From: a virus
Length of the DNA: 40,932 nucleotides
Reading direction: 5' to 3' (one strand)
Virus genome (UHGV): UHGV-1367653
Part shown: piece after piece, positions 1-40,932 of the stretch
How the letters are laid out: the number at the start of each line of letters is the position of its first letter
How positions within the stretch are numbered: the first letter of the stretch is position 1
The notes under the pieces: model-generated
Databases searched by the model: none
Told to the model about the DNA's origin: nothing
What the model saw: the letters and a program-made list of their open reading frames with translations, nothing else
Translations under genes and position numbers: made by a program

Positions 1-1
1 C

Positions 2-1366
2 CGCAACGTCGGCCAGAACGAGCCGGACCAGGCCTACGGCCGCGCGCGCCAGAAGGAATACGAAGACGGTGCCATCTGCTACAACTTCACCAAGCGCACG
101 CTATCCGGCATGGTAGGCAGCGTCATGCGCAAGGACCCGGAGCAGATTATTCCTAGCCAAATGGAATACCTGCTGACAAACGCCGACGGCTCTGGTGTCG
201 GCCTGTGGCAGCACGCGCAGGACACGCTAATGGAACTGGACTCTATCGGTCGTGGCGGGCTGCTGGTGGATGCGCCTAATGTTGCCGTGGCTACGATGGC
301 CGAGCAGAACGCGGGCCTGCTGAACCCGGTTATCGCGTTCTACACGGCAGAGAACATCATCAACTGGCGTCTTGCGCGTCACGGCTCTGTTAACAAGGTT
401 GTGATGGTTGTCCTGCGCGAAGAATACGAATATCTGGATGGCACTGACGAGTTCAGCCCGAACTACGGACAACAGTATCGCGTCCTGGATATCGTCGACG
501 GTAAATACCGCCAGCGCCTGTACCAGTTCAGCCAGAAAGGCGAGTTGATTAACAACGTGCAGGAGATTTTCCCGCAGCTCGGCAGCGTAGAGCCTGGCAC
601 TATCCCGTTCACGTTCATCGGCGCGAGCAACAACGACTCAACTATCGACGATGCTCCACTGCTGCCGTTGGCTGAACTGAATATCGGCCACTTCCGCAAC
701 AGCGCCGATAACGAGGAATCCAGCTTCGTTGTGGGCCAGCCGACACTATTCATCGCGCCCGGTGAGCAGATGTCGCTTCAGACGTTCACAGAGGCCAACC
801 CGAACGGCGTGAAGATGGGTAGTCGCACCGGTCATAACGTCGGCGCAGGCGGCAACGCGTTCCTGGTGCAGGCGGATGCTAACAACCTCGCCAAAGAGAA
901 CATGCTGAACAAAGAGCAGCAGGCCATTCAGATTGGTGCGCAGCTTATCACGCCGACACAGCAGATTACCGCCGAGTCTGCCCGCCTCCAGCGTGGTGCT
1001 GATACGTCCGTGATGGCGACAATTGCGCGCAACGTTAGCCAGGCGTACACAGATGCGTTAAAGTGGGTTGCAGCGATGATGAACCTCGGAGACCAGGAAA
1101 TTGAATTCAAGCTGAATATGGAATTCTTCCTGCAACCAATTACCGCACAGGACCGCGCCGCATGGATGGCAGACATCAACGCCGGATTACTTCCGGCAAC
1201 CGCATATTATGCCGCGCTGCGTAAAGCCGGTGTTACTGACTGGACGGATGAGGATATCCAGAACGCTATCGCCGACCAGCCGCTGCCGAATGCTACGACG
1301 GTGACTGGAAACATCCCGGCTTCAGCTAATCCGCAAGACCAACAGAATCAGCAGGCTCAGCAATGA
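2..1366 (+). CDS. Portal protein, C-terminal ~455 codons. The ORF is open from the first base of the window, and the first Met in the track is at 110.
   Basis: The frame is open from position 2 with no upstream stop. It matches in phase the partial ORF at 40805..40932. It lies between the large terminase and the head morphogenesis protein, and its size fits an SPP1-type portal. Confidence 0.8.
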   Translation, partial: RNVGQNEPDQAYGRARQKEYEDGAICYNFTKRTLSGMVGSVMRKDPEQIIPSQMEYLLTNADGSGVGLWQHAQDTLMELDSIGRGGLLVDAPNVAVATMAEQNAGLLNPVIAFYTAENIINWRLARHGSVNKVVMVVLREEYEYLDGTDEFSPNYGQQYRVLDIVDGKYRQRLYQFSQKGELINNVQEIFPQLGSVEPGTIPFTFIGASNNDSTIDDAPLLPLAELNIGHFRNSADNEESSFVVGQPTLFIAPGEQMSLQTFTEANPNGVKMGSRTGHNVGAGGNAFLVQADANNLAKENMLNKEQQAIQIGAQLITPTQQITAESARLQRGADTSVMATIARNVSQAYTDALKWVAAMMNLGDQEIEFKLNMEFFLQPITAQDRAAWMADINAGLLPATAYYAALRKAGVTDWTDEDIQNAIADQPLPNATTVTGNIPASANPQDQQNQQAQQ

Positions 1367-2406
1367 GCCTCATCTCTGCTTTCATCAGCCATCAGGTATG
1401 GCTCCAGCGCAACGCCTCGCATGAGGTGAACGAGCTTGAGCCGTTCATCCAGCAGATGCGTGACGAGGTGCGTAAACAGGTTCTCCAGTTCGGCGATGAC
1501 AATCGCACACGGCAGAACCTGGAGAAGCTCCTGCGTGACCTGGAAGATATCCTGGACGGCATTACAACAGACTGGCAGGACAAGCTGACCGAAGACCTAC
1601 AGGCGCTTGGCGGCTATGAGGCAGACTGGACTGCCAAAACATTGACGGCTAACGTCGATGCCGAGTTTGTCACGCCGTCGCCAGAACAAGTATGGTCCGT
1701 CGCCAAGTGGGCCCCTCTTGCACTGAGCGATAAACCCGCTGACCTGTTCGGCATGATGGCGGGTTGGGGTGATACCGAGATTAACCGTCTCGTCACCGGC
1801 GTTAAGATGGGCTTCGTGCAGGGCAAGACCACGCGGCAGATTGTTAAAGAGGTAGTAGGCCCGGGCGGCCTGGCCGACATCAGCCAGCGAAACGCCGCAA
1901 CCGTGATTCGCACGGCGATTAACCACGTATCGACACAGGCGCGGGAAACGACGTACAAAAAGAACAGTGACATCGTTGAAAAATACGAATGGGTTTCGAC
2001 TCTTGACAGCAGAACATCAACTATCTGCCGTAGTCGTGACGGTCAGAAATACGACATTGGCAAAGGCCCTTTGCCTCCTGCGCACCCTAATTGCCGAAGC
2101 ACTACGGCTCCGGTAATTAGTTCCGAGTTCGACTTCCTGGATAAAGGCGCCAAGCGCGCGGCTAAAGGGGCAGAAGGTGGCCAGCAGGTCGACGCCAGCA
2201 CAACCTATTACGACTTCCTGAAGCAACAACCCGCGTGGTTCCAGGATGAAGCGCTCGGGCCGGTGCGCGGAAAGATTTTCCGTAATAGTGGGATATCGGC
2301 AGAAGAATTCCGTACAATCTCAGTGGATGGGTTCGGGCGTCCGCTCACCCTTAACGAAATGGCCGCGCTGGATAAACGCGTTGCCGACTACCTGGAGAGT
2401 TTATAA
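1363..2406 (+). CDS. Head morphogenesis protein (Mu gpF / SPP1 gp7 family minor head protein)
   Basis: It has a C-terminal motif DSRTSTICRSRDGQKYD...HPNCRS typical of Mu F-like proteins. Its ATGA overlaps the portal stop. Confidence 0.8.
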   Translation: MSLISAFISHQVWLQRNASHEVNELEPFIQQMRDEVRKQVLQFGDDNRTRQNLEKLLRDLEDILDGITTDWQDKLTEDLQALGGYEADWTAKTLTANVDAEFVTPSPEQVWSVAKWAPLALSDKPADLFGMMAGWGDTEINRLVTGVKMGFVQGKTTRQIVKEVVGPGGLADISQRNAATVIRTAINHVSTQARETTYKKNSDIVEKYEWVSTLDSRTSTICRSRDGQKYDIGKGPLPPAHPNCRSTTAPVISSEFDFLDKGAKRAAKGAEGGQQVDASTTYYDFLKQQPAWFQDEALGPVRGKIFRNSGISAEEFRTISVDGFGRPLTLNEMAALDKRVADYLESL

Positions 2407-2975
2407 TGGCCGGATTCTATGTAGTAACCAGAAATGACCAGAAGCGCGTTATCACGCTGCGACGCGTTGCCGATAATACTGGCGGTGCCGTCTATCTCGA
2501 CGACGCGGCGGAAGCTGCACTGCCCGCGCCTACGGGAACAATGCCATTCTCGGACCTGACAACCTGGGCGGCGGCGGTTAAAGACACCTCAGCCTACCAG
2601 GTGCCGTATGACGCCGACAAAGGCCCATCGCTGATTACCGTAGTCGGCCAGACGCAATACAGTGCAGACGGCAGCACCTGGGCCAACACGATTCCGGATG
2701 GCGTTATGGTTGCCGGTAGTCCGGTCGAGTTTTACATCCGTACCAATCCGGCGGGCTTGACGCGCACAGACGACGGAACGTATACCTACAACTTCCTGAT
2801 GCAGACTGTCGGCTCTGGCGGACTCTCGCTGATTAACATCGGCCGCAACATGGCGAAAGTGGCGGGCACTACCCCGCTTGACCAGGTAGGGCAGATGTTT
2901 AGCGTAAACTGCACCGTCGTTGATGGCTCCGCGCATTCCGTGACGGGAACCGCATTATCTAAAGTATGGGAGTAA
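2406..2975 (+). CDS. Hypothetical structural protein (189 aa)
   Basis: An ORF with a TAATG start overlap and Thr/Gly-rich composition, located in the head module. Confidence 0.4.
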   Translation: MAGFYVVTRNDQKRVITLRRVADNTGGAVYLDDAAEAALPAPTGTMPFSDLTTWAAAVKDTSAYQVPYDADKGPSLITVVGQTQYSADGSTWANTIPDGVMVAGSPVEFYIRTNPAGLTRTDDGTYTYNFLMQTVGSGGLSLINIGRNMAKVAGTTPLDQVGQMFSVNCTVVDGSAHSVTGTALSKVWE

Positions 2976-2978
2976 AAT

Positions 2979-3113
2979 ATGCCGCTGAAGAAAGGTAAGT
3001 CCAAGAAGGTCATCTCTGAGAACATTAAGGCAGAGATTAAAGCTGGTAAGCCGCAGGACCAGGCGGTCGCTATTGCTCTTAGCAAGGCGGGCAAGAAGCG
3101 TAAAAGTAAATAG
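2979..3113 (+). CDS. Small lysine-rich basic protein (44 aa)
   Basis: Translates as [44 protein letters not shown], read by hand; it is not in the 60-aa track. A second tiny K-rich ORF lies at 3136..3189. Confidence 0.3.
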
Positions 3114-3192
3114 GAGAGAAGTTGTGAAAGATAAAATGAAGCCAAAGACACCGATGAAACCGAAAATGCCCAAGAAAAAGGGCAAATAGAAC

Positions 3193-3216
3193 AAAGGCCC
3201 GAAAGGGCCTTTTCTT
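3193..3216. terminator. Bidirectional rho-independent terminator between convergent genes
   Basis: Hairpin aaaggccc-gaaa-gggccttt followed by tttctt on the plus strand. The minus gene stops at 3215. Confidence 0.6.
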
Positions 3217-3775
3217 ATTGAATCTTACACACGTCGCATCCGCCATTTCCGCGAACTATACCTTTTTCGGTGTACTCAGCAATCTTTTCATCGATAGTAT
3301 CACCGCGGCACATACCACGAGTAGAACTATCCGGTTTCATATGAGTTGCCTGGTAGTTGGCTTCCATTCTTTTTATGCGGGCATAATCTTCGGGGTACAT
3401 AACCTTAAGATTGTACAGCTCCTTTCCACTCATGTGCGGGCAGCAAATACAGCTAGATTTGCCAGGAAGATATAGACCGACTTCCTCTACCGCATCCGAT
3501 TCGTGCTCGCCGATGTCCCAGTCAAAAAGAGGGAAAACCTGCGTCCATTTATGCTCGGGTCTCCAGTTTTCTGCGCGCTCCGGTTCATCAGCGTTTATTC
3601 CTACAATACGGAGAATAGAGCCGGTGTGTGAAGATAAGCGCCGACCTTTACCCGCAACGCCCCAAGCCTTCCAGCAATCCGGATTATTGTTGAAATATTT
3701 ATCGGCGGTCTCAGTTTTAAATCGCATGGTGCAAGACTTGATGCCGAAGGCAGCCCCCCGGCAGCGTGTTATCAC
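3215..3775 (-). CDS. PAPS reductase family protein, C-terminal fragment with a Cys cluster. It is in a different frame from the N-terminal fragment.
   Basis: Cys-rich C-terminus (CICCPHMSG ... GGCDVCKIQ) typical of PAPS-reductase/DndC-like Fe-S proteins. The frame opens just after a TAG 6 codons upstream of the G6 run. Confidence 0.55.
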   Translation of the reverse strand: MITRCRGAAFGIKSCTMRFKTETADKYFNNNPDCWKAWGVAGKGRRLSSHTGSILRIVGINADEPERAENWRPEHKWTQVFPLFDWDIGEHESDAVEEVGLYLPGKSSCICCPHMSGKELYNLKVMYPEDYARIKRMEANYQATHMKPDSSTRGMCRGDTIDEKIAEYTEKGIVRGNGGCDVCKIQ

Positions 3776-4139
3776 GTTCTGCCGTTTCTATAACGCTCAG
3801 TGGTTTTCCGTTCTTGTCGAACTTGTGAAGCACTACAACCTTAGACCAGTTACGCGCTGCACACCATTCAGTCAGATGCTTGATGAATTTGTAGGTGTGC
3901 TGGTGCTCTGACCCGGTATCAGCAAACACAATCTCATCCGGCTCAAACCCGCGCTTATACATCTCAGCCAGCATCATCGTAGTGTCGTCGCCCATACCAG
4001 CCATGACTACACGGAATGTTGTAGCTGCCCAGGCTTCTTCGAAATGAGGACGTTCGGTAAAGAGAATCATGCTGAAATCCCCCATCCCCGAAGGCAAGAG
4101 CTTATCACCCAACGATGTTTTATTAGCAACAGATAGCAC
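3717..4139 (-). CDS. PAPS reductase family protein, N-terminal fragment with a degenerate PP-loop (VVMAGMGDDTTMM)
   Basis: PP-loop ATP pyrophosphatase-like motif. It ends 13 codons after the G6 run at 3754..3759 and overlaps the C-terminal ORF by 59 nt in another frame. Confidence 0.55.
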   Translation of the reverse strand: MLSVANKTSLGDKLLPSGMGDFSMILFTERPHFEEAWAATTFRVVMAGMGDDTTMMLAEMYKRGFEPDEIVFADTGSEHQHTYKFIKHLTEWCAARNWSKVVVLHKFDKNGKPLSVIETAERDNTLPGGCLRHQVLHHAI

Positions 4140-4322
4140 TCAAGACGCGAGCGCTTCGATAAGGCTCTGAGGAAATCGACGTGCCCGTAAGTGCCAGATT
4201 CAGGAATTCTCATTTTATTACTCCAGGGTTAGCGGCCCCTTGCCGCGCTGTGGATTGAACTATAACACAGCCAACACATTAGTAAACTATTATTCCAGTT
4301 ATTCCACCAATAAAAATAATGA

Positions 4323-4337
4323 GGAATAAATTATTCC
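4323..4337. promoter_or_regulatory. Perfect 15-bp palindrome GGAATAAATTATTCC (candidate operator), with TATTCCA half-sites nearby at 4291, 4332 and 4348
   Basis: Read directly. Related palindromes occur at 5214..5226 and 5247..5259. Confidence 0.4.
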
Positions 4338-4601
4338 AAAAGTGGACTATTCCAAATTATTCTGATAACCTCACTTCGTTCTACGAACGCCGCAAGGCGA
4401 CGTAACGTAGGCCGTAAGGCACACGGAGTTACGGGAGACCGCGCGGAAGGGCCGGAGTCTTCTTCGAGTCACGCAGAATAAAAGAATCTTTTGTCCCTCA
4501 ACGACTTACGGCAACAATGATTATTAGTGTGCTGCCGAACAAGTAATGTGGTAGGGATTCGCTTATGCTACTCCCTACTGTTACGCAGGGGTGGAGACAC
4601 A

Positions 4602-4991
4602 ATGAATCTTAAGGTCTATTTTGCTTCCGTAGCTCTTGTCGCATTTGTTGGCTGGGGGTATGGATTTCTTCAATATCGAATGGGCTGGACCGAAGGACGC
4701 CAAAACTTAGTCCAGCAACAGCAAGCCAAAGCACAGGCCCGACTCGCCAAGCAAACCCCACGGCAGCAAGCCAACGATTCGAAGGCCGCCGCCGCCGATG
4801 ACGAAGGTAAAGCAAAAACCGTCACCATCACGCAGGAAGTTATCCGCTATGTTAAAACTCCTGGTCGTAACGTTTGTGTCTTCGATGATACTCGGGTGCA
4901 GCTCAAGTCCCGCGCCGTTGACAATGCCAACACCATCCCCAGCTATGATGACGCCGCCGTGCAAACTTCTGCCGCCGTCGGCCAACGCTGA
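4602..4991 (+). CDS. i-spanin (Rz-like): N-terminal TM helix plus Gln/Ala-rich coiled coil
   Basis: Starts MNLKVYFASVALVAFVGWGYGFL, preceded by SD ggggtggag. A lipoprotein ORF is embedded in its +1 frame. Confidence 0.6.
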   Translation: MNLKVYFASVALVAFVGWGYGFLQYRMGWTEGRQNLVQQQQAKAQARLAKQTPRQQANDSKAAAADDEGKAKTVTITQEVIRYVKTPGRNVCVFDDTRVQLKSRAVDNANTIPSYDDAAVQTSAAVGQR

Positions 4992-5097
4992 CGAAGACCT
5001 GAGCATCGACGTGCAGAACGCTGAATGCACACGGCAGCTACGTTTAAGAGTATTCCAGTTGCAGGACTACATAAGGAACATAACAAATGCCAATTAA
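4849..5097 (+). CDS. o-spanin (Rz1-like) outer-membrane lipoprotein. It starts inside Rz in the +1 frame and extends past the Rz stop.
   Basis: Starts MLKLLVVTFVSSMILGCSSSP, with lipobox ILGC and a Pro-rich mature part. Confidence 0.6.
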   Translation: MLKLLVVTFVSSMILGCSSSPAPLTMPTPSPAMMTPPCKLLPPSANADEDLSIDVQNAECTRQLRLRVFQLQDYIRNITNAN

Positions 5098-5215
5098 ACC
5101 GTTCAGTTTAGAAGACATTAAACGCCAGAAACTCAAGGACGCTATCAAGGTGATTGCCAACCCTGTTAAGCGAGAATCTTTGTACCGCAACCGTAAGCTA
5201 TGGCTAGGTAGTTGA
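5087..5215 (+). CDS. Small hypothetical protein (42 aa)
   Basis: ATG with an AGGAA SD 9 nt upstream, read by hand. Confidence 0.2.
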   Translation: MPIKPFSLEDIKRQKLKDAIKVIANPVKRESLYRNRKLWLGS

Positions 5216-5265
5216 ATAAATTATTCCAGTGTTGCAACATAATCAGGAATAATTTATTCTTGACA
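5214..5265 (+). promoter_or_regulatory. Candidate late promoter TTGCAA(5232-37)-N17-TATTCT(5255-60), flanked and overlapped by the palindromes GAATAAATTATTC (5214-26) and GAATAATTTATTC (5247-59)
   Basis: Hexamers and palindromes read directly. It lies upstream of the scaffold and capsid genes. Confidence 0.45.
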
Positions 5266-5310
5266 GTGTAAAGCCGGGTGGCCCGGCGAAAACCGTCCAG
5301 GGGACATGTG

Positions 5311-5937
5311 ATGACCGACGCAGTTGAAAACACTCAGGCGGAAGAGACTACATCCGCGAAGACCTACACAGAAGCCGAAGTCAACGAGCTGGTGGCAGGC
5401 TTGAAAAAGAACAATGAAGCGCTGTTGGCCGAGAAGAAGGAAGCTGCACGAATCGCTAAAGAAGCGAAAGACGCGCAGATTCTTGCTGACCAGGAGCGAG
5501 CCAAGAAAGACGGCGACCTGTCAACTCTTGAGAAAAGTTTGACCGAGCAGTTCGGCAAACAAATCTCAGAGAAGGACGCCCGCCTGACGATGATGTCTGA
5601 GCGCATTCTTGGCGCAGAACGTAAATCGGTTATCAATTCCCTGTCCGGTATGCTGGTGGACGAAAGCGCCGCCGACATCCTGGGCATGATGGTTAAGACA
5701 GAATTCGACGGCGATGATGTCGTGACTAAATTCGTTGACGGCAACGGCAACGTAATCACGACTGACCCGGCGAAGTTTAAAGAATGGCTGAAAGGCCACA
5801 AAGCATTCTCGCATCTGATTAAATCGGATGCCGCGACCGGCGGCGGGGCTGGCGGTAGCAAAACTAACCCTGGCGGGGCCAGCGGTGCGGATGCAATCCA
5901 GCAAAAACTTAACGCCAAATACGGCAAACGAGGGTAA
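5311..5937 (+). CDS. Head scaffolding protein
   Basis: ATG at 5311 with an AGGGGA SD. The protein is coiled-coil and Lys/Glu-rich, and sits immediately upstream of the major capsid gene. Confidence 0.55.
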   Translation: MTDAVENTQAEETTSAKTYTEAEVNELVAGLKKNNEALLAEKKEAARIAKEAKDAQILADQERAKKDGDLSTLEKSLTEQFGKQISEKDARLTMMSERILGAERKSVINSLSGMLVDESAADILGMMVKTEFDGDDVVTKFVDGNGNVITTDPAKFKEWLKGHKAFSHLIKSDAATGGGAGGSKTNPGGASGADAIQQKLNAKYGKRG

Positions 5938-5943
5938 GAGATT

Positions 5944-6912
5944 ATGGCTCTGTCAGATATGAAGGTTTATAACGACGACATCGTCGGCACCACAATTGAA
6001 TTGCTCGGCCAGAAAACCGACCAGTTCAATGCGGCTTCCGGCGGCGCTATCGTTCTGTCTACTGCCGCATGGCGTGGTGATTTCTCCCGCGAATCTTTCT
6101 TTAACCAGATTGCGTCCGCGAAACGTCGTGTCGACCGCTACGCAACTAACGCAACCCAGGCCGCCACCGCGCTGACCCAGGGTGAGTTGGTGGGCGTTAA
6201 AGTCGCAGGCGGCTTCGGCCCGATTCTGTTCGAACCTGCACAGATGACCTGGCTGAACGAAGACCCGGCGTCAGCGATTCGCGCTATCTCCGAGGGCTTC
6301 TCCGATGCGCTGCTGGCCGACCAGCTCAACACCGCCGTCGGCGCTGCTGTTGCTGCCGTATCCGGCCAGACCGCTCTGGTTAACGACGTGTCCGCAACCG
6401 CCGGTATCAGCCTGCAAGCCATGAACGGCAGCCACGCCAAATTCGGCGACCAGTCACAGCTGCTGATTACCGACGTTATGACAGGCGCAACCTGGCACAA
6501 CCTGGTTGGCAAAGCGCTGGATAACAGTAACCAGCTGTTTGTTTCTGGTAACGTGATGGTTGTCGACATCCTCGGCAAACGTTACGTAGTGTCCGACATC
6601 CCTGCGCTGCTGGAAACCGGCACTCCAGACAAGGCGAAAGTTCTGTCTGTTGTGGCGAGTGGTATCGTGGTTGACAATGCGTCTGATATCATCAGCAACG
6701 TTGACACCTCCAACGGCAAACAGCGCATCGAAACCACCTGGCAGGCAGATTACACCTTCGGCCTACGCCTGAAAGGTTACTCCTGGGATGTGGCGAACGG
6801 TGGCAAATCGCCAATCGACTCCGAGCTGTTCACGGCGTCAAACTGGGATAAAGCTGTTGCCGAGAACAAGCACACTCTCGGTACGCTGGCAATCGGCGAC
6901 GCTTCCAAGTAA
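5944..6912 (+). CDS. Major capsid protein
   Basis: 322 aa. It follows the scaffold gene and is followed by a strong terminator. GAGGGT SD. Confidence 0.7.
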   Translation: MALSDMKVYNDDIVGTTIELLGQKTDQFNAASGGAIVLSTAAWRGDFSRESFFNQIASAKRRVDRYATNATQAATALTQGELVGVKVAGGFGPILFEPAQMTWLNEDPASAIRAISEGFSDALLADQLNTAVGAAVAAVSGQTALVNDVSATAGISLQAMNGSHAKFGDQSQLLITDVMTGATWHNLVGKALDNSNQLFVSGNVMVVDILGKRYVVSDIPALLETGTPDKAKVLSVVASGIVVDNASDIISNVDTSNGKQRIETTWQADYTFGLRLKGYSWDVANGGKSPIDSELFTASNWDKAVAENKHTLGTLAIGDASK

Positions 6913-6935
6913 TATTGGAAGTAACCGAAAACAAG

Positions 6936-6960
6936 ACAGGGACTTCGGTCCCTGTTTTTC
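6936..6960 (+). terminator. Rho-independent terminator after the capsid gene
   Basis: acagggac-ttcg-gtccctgt followed by ttttt. Confidence 0.7.
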
Positions 6961-6973
6961 TAAGAGGTAAATT

Positions 6974-7156
6974 ATGCTTAAGCCTATCTACGTGAAAATG
7001 CCAATCACCATTGACGAGAAACACGCGTATCACGCTAAAGGTTTCCGCGTAATCGACGAGCGTTTTAAACCTGCTGATGTCGAAGATGAGCAACAGGTCG
7101 AAGAAGAAAAGCCGCGCCAGCGTCGCCGTCGTAACGTTGCGGAAGACGAGGAATAA
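6974..7156 (+). CDS. Hypothetical protein (60 aa) with an acidic/basic C-tail
   Basis: AAGAGG SD. Confidence 0.4.
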   Translation: MLKPIYVKMPITIDEKHAYHAKGFRVIDERFKPADVEDEQQVEEEKPRQRRRRNVAEDEE

Positions 7157-7159
7157 TTT

Positions 7160-7669
7160 ATGGCGCTAATTGTGGAAGACGGCAGCATCGTTCCTAACGC
7201 CGACAGTTACGTTAGCCTGGCGGATGCCCGCACGCTCGCCGCGCGTTACAACCTGGCACTCCCGGCCGACGACACCGAAGCCGAAGCCGCCCTCCGCAAT
7301 GGCGCTGTTTATATCGGCCTCCAGGAGCCGATGATGTGCGGCTCGCGCGTATCTCCTTTGCAGGAGTTATCCTTCCCACGCCATGGTGTTACATTGTATG
7401 GTTATCCGGTTGCGTCGGACTCAATTCCGGCGCAGGTTATTCGCGCGCAGGTTATCGCCGCCGTCGAATACGGCAACGGTACGGATGTGCGCGCAAGCAC
7501 CGACGGTCGGGCAACCTCTATGGAGCGTGTAGAAGGAGCCGTGACCGTGCAGTATTTCAACAACGGTGCTACGGGCGCGACAACCGTAATTACGGCAGCT
7601 ATTGACGCTCTGCGCCCGCTGCTGTGTGGGTTGAATAACGGCTCGTCCTTTAACGTATACCGGGGTTAA
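7160..7669 (+). CDS. Hypothetical head completion / connector protein
   Basis: Position in the head-tail joining block. GAGGAA SD. Confidence 0.4.
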   Translation: MALIVEDGSIVPNADSYVSLADARTLAARYNLALPADDTEAEAALRNGAVYIGLQEPMMCGSRVSPLQELSFPRHGVTLYGYPVASDSIPAQVIRAQVIAAVEYGNGTDVRASTDGRATSMERVEGAVTVQYFNNGATGATTVITAAIDALRPLLCGLNNGSSFNVYRG

Positions 7670-7671
7670 TC

Positions 7672-8295
7672 ATGGCTTTGACTAAATCCCAGATTTTCAC
7701 GCTCATCGGGTCGAACCTGCCGGATAACACATCCGGTGCGATTACCCCGGCGAAACTGCGCGAAGTTGTAACCCAGATTGCCGATGCGCCTATTTACGCC
7801 GCTGCCGGTGTGAAAGAGGTTGAGGTATTACGCGCGGCATCTACCGCGACGCAAGCACCGTCCGCTGTCGACACGCCGTTACAGGTTTCTTTCGGCGCGG
7901 CGCAGGGTTCAGCATCGGACCCGGTTATGATTAACGCGGCAGGCACCGTAACATTCAACACCGCGGGTAACTACGCCATCCGTATTAAGTTGCAGAACGG
8001 GAGAACAGGGGCCACCGGTACATCTATTCTGTTTAGTAGGATTCTTCTTAACGGCGCGCAGATTGGCTCCGCCGCCGCAGTGAAGATGACACAGACCGAC
8101 GCCACAACGCCAAGTGAATCGCGCGTGGTAGTTAACCCAACGGCGGGGCAGACATTCCAGGTGCAGATTATGCGCGATAGCGCGGGTTCTAACTTTGGTG
8201 GTCTCTATCCGCAGACCGCTACGGTGGCCGCCTGGGGTGTCGCGCCGTCCGCGCTACTGGTTATCTCCCGTCTTGAACCGGTGCCATCGCCATGA
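7672..8295 (+). CDS. Hypothetical structural protein (207 aa)
   Basis: Position and translational coupling. Confidence 0.4.
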   Translation: MALTKSQIFTLIGSNLPDNTSGAITPAKLREVVTQIADAPIYAAAGVKEVEVLRAASTATQAPSAVDTPLQVSFGAAQGSASDPVMINAAGTVTFNTAGNYAIRIKLQNGRTGATGTSILFSRILLNGAQIGSAAAVKMTQTDATTPSESRVVVNPTAGQTFQVQIMRDSAGSNFGGLYPQTATVAAWGVAPSALLVISRLEPVPSP

Positions 8296-8651
8296 GTACC
8301 GCTTTCAGCAAGAAAATGCAGGGCGTAGCGACTCGCCTGCTAGGTAAATACGGCAGCACCGTAACGCTTATACGCGCCGGGTCGAAGGTCTGGAATCCTG
8401 TTACTGGAGAATACGAGTGGCAACCCGACACTCAGATTCCTCTTACTGCGGTTCCGGTGCCAATCAACGCGGCACTGGTAAATGGAACGACCATCCAGGC
8501 TGGTGATATGATTGTCAAAGCGGACTATAGCGTGCTGCCGAAGATGGAAGATAAAGTGGACTTTGGCGGCGAGCGCTGGTCAGTTGTCGCTATCGAACGC
8601 AAACAGGTGAACGACGACATCGTGGCCTGGTTTATTCAGGTGCGCAAATGA
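8292..8651 (+). CDS. Head-tail adaptor-like protein
   Basis: Coupled small ORF in the neck block. Confidence 0.35.
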   Translation: MSTAFSKKMQGVATRLLGKYGSTVTLIRAGSKVWNPVTGEYEWQPDTQIPLTAVPVPINAALVNGTTIQAGDMIVKADYSVLPKMEDKVDFGGERWSVVAIERKQVNDDIVAWFIQVRK

Positions 8652-9046
8652 GCAAGTTCACGCTGGACATTCAGGCTTTCGTCGCTAAGGCTAAGAAAAA
8701 TCCTGAAACAGTGATGCGTTCTGTATCACTGAAGCTGTTCAGCGCCATTATTAAGGCAAGCCCCGTTGACACCGGGCGGTTCCGCGGTAACTGGCAGACA
8801 ACCGGCGTTACTCCGGCCACAGGACTGATTGCAGGCGTCGACCCTACCGGGAATAAAGCCGTGAATAGCGCCGCAACGTTTATTACCAATGCGCCAGGCT
8901 GGGGCACATTCACCCTAACCAATAACCTGCCGTATGCCGAACGACTCGAATATGGCTGGTCGAAACAAGCGCCCGTCGGTATGGTTCGTGTTAATATAGC
9001 CAGGTTCCAGCAGTTAATTAATGAAGAGGCCGCGAAGGTACGATAA
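8648..9046 (+). CDS. HK97 gp10-like tail completion / neck protein
   Basis: N-terminal motif SPVDTGRFRGNW resembles the HK97 gp10 family. Confidence 0.45.
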   Translation: MSKFTLDIQAFVAKAKKNPETVMRSVSLKLFSAIIKASPVDTGRFRGNWQTTGVTPATGLIAGVDPTGNKAVNSAATFITNAPGWGTFTLTNNLPYAERLEYGWSKQAPVGMVRVNIARFQQLINEEAAKVR

Positions 9047-9462
9047 TGGCAAGTTACTTTGAAGACCTCACCAAAGCGTTCGACATCGCGCTGGTTAACT
9101 TCGGCAGCACGAATAGTATTGCCGTTGCACTGGAGAATATCGATGCGCCGACAAGCACCGCAACGCCGTATCTTGCGAGTTACATGCTTCTGGCCGACAC
9201 GGAACAGGCGGACCTGTTCTGGACGGAACAGCGCGCCGGAATTTACCAGATTGATATCAACGTTGCCTCCGCCAAAGGTAGCGCGCCAATCAATAAAATG
9301 GCAGACTTATTAAATACGGCGTTCAAGGCCGGAAACACGTTCCAGCGTAACGCTATCTGTGCCGAAGTGCAGTCGGTTAGCCTGGGGCCGCTGATTGTGG
9401 AAAACGGATGGGCGAAGCGCCCACTAACCATTAATTTCATTGCCTTCACTGCGAGGATATAA
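9046..9462 (+). CDS. Tail terminator-like protein
   Basis: It sits immediately upstream of the major tail protein. Confidence 0.35.
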   Translation: MASYFEDLTKAFDIALVNFGSTNSIAVALENIDAPTSTATPYLASYMLLADTEQADLFWTEQRAGIYQIDINVASAKGSAPINKMADLLNTAFKAGNTFQRNAICAEVQSVSLGPLIVENGWAKRPLTINFIAFTARI

Positions 9463-9464
9463 CG

Positions 9465-10637
9465 ATGGCACTGCAACCATACAAGGGCGCGAATACCGCA
9501 CAGTTCTACGTGCTTGAAACAACGCCTGGCGTTACCCCTACTTCTCCGAGCTGGTCACCGCTGCGTAATACTGGCGGTATTCCTGCCGTTACACGCGATG
9601 CGCTGGTTTCTAATGAGCTGGACGGCAGCCGCGAAACTTCCTCCATCCGTACCGGTAACAAACAGGTCACCGGTGAATACGCGATTGAACTGAGCGCGCA
9701 GAGCCAGGACGAACTGCTGGCTGGTGCGATGACAAGTTCCTGGGTTACAGGTGTTACCGGCTCCGGCGTATCTGTTGCCGTTGATGCTACCACCAAAACC
9801 TTCACCCGTTCCGCAGGTAACTATCTGACTGATGGTGTTGAAGTGGGCGACCTGATTCGCTTCTCAGACCTGCCAGGCGGAAACGGTAAACCGTTCATCG
9901 TAACCAGTGTTAACGACACCGTTGTCGCCGGGGCGGCGATTCCCGACGGCACCCTGACCACTGCGGCAGCCGCCACTACCGATTACCTTACCGGCGACAA
10001 GCTGGAAACTGGTAACCTATGTAAGACCTATTCTATCCTGACTTGGTTCAAAGGGCGCTGTGGCAGTGCGGACAGCTACGTCATTACCCGCGGTGTTGAG
10101 TTCTCCGGCTTCAGTATCGAGCAGGCTGTCAATGCAATGGTGACTGGTTCGTTCCCGTTCATTGGTCTGTCTCAAGAAATTCTGAGCGCGCCGCCTGCCG
10201 GGTCGACCTTCACGGTTAACTTCGACGCTGAGCCCTTCGCAAGCGTTGACGTGTCTGCGTTTAACGGCACAGCGCCGCTTAAGTTGATTGACACATTTAC
10301 CATTACCAACGATAACAGCGCGTCGGCGCAGTTCGAACTCGGCAATGATAGCGTGGCGTTTGTTGAGCGCGGCCGCGCCGCGAATACTTTCTCACTGGCG
10401 GGTAAGCTGTACGACATGACTCTGCTGAATCTGTTCCTGAACGAAACGCAGATTGAATTGACGTCTATTCTGGCAGGTCCGGACGGCGCGATGTCATTCA
10501 CGCTGAAACGAGCTGAACTTACGGCAGCCACTCCTGAAATTGGCGGGCCTGAATCGGTAACTTTATCTCTTGAAGGACAGGCTACTGGTAACGCGGTTCA
10601 GTCGTCCATTGTGATTCAGCGTATCGCCTATGCCTAA
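9465..10637 (+). CDS. Major tail (tube) protein
   Basis: 390 aa, followed by a terminator, upstream of the chaperones and tape measure. Confidence 0.6.
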   Translation: MALQPYKGANTAQFYVLETTPGVTPTSPSWSPLRNTGGIPAVTRDALVSNELDGSRETSSIRTGNKQVTGEYAIELSAQSQDELLAGAMTSSWVTGVTGSGVSVAVDATTKTFTRSAGNYLTDGVEVGDLIRFSDLPGGNGKPFIVTSVNDTVVAGAAIPDGTLTTAAAATTDYLTGDKLETGNLCKTYSILTWFKGRCGSADSYVITRGVEFSGFSIEQAVNAMVTGSFPFIGLSQEILSAPPAGSTFTVNFDAEPFASVDVSAFNGTAPLKLIDTFTITNDNSASAQFELGNDSVAFVERGRAANTFSLAGKLYDMTLLNLFLNETQIELTSILAGPDGAMSFTLKRAELTAATPEIGGPESVTLSLEGQATGNAVQSSIVIQRIAYA

Positions 10638-10641
10638 AATT

Positions 10642-10661
10642 AAGGCCCCTTTCGGGGCCTT
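10642..10661. terminator. Bidirectional terminator hairpin aggcccc-tttc-ggggcct
   Basis: It lies between the major tail stop (10637) and the convergent minus gene stop (10660). Confidence 0.6.
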
Positions 10662-10992
10662 ACTCTTGTTTGCCAATATCCCACCCACCTATTGCCATAA
10701 AGGCCATACTCAGACGCCCAGCATCCGGCAGGCCTCGCGAGCTTCTGTTAACCATAGAAAGCACGTATTCAATAGAAACGCCGTGGCGCGCAGCTTTTGC
10801 GGATGATTCGCATAAATTTATAGATTCTTCTTTAACCTGATTTGTTACATCAGGGCGTATTTCGCTCATGCGAATAAAACTTTCTGATTTGGCTTGTGGG
10901 TTAGAGGCCCATAAATCCTCACAAGGCGTAGCACCCGCCGCGAAGCTCAAAGCCATTGACGAACCAATCAGCACAGCAATTAACGTTTTCAT
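10660..10992 (-). CDS. Secreted periplasmic protein of unknown function, a moron inside the tail module (110 aa). It has a Sec signal peptide and no lipobox.
   Basis: Starts MKTLIAVLIGSSMALSFAAGA, then TPCED. It has 2 Cys, lies on the opposite strand to the flanking tail genes, and has its own promoter and an AGGAGA SD. Confidence 0.6.
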   Translation of the reverse strand: MKTLIAVLIGSSMALSFAAGATPCEDLWASNPQAKSESFIRMSEIRPDVTNQVKEESINLCESSAKAARHGVSIEYVLSMVNRSSRGLPDAGRLSMAFMAIGGWDIGKQE

Positions 10993-11019
10993 AATCTTTC
11001 TCCTGTAAGTGTTTAAACA

Positions 11020-11048
11020 ATACTATGCTATTGTTTTGAGCAATGCAA
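11020..11048 (-). promoter_or_regulatory. Sigma70-type promoter TTGCAT-N17-TAGTAT driving the moron, overlapped by the 8-bp inverted repeat AAACAATA-N6-TATTGTTT
   Basis: On the plus strand the hexamers read as atgcaa (11043-48) and atacta (11020-25). The inverted repeat spans 11015-11036. Confidence 0.55.
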
Positions 11049-11153
11049 GTGTTCTGGTAGAATAAATCTGCGCCTACTGTCGCCCAGGAAAAGCGGTTGG
11101 TTACCGCCTGGCGCTTTAGACAACCAATACCCTCTTAACCAAAGGATATATCG

Positions 11154-11570
11154 ATGGAACTGAAAGATTTCTTCTTCGCTGACAAACACGCTGCCGGAAC
11201 TGTTATGCCTATCCCGCTGCCGAACGGTGAAGATTCCGGCGAATGGCTGCGTGTTATTGGCCCCGCGTGCGATGACGGAGTTAAAGCCGGTCGCGATTAT
11301 TCTCGCGCCTACACGGCAATCCGCGAGGAACTTGCGCCACTGGATGCCGAGTGTAAAGCGAAAAATGATTGGTCCAGTTATAATGCAGAAATGAACTGGA
11401 AAGCTGATGAGCTTAACGACGCTCTGGCGGTTGCTACGGTTATCGGGTGGTCATTCGATGAACCATTTAGTAAAGATGCATTGAAAAAGCTACTTAACGA
11501 GTATAAGGGGCTTGGCACTATCGTAGCCAAGCACTTCCACGATAGCAGAAAATCTTTAGCGGAAAAGTAG
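11154..11570 (+). CDS. Tail assembly chaperone (lambda gpG-like)
   Basis: 138 aa and acidic, directly upstream of the tape measure. A -1 frame ORF continues from it. Confidence 0.6.
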   Translation: MELKDFFFADKHAAGTVMPIPLPNGEDSGEWLRVIGPACDDGVKAGRDYSRAYTAIREELAPLDAECKAKNDWSSYNAEMNWKADELNDALAVATVIGWSFDEPFSKDALKKLLNEYKGLGTIVAKHFHDSRKSLAEK

Positions 11571-11935
11571 ACGCGCTGTATGAGTATGCCCGCTGGAACT
11601 ATGTAGACCGTCAGAAGAAACAGAAGTTTGACGACATTTCGGCCGGGCATAAAGCTTTTATGGAAGCCATCGGGCAATTACCCACGGCAACCGTAAAAGA
11701 TGAGGCAGTACCAACCCTACCATGTATTTTTGTTGGTGTTTGGGATAAGTACCGTAACCTCAAATTCATACAGCGCAACACAGCAGACTCGCTGGTATTA
11801 TGCCCGCGTGATATGCTTAACTGGCAGGACCTGGTCGCGTATAAATCCATGACCGGGGAAACGATAAGCCTCCTCGAAACGGAGCTTATCATGGGTATAG
11901 ACGCTATATTCGAAGGGCGAGAAGATGGCTGATAC
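11154..11935 (+). CDS. Tail assembly chaperone G-T-like fusion, produced by a programmed -1 frameshift near GGAAAAG (11561-11567)
   Basis: The -1 frame is open from 11546 to ~11932 and overlaps the tape measure start. The G stop codon sits immediately after the candidate slippery site. Predicted fusion is ~258 aa. Confidence 0.5.
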
Positions 11936-14159
11936 AGCTTCGCTAATTGCGAGAGTAAAAACAGAAGGCGCGGAGCAGTCGGCCAAACAGCTCGACGATT
12001 TCGCCGCGTCCGCCGGAAAGGCGGACACATCGGCAACAAAGATGGCGTCTTCCGTCGATAAAGCCACTCCTAAATTAAAAGGCTTCGGCACCGGGGCGCA
12101 ACAAATCGGTTACCAGGTTCAGGACATGATTGTCCAGATTCAGGGTGGTACATCGGCTTTTGTAGCTATTGGCCAGCAGGGTTCTCAACTAGCGGGCGCG
12201 TTCGGCCCCGGCGGTGCAGTAATCGGCGCAATCATCGCCCTGTCTGCTGCCGTTGGCGGAACTCTGGTTAAATCCCTCGGTGGCGCTAAAGTAAGTTCTG
12301 AAGAGCTACAGGCGTCAACAAAAACGCTGGACGATGTTCTTCAGAAGAATAAAGACGGAGCTTATGAACTATCGGACAGCTTTGTTGAACTCGCCAATAA
12401 CATCGATACTGCGTCCCAAGCCCAGGCCAAATTCTACGAAGCGCAGTCGGCAGCCGTTACGCAGACTGAAGGCGCTAAAGAGGCTATATCTGATTTAGTA
12501 GACAGTCTTGATACCTGGTCCAATGGTTCCGCTATCGGCGCGCAACGTTCCCTCGAACTAGGCCAGCAGACGTCTTCGCTATCCGGCTATCTGCAAGACC
12601 TGTCCGATAAGTTTGGCATCACTAATGAAGAGGCTACAACTCTCGTTCCTTTGCTTGCTGCCGTGCAGAAGAATGCCTCCCCGGAAAATATCAAAGCGCT
12701 GTCTGATGAAACAGCCCGTCTTAACGATAAATATCAGGGAACCAATGACGAGCTCGTCAAGTTCAACGGCGAATTGTTCAAGAACATCGGCCGTATGCAG
12801 GACGCCGCTTCTAAATCTGATACCTTATCCGGTTCTCAGGACAAATTAGGCAGGGCCATTAACTCTACGACTCAGCGCCTGAAAGAGCAGAATGACCAGA
12901 TTATCAAGAATATTCAGATAGGTAATCTGGCTGACAAAGAGCGTTACGCGGCCCAAGCTAAAGCCGACAAAGAGGCTTTTGCTAAACGCGAAGGTGTGAC
13001 TAAAGAGCAGATAGACGCGTACAACGCGGCCCGCGACGAAGAAGCCCGGCAGGATATCCAACGAGTTACCGATACAGAGGCTAAAAAACTAAAAACAGAG
13101 CAAGAGTCCTCTGCGAAGCGTGCCGCCGCCGAAGCGCAGCGCGCGGATAACCAACGGCAGCAACGTGAGAAGCAGGCTCAGAACTTCCTCGATACGCTGG
13201 CCCGGCAGAACTCCGATGAACTTAAAGCTATAGACGCGCAGGAACAGCAGAAATTAGCCAAGCTTCAGGAGTTCCAGCAGACCGGCGCAATTAATGCGCA
13301 GCAGTTCGAAGAAGCTAAAACTAAAATTATGCTGGAGGCGGATACCGCCCGCCAGGAAGAGCTTGCCAAACGACAAGAAGAACAGCGCAAGAAAGACCAG
13401 AAAGGCGATGATTTCATGGCTCAGATTATGGGCCAGAACGCAACTGAGCTTGAACTATTCGACATTCAACAAAAACAGAAAGAAGAAATAGCCAAGCAAT
13501 ACCGTGACCAGGGAATTATCGACGAGGATGAATATCAGAAAGCGCTACTGGCTATCGCTGGTAACTACAACAAAAAGCGCCGCGACGAATACGCCAGCAT
13601 TCTTGGACAGACTACCGATGACCTGAAAACCGCGCTCGGCGAAGGTAACAAGGCCTACAAAGCTTTCGCCATTGCTAACGCTATCATGAACACATATCAA
13701 TCCGCCGTGGCCGCCTATCAATCTGCTGCGGCAATCCCGGTTATTGGTTGGGTGGCCGGTCCTGTAGCGGCCGCTGCTGCCGTTGCTGCGGGTCTTGCTA
13801 ACGTGGCCAAGATTCGTTCCGCGCGTGAACAGGGTGGCGCCTTATCCGCCGGGCAGATTTCAACTATCGCCGAACGTGGGCAGCCTGAAGTTATTATGCC
13901 CGCTGGCGCGTCGCGTGTGCGGACGGCACAACAGATGCGTCAAATTATGGGTGAAAACTCAGGTGGTAAATCCAGTGGCAACGACAGCGTAGTTATTGTC
14001 AACCAGACTACTGGCCGCATTGACTCCGCGCAGACAGAGCGCGATGATGAAGGGCGCTTACGCATTCTTATTCGCGAACTGGTATCCAGTGATTTGCAGG
14101 ACAGTAACTCCGATATTTCTAAATCCCGCCGCAGCACCCGCGGCCAGCCAGGACATTAA
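11925..14159 (+). CDS. Tail tape measure protein
   Basis: 744 aa, coiled-coil and Ala/Gln/Lys-rich, with a Gly/Ala-rich hydrophobic segment. Confidence 0.85.
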   Translation: MADTASLIARVKTEGAEQSAKQLDDFAASAGKADTSATKMASSVDKATPKLKGFGTGAQQIGYQVQDMIVQIQGGTSAFVAIGQQGSQLAGAFGPGGAVIGAIIALSAAVGGTLVKSLGGAKVSSEELQASTKTLDDVLQKNKDGAYELSDSFVELANNIDTASQAQAKFYEAQSAAVTQTEGAKEAISDLVDSLDTWSNGSAIGAQRSLELGQQTSSLSGYLQDLSDKFGITNEEATTLVPLLAAVQKNASPENIKALSDETARLNDKYQGTNDELVKFNGELFKNIGRMQDAASKSDTLSGSQDKLGRAINSTTQRLKEQNDQIIKNIQIGNLADKERYAAQAKADKEAFAKREGVTKEQIDAYNAARDEEARQDIQRVTDTEAKKLKTEQESSAKRAAAEAQRADNQRQQREKQAQNFLDTLARQNSDELKAIDAQEQQKLAKLQEFQQTGAINAQQFEEAKTKIMLEADTARQEELAKRQEEQRKKDQKGDDFMAQIMGQNATELELFDIQQKQKEEIAKQYRDQGIIDEDEYQKALLAIAGNYNKKRRDEYASILGQTTDDLKTALGEGNKAYKAFAIANAIMNTYQSAVAAYQSAAAIPVIGWVAGPVAAAAAVAAGLANVAKIRSAREQGGALSAGQISTIAERGQPEVIMPAGASRVRTAQQMRQIMGENSGGKSSGNDSVVIVNQTTGRIDSAQTERDDEGRLRILIRELVSSDLQDSNSDISKSRRSTRGQPGH

Positions 14160-14161
14160 TT

Positions 14162-14656
14162 ATGAGTGATTTACGGTTCCCGGCGGCGTTAAAGCCCATT
14201 GTCAATAAAGGCTATTCGCTCACCCGCGGCAACAACATTTTCCGTAATTCGGTACAAGGCGGCGCGCCACGGCAAGGGCGCGATACTTTCTTTGATGCTG
14301 TGCCTTTTAGCGTTGTGCTTGTAGTGTCGTCTTTAGGCCGCCAGGCATTCTATGCGTTTCTAAACCAGATAGACGGCGGCGCTAATTCGTTCATTATGCC
14401 GCTGGATAGTGGCACGGGTATTGAGGACCATCAGGTATGGATTAACAGTACCATCAGCGATAACACCGAAGACGGTAAAAACTGGGTTATATCCTTTACC
14501 CTAATGGCAGAACAGACGCCGAATCAGGTTGATACTTGTCTTACGGCCAACCTGCCGGATTTATTCGGCTGCTATGGGGATAACCTTAATTGCTTCCTTA
14601 AACAATACGGGATTGCACAATCCACTTTCCCGCGTATCTGGGACCCGATGCAATGA
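14162..14656 (+). CDS. Minor tail protein (gpM-like distal tail protein)
   Basis: Position after the tape measure. Confidence 0.5.
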   Translation: MSDLRFPAALKPIVNKGYSLTRGNNIFRNSVQGGAPRQGRDTFFDAVPFSVVLVVSSLGRQAFYAFLNQIDGGANSFIMPLDSGTGIEDHQVWINSTISDNTEDGKNWVISFTLMAEQTPNQVDTCLTANLPDLFGCYGDNLNCFLKQYGIAQSTFPRIWDPMQ

Positions 14657-15165
14657 GCCAGGAATCAGTAGAAGCTGCATATCGCCTTAAACTGGCGTCT
14701 AACCCTGAAGGCGAACTGGATTATCAGACCGTTGAGATAACGCACCCTCTGTTGAGTAAGCGTTATCTTATCGTTATGGGTACTAGCCCATTAACGGCAA
14801 CGCTTGAAACTGGTGAAACCGTTACTTTCGAGCCGTCGCCTATGGAGGTAAAATCAGCGGCTAATAACAATACGATGGACCAACAGGCGTCGTACACGCT
14901 GCCGGATGTTGGCAACCAGCTCGACGACGAGATGGACAGAATACCGCTAGATAACGAAGACTGGCCCGTGTTTACATTCCGCGCTTTCGTGAGCACAGAT
15001 TTGTCTTATCCTGCGCAGGGCCCGGTGTCTTATGACTTACAAGCACTATCCCAATCAAAGGGAGTATTCACTGCCGATGTTGGCGTTCCGCGCCTCAATG
15101 AGCGACCGACCGGTATTCTTATGACGCCCGATGTAATACCTCTTTTGCGGGGTCTGATATCGTGA
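14653..15165 (+). CDS. Minor tail protein (gpL-like)
   Basis: Position; translationally coupled. Confidence 0.5.
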   Translation: MSQESVEAAYRLKLASNPEGELDYQTVEITHPLLSKRYLIVMGTSPLTATLETGETVTFEPSPMEVKSAANNNTMDQQASYTLPDVGNQLDDEMDRIPLDNEDWPVFTFRAFVSTDLSYPAQGPVSYDLQALSQSKGVFTADVGVPRLNERPTGILMTPDVIPLLRGLIS

Positions 15166-15527
15166 ACATCAGCAGCTATACAGGTCGGCGGTATGACTTT
15201 CGCAATTATAACTGCTGGCATCATGTACGCGCCGTTCGGGAGGGCGCCGGTATTAAAACACCGGCCTTTGATGTCCTTACGCCGTTACAGATAAACCGGG
15301 CGTTTGATGATGGGCACACAGATAGCAAAGGTCTTGTGCGCGTCGATTCCCCTGAGAATTATGATGCCGTGTTGATGGGTGTACCCCACGGCCGCCGGAT
15401 TGTATGGCACGCGGGCGTATACTTTGAAGGTAATGTGTCACATTGCGACAGACACGCCAAACAGGTTAAACTCGAATCATTAACCGATATTAAATCTAAA
15501 TTCAGCGAGATAGAGTTTTGGCGATGA
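15162..15527 (+). CDS. Tail assembly protein with an NlpC/P60-like domain (gpK-like)
   Basis: Cys-His-His candidates: NCWHHV, VWHAGVY, SHCDRH. GTG start. Confidence 0.6.
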   Translation: MNISSYTGRRYDFRNYNCWHHVRAVREGAGIKTPAFDVLTPLQINRAFDDGHTDSKGLVRVDSPENYDAVLMGVPHGRRIVWHAGVYFEGNVSHCDRHAKQVKLESLTDIKSKFSEIEFWR

Positions 15528-18100
15528 AAACACACCATCTTACCCGTAACGCTTCTGGGGGCTTCGACCAGAAGTCATACTATTGTTCACCAATGGAATT
15601 TGCCATTAAACATATTCCAGATGGCGTGCCATTTCGCGTATTTAAAGAACAAATCGGCATTGACAGTGACGTTACCGAAGATTTTGATGCTCTGAAAGAA
15701 AACGCTGAATTCTATATCGTCGAATCCGCTGGCGGTGGCGGCGGTGGATTCCTCGGCAAGTTGCTCGACCCTCTTGGTGTAACTAAATACATCATGAAGA
15801 TTATTTCTCCGCAGAGCAAAGCACCATCGTCGAGTCTCGCCAACCAGCAAGCCGAGAGCCCGAATAACAGTCTTACAGACCGTAACAACAAGCCGCGCCC
15901 GTATGAAAGAACATATGATATTTGCGGCACGGTTCAGAGTATCCCTAATGACTTGATGACGACGTATCGCAAGTACAGCGCATCCGGCAGCGTTATAGAA
16001 TATGGTTTCTATGACGTCGGCCGTGGCTACCTCGATACGCCAGCAGATGGCGTAACAGACGGGGATTCTTTACTGCGTGATATCTCTGGCTCATCCGCTG
16101 CCGTATACGGCCCGTACACCTCGCCTAACTCAGGTACGCCGCAACTGCAAATAGGTGACGTCATCACGGAGCCGTTATTCATTACCGTTAGCTCTAACGA
16201 GGTCGACGGCCAGACGTTGAAAGCCCCTAATGATTTGCAGACTAACGTCGGCGACGTCGCCACCTGTTCAATTTCTGGCGTAAACGGTACAATAACGGAC
16301 CCAACAGGAGACGCTGCTTTTGACGAATTTATCCGTGTTGGAGACACAGTAAAATTTAACCACATTATCGGCGACCCGACCCCAGGCGTGTCGGGGCAGG
16401 ATGCCGATTTGTCGGGTTATTACCCCGTCATCGCTGTTAGTGATGTAGATATCGTCGTTAACGCATCGAATAACCTGGCGGAATGGCAGAAACTGGGCGC
16501 TAATACCTGGCCGGTCGTGCCGTTCGATGACGCTACTATCGGCCCGCAAGACATTATAGAATCTAGCTTCACCGACTGGATTACTGTATCGCGCATCCAG
16601 TGCGAGCGCCTGATGGCCAACATAGCCGCGGACAACGGAATGTATAAGGACGATGGCGGAAGCAGTAAAAAACCGGCCAGCGTCACGGCAGAGATGCAGT
16701 ACCAATTAATAGACTCTAACGGAAATGTTTACGGTCCTGTATATAGCGCACAGGGAACTATTTCTGGTCGTTCTGCCGACGCGACAGGGGTTAGCATTAT
16801 CGCGCAACTCCCGACACCATCTGCTGTTCGCGTGCGCCTTCGCCGGGTTACTGACCTGGATTTAAAATTCGAAGGTAACGTGGTGGATGAAATTAAATTC
16901 GCCAACCTGTACGGACAGACCCAGGATAAAACACCGAACTACGGCAACCGCACTACCGTTCATACTGCCAGGAGACAGACTCCGCGGGCTACTGCCGTTA
17001 AACAGCCGCAATTGAAACTGATTGTCACCGAAAAAGTGCAACGCTACCTCGGCAATGGTGCATTTGATACTAACTGGACTAATAATACACAGGCTGTGCA
17101 GTCGCTTATTAGATTGCTGCGGGACCCGGTCGTAGGGGACTTATCTCTGACCGCCGCAAATATGGATAAATTGCTGGCTGTGCAAGATGAAGTGGAATCA
17201 TATTTCAGCAACCCATTAGCCGGGCAGTTCTGTTATACGTTCGATTCATATTCAACAACTACACAAGACATCATCTCCACAATAGCAACAGCTATTTTTT
17301 GTAACCCGTACCGCAAAGGACACGATATCCTGCTTGATTTCGAACGTCCGCGCCCGGGCCCGGAAATGGTCTTTACGCACCGCAGTAAAGCGCCATCAGG
17401 TGAAAAGTGGACGCGCCAGTTTAACGATAAAGACGCCTACGATTCCGTTAAGTTCAGTTATATCGACCCCGACACTAACGTGAAAGAGACGATTACCATT
17501 CCGGAAACTGGCGGTATAAAAACCGATACCTATGACTCAAAAGGTATCAGGAATTATCAACAGGCGTACTGGCATGCGTGGCGGCGTTTCAATAAGAACT
17601 CTCTCAACAAAGTATCTGTCGAATTCACGGCAATGGAAGAAGGTATCTTCGCGGTACCCGGGCGCGCTATTAGTGTTGTTAAAGGTTCTAGGGTCGCCCC
17701 TATGGACGGTTATATTGTGGCCGTTAACGGCCTGGTGCTTACGCTATCGCAGCCTGTCTCATTTACCGACGGAGATGACCATTCGCTCATTCTCAAGAAG
17801 AGAGACGGCAGCGTGCAAAGTGTGTCTGTGACCCCTGGGAGTTTTAATCGTGAAGTAATCATGACAGAGGCTCCGCAGGAAGCAATTTACACAGGGAATA
17901 ATGCGTTAAAAACAGAGTTTTCATTTGGCAGCGAACAAAGGCATAATGGGCAGATGATTCTGGTTAGCACCGTCGAACCGTCAGACGACCGAACGGTGAA
18001 AATTAAGGGCATGAATTACGACCCGGGATATTATGCACAAGATGGCGTTAAGCCATTTGGTAGCGCATTCAGTTCCGGATTTGATACCGGTTTTTCCTAA
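15524..18100 (+). CDS. Tail tip / host specificity protein (gpJ-like), with an N-terminal I-like region containing a GGGGGG tract
   Basis: ~858 aa, in the position of lambda I-J. ATG at 15524 (the track gives TTG at 15518). Confidence 0.65.
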   Translation: MKTHHLTRNASGGFDQKSYYCSPMEFAIKHIPDGVPFRVFKEQIGIDSDVTEDFDALKENAEFYIVESAGGGGGGFLGKLLDPLGVTKYIMKIISPQSKAPSSSLANQQAESPNNSLTDRNNKPRPYERTYDICGTVQSIPNDLMTTYRKYSASGSVIEYGFYDVGRGYLDTPADGVTDGDSLLRDISGSSAAVYGPYTSPNSGTPQLQIGDVITEPLFITVSSNEVDGQTLKAPNDLQTNVGDVATCSISGVNGTITDPTGDAAFDEFIRVGDTVKFNHIIGDPTPGVSGQDADLSGYYPVIAVSDVDIVVNASNNLAEWQKLGANTWPVVPFDDATIGPQDIIESSFTDWITVSRIQCERLMANIAADNGMYKDDGGSSKKPASVTAEMQYQLIDSNGNVYGPVYSAQGTISGRSADATGVSIIAQLPTPSAVRVRLRRVTDLDLKFEGNVVDEIKFANLYGQTQDKTPNYGNRTTVHTARRQTPRATAVKQPQLKLIVTEKVQRYLGNGAFDTNWTNNTQAVQSLIRLLRDPVVGDLSLTAANMDKLLAVQDEVESYFSNPLAGQFCYTFDSYSTTTQDIISTIATAIFCNPYRKGHDILLDFERPRPGPEMVFTHRSKAPSGEKWTRQFNDKDAYDSVKFSYIDPDTNVKETITIPETGGIKTDTYDSKGIRNYQQAYWHAWRRFNKNSLNKVSVEFTAMEEGIFAVPGRAISVVKGSRVAPMDGYIVAVNGLVLTLSQPVSFTDGDDHSLILKKRDGSVQSVSVTPGSFNREVIMTEAPQEAIYTGNNALKTEFSFGSEQRHNGQMILVSTVEPSDDRTVKIKGMNYDPGYYAQDGVKPFGSAFSSGFDTGFS

Positions 18101-18112
18101 GAGGGCCTGACT

Positions 18113-20407
18113 ATGTCAAGCGGATGCGGCGATGTTTTATCGCTGGAAGATTTAATAACAGCAAAGAAACACCAGACATTTGAAGCAGAGGTCATAACCG
18201 GGCATACTGGCGGTGTCGCTTCTGGTCAGGAAATAGATTACGCCACCAACCAGATTACCGGACAAGTACAAAAAACATTACCAGCTATTTTACGTGATAT
18301 GGGTTTTGACCCCGCCTCTTTTGATTTCACTACTGGCGGTACGGTTACAGAACGCGACGCGGTAGTCTATAATCCTGCGGACAATAATTGGTATTCCTGG
18401 TCTGGTACCCTGCCGCATGTCGTTACCCCCGGCACAGACCCGACGGCGGACGCCAATTGGAAACCGAGAACAGACCAGCTACTACGGCAGAATCTAAGTA
18501 GCAATGATGGTTTTAAGCTAGTAGGCCAAGCTATATCGGTAACTGACTTGCGAAACATCTCGCCTTCTAGCGCGGGGCAGCGCATACTTGCTGCCGCCTA
18601 CTATCAGGCGTGGAACGCCACGGCGTCAGTGCCATTCGGCGGCGGCGAATTTATCGCTGTGTCTTCATCTTTAGCCGACGACGGAGGCCATGTATTAGCG
18701 CCGACCGGCGCGTCGTCGCTTAGATGGATTCGAGTAACTAATACCGTACACTTATTCGATTACGGAATCTATTTACAAACGGTTGCCGTCGCCAGAACTA
18801 CCGCAGCCATTGATATGGCGGATAAAGTACAGGCCGCTATCGCGCGTGCTATCTACTTAGGCGTGCCGCTTGTATCCCCGTTCTTTTTTGACCAAAACCC
18901 TAGTTATTTTCAAAACGGCATAGTATTAAAAAAATCAATAGATGCAACCGGGCTTCGCGAGACCCGCGGGGCGTTCCCGTGGTACTGCAATAATCTGCTT
19001 AATTTAGCTAACTACTCTGAAGACCTTGGGCTGACCACGGCAACAGGGGTTTCAGAACGTTATGTAATATTCTGTAAAAATGCAGAATTTGATAATCGTG
19101 GCTATAAAAATTATGGTAGCAACTTCCGGGGGATGGATTGGGACAGTTGGTGCATTCGTAACGTGGGCGACCGCTCAAACCATTTAAACGGGATAATGAT
19201 GCTGGTATGTCACGCTAAATTCACCAGATTACGCGGCGTAAATTTTGCGGGAGTAGCCGTTAATATGGGAAGCTCCTACGACTACGAAATAGGTGAAATA
19301 GGGCAGGAACTTTCTGGAGACGCCAACCACTACGCTATAGACGCGCAGACATATCCCGCTGCCGATAGCTACGACGAACACAACGCATACACCATTCATG
19401 GGGTATTGTCTCACTTTGGTTATGACCGAGGTTTTAGAATAACTGGGTCAAAAGGATTTGTGGGCAGAATTCACAGCGAAGGATTAAACGTTACAACCAC
19501 AGCACCTTATGCCGGTTATTCTTTTGATTTTGCTTCGGATTCTGGTCTTACATATATTAATAACGTAATCGGTGGTGTTGGTTCTTATCTAGGTTCGTTA
19601 TCGGAAGACCCTGGAGCCGCAAATACAGACGATTGTAATACCCTTATCGCTGCGTGGGGTAATAGTGCGGGGACCATTTACACATCAAGACTAAGTAATG
19701 TTGCGTTCCATGCCGCGGGTAGTGCAGGTTGCGCTGTAGGCACTTTGCGTACTACTGGCGATGTGCGAATTAATGCTAGTAGCAGGGTGGTAATAGACAA
19801 CTTAGTTATGTCCGGGGACCTCAACAATCTGGACTCAAACTCCAGTGTTCGCAGGGCTAATATAGCTGGTGATATCGTCAATATGTACGGCGGAATCGAG
19901 CGATTTACTGTTGGCGGTAACGCTGTGTTGCGCACCGGCGGTAAAATGGTGGAAGGAACAATAACTGGCTCTTTGACGTCGCACCAGGGGACCGCTGGAA
20001 AATCTAAAATTGACAACATAAAGGCTGCGTCACTCGGTTTTACGGCCACAGGAAACAACGGCGCTCTATATGCTACTGATTGCACATTCGCCTCCGTCAA
20101 CTCTGCGGACAGTGCAAGTTTGTACGCCGATAATATTGAAGTGACAACGGCGCTCAATATAACTAGTCTTAGCGTTAATCTTAACTTCACCGGCGCCGCT
20201 AACTTCCAGGCTATATCTATCGGGGCCGCCGCCACAGGTTTATGGTCGTTCGGGATAGGAACCAAAATATTCAGTGGCGGCTTAACTGGGTGGAAAGCAC
20301 CGACGGCAGCACCAAGACAGGGGACCAGCACTATCAACCCAACAACAGGACAAACCTTAATTTATCTAGGGTCTACCTGGAAAACTTTAATTGCCGCTCC
20401 GGCATAA
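18113..20407 (+). CDS. Tail fibre / tailspike with a predicted right-handed beta-helix receptor-binding or depolymerase domain
   Basis: 764 aa. The C-terminal two thirds has repetitive Asn/Gly/Ser/Thr-rich beta-helix-like composition. AAGAGGG SD. Confidence 0.6.
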   Translation: MSSGCGDVLSLEDLITAKKHQTFEAEVITGHTGGVASGQEIDYATNQITGQVQKTLPAILRDMGFDPASFDFTTGGTVTERDAVVYNPADNNWYSWSGTLPHVVTPGTDPTADANWKPRTDQLLRQNLSSNDGFKLVGQAISVTDLRNISPSSAGQRILAAAYYQAWNATASVPFGGGEFIAVSSSLADDGGHVLAPTGASSLRWIRVTNTVHLFDYGIYLQTVAVARTTAAIDMADKVQAAIARAIYLGVPLVSPFFFDQNPSYFQNGIVLKKSIDATGLRETRGAFPWYCNNLLNLANYSEDLGLTTATGVSERYVIFCKNAEFDNRGYKNYGSNFRGMDWDSWCIRNVGDRSNHLNGIMMLVCHAKFTRLRGVNFAGVAVNMGSSYDYEIGEIGQELSGDANHYAIDAQTYPAADSYDEHNAYTIHGVLSHFGYDRGFRITGSKGFVGRIHSEGLNVTTTAPYAGYSFDFASDSGLTYINNVIGGVGSYLGSLSEDPGAANTDDCNTLIAAWGNSAGTIYTSRLSNVAFHAAGSAGCAVGTLRTTGDVRINASSRVVIDNLVMSGDLNNLDSNSSVRRANIAGDIVNMYGGIERFTVGGNAVLRTGGKMVEGTITGSLTSHQGTAGKSKIDNIKAASLGFTATGNNGALYATDCTFASVNSADSASLYADNIEVTTALNITSLSVNLNFTGAANFQAISIGAAATGLWSFGIGTKIFSGGLTGWKAPTAAPRQGTSTINPTTGQTLIYLGSTWKTLIAAPA

Positions 20408-20416
20408 GGATTTATA

Positions 20417-20706
20417 TGTCTACAAAATTTGTAATTAATTTAACACCGCGCATGACATTCCCTCAGCTCGGGGGGCTTAAAGTTAAGAGCGAAGACGTTG
20501 ATATTTCTGCTGAGGTTATAGCCGTCCGTGTAGTTAGCATCATCGGGTCCGTAGCGCGCGTTGAGTGGCGCGTAACCTCCGACGGTGCTATGGCTGACGG
20601 GGCTGGGTTTTGCGATGTAGATACGGTGGATGGTGACAATGACACCAGCATCAAAAGCAAGGCAGAAACAAAACTTATTGATGAATTCAAAACCTACGTC
20701 TTATAA
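20417..20706 (+). CDS. Hypothetical protein downstream of the tail fibre (96 aa)
   Basis: ATG at 20417. It is the last gene of the plus-strand late operon before the terminator. Confidence 0.35.
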
Positions 20707-20708
20707 AA

Positions 20709-20733
20709 GAAGGCCCCGAAAGGGGCCTTCTTC
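20709..20733. terminator. Bidirectional terminator gaaggcccc-gaaa-ggggccttc
   Basis: It lies between convergent operons. Confidence 0.65.
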
Positions 20734-20778
20734 ACATTGCATAGTGTAAAACATACACCGCAATAATAAGGCCTAAAA

Positions 20779-21057
20779 TCACACTTGCGATGCAGCATTT
20801 TGCTCCGGTGGTATACCGCATTTCAGGTTCTCCATAAGAAAATCAAGTTGCGCGTTAGCCGCGTCACGTTGCTGCCGTAGTCTGGCGTTCTCGGCTTCGA
20901 GTTCCTTGATTCGCTTTTCAGCTATTTCTGCCCTAGCCTCCTGCTCATGAGCTTCGCTCCAGCCACGATGTGCATGCGCTCTTACGGCCATTAAATCGCG
21001 CTTAACAATATCGAGGGCCTTGAATGCTGTTTTAGCGGCAGTTTCATCAATACTCAT
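20779..21057 (-). CDS. Hypothetical coiled-coil protein (92 aa)
   Basis: ORF with stop/start coupling to the helicase. Confidence 0.4.
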   Translation of the reverse strand: MSIDETAAKTAFKALDIVKRDLMAVRAHAHRGWSEAHEQEARAEIAEKRIKELEAENARLRQQRDAANAQLDFLMENLKCGIPPEQNAASQV

Positions 21058-21058
21058 A

Positions 21059-22495
21059 TCAACCTCTCTTCTGTTTGCAATATTGCATTAACAAATCCTG
21101 GACCTCTTCCTTACCCTCTACTCGAGCCTGGACTACCTGGTCAAGCGTATCGGCAGCCTGTATTTGGTACACGAACACCGGGCGCGGGTGGCCCGCCTGA
21201 TGTTGACGAACCGGCCCAATACGCTCTATAACCTGCGCATAGTGCTCGTAGTTCCACGTCATCGAGTAGAAAGCCAGGTGACAGCCGCCGTCCTGTAAAT
21301 TCAAACCATGGCCGGCTGATGCCGGGTGAACCAGCAACATGGGAATCTCGCCGCGGTTCCAGGCGTCAATCTGGTCGTTGCCCCTCTTACCCTTCGCCAG
21401 TGCTACGGCTTCGGGGAACTTCTTCAGAATGCGGGCGCGGTCGTGCTGGAACTGATATGCCACCAGGAGCGGCGCGCCGTTCAGCTCGTCATATATAGAG
21501 TCCAGCGCCTCAAGCTTCGCGTTGTGGATAGCCTCCCACTCTTTGGTTGCTTCTCCGTCGTCGCCCGTCGTATACACAGCACCGCTGGCTATCTGGAGGC
21601 ACTTCTGGGTTCGCGCTGCCGCGTTCGCCGCTTCCACCTCTCCGGCTTCGAGCTGGGCGAAAAGTTCCTTTTCCATCTGGTCGTAGGCTTTGCGGGCCTT
21701 AGGCGGCAGTGGGACGACGACAGGAACCACGATCGGCTTATCACAACCGAAGAACTCAGCGGCGTCCACAGTTAGTGATATATCGGCGATGCGCTGGTGA
21801 ATTTCAGTGTCAGCGCCGCTACGAGGCTTATATGATTTAGCAGCATGATGCGCGCCCTCCTGTACGCTGACGAACCAGCGGTCGGTGAATGATTGATAGC
21901 TGCTGCCGAGGCGCTGTCCTGCGTCGAGGAACCAGCACTGGCCCCACAGGTCTTTAAGGCCGTTAGGCGCTGGCGTACCGGTCAGGTTAATGAAGCGCTT
22001 AATCTTCTTGTGTGCCACCTTGCCGAGTGCCCTGGCGCGCTTGCTACCACCTTTGCTGCGGAATGATTTCAGCTTGGTCGATTCATCGGCAACAATGACC
22101 GTGAACGGCCAGCGGTCGCCCCAGAACTCGACCAGCCATTCCAGGATGTCATAGTTGCAGCACACCACGTTCGCATCGTCATTCAGCATCACGTCCTCGC
22201 GATACTGGCGGCTACCGGTTCCGTCGACGACGCGCAACGCAGGGAATTGCCACTTAGTCTGTTCGGCGGGCCATGTGCCAGATGCGACGCGCAGCGGAGC
22301 CAGAACGAGAACACGGTCGCCACACCAGTTCTCCTGGTCCCAGTCGTCCAGGATGCCGGTCTGGAACATCTTATTCAGCGCCCACATCGTCGCGCCGGTC
22401 TTCCCGGACCCCATGGTCGCAAATACGTTACAACGTGGGTGGTTTATGATGTGCGCCGTGATGGGCTTCTGGTAAGGGCGTCTTTCAAAGCGCAT
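21059..22495 (-). CDS. SF2 DNA helicase (SNF2/Rad54-like)
   Basis: Walker A TMGSGKTG, DExx motif VIVADESTKL, and a C-terminal helicase domain. Confidence 0.8.
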   Translation of the reverse strand: MRFERRPYQKPITAHIINHPRCNVFATMGSGKTGATMWALNKMFQTGILDDWDQENWCGDRVLVLAPLRVASGTWPAEQTKWQFPALRVVDGTGSRQYREDVMLNDDANVVCCNYDILEWLVEFWGDRWPFTVIVADESTKLKSFRSKGGSKRARALGKVAHKKIKRFINLTGTPAPNGLKDLWGQCWFLDAGQRLGSSYQSFTDRWFVSVQEGAHHAAKSYKPRSGADTEIHQRIADISLTVDAAEFFGCDKPIVVPVVVPLPPKARKAYDQMEKELFAQLEAGEVEAANAAARTQKCLQIASGAVYTTGDDGEATKEWEAIHNAKLEALDSIYDELNGAPLLVAYQFQHDRARILKKFPEAVALAKGKRGNDQIDAWNRGEIPMLLVHPASAGHGLNLQDGGCHLAFYSMTWNYEHYAQVIERIGPVRQHQAGHPRPVFVYQIQAADTLDQVVQARVEGKEEVQDLLMQYCKQKRG

Positions 22496-22727
22496 TATTC
22501 GACTCCCAAATCTCTTGCATTAATTTATGTTTGTGCCTCGCTAGCTCAATCTCAAGTTTCGCCATTTTGTTTTCTAACCATGGCTTTTGAGTTTTAGCGT
22601 ATCTGTAAGCAGCGTTGCCGTAAACATAGTAAGCGCCGTAGCTACCGAAATGGCATTTTGGGCACCCTACGCCACCTTTAAAAACCCATTCGCAGGAGGC
22701 ACAGACTCGCAGTTTAGCTGTTTTCAT
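22485..22727 (-). CDS. Zinc-ribbon hypothetical protein (80 aa)
   Basis: CxxC...CPKC motifs. Confidence 0.4.
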   Translation of the reverse strand: MKTAKLRVCASCEWVFKGGVGCPKCHFGSYGAYYVYGNAAYRYAKTQKPWLENKMAKLEIELARHKHKLMQEIWESNNAL

Positions 22728-22890
22728 TGGCTTCTCTTTTCTCTTATCCGCGCCGCCTCAGTCTTTCTACGGCAGCACTTACACACATTGCGGTAGCCGT
22801 CGGTACTTGCCACACTGGACCGGTGGAACTCCGACAGCGGCTTGACCTCGTCGCACTTGATACAGCGCTTCTGTTTAGGGATTAGTCGCA
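22724..22890 (-). CDS. Small Cys4 zinc-finger protein (55 aa)
   Basis: Translates as MRLIPKQKRCIKCDEV...CKCC, read by hand. ATGA overlap with the downstream gene. Confidence 0.3.
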
Positions 22891-23253
22891 TTTCTGAAAC
22901 CTCTCAAACCAGAAAATGACAGGAGAATTTGTAACTTTAACCAGGCCAAAAGCCTCTGCAAATCGATAACTCTTTGACGCACGCCGGGTTACATCTACCT
23001 GCATAGCTATACGTTGCCGGAAGCCTTCTACCGTATCGCACATTTTATACAAATTACACGGGGCGCAAGCCGGTACTAAATTTTCTATATTGTCGTTTTC
23101 TGGCCTGTCCATTGCATAGTCATTACTAATATTCCGCCGTACGGCTTCTACATGGTCTGCATGAAATTTGCTTGACAATTCAGCGCCGCAATAGGCGCAG
23201 CGGCCGCCGAATTTCATGCGTAATTCTTCACGTTGTTTCTTTGTCAGTCGCAC
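22882..23253 (-). CDS. HNH endonuclease
   Basis: Motifs CAYCG...HADH...N...CAPCN. Confidence 0.75.
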   Translation of the reverse strand: MRLTKKQREELRMKFGGRCAYCGAELSSKFHADHVEAVRRNISNDYAMDRPENDNIENLVPACAPCNLYKMCDTVEGFRQRIAMQVDVTRRASKSYRFAEAFGLVKVTNSPVIFWFERFQKCD

Positions 23254-23588
23254 GGGAATAACTCCTCAATCAGTTCATCCACCTGCGCTTTGCTGCCGAT
23301 GGTGCGCACGTCTGCGCCGACGGCTCTCATGCGCTCATGCTCGCGCTGCTGGTGCGGGTCAGGCTTCGTCTGTTCGTCTTTCTTTATTTCAAGGAACAGG
23401 ACATGTTCGGGCAGCAGGACTTGTTCGGATCGATACCCCCAGAAAGGCACGTCGCGCTCTGGAACCAGCACCATCAAATCAGGACAACCACGGCGCATCT
23501 CATAACTTATTTTTCGAACAAGGCAGCCTTTAGCTTTAAGCTGTTTTTTAGCGTACTCTACGACTTCGCCTTCCGGGGTCTTAGCCAT
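23244..23588 (-). CDS. VRR-NUC domain nuclease (PD-(D/E)XK)
   Basis: Motif GCPDL...LEIKK. Confidence 0.65.
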   Translation of the reverse strand: MAKTPEGEVVEYAKKQLKAKGCLVRKISYEMRRGCPDLMVLVPERDVPFWGYRSEQVLLPEHVLFLEIKKDEQTKPDPHQQREHERMRAVGADVRTIGSKAQVDELIEELFPCD

Positions 23589-24069
23589 GATTGTGGAACT
23601 CCTTATGATTTTCTTCTCTGAATTTACGGACAGCTTCGGCAGCGGCCTCTATGGTGCGGAAATTTCCAAGATTGTGTCGAACCCCATCAGCCCAACAACG
23701 AGCCTTAAAGGATTTACCGTCGGGAGAAACACCTTTAACACCAGTCTTAGAGTCCCTCCTTACCGATGCGTTTCTTGTGTTTTCCTCGCGTGAGGCAAGT
23801 CTGAGATTCGAAATGCGGTTGTCTGCCCGGTTGCCGTTGATGTGGTCTATCTCGGACTTCGGTTCCACACCATAAATAAACCACCAAGCCACATGATGCG
23901 CGGGGTAATGCTTTCGCCTAAATGCTACGGAACGGTAGCCAAGAGAAGTAGGGTTATCAATAATATTACCCGGTATACCGCGCGCACCGCATTTCTTTAC
24001 CCACATAAAAACACCAGTTTCGGGGTTATATGATATGAATTCCTTTAACTCTGAAGGTATTTTCTTCAT
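23581..24069 (-). CDS. HNH homing endonuclease with an AP2 DNA-binding domain
   Basis: HNH motif IDHINGNRADNRISNLRL plus an AP2-like GVKGVS...FKARCW...LGNFRT. ATG at 24069 with a GGAG SD (the track gives TTG at 24084). Confidence 0.8.
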   Translation of the reverse strand: MKKIPSELKEFISYNPETGVFMWVKKCGARGIPGNIIDNPTSLGYRSVAFRRKHYPAHHVAWWFIYGVEPKSEIDHINGNRADNRISNLRLASREENTRNASVRRDSKTGVKGVSPDGKSFKARCWADGVRHNLGNFRTIEAAAEAVRKFREENHKEFHNHG

Positions 24070-24149
24070 TTTTCTTATCTCCAAAATAAAAGTGGTGACC
24101 TAAAGATAAGTCACCACCCTACTATAGTCAAGTATTTTGTTGGCTGTAA

Positions 24150-26390
24150 TTATTTGGCGTAGCGCATCAACTCAGCACCTTCCGCCGCCAGAGGGAAACC
24201 AGCGGCCCAGGCTGGCAACATGCACATCATGCGCTCCAGTTCGGCGACCGTGTACTCAGGCGTGTTAGGAACTTCGGTTACAATCTCATCATGAACGTGG
24301 AGGATAATCGGCCAGCCAGCGTTCTCGACAGTAACCAACGCATTAGCCAGCAGGTCACGGCATAGCGCTTGTGTGACGTTCTCCGCCAGTTTCCCGCCGT
24401 AGGTGTACTGTTTGCCCCACTGCCGTGTGGTCTGGTTCTCGCCCATGTAGCGGATGCGCTCGCGGTATGTAATTTCACGGGCTGCCAGATTCGGATAAAG
24501 GTCTTCATCGATATCGCTCGCCAATTTCTCTACGGAAATACCAATGCCGGGGTAAGACAGAATGCGCCCACTCGGCAGCTCGACCTGTAGCCACCAACCC
24601 GGCGAGCCGTCCTTGCCTTTGGTGCGACGAATACGAATAGCGCGGTCGCCGTTCTCGCGCACCTCGGCACCGGCCCAGTACGATTTGCCGGGATTCTTGA
24701 TGGCGTTCATTGCTGCCGATTCGAGGTCGTTCCAGAATGCGCAGGTCTTCGGGTGGGACTCGCGCCACATGCGTTTGATGCTGTCGCACGTCAGCCATAC
24801 ATTCTTCGGAAGGTCGTAAGACGGGCGCTCCGCCTTCTGGCCTGCAAAACCTTTCTTATTCTTCTCCTGGATGCGTGCATATTCATACCCTCGTTTAGCG
24901 GCGGCCCAGATATGGCCCGGAAATGTGCCTTTCATGGTTTCGGCCATCGCGTACAGGTCCAGGCCGAGGTTTTTGGCGAACGTCAGGAACGCAGCGACAC
25001 CGCCGCCGTAGCCCAGGCCCAGTTCGCACGCCTTACCAATCTGGCGCAGGTCTTTACGCACCTGTTTGATATGGTCCGGGTCAAGGCCGAACATCTTACC
25101 CGCTGTTACGCAATAGATATCAAGTCCAGCCAGGAACGTAGCCAGTGCCGCTTCTTCGCCCGCCAGCCACGCCAGGCCGCGCCCTTCAACGTTAGAATAG
25201 TCGGCAACAACCAGCTTGTTACCAGGCTTCGGAATGATGCACCCGCGCACCGTGGAGGCAGTCAACTTCGATACGTCATAGCACCAGTGCGCCTTGCCAC
25301 GAAGCAGCATCTTGATGCCGGTGTCCAGTTCGTCGCCCGAGAAGTGGCCGCGCGCCAGGTTCTGCGGCTGGAAGCCCTTCCCGGCCCATCGCAACGTGCG
25401 TTTAGCACCGCCGTATTGCAGACACCCGCGACGACGGCCGTCGCCCGACAAGCCCAGCAGAAGCGGGTTGTACTTGGTCGATGCCGTAGAGCTGGCACCG
25501 AGGCGCATTTCGATAATCGTCCGGGCATCATCCGGCAGGTCATCATCGGCCAGCAGGTCGTTAAGCGTCGATTTCTGCGCGTTGAGAATCTCATGCGCCG
25601 GTGCCAGGTCGCGTAGCGTCGGCAGGAACGCGGCACCGGTAAGGCCCGCGCCCCATTTCTCGATAGCCTCCTGCTGAAGTTCAATCTTGTGCTGTTTCAC
25701 CGCGTCGATAGCCGCATTAGCCAGGGCAGTATCGACGAAGAATCCACGGTCGTTGATGCGCTGGTCGATTGCCAGCACCGTATTTTCGAATTCGATGTTG
25801 CCCCAGTCTGGCAATTCAATATAGACCTCGCGCATTGAGGTAATATCGGACTTACCATAGCTCAGAAACTCAATCCACTCGCCGGGGTGAGTTTCTTTAG
25901 TGTAACGGCGAATTTTGTAGTTCTTCGGAGTCGGCTTACAGAAACGTTGAATCAGCGCCTTTCCGCGCTTATCCTTTGATAGCTCCTCCGCAATTTGCAA
26001 CACCTCACACTGCATTGCCAGGCTGCCGGGTAGTGAATGGCGGAACGCACAGACCATCGTGTCGATAATGTCGCGCGGGTCGATGTCGTAGCCCCAGCAG
26101 TTGCGCAGCAGCAGGCGGTCAAACATCAGATAGTTCGCCCCAATTAATTTTGGATTGCCTTTCTTACCTGGGTTGCGGCTCAGGTATTTTAAGACACTTC
26201 TTAATTCAGACGGCAGCCGCCCCCCGTCAGTGGCGTCATAGCATTGCACCTCTTCGTCGCCGAAGGCGTAAGTGGTTAGCATTATCTCTGTGGATTTGTG
26301 CTCGGCGTATGCGTAGCTACCCCGCTTCTTCAAATCCACTTCGGAGAATGATTCGTGGTCAATGAATACGTCGTCTTGGCTAAATTCCAT
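24150..26390 (-). CDS. DNA polymerase I (family A) with a 3'-5' exonuclease domain
   Basis: Pol A motifs DYSNVEGR (A), RQIGKACELGLGYGGG (B) and HVHDEIV (C). Confidence 0.95.
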   Translation of the reverse strand: MEFSQDDVFIDHESFSEVDLKKRGSYAYAEHKSTEIMLTTYAFGDEEVQCYDATDGGRLPSELRSVLKYLSRNPGKKGNPKLIGANYLMFDRLLLRNCWGYDIDPRDIIDTMVCAFRHSLPGSLAMQCEVLQIAEELSKDKRGKALIQRFCKPTPKNYKIRRYTKETHPGEWIEFLSYGKSDITSMREVYIELPDWGNIEFENTVLAIDQRINDRGFFVDTALANAAIDAVKQHKIELQQEAIEKWGAGLTGAAFLPTLRDLAPAHEILNAQKSTLNDLLADDDLPDDARTIIEMRLGASSTASTKYNPLLLGLSGDGRRRGCLQYGGAKRTLRWAGKGFQPQNLARGHFSGDELDTGIKMLLRGKAHWCYDVSKLTASTVRGCIIPKPGNKLVVADYSNVEGRGLAWLAGEEAALATFLAGLDIYCVTAGKMFGLDPDHIKQVRKDLRQIGKACELGLGYGGGVAAFLTFAKNLGLDLYAMAETMKGTFPGHIWAAAKRGYEYARIQEKNKKGFAGQKAERPSYDLPKNVWLTCDSIKRMWRESHPKTCAFWNDLESAAMNAIKNPGKSYWAGAEVRENGDRAIRIRRTKGKDGSPGWWLQVELPSGRILSYPGIGISVEKLASDIDEDLYPNLAAREITYRERIRYMGENQTTRQWGKQYTYGGKLAENVTQALCRDLLANALVTVENAGWPIILHVHDEIVTEVPNTPEYTVAELERMMCMLPAWAAGFPLAAEGAELMRYAK

Positions 26391-26448
26391 GCTTTACTCC
26401 ATGTGCTAAAAAGCCCGCACGCGGCGGGCTTCAGGTTGCCGTTAGTAA

Positions 26449-27183
26449 TTAATCTTCGTCACGACTACGGCGGCGACGCGGACGCTCATCTTCTTCATCC
26501 TCGTCATCTTCATCGCGGCTACGACGTGAACGAGTCGGCTTCTCGTCTTCATCATGGCCACGACGTTTTGACTTAGGTGCATCGTTATCATCGGCCAGGT
26601 CATCATCCGAAGCTGTCTCACCCGCGCCGCCAAATGCAGGGCCATCGGCGCGGAAGCGGATACCTAACAGGTCGACCATAAGCACTTTGTGTTTGGCAAA
26701 CCAGAAAATATCAACAGAGATATTAGCAAAACAACCGCTGTATACTTCTTCACCTTCAATGTCGTCACCGTCAACGGTCAGACCTTTTACCGGCTTTCCG
26801 CCAGGCACGTTCTGAACTTCACCGATGGACGTAAGAATGCGCGGGGATTTATGGCTGGCGGCCTTAAAGTAGATACCTTCTTCAAGACCTTCGATTTCTT
26901 TATCACGCTCCGCAAGGTCACGGAAGGCGCATTTGTCTGCGTGGTTGCCGAAGCCGTAGTTTTTGTCCATCCACTTCTCGGCAGCCTTACGGTCCTTCAG
27001 GCCTTCGGTAAGAACTTCCAGAACCACATCATCAATTTTGCGAATTTGTGGGTCATTCTTGTCAAGATACGCGGTTAACTGATACTTACCCTTAACCAGT
27101 TTTCCTTCGTCATTGGTGCGGTCTTGCGCTTTTTCGAATACATTCAGCCAGCCTACGCGAACATTAGTCAGATTCAGTTTCAT
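26449..27183 (-). CDS. DUF2815-like ssDNA-binding protein with an acidic C-terminal tail
   Basis: N-terminus MKLNLTNVRVGWLNVFE and a C-terminal run of D/E. It sits next to an exonuclease. Confidence 0.5.
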   Translation of the reverse strand: MKLNLTNVRVGWLNVFEKAQDRTNDEGKLVKGKYQLTAYLDKNDPQIRKIDDVVLEVLTEGLKDRKAAEKWMDKNYGFGNHADKCAFRDLAERDKEIEGLEEGIYFKAASHKSPRILTSIGEVQNVPGGKPVKGLTVDGDDIEGEEVYSGCFANISVDIFWFAKHKVLMVDLLGIRFRADGPAFGGAGETASDDDLADDNDAPKSKRRGHDEDEKPTRSRRSRDEDDEDEEDERPRRRRSRDED

Positions 27184-27441
27184 GTGTCAGTTTCCAGTGT
27201 CATTGTATCCGGGAATCTGCCCGGCCAGTGCTGCTAAAGATAATAGTTTAATATTGTGTTGTCAACAATTATCCAAACTTTTTATTTCGCCACTCCATAA
27301 AACGTAACCGCCACTTAGCGTCGTACATTTTATCCGCCCCAGTATCGGCCAATTCACCGAGGAAATATAAACCGCGAAGAAGGCAATACAAAACTGCAAG
27401 AGGTATCAACGGTACGGCGAGAAGCCACCAGATTAATTTCT

Positions 27442-28782
27442 TCATGCTAAGTCCTCATCTGATACCGGCGTCCAGGCTGGCCGCTTGTCGTCTGCCGTTG
27501 CAATTGACGGTTGGCCTGGCTTGCGAGTTACGAACGGCTCAAGAAGCTTCCATGTATCGGGCGATAACGCCTTTTCCGCCTCTGTCGGACTTAACAAGGA
27601 AGATTTATACATCACCATAGGCCATTCGTCAGCAATCGCGGTAACCTTGTCCGTGTCGCTCCAGCTCCGGTTTCCTGGGCGGCCTTCAACAAGCTTCAGA
27701 CCTTCCACCTGCTCGCCGCGCATCAGCGCCGCGTACATGGCTTTCTCGATGTCGGCGATATGTTGTCGCATCAACGGCAGTTTATCCCACTCGGCCTTGA
27801 GTTGCTCCAGCGTCATTTCTGCGCTCTCCGGCGCATCTGAGGACTCGTCCGGCGCATCTGAGGACTCGTCCGGCGCAATACCGCTTGCTACCTTACGTTT
27901 TGCCGTACATTTCTCGGAGAACCGACACCACTGACACGCATCGTTTCCTGGGCGGAAGTCAGCGGGCTTAAGACCCTTCTTGCCGCGCTCGAAGGCGTCT
28001 ATGGCCCTCAGCGCCGCTTTACTGGCAAACTTGCCGAACAGTTCCAGTGCTTCCGGCGTCGTGTCCCACTCGTCCGCACCGCCTGCATACGGCTGGAAGA
28101 TAACCAGACGCACCGCCGTGATGTCATACAGGCGTTTCAGCTTGCGCAGCAGTCCCAGAGCATAAAGCATCATCTGCTTGTTCTCTTTCGCCAGCACCTT
28201 GTGACGTCCGGTCTTCAGGTCGCCGACGATTAGGATATACTGGTCTTTCTCTGTACGCGGGAGAACAGCCACCAGGTCGGCGGTGCCGAAGGTCTGGAGA
28301 GGCTTTTTACCGCCTTCGCCCTGATTCAGACTAGGGTCATACATTTCAACGTCAGGATGCAGAACACGCGTCAGGTTAACGCGCGATTCCACCTCTACCA
28401 GTTCGGCCGCATCTATAATAGGCCGGCAGTAATCGACGTACTTGTTGACCTGCGACACAAAGTCATCGGTGATTAACACCGCGCCTTTCTCAGGCTTCGT
28501 CAGCGCCTTGATAGGGCCTTTGCCTTCGTTCAGCGCGTAGACGCCTTTGTACGTGTCGGCGCGGATGCACTCACCCTTGATGATGCGGTTAAGCACGGTT
28601 TCAGCAACCAGATGCATCACCGTACCGTTAACGGCAGCCTGCCCGGATTCGTTAGGCAGCCCGAACTCGCAGGCCAGCGCCGCCGGGCAGTTTAACCATT
28701 TCTTAGCCGACGATGGCGACAGTAACGCGTGCTCCTGGTTGCTGCCGCTGGTGTTCTTGGATTTTAGTTTCACTCGATGCAC
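27442..28782 (-). CDS. Cas4/RecB-like PD-(D/E)XK exonuclease with a 4-Cys cluster
   Basis: N-terminal Cys, then the C-terminal CQWCRFSEKC. GTG start. Contains a 21-bp tandem repeat. Confidence 0.6.
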   Translation of the reverse strand: MHRVKLKSKNTSGSNQEHALLSPSSAKKWLNCPAALACEFGLPNESGQAAVNGTVMHLVAETVLNRIIKGECIRADTYKGVYALNEGKGPIKALTKPEKGAVLITDDFVSQVNKYVDYCRPIIDAAELVEVESRVNLTRVLHPDVEMYDPSLNQGEGGKKPLQTFGTADLVAVLPRTEKDQYILIVGDLKTGRHKVLAKENKQMMLYALGLLRKLKRLYDITAVRLVIFQPYAGGADEWDTTPEALELFGKFASKAALRAIDAFERGKKGLKPADFRPGNDACQWCRFSEKCTAKRKVASGIAPDESSDAPDESSDAPESAEMTLEQLKAEWDKLPLMRQHIADIEKAMYAALMRGEQVEGLKLVEGRPGNRSWSDTDKVTAIADEWPMVMYKSSLLSPTEAEKALSPDTWKLLEPFVTRKPGQPSIATADDKRPAWTPVSDEDLA

Positions 28783-28964
28783 TCCATCTTTTCGACAATA
28801 ATGTCATCCATGTGCAAACGGCTAAGCTTCCACTTATCGCACACATAAGCCTGTATCCCTTCGTGTACGTCAGGCGGTGTTGTCTGCGGAGCCACGTCAA
28901 CGACCCCAGACAAATACCTGTCACCGAAACGTGCAACATAATGAACGTAGCGATGGCTCCTCAT
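28770..28964 (-). CDS. Hypothetical protein
   Basis: Coupled ORF. Confidence 0.3.
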   Translation of the reverse strand: MRSHRYVHYVARFGDRYLSGVVDVAPQTTPPDVHEGIQAYVCDKWKLSRLHMDDIIVEKMECIE

Positions 28965-29197
28965 GACGAAAACTCCCAGCTATCAATATGCTTCGCCTCG
29001 CCCATCTTTGCATGGACAATCATCGTCGTGTCAGGTGCCCAGGTAATGCCTTCAGGCGCGGCGGCAGTGCGCTGCTTAATACTCGATGGCGCGGTCTTGA
29101 CGAAAAACAGTGCTACACGGTGATTGCTGCGGTCGTGCAGCCATAGCATCGGCTTATTGTCGCGGGTGTCGACAGCTTCGTAGAGTGCGTATTTCAT
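28961..29197 (-). CDS. Hypothetical protein
   Basis: Coupled ORF. Confidence 0.35.
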   Translation of the reverse strand: MKYALYEAVDTRDNKPMLWLHDRSNHRVALFFVKTAPSSIKQRTAAAPEGITWAPDTTMIVHAKMGEAKHIDSWEFSS

Positions 29198-29352
29198 TCT
29201 TCAATGCTCCAGCCGTAGTTGCAGTAATTTTGAAATTCTTCTTTGGCGATAGCTTCAATCTCTTCTTCTGTCTCGTCGCCTTCAAGTTCGACTTCCACAG
29301 TTTCAGCAGCGCCGACACATGCTGTTTCAATCGTAACGATTAACTTTTTCAT
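29194..29352 (-). CDS. Small acidic hypothetical protein (52 aa)
   Basis: ATG at 29352, read by hand. Confidence 0.3.
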   Translation of the reverse strand: MKKLIVTIETACVGAAETVEVELEGDETEEEIEAIAKEEFQNYCNYGWSIEE

Positions 29353-29400
29353 TGTGCTTATCCTCAAAGTCACCCGGCACCGAAGCGCCGGGCCGGTTGA

Positions 29401-29862
29401 TTATTCTTCGATGTCGTAATACTTAGCGACGATAGCCTTCAGTTCCTTGTGGAACTCCTGCACCTGGAGGTCTTTCAGCTTTTTGACTGAACGGGCATCA
29501 TATTCGTCCAGCAGGTCGTCCAGCTCGTCGGCGCAGTCGTCAGAATCGCCGCTGCCGATGTGTTTCGCCATCACTTCAATCTCTTCGCGCAGCTTGTCAA
29601 GGTCTGGCTCTGGTTCGGCCTTCGGCTTTGTAGTGCGCGGCTTGCGGGTTTTTGGCTTCTCTTCCGGCTCGTCGTCGGCCAGGTCGTCTTCTTCAGGTTT
29701 GGCTTTCACCGTCGTAGGCTCGTCTTTAGCGGCAGCAGATTTCTCTTCTGCGTGGACAACATTACCTACGGCTTCAACGATTGTCTGTTTTGCCGAGTTC
29801 GCCGCAATCAGTTCATGCGCGACAACGAAGCGTTCCAGCAGTTTGATGATTGTTTCTAACAT
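29401..29862 (-). CDS. Highly acidic early protein (153 aa), a DNA-mimic-like candidate
   Basis: Strongly Asp/Glu-rich with a KPKTRKPRTTKPK basic patch. It is the second gene of the early leftward operon. Confidence 0.45.
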   Translation of the reverse strand: MLETIIKLLERFVVAHELIAANSAKQTIVEAVGNVVHAEEKSAAAKDEPTTVKAKPEEDDLADDEPEEKPKTRKPRTTKPKAEPEPDLDKLREEIEVMAKHIGSGDSDDCADELDDLLDEYDARSVKKLKDLQVQEFHKELKAIVAKYYDIEE

Positions 29863-29916
29863 GTTGCGTGTTTCCTTTTGGTTAAGTGCCAGATAGGCCC
29901 TGGCGTTGCCTTTGGT

Positions 29917-30096
29917 TATTCTGGGAGTTCACCGGTTTTGATGAAGTGTCGCAGAATTGGTAAAAATTCTGCAGCTGTTTGCTGGTCAAAAGCTACTCCG
30001 CCGCCACGCGCAAGGACTCGAAGCTCCGGGCCATCACCATTGTCCAAACGTTTACAAGTTGCTGCGTATACGATTTCTGTTTCTGAAAGTTGCATT
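29917..30096 (-). CDS. Hypothetical protein (59 aa), first gene of the leftward operon
   Basis: GGAGACGAAGGAA SD followed by ATG. Confidence 0.35.
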
Positions 30097-30127
30097 TCCT
30101 TCGTCTCCGTATCAGTTGGTGATGTGA

Positions 30128-30157
30128 ACTATAATACTAAACTATTCTGGTCTGCAA
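30128..30157 (-). promoter_or_regulatory. Leftward promoter TTGCAG-N18-TATAGT
   Basis: Read on the minus strand of the divergent intergenic region. Confidence 0.45.
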
Positions 30158-30182
30158 GCACTTTAGCAAAATATTTTTCCTG

Positions 30183-30212
30183 TTGCGTGAATCAGTAATA
30201 TTGCCGTATAGT
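30183..30212 (+). promoter_or_regulatory. Rightward promoter TTGCGT-N18-TATAGT
   Basis: It is followed by a TAAGGAGAA SD and the ATG at 30242. Confidence 0.5.
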
Positions 30213-30241
30213 AACGCGATACACACTAAGGAGAATCTGTA

Positions 30242-30463
30242 ATGACTGTAGAGAAGAATGATTTCACCCGCCGCGTTAACCGCCAGATGCAGAAGCTGGG
30301 CATCCGGCAGAAAGATATCGTCGAGCGCACCGGCTTCAGCCAGGGCCGCGTGAGCCACATCTGTTTAGGTCGCATCAAGAGCGTAGAATCGCATTCACTG
30401 TTCGCGCTGGCCGATGCGCTGGAGTGTTCAGCCAGATGGTTAGCCACGGGGGAGGATGCGTAA
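30242..30463 (+). CDS. XRE/Cro-like HTH transcriptional regulator
   Basis: HTH QKDIVERTGFSQGRVSHI. 73 aa. Confidence 0.7.
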   Translation: MTVEKNDFTRRVNRQMQKLGIRQKDIVERTGFSQGRVSHICLGRIKSVESHSLFALADALECSARWLATGEDA

Positions 30464-30586
30464 ATGATTGCTACTATAGGTACTATTTTAGTTTGGGCGT
30501 TGATTGTAATTGCAGGGTTGGCGGGGCTGTTCTTTGCGGTTCTCGGTTTTATGTTCTTTACCAGTTTGCCAGGGTGGCGTAGATAA
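30464..30586 (+). CDS. Small hydrophobic membrane peptide (40 aa)
   Basis: Translates as MIATIGTILVWALIVIAGLAGLFFAVLGFMFFTSLPGWRR. The stop is followed by an A14 tract. Confidence 0.35.
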   Translation: MIATIGTILVWALIVIAGLAGLFFAVLGFMFFTSLPGWRR

Positions 30587-30713
30587 AAAAAAAAAAAACC
30601 CGCGCATCAAGCAGGATGGCGGGCTTAGATAAGCAACATTGTGAGAACGAAGCATGGAACACCTCTATTAAAACAGGTGTTGACAAACTAATCAACTATT
30701 TTAGAGAACCAGC

Positions 30714-33017
30714 ATGGAAAATATCATCTTCTCCATCGGCCACGATGCTAAGAAACGTCGCGCCAAAAACTACGATATCACCTGGTCAGAGTTCGTTACC
30801 GAGATGGTGGACTATATCGAAGAGCCGAGCCTTGGGATTGAGTTCACCGGCAGCGAAACGCAGGAACAATACGACCGCAAGAAGAAGCAGCAGAACTACA
30901 TCGCGGCTGCCGTTGATAAGGTGCGCAGCAACGATACTATCATTGGGCGCTCGCTCATCTATATCGACCTTGACGGCGTGACGTCGCGCGACGTGCGCAA
31001 GGTTACCCGGGCGCTTAATAATAAAGGCCTGGCCTACTTCGCTCATGGCACCAGCTCCGACAAGCACGAACTGAAAGGCGGCGAAGACCATCGCGCAGTC
31101 CGCTTCCTCATCCCGACTAACGTTCCGATGGCGGCGGATGAAATATGGCACTGTCAGCACAGCTTCCTGTGGTGGCTTGGTCTGGACAACATGCCTGGCG
31201 TCGATATGACGGCTAACCAGCGCGCCCGTATCATGTTCGTGCCTCCGTACGGCGCTGAACACTGGGAAAGCGATGGCAAGCCCGTGCGCGTCACGAAGCT
31301 GCTGAACAACGGCTGTGAGCCGCCGTCAGAGCTTGGCGCGACTAACTGGTCTGAAGATGCCCTGGCCAACGCTGACGAGAACTCACAGGCCATCGCTGGC
31401 TGGGCGTTCGAGATGGGCCTGGAGATGATGTCGTCCGGGCGCGGCTGGGCTATCCAGTGCCCTAATCACATGGCGCACACAGATGGTCGCGACGGCACCG
31501 ATGGCGACACGGCAATCCTGCTACCGGACAGCCTGCATCCGGAAGTACGCTTCCAGTGCCAGCACTCACACTGTAAAGGCCTGAACAGTCACCAGCACAT
31601 GATGCTGCAACTCGCAGGCGTGCCGAACGCGTACCTGCCCGAAGCGCACAACATCAGCAAGAAGCAGATTGAGGAGCTTCTTCCATTCTTCGACGCTGAA
31701 GAGATTGAGCACATCCATCATAACCAGGTGTCGGCCGCTGCCGAGGGTGCCGACGCGCACCAGTGCCAGGACGAAGACCTGATGGACGAGCCGTGTGCGC
31801 TGTTCACCAAGCGCGACCCGATTATCGACGGCCTGTATAACTTCAAATCAACGTTCGAGCTAGTGGGCGAGTCCAACATCGGTAAATCTTTCTTCTTGCT
31901 GGGCCAGATGGCATGCGCCGCCGCGGGCATTCCGTTTGCCGGTGCAAAAGTCATCAAGTCGCACAACTTCTATTTCGACGCCGAGGGCGGCAGCACGACC
32001 GAAGACCGCAAACAGGCGCTACAGATTACCTACGATGACCCGCTGGACTGGCTGCACATTATCGACCTGCAACATGAGGGCTGGGACATCACGTCAACCG
32101 CCGGGCGTAAGGCCATCATCCGCCATATCCGCACGGTGGCCGGTAACGACCCGGTCGGCCTGGTGGCGTTCGACTCCCTTAACCAGTCTGTCTCCCTGTC
32201 AGCTACGCCGTTCGACGAGAACTCATCCGCCGATATGGGCGTGGTTGCGTCGGCGCTTAAAGCGATTGCCGATGAAACCGGTGCGTGTGCCGGCGTCGTT
32301 CACCACCCGGCCAAATCAGAGAAGGGCACCCGCCGCGTCGGTCGTGGTTCCGGCGCGCTGCACGGCGCTGTAGATTTCGTTTACTTCATAGAGCAGCCTG
32401 ACGAGACCAAGCCGCTTCAGCTCAATATGTACATGGAGAAGGCGCGCGCCGGGGTTAAACAGTTGCCGCGCGGCTTTGTGCTGGCGAAGTGCCACATCAC
32501 CGTCGAGAAGTCGCACGACGACGCTATCGTGGCGATGCAATCTACTCGTGACGCGCCGGACTTCGGAGAATTCTTAACAGGGCACACCGTTAAACCGTTC
32601 GACTCATCGCCGCGTGACGAAACCTTAGTCCTTATCCCTGTGGCCCTGGCCGCGTTCACTACGGCAGCGGCTGATGTTGCACGCAAAGCAACAAAAGAGG
32701 CCAACGATAAGCCGGGCCTGACGAAAGAAGAGGCCGCTATCGTTGCCGCGCTGGAGGAACTGCAAGCATCCGACGACCGACCACAGGGTTATCCTGTAGG
32801 TGAGATTGTCAGGCTCATGCCCGGCGGCGGCAACTCCCGGCGGCGCTCCCTCGTTAAGGAGATGGCAGAGCGCGGATTAATCTGTTTTGGCAAAGACCAC
32901 AAGGGTAGATTGCTGAACGGAGAGGACGACCGCCACCTGCAATTCCGTATCACAGGACAGCCAACAGACCACATCGACGCGCAGCCAACAGCGGAAGATG
33001 ATGACCTGGCGGACTAA
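30714..33017 (+). CDS. DNA primase-helicase: an AEP-type primase-polymerase N-domain, a Zn-binding region, and a RepA/DnaB-like AAA_25 P-loop NTPase
   Basis: AEP motifs IYIDLD, AHGTS and VDMT. Cys/His cluster CPNHMAH...CQHSHC. Walker A GESNIGKS. Confidence 0.7.
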   Translation: MENIIFSIGHDAKKRRAKNYDITWSEFVTEMVDYIEEPSLGIEFTGSETQEQYDRKKKQQNYIAAAVDKVRSNDTIIGRSLIYIDLDGVTSRDVRKVTRALNNKGLAYFAHGTSSDKHELKGGEDHRAVRFLIPTNVPMAADEIWHCQHSFLWWLGLDNMPGVDMTANQRARIMFVPPYGAEHWESDGKPVRVTKLLNNGCEPPSELGATNWSEDALANADENSQAIAGWAFEMGLEMMSSGRGWAIQCPNHMAHTDGRDGTDGDTAILLPDSLHPEVRFQCQHSHCKGLNSHQHMMLQLAGVPNAYLPEAHNISKKQIEELLPFFDAEEIEHIHHNQVSAAAEGADAHQCQDEDLMDEPCALFTKRDPIIDGLYNFKSTFELVGESNIGKSFFLLGQMACAAAGIPFAGAKVIKSHNFYFDAEGGSTTEDRKQALQITYDDPLDWLHIIDLQHEGWDITSTAGRKAIIRHIRTVAGNDPVGLVAFDSLNQSVSLSATPFDENSSADMGVVASALKAIADETGACAGVVHHPAKSEKGTRRVGRGSGALHGAVDFVYFIEQPDETKPLQLNMYMEKARAGVKQLPRGFVLAKCHITVEKSHDDAIVAMQSTRDAPDFGEFLTGHTVKPFDSSPRDETLVLIPVALAAFTTAAADVARKATKEANDKPGLTKEEAAIVAALEELQASDDRPQGYPVGEIVRLMPGGGNSRRRSLVKEMAERGLICFGKDHKGRLLNGEDDRHLQFRITGQPTDHIDAQPTAEDDDLAD

Positions 33018-33031
33018 ATATCAAGGTCGGC

Positions 33032-33190
33032 GGACAATGTTGGCTGTGAATAGTTATTCAGAAAAAGTGAATAAATAAGCGTTGGCTGCGGCGGACAAAT
33101 TGCCGGACAATTTTCTGACGGACAAAACGGACGGACAACGTTGTCCGCCTACTGCCGCAATGGTTTGCTGCCGAACGGACAACGGACACG
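33032..33190. repeat. Iteron-like repeats CGGACAA (6 direct copies, 1 inverted, 1 degenerate), including the 16-bp palindrome CGGACAACGTTGTCCG. Candidate replication origin.
   Basis: Copies at 33032, 33093, 33105, 33120, 33133 and 33177, with an inverted copy at 33141. They are spaced 12-15 bp apart. Confidence 0.5.
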
Positions 33191-33302
33191 GACTAGTCTT
33201 AGCAGACTGAATGGGGGTGGTCTGTCCGACCCACCCTCCAGTCCTCTAAGACTGCATAAGCGCTTATTCAATTAGTCCAGCATCTACGGCAACAAAATAC
33301 AT

Positions 33303-33331
33303 TTGCACAATCGGGAATATTATTGTATTGT
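33303..33331 (+). promoter_or_regulatory. Candidate promoter TTGCAC-N17-TATTGT
   Basis: It shares the -10 region TATTGTtagt with the 34-kb promoter. Confidence 0.4.
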
Positions 33332-33366
33332 TAGTTCACAGCCAACATGAAACTAGGATTTGAGAA

Positions 33367-33585
33367 ATGAAACCTGGAATAGTTAAACTTATAGCTGAAC
33401 TTGAATCGAAGGGTTATGGCGTATCCATTAAAAACAACGGCTCTTATGAGATATCAAAACCGAACCATAAGCGGGTAACTCTTGTTATAGGCGAGGATGG
33501 TTTAGCTTATCGTGGTGATGTCCACGCCGAGTTAGCGCTAACGGTGCGTACTATTAAACAAATGCGCGAGATATTGGGAGTATAA
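33367..33585 (+). CDS. Hypothetical protein (72 aa)
   Basis: ORF with SD. Confidence 0.45.
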   Translation: MKPGIVKLIAELESKGYGVSIKNNGSYEISKPNHKRVTLVIGEDGLAYRGDVHAELALTVRTIKQMREILGV

Positions 33586-33668
33586 GTTGCATTTAAGATG
33601 CAACTTTACGGCCCCAATCGCGCACTATTGTCCATTATTCAGACGAATCCTATTGCGGAGATACGAAG

Positions 33669-33848
33669 ATGACACCGGAAAAGCTTTACAAGTTAGGCAT
33701 GAAATCATGGGCGCCGCGATGGCTTAAATTGTGGTGTCTGCGCATGATTCTACGGCATGTAGCCCGCGAGCTTCAGCGCCGCATAGAATCACTTACGCCA
33801 GAACAGCGTGATGCCCTAAATGCTGCGTCAGGCAAGATTGAGGCGTAG
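33669..33848 (+). CDS. Hypothetical protein (59 aa)
   Basis: Read by hand, GGAG SD. Confidence 0.3.
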   Translation: MTPEKLYKLGMKSWAPRWLKLWCLRMILRHVARELQRRIESLTPEQRDALNAASGKIEA

Positions 33849-33852
33849 CGCC

Positions 33853-34029
33853 ATGTTCGCGCTAAACGACATCGTTACCTGGACGCATCCGCGCACGGGT
33901 AACACCCACACCGGCGTAATCGTCCAGCTCTACGGCAACGGTCGCTACGTGGTGCAGGTCTGGCGTCAGTGGGCGCACAGGCCCCGCATGTACAGACCGA
34001 ATCCGAAGTGGCTGAAGAAACTGCGTTGA
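33853..34029 (+). CDS. Hypothetical protein (58 aa)
   Basis: ATG at 33853 within the track ORF. Confidence 0.35.
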   Translation: MFALNDIVTWTHPRTGNTHTGVIVQLYGNGRYVVQVWRQWAHRPRMYRPNPKWLKKLR

Positions 34030-34083
34030 CAGATAAGAAATAGCATAGTATTGTTAGTATCAAATTAATGAGGAGAAGCAAAT

Positions 34084-34239
34084 ATGGGTAGCGAAGAGAG
34101 CTTTAACGTAATAGAGAAACAGGTGTTAGTTACCTGCTGGAGTTGTTCGGTTCCTGTGCTTTTAAAACACATACAGTACGCTGACGGCTATTGCCCGTCG
34201 TGCGGCGCGCCTATCGATTTAGATGAGGACGAAGAATAA
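34084..34239 (+). CDS. Zinc-ribbon protein (51 aa)
   Basis: CWSC...CPSC with an acidic tail. GAGGAG SD. Confidence 0.35.
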   Translation: MGSEESFNVIEKQVLVTCWSCSVPVLLKHIQYADGYCPSCGAPIDLDEDEE

Positions 34240-34748
34240 TGGCAACCCTCAAAGAGCACCAGGCCGCAATGGTTGACCTGCTGGCAAACGGCAGCGGTAT
34301 TCCGGCCTCTGCGTCACGTCTGGCCCATGCGATGCACGATGTAATTCAGGAGCTTCTCGGTGAAGTTCCTGTGGAGCGCCTGTTACTTGCTAAACTGCGG
34401 GAAGACGCAACCACACCAGGCCTCAACGACAAGGCCCTCAGCACGCGCAAGAAGGCGCTGAAGACCGACAGCCCGGCTAAGTGGCCTACGCCTGCCGAAC
34501 AGCGCGTCAAGGAGCTTGAGAACACGATTAAGCAGTTGCGCGACAATATTTCCGGGTTGAAAGCGAACAATGCCAAGTTGCAGCTGGAGCGTGACGAGTT
34601 GCAAACAATGTTGATTAAGGCGGTTGCGCAGCTACCAGAACAGGCGGGTTGTCGCAAGGAAGATACCCAGGTGTGCGAGCACCGATGGGCCTCTCTTACA
34701 AGAGCTGACCAACTGGAATGTCTTAACTGCGGAATTATAAAACAATGA
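34239..34748 (+). CDS. Hypothetical coiled-coil protein (169 aa)
   Basis: ORF with TAATG coupling. Confidence 0.45.
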   Translation: MATLKEHQAAMVDLLANGSGIPASASRLAHAMHDVIQELLGEVPVERLLLAKLREDATTPGLNDKALSTRKKALKTDSPAKWPTPAEQRVKELENTIKQLRDNISGLKANNAKLQLERDELQTMLIKAVAQLPEQAGCRKEDTQVCEHRWASLTRADQLECLNCGIIKQ

Positions 34749-34942
34749 CCAGCGTCCTCTTCATCTGGGTCCTCAGTGCCGGTCAGCTCCATCTGGAAGG
34801 CACCGAGACATTCTATACACTGGAGGCGTGCCTCACGGCAGCACGTAACGCCGAGAACGCGCCTCTTGCATTCGACAACAAGCCCGAAGACTTCCAGGTC
34901 CGGGCGTTCTGTAACACGAAACGACTGAATAAGGATAAGTGA
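34745..34942 (+). CDS. Hypothetical protein (65 aa)
   Basis: Coupled ORF. Confidence 0.35.
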   Translation: MTSVLFIWVLSAGQLHLEGTETFYTLEACLTAARNAENAPLAFDNKPEDFQVRAFCNTKRLNKDK

Positions 34943-35124
34943 TTATGGTGCAGAAATTCGATTTAGTATCTGGCTACATGCAGGAATGGTCTGAAGGTGA
35001 GTGGGTTACGTACGAGGATTATGCGGCGTTACAGCGACAATTCGAAGAATACGTGGACGAGCGTACCGCAGAACTTAGAGCATTAAGAAAAGAGCTGGCT
35101 TTATATAAGGATAATTGCCAGTGA
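34939..35124 (+). CDS. Hypothetical protein (61 aa)
   Basis: Coupled ORF. Confidence 0.35.
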   Translation: MIMVQKFDLVSGYMQEWSEGEWVTYEDYAALQRQFEEYVDERTAELRALRKELALYKDNCQ

Positions 35125-35205
35125 CAACTGACGAAGAACGCGCCGCCGACCGAAAGGAACAAGACGAACTGTTAGATGAATGGTACAGAACCGGAGATAA
35201 CCCGT

Positions 35206-35544
35206 ATGTCACTTGCAACTGACATCCTGAAGCATGCCGCAGCTCTTCCGGTTAAACCGAAGAACACGGCTAAAGCGAAGCCAGTAGTTCCCCGCCCGTA
35301 TACGCCACCGTCGGGAGTTAAAGGCGTAAGTAAGCTTAACCGTGATGGCTACTGCGAGTGGCGGGCTATCGTGTGGAGCGGCAACCGTAACGTTAATCTC
35401 GGCTCCTTCCGCTCTGTAGCCAGGGCAAGTCTGGCTTATCGGCTGTGGCAACACTGGGCTAAGAGTTACCCACAGCACACGATACCAAATAAGCCGCAAC
35501 TACGACCTGGAGAAATACGCCGGTATAACTGCGAGAGAGTGTAA
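35206..35544 (+). CDS. Stand-alone AP2-domain DNA-binding protein
   Basis: AP2-like motif SGVKGVSKLNRDGYCEWRAIVWSGNRNVNLGSF...ASLAY with no HNH domain. ATG at 35206 with a GGAG SD. Confidence 0.55.
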   Translation: MSLATDILKHAAALPVKPKNTAKAKPVVPRPYTPPSGVKGVSKLNRDGYCEWRAIVWSGNRNVNLGSFRSVARASLAYRLWQHWAKSYPQHTIPNKPQLRPGEIRRYNCERV

Positions 35545-35612
35545 TTTGCAGATTAATCCTAAAGCGTCATATACTGCCCCTGTTTACTATCCAACCAGGG
35601 GTTAATCCGTTT

Positions 35613-35894
35613 ATGGATAACAAATATTTATGGTACATACTGGCCGCTCTGTCCGGGGGTTACGTGCTACAGGTTAAGCGACCTGAAGCGATGCCCTGGT
35701 GGAAGCGGCTTGCACATCTCGCCGCCGGTGCTGTCTGCGCTGTCTGGTTTTCCCCGTTCGCCATTAAATACTTCGACATGGTTAACACTGAAGGGCAATA
35801 CCTTATCCCTTTTGCCATCGGTGCTTTCTGGTGGAAGTTCTTCGAGGCGATGGAAACGGCAGCCGGGAGCATCAAGCTACCCTGGGGAAAGTAA
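35613..35894 (+). CDS. Holin candidate (93 aa, ~3 TM segments)
   Basis: Hydrophobic helices. It sits directly upstream of the endolysin. Confidence 0.55.
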   Translation: MDNKYLWYILAALSGGYVLQVKRPEAMPWWKRLAHLAAGAVCAVWFSPFAIKYFDMVNTEGQYLIPFAIGAFWWKFFEAMETAAGSIKLPWGK

Positions 35895-35895
35895 T

Positions 35896-36180
35896 ATGAC
35901 TTTTATTCTTCCACTCTGCTTAATCGTAATTGCCGTCACATCCTTAATAAATATCTATGCGCACTGGATTGAGGACGGGTTGATAGGCCGCGTCCTGTAT
36001 ATGGGCTGTGTCATTACGTCCGTTGCCGGGGTGTGGCACGCATTTAGCGGTACAGTTCCAGCTTTAATCTGGCAAACTCTTCTCGCGCTAATCGCTCTGA
36101 AATCAATTCGCCATCTGTGCGCCAAATACGCACGGATGCTCAAGTACAGGAAAACTATCCATGCGAAACATAAGCAATAA
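35896..36180 (+). CDS. Second small membrane protein (94 aa), a holin/antiholin partner candidate
   Basis: ATG at 35896 with a GGGGAAAG SD. Has 2-3 TM helices and a basic C-tail. It overlaps the endolysin start. Confidence 0.45.
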   Translation: MTFILPLCLIVIAVTSLINIYAHWIEDGLIGRVLYMGCVITSVAGVWHAFSGTVPALIWQTLLALIALKSIRHLCAKYARMLKYRKTIHAKHKQ

Positions 36181-36643
36181 TGGCCTGAAGTTTACGGCTG
36201 CTTTTGAGCAATTCCGTGGTACGGCCTACCGCGCTACATCCGCCGAGAAGTATCTGACGATTGGCTACGGCCATTACGGCAGCGACGTCAAAGAAGGCCA
36301 GAAGATTACCGAGGGTCAGGCCCTTATTTTACTCAATCGCGACATGGCCGCTGCTGTGAAAGCTGTCGACGCCGTAGCACACCCGTCGCTTACGCAGGCG
36401 CAGTTCGACGCGGTGGTTGACCTGGTGTTTAACGCGGGCGCGGGCGTCATTGCATCGAACACCGGAACCGGTCAGGCGCTACGAGCTGGCGACGTTAAGA
36501 CGTTGCGCGCTAAACTGGCCCTGTTCATCAACCAGAATGGCAAGCCTGTGCTCGGCCTGCGCCGCCGTGTTGCCGGGCGTCTGGCCCTGTTCGACGGCAA
36601 GCCGTGGCAGGAAGCAGAAAAGATTGGACGCGCGGTGAAATAG
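36161..36643 (+). CDS. Endolysin, T4-type lysozyme (GH24)
   Basis: Motif FEQFRGTAYRATSAEKYLTIGYGHYG. Confidence 0.9.
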   Translation: MRNISNNGLKFTAAFEQFRGTAYRATSAEKYLTIGYGHYGSDVKEGQKITEGQALILLNRDMAAAVKAVDAVAHPSLTQAQFDAVVDLVFNAGAGVIASNTGTGQALRAGDVKTLRAKLALFINQNGKPVLGLRRRVAGRLALFDGKPWQEAEKIGRAVK

Positions 36644-36848
36644 TGGTATATTTAAAACATGCTCTGAGATTAACCCGGTAGGCGCGCTCTGGGTTATATC
36701 TGTCAAAGCCGCATGTTCGCATGCCTAACGAGCACAGGTCACTATTCGTCGGCGGGTGTCACCCGTAGATTGAGCGCCTCAGACTTGAGGACTGCGAAGC
36801 CGGGGAGAAACCGGTAGTGACCGCCTCAAATTCCATGCAGCCAGCTTT

Positions 36849-36880
36849 GCCCCGGTTCTCCAGACCGGGGCTTTTTTTTT
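36849..36880 (+). terminator. Strong rho-independent terminator
   Basis: gccccggt-tctccag-accggggc followed by T9. Confidence 0.8.
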
Positions 36881-36891
36881 ATCCCGCCCTA

Positions 36892-36920
36892 TTGCATTCC
36901 AATAAATAGTATCCTATTCT
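36892..36920 (+). promoter_or_regulatory. Candidate promoter TTGCAT-N17-TATTCT
   Basis: It uses the same hexamers as the promoter at 5232. Confidence 0.45.
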
Positions 36921-36929
36921 CTGATTACA

Positions 36930-37152
36930 CCATACAACATGAGGTCGAAGAGAATGGCTATTAAATTAGTGGACTTTGTAGAAAAGCATAACCGCCGCAC
37001 GAATCGTATGAATCTGTGGTTTCGCCGCGCTAAGAAACGTAACAGCGATAAAGTATCAACCCAGATTAACCGTTATGTATCTGCTCTTATTTTTGGGCAT
37101 GAGATGGCTTTATCTAAATAACCGTACAACATGAGGTCGAAGAGAATGGCTA
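36930..37152 (+). repeat. 31-bp direct repeat (1 mismatch) containing an SD and a double ATG: ccatacaacatgaggtcgaagagaatggcta at 36930-36960 and ccgtacaacatgaggtcgaagagaatggcta at 37122-37152
   Basis: Read directly. Each copy starts a small ORF. Confidence 0.7.
36954..37121 (+). CDS. Small basic protein (56 aa from the second ATG; the track starts at 36939)
   Basis: MAIKLVDFVEKHNRR... Confidence 0.35.
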   Translation: MAIKLVDFVEKHNRRTNRMNLWFRRAKKRNSDKVSTQINRYVSALIFGHEMALSK

Positions 37153-37370
37153 AAATAGAAGTTACTAAATTTGGTGATGCAAGGGGCGTTGGGGTCATTG
37201 TTACTGTTAAAACCTTATTCGGAGAAACTACTTGGACCGTAATACCTGGTTCATGTGAGTTTATCGATGCGTGGGTGTGCAGAGAAACCGGGAAACGACA
37301 ATGGGCCGGAGTATGGGTGGGTGACTTTGTGTATAAATCACAATATCGCACAAGGGAGATTGTCGAATGA
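37146..37370 (+). CDS. Hypothetical protein (75 aa from the second ATG; the track starts at 37131)
   Basis: MAKIEVTKFGDARG... Confidence 0.35.
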   Translation: MAKIEVTKFGDARGVGVIVTVKTLFGETTWTVIPGSCEFIDAWVCRETGKRQWAGVWVGDFVYKSQYRTREIVE

Positions 37371-37507
37371 CCATCCACGACAAACACGCGTTCGAAGACG
37401 CACAAATCATGGCCCGCGCCGCTATCGAGATGACAGAGCGCTGGTGGAAAGAGGCTTACTGGTACGGCGCTATGCAGGCGCTGAAAGCAGCGTATAAGGG
37501 GAAATGA
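37367..37507 (+). CDS. Hypothetical protein (46 aa)
   Basis: Read by hand, coupled. Confidence 0.3.
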   Translation: MTIHDKHAFEDAQIMARAAIEMTERWWKEAYWYGAMQALKAAYKGK

Positions 37508-37508
37508 T

Positions 37509-37694
37509 ATGGACCGTTGGCAAATTGCAGCACTAAAACAGCGCACAGACAACAACGAAGCTATTGCCGAAGCGCACATTGACGCAGGGCTTTACGGTCA
37601 GGGCTGGTTGAAAGTCGACGAACTCGGCAACCTGAAGCGCATCGACCCAACTCTTATCGTAATCCACGTTAACCCGGAGCCCGACCATGTTTGA
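37509..37694 (+). CDS. Hypothetical protein (61 aa)
   Basis: Track ORF. Confidence 0.35.
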
Positions 37695-37857
37695 CCAATA
37701 CGACTACCAGCAATACGGCACTACCACGGCAGCGCCTAAGTACACCAAACAGAACGAGAAGCCAATGCCGAGCCGCGAAGAACTGCTGGCGCGCAACTCC
37801 TTTGGTTCAGTCAATAACAACAAGCATCTGGACCGGATGCTGGGGAAGACGAAATGA
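37687..37857 (+). CDS. Hypothetical protein (56 aa)
   Basis: Read by hand, coupled. Confidence 0.3.
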
Positions 37858-38078
37858 CTAACTCAGAATACGAAAAACTAAGCGTCTCTGCCGCTAATGG
37901 TGAAGCTATGTTGGCGCACGCAGACTCAGTAATCGCGAACATTGAGGCCGCGCTCGTCGTTGCGCAAGAGGCGCGCCGGGAGATTATTAACCGCTACGGC
38001 CTCAATAAATGCGAGCATAATTGCCTTAAACATTACTGCGCTATCTGCGAGGCTGAAAATGACAACCAAAGTAACTAA
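37854..38078 (+). CDS. Hypothetical Cys-rich protein (74 aa)
   Basis: CEHNC...CAIC. Confidence 0.4.
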
Positions 38079-38214
38079 AGAATCGTTGGCTGAGCATATC
38101 GCCGTTCTGGAAGAGCGAAAAGCGGAAGACTTATTATCTATTAACGGATTTTATCAGCTCGAAGCGTACAAGGTGCTATTGGCATTACTGGAGAAAGAAG
38201 ATGATAAACGATGA
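38059..38214 (+). CDS. Hypothetical protein (51 aa)
   Basis: ATG at 38059 with a GAGG SD. Confidence 0.3.
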   Translation: MTTKVTKESLAEHIAVLEERKAEDLLSINGFYQLEAYKVLLALLEKEDDKR

Positions 38215-38461
38215 CGATAGCAAGTATGCCTGCGATGAGTATCTCGATGCGCTGGTGACGGTAGAACTGGCTGCCGCGTTTGCGATTAAAGAGCGCAGAC
38301 CAGTTAACCGGGCTATCCGTTCTTGTTGGCACGCAATACGCTGGCGTGTGACTAACAAGACCAATCGCCAGATATTCGATGGCGTAGCGATGCAGTTCAT
38401 GCCGCATGGGGCGCTGTGCATGTTGCGCAGACAATTAGATTCAGCTGTAAGCGAGGGTTAA
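38201..38461 (+). CDS. Hypothetical protein (86 aa) directly upstream of a small HTH gene
   Basis: Track ORF. Confidence 0.4.
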   Translation: MINDDDSKYACDEYLDALVTVELAAAFAIKERRPVNRAIRSCWHAIRWRVTNKTNRQIFDGVAMQFMPHGALCMLRRQLDSAVSEG

Positions 38462-38463
38462 AG

Positions 38464-38685
38464 ATGTTCACCAGCATCCCGGAACTAATCAAACTACACG
38501 GCAACATGGCTAACGCCTGCCGCGAAACTGGCCTTAACGAAATGACAATCGCCAAATACAGCAAAGATGTTAACTGCGAGCGGCATGTTATTTATAACGG
38601 GCGGCTCATGACGCATAAAGCAACGAGCCACGTTCTGTATTCCCGGCGTGGCGTAACAAATACGGAGCGAGCGCATGGACACTGA
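38464..38685 (+). CDS. Small HTH DNA-binding protein (73 aa), Cro/Aca-like
   Basis: HTH NMANACRETGLNEMTIAKYSK. GAGGG SD. Confidence 0.45.
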   Translation: MFTSIPELIKLHGNMANACRETGLNEMTIAKYSKDVNCERHVIYNGRLMTHKATSHVLYSRRGVTNTERAHGH

Positions 38686-38857
38686 AATTCTTGCGGTAGC
38701 AATAAAAGCTCGCCATAAAATACAAGACCTATGGGACCCTGCTAAATTTAAATTACCGCGCAATAAGTTGTACGCTAAAACGCGAGGTCTTGTGCAGGCG
38801 GACAGATTGGAACTGGCGGTAGTAGAACCAACTAAAGCAAACTGGAGCCGCGTTTAA
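38675..38857 (+). CDS. Hypothetical protein (60 aa)
   Basis: Track ORF. Confidence 0.35.
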   Translation: MDTEILAVAIKARHKIQDLWDPAKFKLPRNKLYAKTRGLVQADRLELAVVEPTKANWSRV

Positions 38858-38864
38858 CCATCCT

Positions 38865-38890
38865 GCCCGCCTCCGTGCGGGCTTCTTTTT
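38865..38890 (+). terminator. Rho-independent terminator gcccgc-ctccgt-gcgggc followed by ttcttttt
   Basis: Read directly. Confidence 0.7.
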
Positions 38891-38917
38891 GCCTTTGTCA
38901 ATCCTTAGCTATATAAT
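38889..38917 (+). promoter_or_regulatory. Candidate promoter TTGCCT-N17-TATAAT upstream of the terminase genes
   Basis: Perfect -10 at 38912-17. A structured 60-nt leader precedes the CAGGAG SD. Confidence 0.45.
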
Positions 38918-38987
38918 CACCTGAAGATGCGCAGGGCGCGTCTGATGCGTTATGATGGTCATACACGCATAGACAGGAGATTACCCC

Positions 38988-39476
38988 ATGAAGATTGGCA
39001 AGGCTAAAGAACCAGGCATTGCCGGAGTTACCACGGCACGCAAGAAAGGCGACCCTAAGCCGCCAGGCTACGTGTTCGGCCAGCCGACAAAATACCGCCC
39101 GGAATATTGCCAGGCCATCGTTACCTATTTCTCCAACCCGGAATCCTGGGACATCAATACCGACATGAAAGGTAGCGCTAAGGCTATTCCTAAGAGCAAG
39201 CTGCCGACGTTCGAGCGCTTCGCCGCAGGTATCGGTGTGTCCACCCGCGCGCTGGAAGACTGGCGCGACAAGCACGAAGAATTTGGCGACGCTTACCGCA
39301 TTGCGTCCGGGCTTCAGAAGTCCTTCTTGATGGAACTCTCGGCAGCCGGTCTTGGCACAGGTGCCGTGGCGCTCATGCTGCAAATTAACCATAAGATGCG
39401 ACCTGAGAAAGAGAAAGACCCGGTGGAAGACCTAGCTGCCCAGCTATCGGAGCTGGTAAGTAAGATGCCATCATGA
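38988..39476 (+). CDS. Terminase small subunit
   Basis: 162 aa, immediately upstream of and overlapping the large terminase gene. Confidence 0.6.
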   Translation: MKIGKAKEPGIAGVTTARKKGDPKPPGYVFGQPTKYRPEYCQAIVTYFSNPESWDINTDMKGSAKAIPKSKLPTFERFAAGIGVSTRALEDWRDKHEEFGDAYRIASGLQKSFLMELSAAGLGTGAVALMLQINHKMRPEKEKDPVEDLAAQLSELVSKMPS

Positions 39477-40792
39477 GCAATATCATGCTGGAGCGTCAGC
39501 GTGCGCGATGGTACGAACTGAAAGACCATCCGGTACAACTAGACCTAATCGCCGCGGTAAGCAATGGTGTACGCTTTCCTTTGGTCCCCGCGGGCCGCCG
39601 TTCTGGTAAAACAGAGCGGTTCAAGCGCTTCCTTGTAAAGCAGGCGTTTAAGGTTGTCGGGATGTATTTTGCGGCAGCGCCGACCCACGCCCAGGCTAAG
39701 AAGATTTTCTGGGATGACCTGAAGGCATTCACGTTCTCTTGCACGCACGCCCGTCGCCCTTCAGAGTCCGACTTGATTATATATCTGCCGAATGGGTCAG
39801 AGATTCATGTCATTGGTCTGGATAAGCCCCAGCGTATTGAAGGTATTCCATGGACCGGCGGTGGTATTGATGAATTTGCTGATATCAAGGCGGATTCCTG
39901 GGAAGCTAACATTTACCCTGCTTTGAATACCGTGAATCCGACCAGACCGGATTATCGTGCCTGGTGCTGGCTGCTTGGCGTTCCTGATGGCCTTAACCAT
40001 TACTATGACCTGTGTCAGACCGCAGAAGCGGGTGTATCTGACCAGTATAAAGTCTTCCACTGGATGACCGCCGAGATATTCCCGGAAATGGCCGCTGAGG
40101 CTCGTAAAATCATGAGCAAGAAGCAGTATAACCAGGAGTTTGAGGCATCATTCGAGACCGCCAACGGTAAGATTTATGAAGACTACTCAAAGGATAACTA
40201 CACGGATGCAGTGATAGCGCCTCACGAACAATTGCACTGGATGCACGACCAGAACTTTACACCTTTGTCATCCTCTGTTGCCGTAATTCGCAATACGGAC
40301 GAGGTCTACTTGTTGGATGAGATTGTTCTTATCTCCGCGGTATCCCGGCAGTCGGCACAAGAGTTCGTGGAGAAGTTCAAGGACCATCAAAATAAGCATG
40401 TGAAGATTTACGGTGACCCAGCCGGGCGAGCAGGCGAGAAGCACGGCCACAACTCTGACTATAACGATATCGAGGATGTGCTGAAGGCTAATGGATGGAC
40501 GTACGAGCGTCGTGTTAAGCGCGCGCACCCGGCCATTAAAGACCGGCAGAACGCCGTTCGCGCGAAAATTAAAACGGCAGACGGACGAGTCAGTCTGTTT
40601 GTTAACCCGCAGACAGCGCCGTGGAGTCATAAGGGTCTGGCGACGGTGCAGCTTCAGGAAGGCTCTGCTTTCCAGGAAGACCAGAAGAACCAGTACCAGC
40701 ACATTACAACAGCGATTGGTTACTTTGTTGATTACCTGTATCCTGTTAGCAATAAAGCGCCAATTCACATCCCGGTTACGTTTGCACTTTAA
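39473..40792 (+). CDS. Terminase large subunit
   Basis: Walker A VPAGRRSGKTE, Walker B-like GGIDEFAD, and a C-terminal nuclease region with GDPAG. Confidence 0.9.
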   Translation: MSNIMLERQRARWYELKDHPVQLDLIAAVSNGVRFPLVPAGRRSGKTERFKRFLVKQAFKVVGMYFAAAPTHAQAKKIFWDDLKAFTFSCTHARRPSESDLIIYLPNGSEIHVIGLDKPQRIEGIPWTGGGIDEFADIKADSWEANIYPALNTVNPTRPDYRAWCWLLGVPDGLNHYYDLCQTAEAGVSDQYKVFHWMTAEIFPEMAAEARKIMSKKQYNQEFEASFETANGKIYEDYSKDNYTDAVIAPHEQLHWMHDQNFTPLSSSVAVIRNTDEVYLLDEIVLISAVSRQSAQEFVEKFKDHQNKHVKIYGDPAGRAGEKHGHNSDYNDIEDVLKANGWTYERRVKRAHPAIKDRQNAVRAKIKTADGRVSLFVNPQTAPWSHKGLATVQLQEGSAFQEDQKNQYQHITTAIGYFVDYLYPVSNKAPIHIPVTFAL

Positions 40793-40804
40793 AGGAGGCC
40801 TTGA

Positions 40805-40932
40805 ATGGCTGTTGCAAATATCAACGCTGGTCAAGGCCAGAACGTCAAAACGCTGCACCGCCAGTATCAGGCGTATGCGGAACAGTGGCAGAAAATCCGC
40901 CATGCTCTGGCCGGTGACCTGAAAACATATCT
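40805..40932 (+). CDS. Portal protein, N-terminal 42 codons (partial, runs off the end of the window)
   Basis: ATG with an AAAGGAGG SD 13 nt after the terminase stop. It is in phase with the ORF that is open at position 2. Confidence 0.6.
   Translation, partial: MAVANINAGQGQNVKTLHRQYQAYAEQWQKIRHALAGDLKTY

Follow-up and report, generated by a model that had tools for sequence, protein, structure and literature searches.

A probably very recent one-base insertion in an accessory PAPS-reductase-like gene of a Guernseyvirinae-type siphophage

Two minus-strand open reading frames (ORFs) in the window, by which we mean the whole 40,932-nucleotide virus genome UHGV-1367653 analysed here, overlap in different frames and together resemble one PAPS-reductase-like protein. 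This raises the question of whether the locus holds a broken gene, a misread gene, a gene expressed by recoding or a working enzyme made in two pieces. The original prediction had left four causes side by side, namely a sequencing indel, a real pseudogene, programmed +1 ribosomal frameshifting and transcriptional slippage; the intact relatives described below speak for the pseudogene-or-error part of that list and against recoding and slippage.

One gene in two reading frames

We re-derived the coordinates of both ORFs and of their overlap on the minus strand, and these agree with the ones first proposed (Table 1). The minus-strand text CTGCCGGGGGGCTGCC holds a run of six G (G6), the only G6 of the window on that strand, and the change of frame is located at this run, as had been suggested; inside the overlap the strand reads CTG CCG GGG GGC TGC C, and the window has two plus-strand C6 runs in total. 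Deleting one G in silico fused both frames, which verified the predicted fusion on the sequence itself. The repaired protein is 284 aa long from ATG 4070 (MILFTERP...) and 307 aa long if begun at the mechanical GTG 4139, and we took ATG 4070 as the biologically supported start because homologues share it in alignments. Its expected size is thus ~32 kDa, with DNTLPGAAFGIK as the junction peptide, and the earlier estimate of about 315 aa and 35 kDa was too high. The G6 run occupies codons 104-105 (CCG GGG) of the repaired gene. On its N-terminal side, the fragment that stops at the TAA at 3719-3717 contains the PP-loop-like G25-x-G27-D28-D29-T30 and core-sheet strands 1-3, while the C-terminal fragment contains the invariant C113, K118, C207, C210 and P211 and the near-invariant C278 and C281. 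The proposed division into a PP-loop-like N half and a Cys-rich C half is borne out.

Table 1. Features of the split gene and its cassette in the window
Feature	Position	Strand	Details
N-side ORF	4139..3717	minus	140 aa from mechanical GTG start
C-side ORF	3775..3215	minus	186 aa from GTG
Two-frame overlap of the two ORFs	3717-3775	minus	59 nt, differing frames
G6 homopolymer, site of the +1 G insertion	3754..3759	minus (plus-strand C6)	From the sequence and alignments with intact homologues
N-terminal fragment, residues 1-105 then 12 out-of-frame residues (GCLRHQVLHHAI)	3717..4070	minus	From the ORF list and homologue alignments
C-terminal fragment, residues 106-284 from the G run on	3215..3775	minus, +1 frame	From the ORF list and alignments
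Upstream ORF, 48 aa	4067..4213	minus	TGA overlaps the enzyme ATG (ATGA); conserved GGAG before the ORF
Promoter-like TTTACT-16-TATAGT, TG-extended	4259..4286	minus	Consensus match only; sequence conserved in L013 and L014
Bidirectional terminator-like hairpin AAAGGCCC-GAAA-GGGCCTTT	3193..3212	.	Directly 3' of the stop codon, closes the cassette

A tblastn search with the repaired protein returned intact 284-aa proteins in five Salmonella phages (FSL SP-031, SP-038, SP-049, GRNsp27 and vB_SenTO17) at 92-93% identity over 100% of the length, and a further intact 284-aa protein from a Logan assembly, P0006, is 98% identical to the repaired protein. In a large protein collection searched at E <= 1e-5, nearly all of 130 homologue clusters are single ORFs of 280-304 aa. 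Since these homologues are full-length single ORFs, the two window ORFs are not chance neighbours. The two closest intact relatives, L013 and L014 (Logan SRR31242728 and ERR3179230), read CTG CCG GGG GCG GCC at the site, giving a run of five G (G5), and the Cornellvirus phages FSL SP-031 and vB_SenTO17 read TTG CCA GGG GCG GCA, giving a run of four (G4) within one 284-aa ORF. Compared with the G5 relatives, the window differs at the site by one extra G and by a synonymous GCG-to-GCT change in the next codon. A comparison of G5 with G6 in homologous phages had been proposed as a check, and its outcome is G5 in the nearest relatives, where the gene is unbroken in one ORF; given the G5 and G4 single ORFs in relatives, the window therefore holds a +1 G insertion.

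Other searches for siblings of the locus returned little. A megablast of the locus against phage genomes gave only one 44-nt match, so that protein and distant searches were needed instead. Exact-pattern scans of IMG/VR and the JGI metagenome collection for G5, G6 and G7 versions of the window lineage found none, and a degenerate pattern scan found FSL SP-031 only, with no G5 sibling of the window genotype recovered. The paper describing the FSL SP-031 genome does not discuss the PAPS-reductase-like gene.

Reality and age of the insertion

The main alternative to a real mutation is a sequencing or assembly artefact, in which the true run is G5, the gene is intact and the extra G is a homopolymer miscall that spread into the deposited assemblies. 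We regard this as unlikely. The change is indeed a single base in a homopolymer, but the two fragments recur verbatim, with G6, in three assemblies with different breakpoints, namely JGI 3300045988 contig _008190 (41,051 bp, equal to the window plus a 119-bp terminal overlap), ENA ERZ28572679 scaffold_594 (31,868 bp) and ENA ERZ27229682 k119_24182 (13,239 bp), and the identical G6 in three assemblies of differing contig structure and pipeline makes a sequencing error unlikely. All three are also 100% identical to the window over 11-20 kb and may therefore come from the same or related samples or reads, which weakens their independence. Contig names of the k119 form, together with a terminal overlap of 119 bp, point to de Bruijn assembly of short reads, in which consensus indels at a 6-mer would be rare.

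An indel-prone technology would be expected to leave further frame breaks, and none was found in ~48 comparable genes or in 70 homopolymer runs. Proteins of the closest cultured relative, Enterobacter phage phiEap-2 (90% identical in nucleotide sequence across 71% of the first 25 kb), that have a homologue in the window each aligned as one HSP in a single frame, except the portal, which wraps the permuted ends. Editing all 70 homopolymers of at least five bases by +/-1 produced no other merger of homologous same-strand ORFs. The same scan flagged 23510-23514 and 29103-29107 on the plus strand, both of which were rejected as antisense to intact minus-strand genes that align whole to phiEap-2. 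Two observations still lean towards an artefact. The downstream frame is perfectly kept, with zero private amino-acid changes, and a G5 miscalled as G6 would look alike; in addition, JGI metagenome 3300045988 contains another phage contig whose homologue has a G-run frameshift, which could hint at a dataset artefact.

The extra G is instead probably an ordinary and very recent +1 slippage mutation that knocked out an accessory PAPS-reductase-like gene. In the proposed sequence of events, a synonymous CCA-to-CCG change in the window sub-lineage would have extended the run to G5, and replication slippage (slipped-strand mispairing) would then have added one G, converting G5 to G6; growth of the run in this way is a classic mark of such mispairing. 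Beyond the shift, ~54 synonymous differences separate the window from the intact relative closest to it, against one amino-acid difference in 180 codons, which lies on the relative's branch. The ~21 changes private to the window in this part are all synonymous, the one apparent exception being an Arg AGA/CGC codon swap, whereas neutral drift would give mostly replacements, as ~79% of sites are nonsynonymous. That all of these private changes are synonymous indicates that the downstream half was under purifying selection until very recently, and the lack of any real private amino-acid change there indicates that the lesion is very young. The gene is a mosaic, its N part being nearer to ERR3179230 and its C part nearer to SRR31242728; a three-taxon assignment of substitutions to branches was unreliable for this reason and was dropped, and the age estimate uses window-private changes only.

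The lesion is a further instance of a well-known type. Like young homopolymer-frameshift pseudogenes, it is a one-base insertion in a G run that leaves half-ORFs otherwise intact and close to their orthologues, it is not kept in relatives, and it affects dispensable cargo in a variable slot (phiEap-2 lacks the gene). Nothing essential differs from such pseudogenes; the window lesion is exceptionally recent and sits in an uncultured, metagenome-assembled phage.

Predicted enzyme and consequence of the shift

We compared the repaired protein with profile and structure collections. Pfam PF01507 (PAPS_reduct) matched it marginally, with 23.2 bits against a gathering score of 22.5, over residues 26-185, a region that straddles the break; the N fragment alone reached 18.2 bits, below the gathering score, and the C fragment gave no match. 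PHROG 424 'PAPS reductase' matched at 3e-37. The PADLOC SspD model matched weakly (5.6e-8, 30.8 bits, residues 37-240) and is a model without a curated cut-off, while no DndC match was listed in the profile search with the repaired protein. NCBIfam TIGR00434 (cysH) gave 12.6 bits where its cut-off is 165.1, and TIGR02055 (APS_reductase) gave 13.0 bits where it is 235.3; scores so far under the cut-offs indicate that this is not a sulfate-assimilation CysH.

An AF2 model of the intact P0006 (98% identical; 44 homologues used) reached a pLDDT of 90.9; three of its strands (residues 20-24, 46-51 and 77-82) precede the break and two (152-155 and 175-178) follow it. The top Foldseek matches to this fold in the PDB were CysH (6vpu, 1sur), APS reductase (7lhr) and TtuA/NcsA (probability 0.96-1.0, TM 0.3-0.5), TtuA and NcsA being [4Fe-4S] tRNA thiolases. 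A sequence search of the PDB had returned PPR-repeat matches only, which were judged spurious, and the fold search was used in their place. The CysH and APS reductases 6vpu, 1sur and 7lhr are the best structural matches (probability 1.0, TM 0.4-0.5) and the PF01507 threshold was narrowly passed, but sequence identity is 14-18% and the window family differs in its C-terminal Cys pattern, C207-x-x-C210 and C278-x-x-C281. The PAPS-reductase assignment made originally thus stands at the level of the superfamily, on PF01507, PHROG 424 and the CysH folds, but not as a bona fide CysH.

The glycine-rich nucleotide-binding loop is a variant M-A-G-M-G-D-D-T, resembling SGGKDS and placed after strand 1. 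Across 44 homologues, G25, G27, D28, D29, P104, C113, K118, C207, C210 and P211 are invariant and T30, A107, F108, G109, K111, C278 and C281 are near-invariant. On the modelled fold, the gene product is predicted to be a divergent PP-loop/PAPS-reductase-fold enzyme (adenine-nucleotide alpha-hydrolase fold), with a probable Cys-ligated cofactor site.

In the window, the frame is lost after residue 105 and translation ends 12 codons on, so that the other 179 codons have no ribosome-binding site they could use. In the frame that continues past the run, the earliest ATG is at 3727; no Shine-Dalgarno sequence precedes it, and a product begun there would miss residues 106-114 and with them the invariant C113. 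In the P0006 model the break splits the five-stranded Rossmann-like core sheet 3+2. With the sheet parted in this way and the break lying ahead of the invariant C113 and K118, the enzyme is most likely inactive, and on the sequence and the model the locus is most likely a nascent pseudogene or loss-of-function allele in the window phage. Full-length protein would be made in at most trace amounts, should tRNA-Gly now and then slip by +1 on the G run without any programmed signal.

Could the frame instead be restored productively, either by +1 tRNA-Gly slippage on G-GGG-GG or by an RNA polymerase that slips and drops one G? Such programmed recoding appears highly improbable. Within G6, a tRNA-Gly(CCC) can shift one base downstream and still pair perfectly, and the downstream frame is evidently under purifying selection; however, neither the site nor the two-frame layout is conserved, the closest relatives having single ORFs with G5 or G4 and the family being overwhelmingly single-ORF. 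The zero frame reads CCG GGG GGC UGC, so that the codon after GGG is GGC, which is neither a stop nor a hungry codon and is common in established E. coli codon usage. A 4-bp hairpin (CGUG-AUAA-CACG) lies just 5' of the run, and the run itself falls within a 9-bp hairpin, but the same hairpins occur in intact relatives as plain coding sequence, and of 200 shuffles of the 121-nt stretch around the site 59 folded equally well (z = -0.43). We also looked for a conserved RNA stimulator 3' of the site and rejected it, since the sole stem contains the G run itself and the fold does not outdo shuffled sequence. The frameshifts seen in other homologues differ in position and direction, which argues against a shared mechanism. 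Compared with prfB-type +1 frameshifting, the window site shares the need for a +1 shift and a P-site tRNA that could re-pair on the G run, but it has no zero-frame stop or rare A-site codon and no correctly spaced upstream Shine-Dalgarno stimulator, and it is not conserved in homologues. Known cases of transcriptional slippage in bacteria need A/T runs of ~9 or more, and this run is only G6/C6. Programmed +1 frameshifting and transcriptional slippage, both raised at the outset, are left without support by the unconserved site and two-frame layout, the run of only six G and the fold z-score.

A functional split enzyme, in which the N fragment and a C fragment re-initiated at ATG 3727 form an active heterodimer, seems least credible of all. 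Gene callers predict both products, and ATG 3727 lies 10 nt upstream of the N-fragment stop (ACC AUG CGA UUU AA), where termination-reinitiation is conceivable. Against this, that ATG has no Shine-Dalgarno before it, the resulting C fragment would lack residues 106-114 with the near-invariant A107, F108, G109 and K111 as well as C113, the core beta-sheet would be parted 3+2, and no homologue is naturally encoded as two genes at this point.

Cassette setting, recurrent loss and likely role

The split gene lies in a complete, circularly permuted 40.9-kb siphophage genome of Guernseyvirinae type, in which the portal gene wraps from end to start. Cornellvirus phages carry a PAPS-reductase-like gene in the same slot as the window; phiEap-2 has no such gene, and its slot, flanked by head-decoration genes and the spanin gene, is filled by another small ORF. 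The cassette is on the strand opposite to the structural genes and, with its upstream ORF, promoter-like sequence and terminator-like hairpin (Table 1), has what appears from the sequence to be a typical self-contained moron architecture. Among relatives, L013 has the 48-aa ORF as well, L014 carries a different ORF in its place and FSL SP-031 lacks it. Dnd or Ssp partners (DndA/B/D/E, SspA/B/C) are absent from the locus, the cassette consisting of one enzyme gene and the 48-aa ORF. The neighbours of homologues vary elsewhere, with a C5 methylase in Henu15 and a dCMP-deaminase-like gene with MT-A70 in L025.

Homologues are also frameshifted in at least six other phage lineages, mostly at homopolymers, with sites and directions that vary by lineage. 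Klebsiella phage Carvaje has T6 to T7 at residue 49, and E. coli phage KarinMuster (Bas82), which was Illumina-sequenced at 50-100x, has A7 to A6 at residue 66. The Logan lineage L021 (14 contigs, several runs) has G6 to G5 in TGG GGG GTG at residue 137, and L026 (JGI contig _103291, from the same metagenome as the window) has G6 to G5 in the same run at about residue 139; the abundant intact P0020 keeps G6 there. Logan L025 carries an 8-bp tandem duplication at about residue 157, which is not a typical sequencing error, P0131 has a shift near residue 150, and E. coli phage PJ16 retains only a 72-aa C-terminal remnant. Because sites and directions differ among lineages, these cases speak for repeated independent inactivation rather than a shared mechanism. 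They suggest that the PAPS-reductase-like gene is conditionally dispensable, the breaks having been counted in this family alone.

The same record could be read as a reversible on/off switch, in which the homopolymer is a contingency tract whose length changes turn a costly anti-defence gene on and off in the phage population. Frameshifts recur independently at the gene's longest homopolymer in several lineages, two of them in the same TGG GGG GTN run, and the host-dependent costs and benefits of exchanging anti-defence genes have been described for a phage with a PAPS-domain gene (10.1101/2021.05.05.442762). Nevertheless, at 5-7 nt these tracts are short, and across the family neither where they lie nor even whether they occur is conserved; the three copies of the window genotype that could be retrieved all read G6, with no length polymorphism, and the 8-bp duplication in L025 and the remnant in PJ16 fit plain decay. 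In Campylobacter phages, hypermutable polyG tracts are roughly 9-13 G long and polymorphic within stocks. The window resembles them in that a change of G-run length in a phage gene switches the reading frame, but its run measures 5-6 G and showed no variation among the copies seen. We judge a switch at this locus to be highly unlikely. Very doubtful, too, is the broader proposal that the family pattern, with at least seven independent disruptions, of which five hit the gene's longest homopolymer and two share one TGG-GGG-GTN run, reflects selection rather than decay, with short homopolymers serving as population-level on/off switches in a costly DndC/SspD-like anti-defence gene. If it were true, the window G6 would be an 'off' state that could revert to G5 on hosts with phosphorothioate-dependent restriction.

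Returning to an ordinary slippage mutation in an accessory gene, we considered what the intact gene may do. In a Vibrio podophage, a PAPS-reductase-domain protein fused to Dam is part of an anti-Dnd determinant (10.1101/2021.05.05.442762), and exchange of this determinant switched host range (Piel et al., 10.1101/2021.05.05.442762). A 2026 survey (PMC13551039) points to PAPS reductases of DndC/SspD-like type as candidate anti-defence genes, having noted them in operons regulated by Aca and in variable regions of phages. The window gene is like Vibrio phage 44E38.1 p0018 and the DndC/SspD-like PAPS reductases in its PAPS-reductase/PP-loop fold, with its SspD-like HMM match, and in its location in a variable phage region, here as a stand-alone cassette. 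It is likened to p0018 by fold and domain, and unlike p0018 it has no Dam methylase fusion and is broken. By analogy with these systems, the intact gene probably has a conditionally useful anti-defence or DNA-modification function of a DndC/SspD-like kind, so that its loss would be tolerated or even favoured on some hosts. An anti-defence role of this sort would fit both the moron setting and the recurrent loss. The suggested link to nucleic-acid modification is accordingly plausible, given the SspD-like HMM match and the anti-Dnd literature, but indirect.

For annotation, the two ORFs should be treated as one disrupted gene (a pseudogene, or 'frameshifted') rather than as two hypothetical proteins, and it should be left out when working sulfur-metabolism 'auxiliary metabolic genes' or DNA-modification functions of the window phage are tallied. 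The biological value of the finding is modest, in that a phage family of PAPS-reductase-like genes, repeatedly found broken, gains one more natural loss-of-function allele. The window and SRR31242728 form a ready natural knock-out/wild-type pair, and the pattern of repeated breakage fits an accessory, host-dependent and probably anti-defence role for this family.

Cassette architecture and mosaicism of the enzyme gene

The PAPS-reductase-like gene belongs to a self-contained moron cassette with its own promoter-like site, a small upstream open reading frame and a terminator (table), and within this cassette a GGAG motif is conserved. The same 48-aa ORF is present in one of the two closest intact relatives (L013); the other (L014) carries an unrelated 79-aa ORF in its place, and Salmonella phage FSL SP-031 is without the small ORF. 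Comparison of the window gene (3215-4070, minus strand) with the two closest intact relatives showed that the ERR3179230 phage is nearest over the first ~300 nt (pS 0.19) and the SRR31242728 phage is nearest beyond them. Because the nearest relative differs between parts of the gene, these findings indicate that the gene is a mosaic produced by intragenic recombination between related phages.

Cassette features in the window and lesions in homologous genes
Feature	Position	Strand	Detail
Promoter-like site of cassette	4259-4286	minus	
48-aa ORF upstream of enzyme gene	4067-4213	minus	ATGA overlap, translational coupling
Bidirectional terminator of cassette	3193-3212		
Klebsiella phage Carvaje (L002) homologue	3141-3151		T6 to T7
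E. coli phage KarinMuster (Bas82, L003) homologue	513-518		A7 to A6
Logan lineage L021 homologue	~2407-2411		G6 to G5 in TGG GGG GTN run
JGI contig L026 homologue	~2407-2411		G6 to G5, same TGG GGG GTN run as L021
Logan lineage L025 homologue	~2455-2475		Tandem duplication of 8 bp
P0131 homologue			One uncharacterised shift
E. coli phage PJ16 (H39) homologue			C-terminal remnant of 72 aa, all that is left

Genome ends, terminase and other homopolymer runs

The portal gene runs across the window ends (40805-40930, then 1-1354) and the JGI source contig, at 41,051 bp, exceeds the 40,932-bp window by 119 bp; the window is therefore a complete, circularly permuted genome from which a terminal overlap of k-mer length was trimmed. 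The large terminase (39569-40789, plus strand) shares only ~23% identity with its counterpart in Enterobacter phage phiEap-2, whereas the flanking genes are 90-100% identical, a swap of the terminase module between these otherwise close relatives.

At T5 and A5 runs (23510-23514 and 29103-29107, plus strand), an edit of one nucleotide in either direction would fuse long plus-strand ORFs. The fused frames lie antisense to intact minus-strand genes (an endonuclease/HNH gene and a 78-aa gene) and are probably meaningless.

Broken and intact homologues in other phages

Independent frameshifts were observed in at least six phage lineages besides the window (table). Together with the PJ16 remnant, these lesions suggest that the gene is conditionally dispensable and has been lost repeatedly.

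The window's own metagenome (JGI 3300045988) holds a second, unrelated phage with a frameshifted homologue, on contig Ga0495776_103291 (L026). This copy (70% identity) adjoins RecT, AlpA and ASCH genes.

Intact proteins of the FSL SP-031 type, a cluster that includes P0007, P0008, P0010, P0013 and others, are found on contigs of ~42 kb in the assemblies of many isolates of Salmonella enterica serovar Cerro (33 contigs for P0007, for example), suggesting that Cerro isolates often carry this 'virulent' phage type or are sequenced together with it.

In Morganella phage Henu15 (L006, 3865-4773) the homologue lies beside a C5 cytosine methylase and a thymidylate synthase, and in L025 (2987-4487) the broken copy lies beside a dCMP-deaminase-like gene and an MT-A70 methyltransferase. 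With such DNA-modification genes as neighbors, the data are consistent with a role for the PAPS-reductase-like gene in nucleic-acid modification or anti-restriction.

Follow-up and report, generated by a model that had tools for sequence, protein, structure and literature searches.

A probable moron for an exported helical protein in the tail genes of a lytic Guernseyvirinae siphovirus alternates in position with a superinfection immunity gene

Why would a siphovirus carry, between its tail tube gene and its tail assembly chaperone (TAC) gene, a small open reading frame that is read against the direction of both neighbors, and what would the product do? We studied this locus in virus genome UHGV-1367653, whose whole stretch of 40,932 nucleotides (40.9 kb, ~41 kb), called the window here, is the essentially complete genome of a lytic Guernseyvirinae siphovirus. 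Over 901 nt around the open reading frame, identity to Enterobacter (Klebsiella) aerogenes phage phiEap-2, described as lytic (PMC4913238), is 95.7%. The features of the locus, in order along the window, are as follows.

9465-10637: tail tube gene, neighbor of the moron and antiparallel to it (PF18906, E 7e-37)
10641-10662, both strands: terminator hairpin TAAGGCCCC-TTTC-GGGGCCTTA, between the convergent stop codons of the tube gene and the moron and overlapping the moron stop
10660-10992, minus strand: moron coding sequence for a 110-aa precursor, ATG start (open reading frame list; phrog_14165, unknown function)
10663-10929, minus strand: predicted mature domain, 89 aa, 9.8 kDa, pI 5.4 (alignment and AF2 model)
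10930-10992, minus strand: predicted signal peptide, residues 1-21, MKTLIAVLIGSSMALSFAAGA (n, h and c regions and A-x-A conserved in 23 sequences)
10999-11004, minus strand: Shine-Dalgarno sequence AGGAGA, 6 nt before the ATG (AGGAG-like element at the same place in relatives)
11015-11036, no strand: perfect inverted repeat AAACAATA-N6-TATTGTTT, 8/8 complementary, overlapping the moron -10
11020-11048, minus strand: predicted sigma-70-type moron promoter TTGCAT-N17-TAGTAT (-35 at 11048-11043, -10 at 11025-11020)
11036-11063, plus strand: predicted promoter of the rightward TAC/tape-measure operon, TTGAGC-16-TAGAAT with a TGn extended -10 (promoter scan)
11070-11114, plus strand: structured element with a three-way junction in the TAC-operon leader, resembling Rfam int-alpA RNA (RF02996)
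11154-11570: TAC gene (PF08748; phrog_15027), with the tape measure gene next

Comparison of the antiparallel open reading frame with that of phiEap-2 revealed seven synonymous changes and one non-synonymous change (dN/dS 0.04), and more distant relatives gave dN values of 0.18-0.47 with dS saturated, indicating that the gene is under purifying selection at the codon level. A search of 5.8 billion proteins returned 22 homologues, mostly 57-96% identical and encoded on phage contigs of ~40 kb. Their alignment displays a codon-like conservation pattern, and the start codon, the Shine-Dalgarno sequence, the signal peptide, a pair of cysteines and a C-terminal motif (F-M-A-x-G-G-W-x-I-G) are invariant or nearly so in 20+ sequences. 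The open reading frame matched phrog_14165 in a PHROG search (E 2.4e-41) and had no Pfam match, even at E≤0.1. Its GC content of 46.5% lies below those of the tube gene (55.0%) and the whole genome (52.3%), a dip that is a classical moron signature. The original prediction was to fall if relatives lacked the open reading frame; upon inspection, a homologous gene sits in the same slot across the subfamily. We conclude that the open reading frame is very probably a real, autonomous moron that encodes an exported protein.

The element that had been proposed as the gene's own strong promoter is present and conserved, but it matches the consensus at 7/12 positions and was missed by a consensus scan, which leaves the word strong unjustified. 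The footprint TTGCAy-N16/17-TAnTAT is kept in position in ~15 related phages of several genera (phiEap-2-like, Cornellvirus, Serratia, Kagunavirus and Jerseyvirus phages), even where the surroundings have diverged, and the records of SETP3 and Eta annotate a promoter at the same position; judged from these alignments, conservation in position is more than chance. The proposed AGGAGA is likewise there, at 11004-10999. At the 3' end, the hairpin has a 9-bp GC-rich stem and scores on both strands (plus: -16.9 kcal/mol, z -3.1; minus: -18.8 kcal/mol, z -4.7), with the better U-tract on the minus strand, where AUUUUA follows the hairpin. The convergent hairpin is conserved across the subfamily, and the Eta record marks the equivalent hairpin as a rho-independent terminator on each strand. 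The gene had been described as bracketed by a bidirectional terminator; there is a single hairpin, and it lies at the 3' end only. At the level of sequence, the unit displays every mark of a moron in the Juhala/Hendrix sense, that is, a promoter (predicted) and a terminator of its own, functional neighbors with a variable slot, and a deviant base composition. The picture of an opposite-strand moron inside the tail genes is thus borne out by the selection on its codons together with the conserved promoter, Shine-Dalgarno sequence and terminator.

Denyes et al. 2014 described gene 60 of Serratia phage Eta as a potential moron that has a promoter and a terminator to itself (PMC3918226), so neither the moron reading nor the architecture is new; divergent promoters are also marked in the Eta record, alongside the terminators. 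Gene 60, to which a function was not assigned (PMC3918226), resembles the window gene in being antiparallel, in occupying the slot between tube and TAC genes, and in encoding a helical protein of the same family with a signal peptide and a C-X36-C pair. The two differ in that the proteins are 27-29% identical and that Eta forms unstable lysogens; a 19-bp motif, which the authors noted at four sites including the moron promoter (PMC3918226), also differs in sequence from the repeat in the window.

The moron promoter overlaps, back to back, with the promoter of the rightward operon, which was the only one called by the scan in 9000-12500 and in which TAGAAT and the TG before it are conserved among relatives. 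With 32 bp separating the two -10 hexamers, which lie on opposite strands, occupancy of the two promoters is likely to be mutually exclusive. Transcription of the TAC and tape measure genes would start anew from the rightward promoter, after the terminator. In its leader, the element resembling int-alpA RNA scored 25.7 bits in the window, 27.3 in relative L007, 30.9 in K1ind1 and 35.8 in Bas75, against a gathering score of 35.8, and six of its base pairs show compensatory changes across 9 phages. Two small open reading frames, one of 53 aa at 11028-11189 (minus strand) and one of 30 aa annotated in Bas75, were rejected as genes, their apparent conservation being attributable to the structured RNA and promoter region.

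The N-terminus of the precursor reads MK-TLIAVLIGSSMALSF-AAGA followed by TP, with a basic n-region, a hydrophobic core of 15 residues (Kyte-Doolittle maximum 2.2) and an A-x-A at -3/-1, which is A-G-A in the window protein and A-E-A in most relatives. Cleavage by SPase I is predicted after A-G-A, from sequence features and conservation rather than from a signal-peptide predictor. Two cysteines of the mature part, C24 and C61, are invariant in 23 sequences (C-X36-C). Of the 20 family members listed, 16, among them every lipoprotein form, have a spacing of 37 residues, and the others have 34 (Bas75, Jersey and T102) or 39 (SP-031); a spacing fixed to this degree fits a structural disulfide that would form in the periplasm. 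The clean Sec signal peptide, the predicted cleavage after AGA and the two cysteines that had been read from the sequence agree with the conserved n, h and c regions, the A-x-A and the C24/C61 pair. The window protein has no lipobox (A-T-P-C at the junction), and the periplasmic location that had been deduced from this agrees with features expected of a Sec-exported non-lipoprotein.

A structural model and a structural search had also been suggested; the model turned out confident, but no solved structure is related to the protein in fold. With the family alignment, AF2 returned an all-helical model of five helices (residues 23-29, 37-45, 47-69, 74-84 and 90-109) with a mean pLDDT of 84, which rises above 89 from residue 21 on and is low over residues 1-18. 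In BFVD, the significant Foldseek matches were the protein's own orthologue and a Serratia phage Tsm2 protein, with weaker ones in K1H and SE1Kor, all of them Guernseyvirinae. The DUF732 domain of mycobacteria and their phages is likewise small, exported and helical (BFVD Foldseek probability 0.84-0.93; TM 0.45-0.48), but with E-values of 0.3-0.5, and with no Pfam match of the window open reading frame at E 0.1, we regard this as a resemblance only between models. Searches of Pfam, PADLOC and PDB sequences with the open reading frame and the family gave matches at chance level (PtuA, E 0.014; PsaF, E 1.7).

The same antiparallel slot holds a helical protein of ~94-120 aa with a signal peptide and a C...C pair in phiEap-2, Cornellvirus SP-031, St161, Serratia phages Otaku and Eta, Kagunavirus Bas75, Jerseyvirus Jersey and T102, and several metagenomic phage contigs. 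An hhalign comparison of the phiEap-2-type alignment with the Jersey/Bas75/Eta types gave a probability of 97.9% (E 6e-13). Of 493 phage records that contain the neighboring chaperone, 34, 99 and 7 were found by tblastn to have the phiEap-2 and Jersey/Bas75/Eta-related types. The window open reading frame belongs to this secreted family by its profile match, export signal, cysteine pair, C-terminal G-W-x-x-G helix and position upstream of TAC. A profile search of 1.84 billion representative proteins gave 13 matches, all of them phage proteins from the slot or of low complexity, and among these proteins there was no annotated distant relative from which a function could be transferred. Since a pattern-based scan, limited in sensitivity, did not find the family in 185,579 bacterial genomes, it appears to be confined to phages. 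In the literature, we found no function for any member, and the phiEap-2 paper is silent on the gene.

Five distant homologues (P0023, P0025, P0026, P0028 and P0029), encoded in the same slot, carry a canonical lipobox (xxGC followed by SY; for example V-L-G-C or F-I-G-C and similar, then S-Y), which a short tether links to the shared domain. Because the family has forms with a signal peptide and forms with a lipobox, the domain would always end up beyond the cytoplasm, free in some members and lipid-anchored in others. Identity to relatives is 77-97% for the tube protein but 16-69% for the mature domain, which thus evolves far faster than its neighbors, whereas the codons of the signal peptide and the sequence upstream have been conserved, a combination that looks like repeated cassette exchange. 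The content of the slot also varies from phage to phage: the secreted family alone, the secreted family with a PF26207 gene, the secreted family with an exonuclease operon, or Imm with the same operon.

The last of these arrangements provides what we consider the best available clue to the function of the secreted protein. In Jersey and T102, the leftward unit consists of the secreted protein, an exonuclease, a 76-aa gene and an Ant-like protein. In Jerseyvirus SETP3 and Kagunavirus K1ind1, the first gene of the same exonuclease operon instead codes for an Imm_superinfect protein of ~60 aa (PF14373; SETP3 gp23, E 2e-15; K1ind1 ORF20, E 2e-13). The intergenic region upstream is conserved regardless of the occupant; between Bas75, with the secreted gene, and K1ind1, with Imm, the promoter is nearly identical and divergence begins at the gene. 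Whole-genome tblastn detected Imm in SETP3 and K1ind1 but not in Jersey or the window, and the secreted family in Jersey and the window but not in SETP3 or K1ind1, such that the two are mutually exclusive in 4/4 complete genomes checked, four genomes being the whole of this comparison. Elsewhere in the window there was no Imm homologue (tblastn with the SETP3 and K1ind1 proteins, E of at least 0.32), and the window open reading frame has no PF14373 match (Pfam, E≤0.1) and is not an Imm_superinfect member. Imm is carried by strictly lytic phages, and imm has been counted among the core genes of lytic Jerseyviruses, although how it works is not known (PMC8425127); the region is also known to differ between very close K1 phages (PMC5582158). 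Imm shares with the secreted family the promoter-proximal slot, the promoter and the leader region, but it is unrelated in sequence and is a hydrophobic membrane protein of ~60 aa, in contrast to the soluble exported helical domain of 89 aa. These observations suggest that the secreted protein is a positional, and plausibly a functional, alternate of a superinfection immunity gene. To the best of our reading, the alternation is a new finding.

Taken as a whole, the locus is best explained as a moron that encodes an early periplasmic exclusion protein, a reading to which we give a probability of roughly 45%. In this model, the leftward unit would comprise the sigma-70 promoter, the Shine-Dalgarno sequence, the gene of 110 codons and the intrinsic terminator, placed between the tube and TAC genes, and host RNA polymerase would transcribe it from its own promoter, probably early. 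The timing is deduced from the kind of promoter and from operon homology: Jersey-type relatives have the same promoter in front of the exonuclease/Ant operon, and the moron -10 region shares a 17-mer with a promoter of the small-gene region at 34 kb. The precursor would be exported by Sec, cleaved after AGA and oxidized by DsbA, yielding a soluble periplasmic protein of ~9.8 kDa. In the infected cell, this protein would block secondary infection or lysis from without, with either the penetration or DNA-delivery component of the incoming phage, or a host envelope component that this apparatus needs, as its target.

The assignment to superinfection exclusion or to protection from lysis from without, taken by itself, is tentative, and we would put it at somewhat less than an even chance. 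It is made because the gene is a positional alternate of a T4-Imm-type gene, with the same slot and promoter and no co-occurrence in four genomes, and this sharing lends the idea circumstantial support. Sharing a slot, however, may reflect architectural interchangeability rather than the same function, and hypervariable slots can hold unrelated cargo. The receptors of Guernseyvirinae are surface glycans (PMC11990801), so that no obvious periplasmic target is known, which also counts against exclusion.

Known exclusion proteins offer likenesses of design. T4 Spackle (Sp, gp61.3) is helical, disulfide-bonded and expressed early, and it inhibits the gp5 tail lysozyme. As a periplasmic superinfection-exclusion protein from a virulent phage, it resembles the window protein in general design, with a precursor of 97 aa (110 aa in the window), a cleavable signal peptide and two cysteines in the mature part. 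Homology was ruled out, as similarity to Sp in sequence or fold was not found, and the tape measure protein, the one tail protein scanned against Pfam, contains no lysozyme domain. A second group, consisting of Cor (phi80/N15/T1), Llp (T5) and Ltp (Streptococcus phage TP-J34), comprises envelope proteins that stop secondary infection. The cor gene lies among tail genes, Cor and Llp mask FhuA, and Ltp, a helical protein, keeps its activity when made as a soluble secreted derivative. Ltp has been described as the prototype of a family of cell-surface lipoproteins in superinfection exclusion (PMC3952083). The original prediction had set the gene apart from cor-type lipoproteins; this stands for the window protein, which lacks a lipobox, but not for the family, whose five distant members carry one. 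We found no homology or fold match of the window protein to Cor, Llp or Ltp, and the dependence of its subfamily on glycans (PMC11990801) is unlike the masking of FhuA.

A periplasmic accessory protein with a role other than exclusion is possible but less likely; it could inhibit or sequester a periplasmic host enzyme or a defense located in the envelope, adjust the timing of lysis or the integrity of the envelope, or alter the assembly of O-antigen or capsule and so spare progeny from being lost on debris or on cells already infected. Export signals and a disulfide pair would suit any periplasmic role, the fast-evolving mature domain fits an arms-race interface, the subfamily depends on glycan receptors (PMC11990801), and the known exclusion proteins lack similarity to the window protein. 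The Imm-type gene in the same slot and behind the same promoter is what draws us to exclusion instead. One role of this kind, inhibition of a lysozyme, had been put forward for the protein and finds no backing, as fold similarity to the solved inhibitors (Ivy, PliC/MliC, PliG and PliI) was not found.

A further alternative concerns the DNA in front of the gene, where the palindrome had been taken for an operator. A dimeric phage or host regulator would bind there and shut off the moron promoter and similar sites at three other promoters, thereby helping to switch between the back-to-back promoters. The repeat itself is real, a perfect 8-N6-8 dyad over the -10. With up to 3 mismatches, the 22-mer occurs at 3 genome sites compared to 0.10 expected, and the motif AATA-N6-TATTGT, of which the repeat at 11015-11036 is the best copy, occurs at 4 sites, all intergenic and promoter-like (11017-11034, 27242-27257, 33316-33331 and 34039-34054). 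The 17-mer AATAGCATAGTATTGTT is identical at 11016-11032 (minus strand) and 34039-34055 (plus strand). Since the offset of the motif from the -35 varies (4, 7, 7 and 10), the motif is not simply a -10 hexamer, and this varying register, together with the overlap of the moron and TAC promoters, would suit a regulator. In relatives that keep the promoter, however, close or distant, the outer arms of the palindrome are not conserved (L007, TATTCC; L008 and L017, TATTCT; Bas75, TATTCA; Jersey/SETP3, TATCC/TATCT), and the site upstream of the SSB gene does not form a dyad in relatives. Among 20 further open reading frames compared with PHROGs (replication genes and small open reading frames outside the tail block), we recognized no HTH or repressor-like gene, the hairpin is weak as RNA or DNA (-5.6 kcal/mol, z -0.8), and the likeness among AT-rich spacers could stem from common descent or duplication. 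With outer arms that are specific to lineages, the case for an operator is weak, and we consider this role doubtful.

That the gene is a moron of the lambda Bor/Lom kind, which would benefit the bacterium from a carried phage genome through host fitness or lysogenic conversion, is very unlikely. The layout, with an autonomous promoter and terminator within late genes, is that of a classical moron, and the related phage Eta forms unstable lysogens (PMC3918226), but phiEap-2 is lytic (PMC4913238), no integrase or repressor was seen among the open reading frames scanned, and the family is confined to ~40 kb phage contigs, with none found by the pattern scan of 185,579 bacterial genomes. Least probable of all, to the point of being negligible, is a non-functional open reading frame in what would be merely an intergenic terminator and promoter spacer, for which one might cite the annotation (a hypothetical protein at most) and the missing Pfam domain; it is effectively refuted by the conservation pattern, with dN/dS of 0.04 against phiEap-2 and the start codon, Shine-Dalgarno sequence, signal peptide, cysteine pair and C-terminal motif kept in 20+ sequences, as well as by the confident AF2 fold and the match to phrog_14165 (E 2.4e-41).

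A more far-reaching form of the exclusion reading, which we offer as a speculation more likely to be wrong than right, is that the open reading frame founds a new fold family in lytic siphoviruses, made up of periplasmic proteins for superinfection exclusion. Such a family would have soluble and lipoprotein forms and would be interchangeable with T4-type Imm behind one promoter, as a swappable exclusion cassette at the tube/TAC junction, where the -10 dyad, together with the int-alpA-like leader RNA of the opposing promoter, might act as a compact switch between early and late. If the protein is not an exclusion factor, the gene would be an ordinary hypothetical moron. If the secreted family is a functional alternate of Imm, ~140 of the ~490 sequenced Guernseyvirinae would carry a second, so far unrecognized, periplasmic exclusion mechanism. 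Therapy and biocontrol are uses widely proposed for members of this subfamily (Jersey-, K1-, SETP3- and phiEap-2-like phages), and mutual exclusion among them would affect the design of cocktails. Given that no solved structure resembles the protein, its target would reveal something new about how siphovirus DNA crosses the Gram-negative envelope, and the swap of Imm and the secreted gene behind an identical promoter would be a clean natural experiment, an isogenic exchange of cassettes.

The moron, a gene for a predicted secreted protein that lies antiparallel between the tail tube gene and the tail assembly chaperone (TAC) gene, faces the TAC gene across a short region. In and next to this region, and at its counterpart in related phages, we identified the following features:

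11020–11048 (−): leftward promoter, which drives the moron; conserved across Guernseyvirinae
11036–11063 (+): rightward promoter with an extended −10 (TGG-TAGAAT), which drives the TAC and tape-measure genes; conserved across Guernseyvirinae
11070–11114 (+): conserved three-way-junction element, also at 2112–2176 of L012 and 2111–2175 of L011, loci of related phages
11028–11189 (−): 53-aa ORF overlapping the conserved promoter and RNA region
L012, 2076–2168 (−): 30-aa ORF, annotated Bas75_0025, overlapping this region in phage Bas75
11154–11570 and 11660–11932 (both +): chaperone ORF and downstream 90-aa ORF, both matching phrog_15027

The moron and TAC promoters are arranged back to back, with the −10 hexamers 32 bp apart and the −35 regions almost touching, and occupancy of the two by RNA polymerase is probably mutually exclusive. 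The three-way-junction element falls within the TAC leader, downstream of the rightward promoter and ahead of the start codon. When compared to the int-alpA RNA of Rfam (RF02996; gathering score 35.8), the element scored 25.7 bits in the window, and its copy in the Kagunavirus Bas75 scored 35.8, equal to the gathering score. Comparison of nine phages revealed compensatory changes at six base pairs. Since the element directly follows the promoter that restarts the long tail operon, its position suggests a putative cis-acting leader.

The 53-aa ORF and Bas75_0025 share 56% "protein" identity, which most simply reflects nucleotide conservation of the underlying regulatory region. The Bas75_0025 annotation is therefore probably spurious. 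Further downstream, the two phrog_15027 ORFs form a putative programmed frameshift pair, as is usual for tail assembly chaperones; their counterparts in phage K1ind1 are annotated as a joined product.

The motif AATA-N6-TATTGT occurs at four promoter-like intergenic sites in the window, as listed here with two other elements:

11017–11034: at the moron
27242–27257: 5′ of the Gp2.5-like SSB gene
33316–33331 and 34039–34055: 5′ of two small-gene clusters
27190–27225 (−): GC-rich hairpin CACTGGCCGGGCAGATTCCCGGA in the SSB gene leader, also at ~440–470 in L022–L032
33031–33230: iteron-like CGGACA cluster, directly 3′ of the primase-helicase gene (30714–33017)

A 17-mer, AATAGCATAGTATTGTT, is identical at the moron promoter and at 34039–34055. 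A repeat of 19 bp, different in sequence from our motif, has been reported at four positions in phage Eta, including the promoter equivalent to that of the moron. The SSB-leader hairpin, which sits 3′ of a conserved promoter (TTGACA-N17-TATCTT), is kept in 11 related phage contigs, with sequence changes in both arms. The genome has 19 forward copies of CGGACA, and seven of them are packed, together with two inverted copies, into the ~200 nt of the cluster, which may be an origin of replication or an array of binding sites for a regulator.

Finally, some relatives carry a non-secreted gene between the secreted-protein gene and the terminator, on the same strand as the former:

L007, 3335–4090: 251 aa, faint match to Pfam PF26207 (Phage_phiTE_015)
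L014, 4541–4825: 94 aa, match to the same family

The moron slot can thus accommodate a cassette of two genes.
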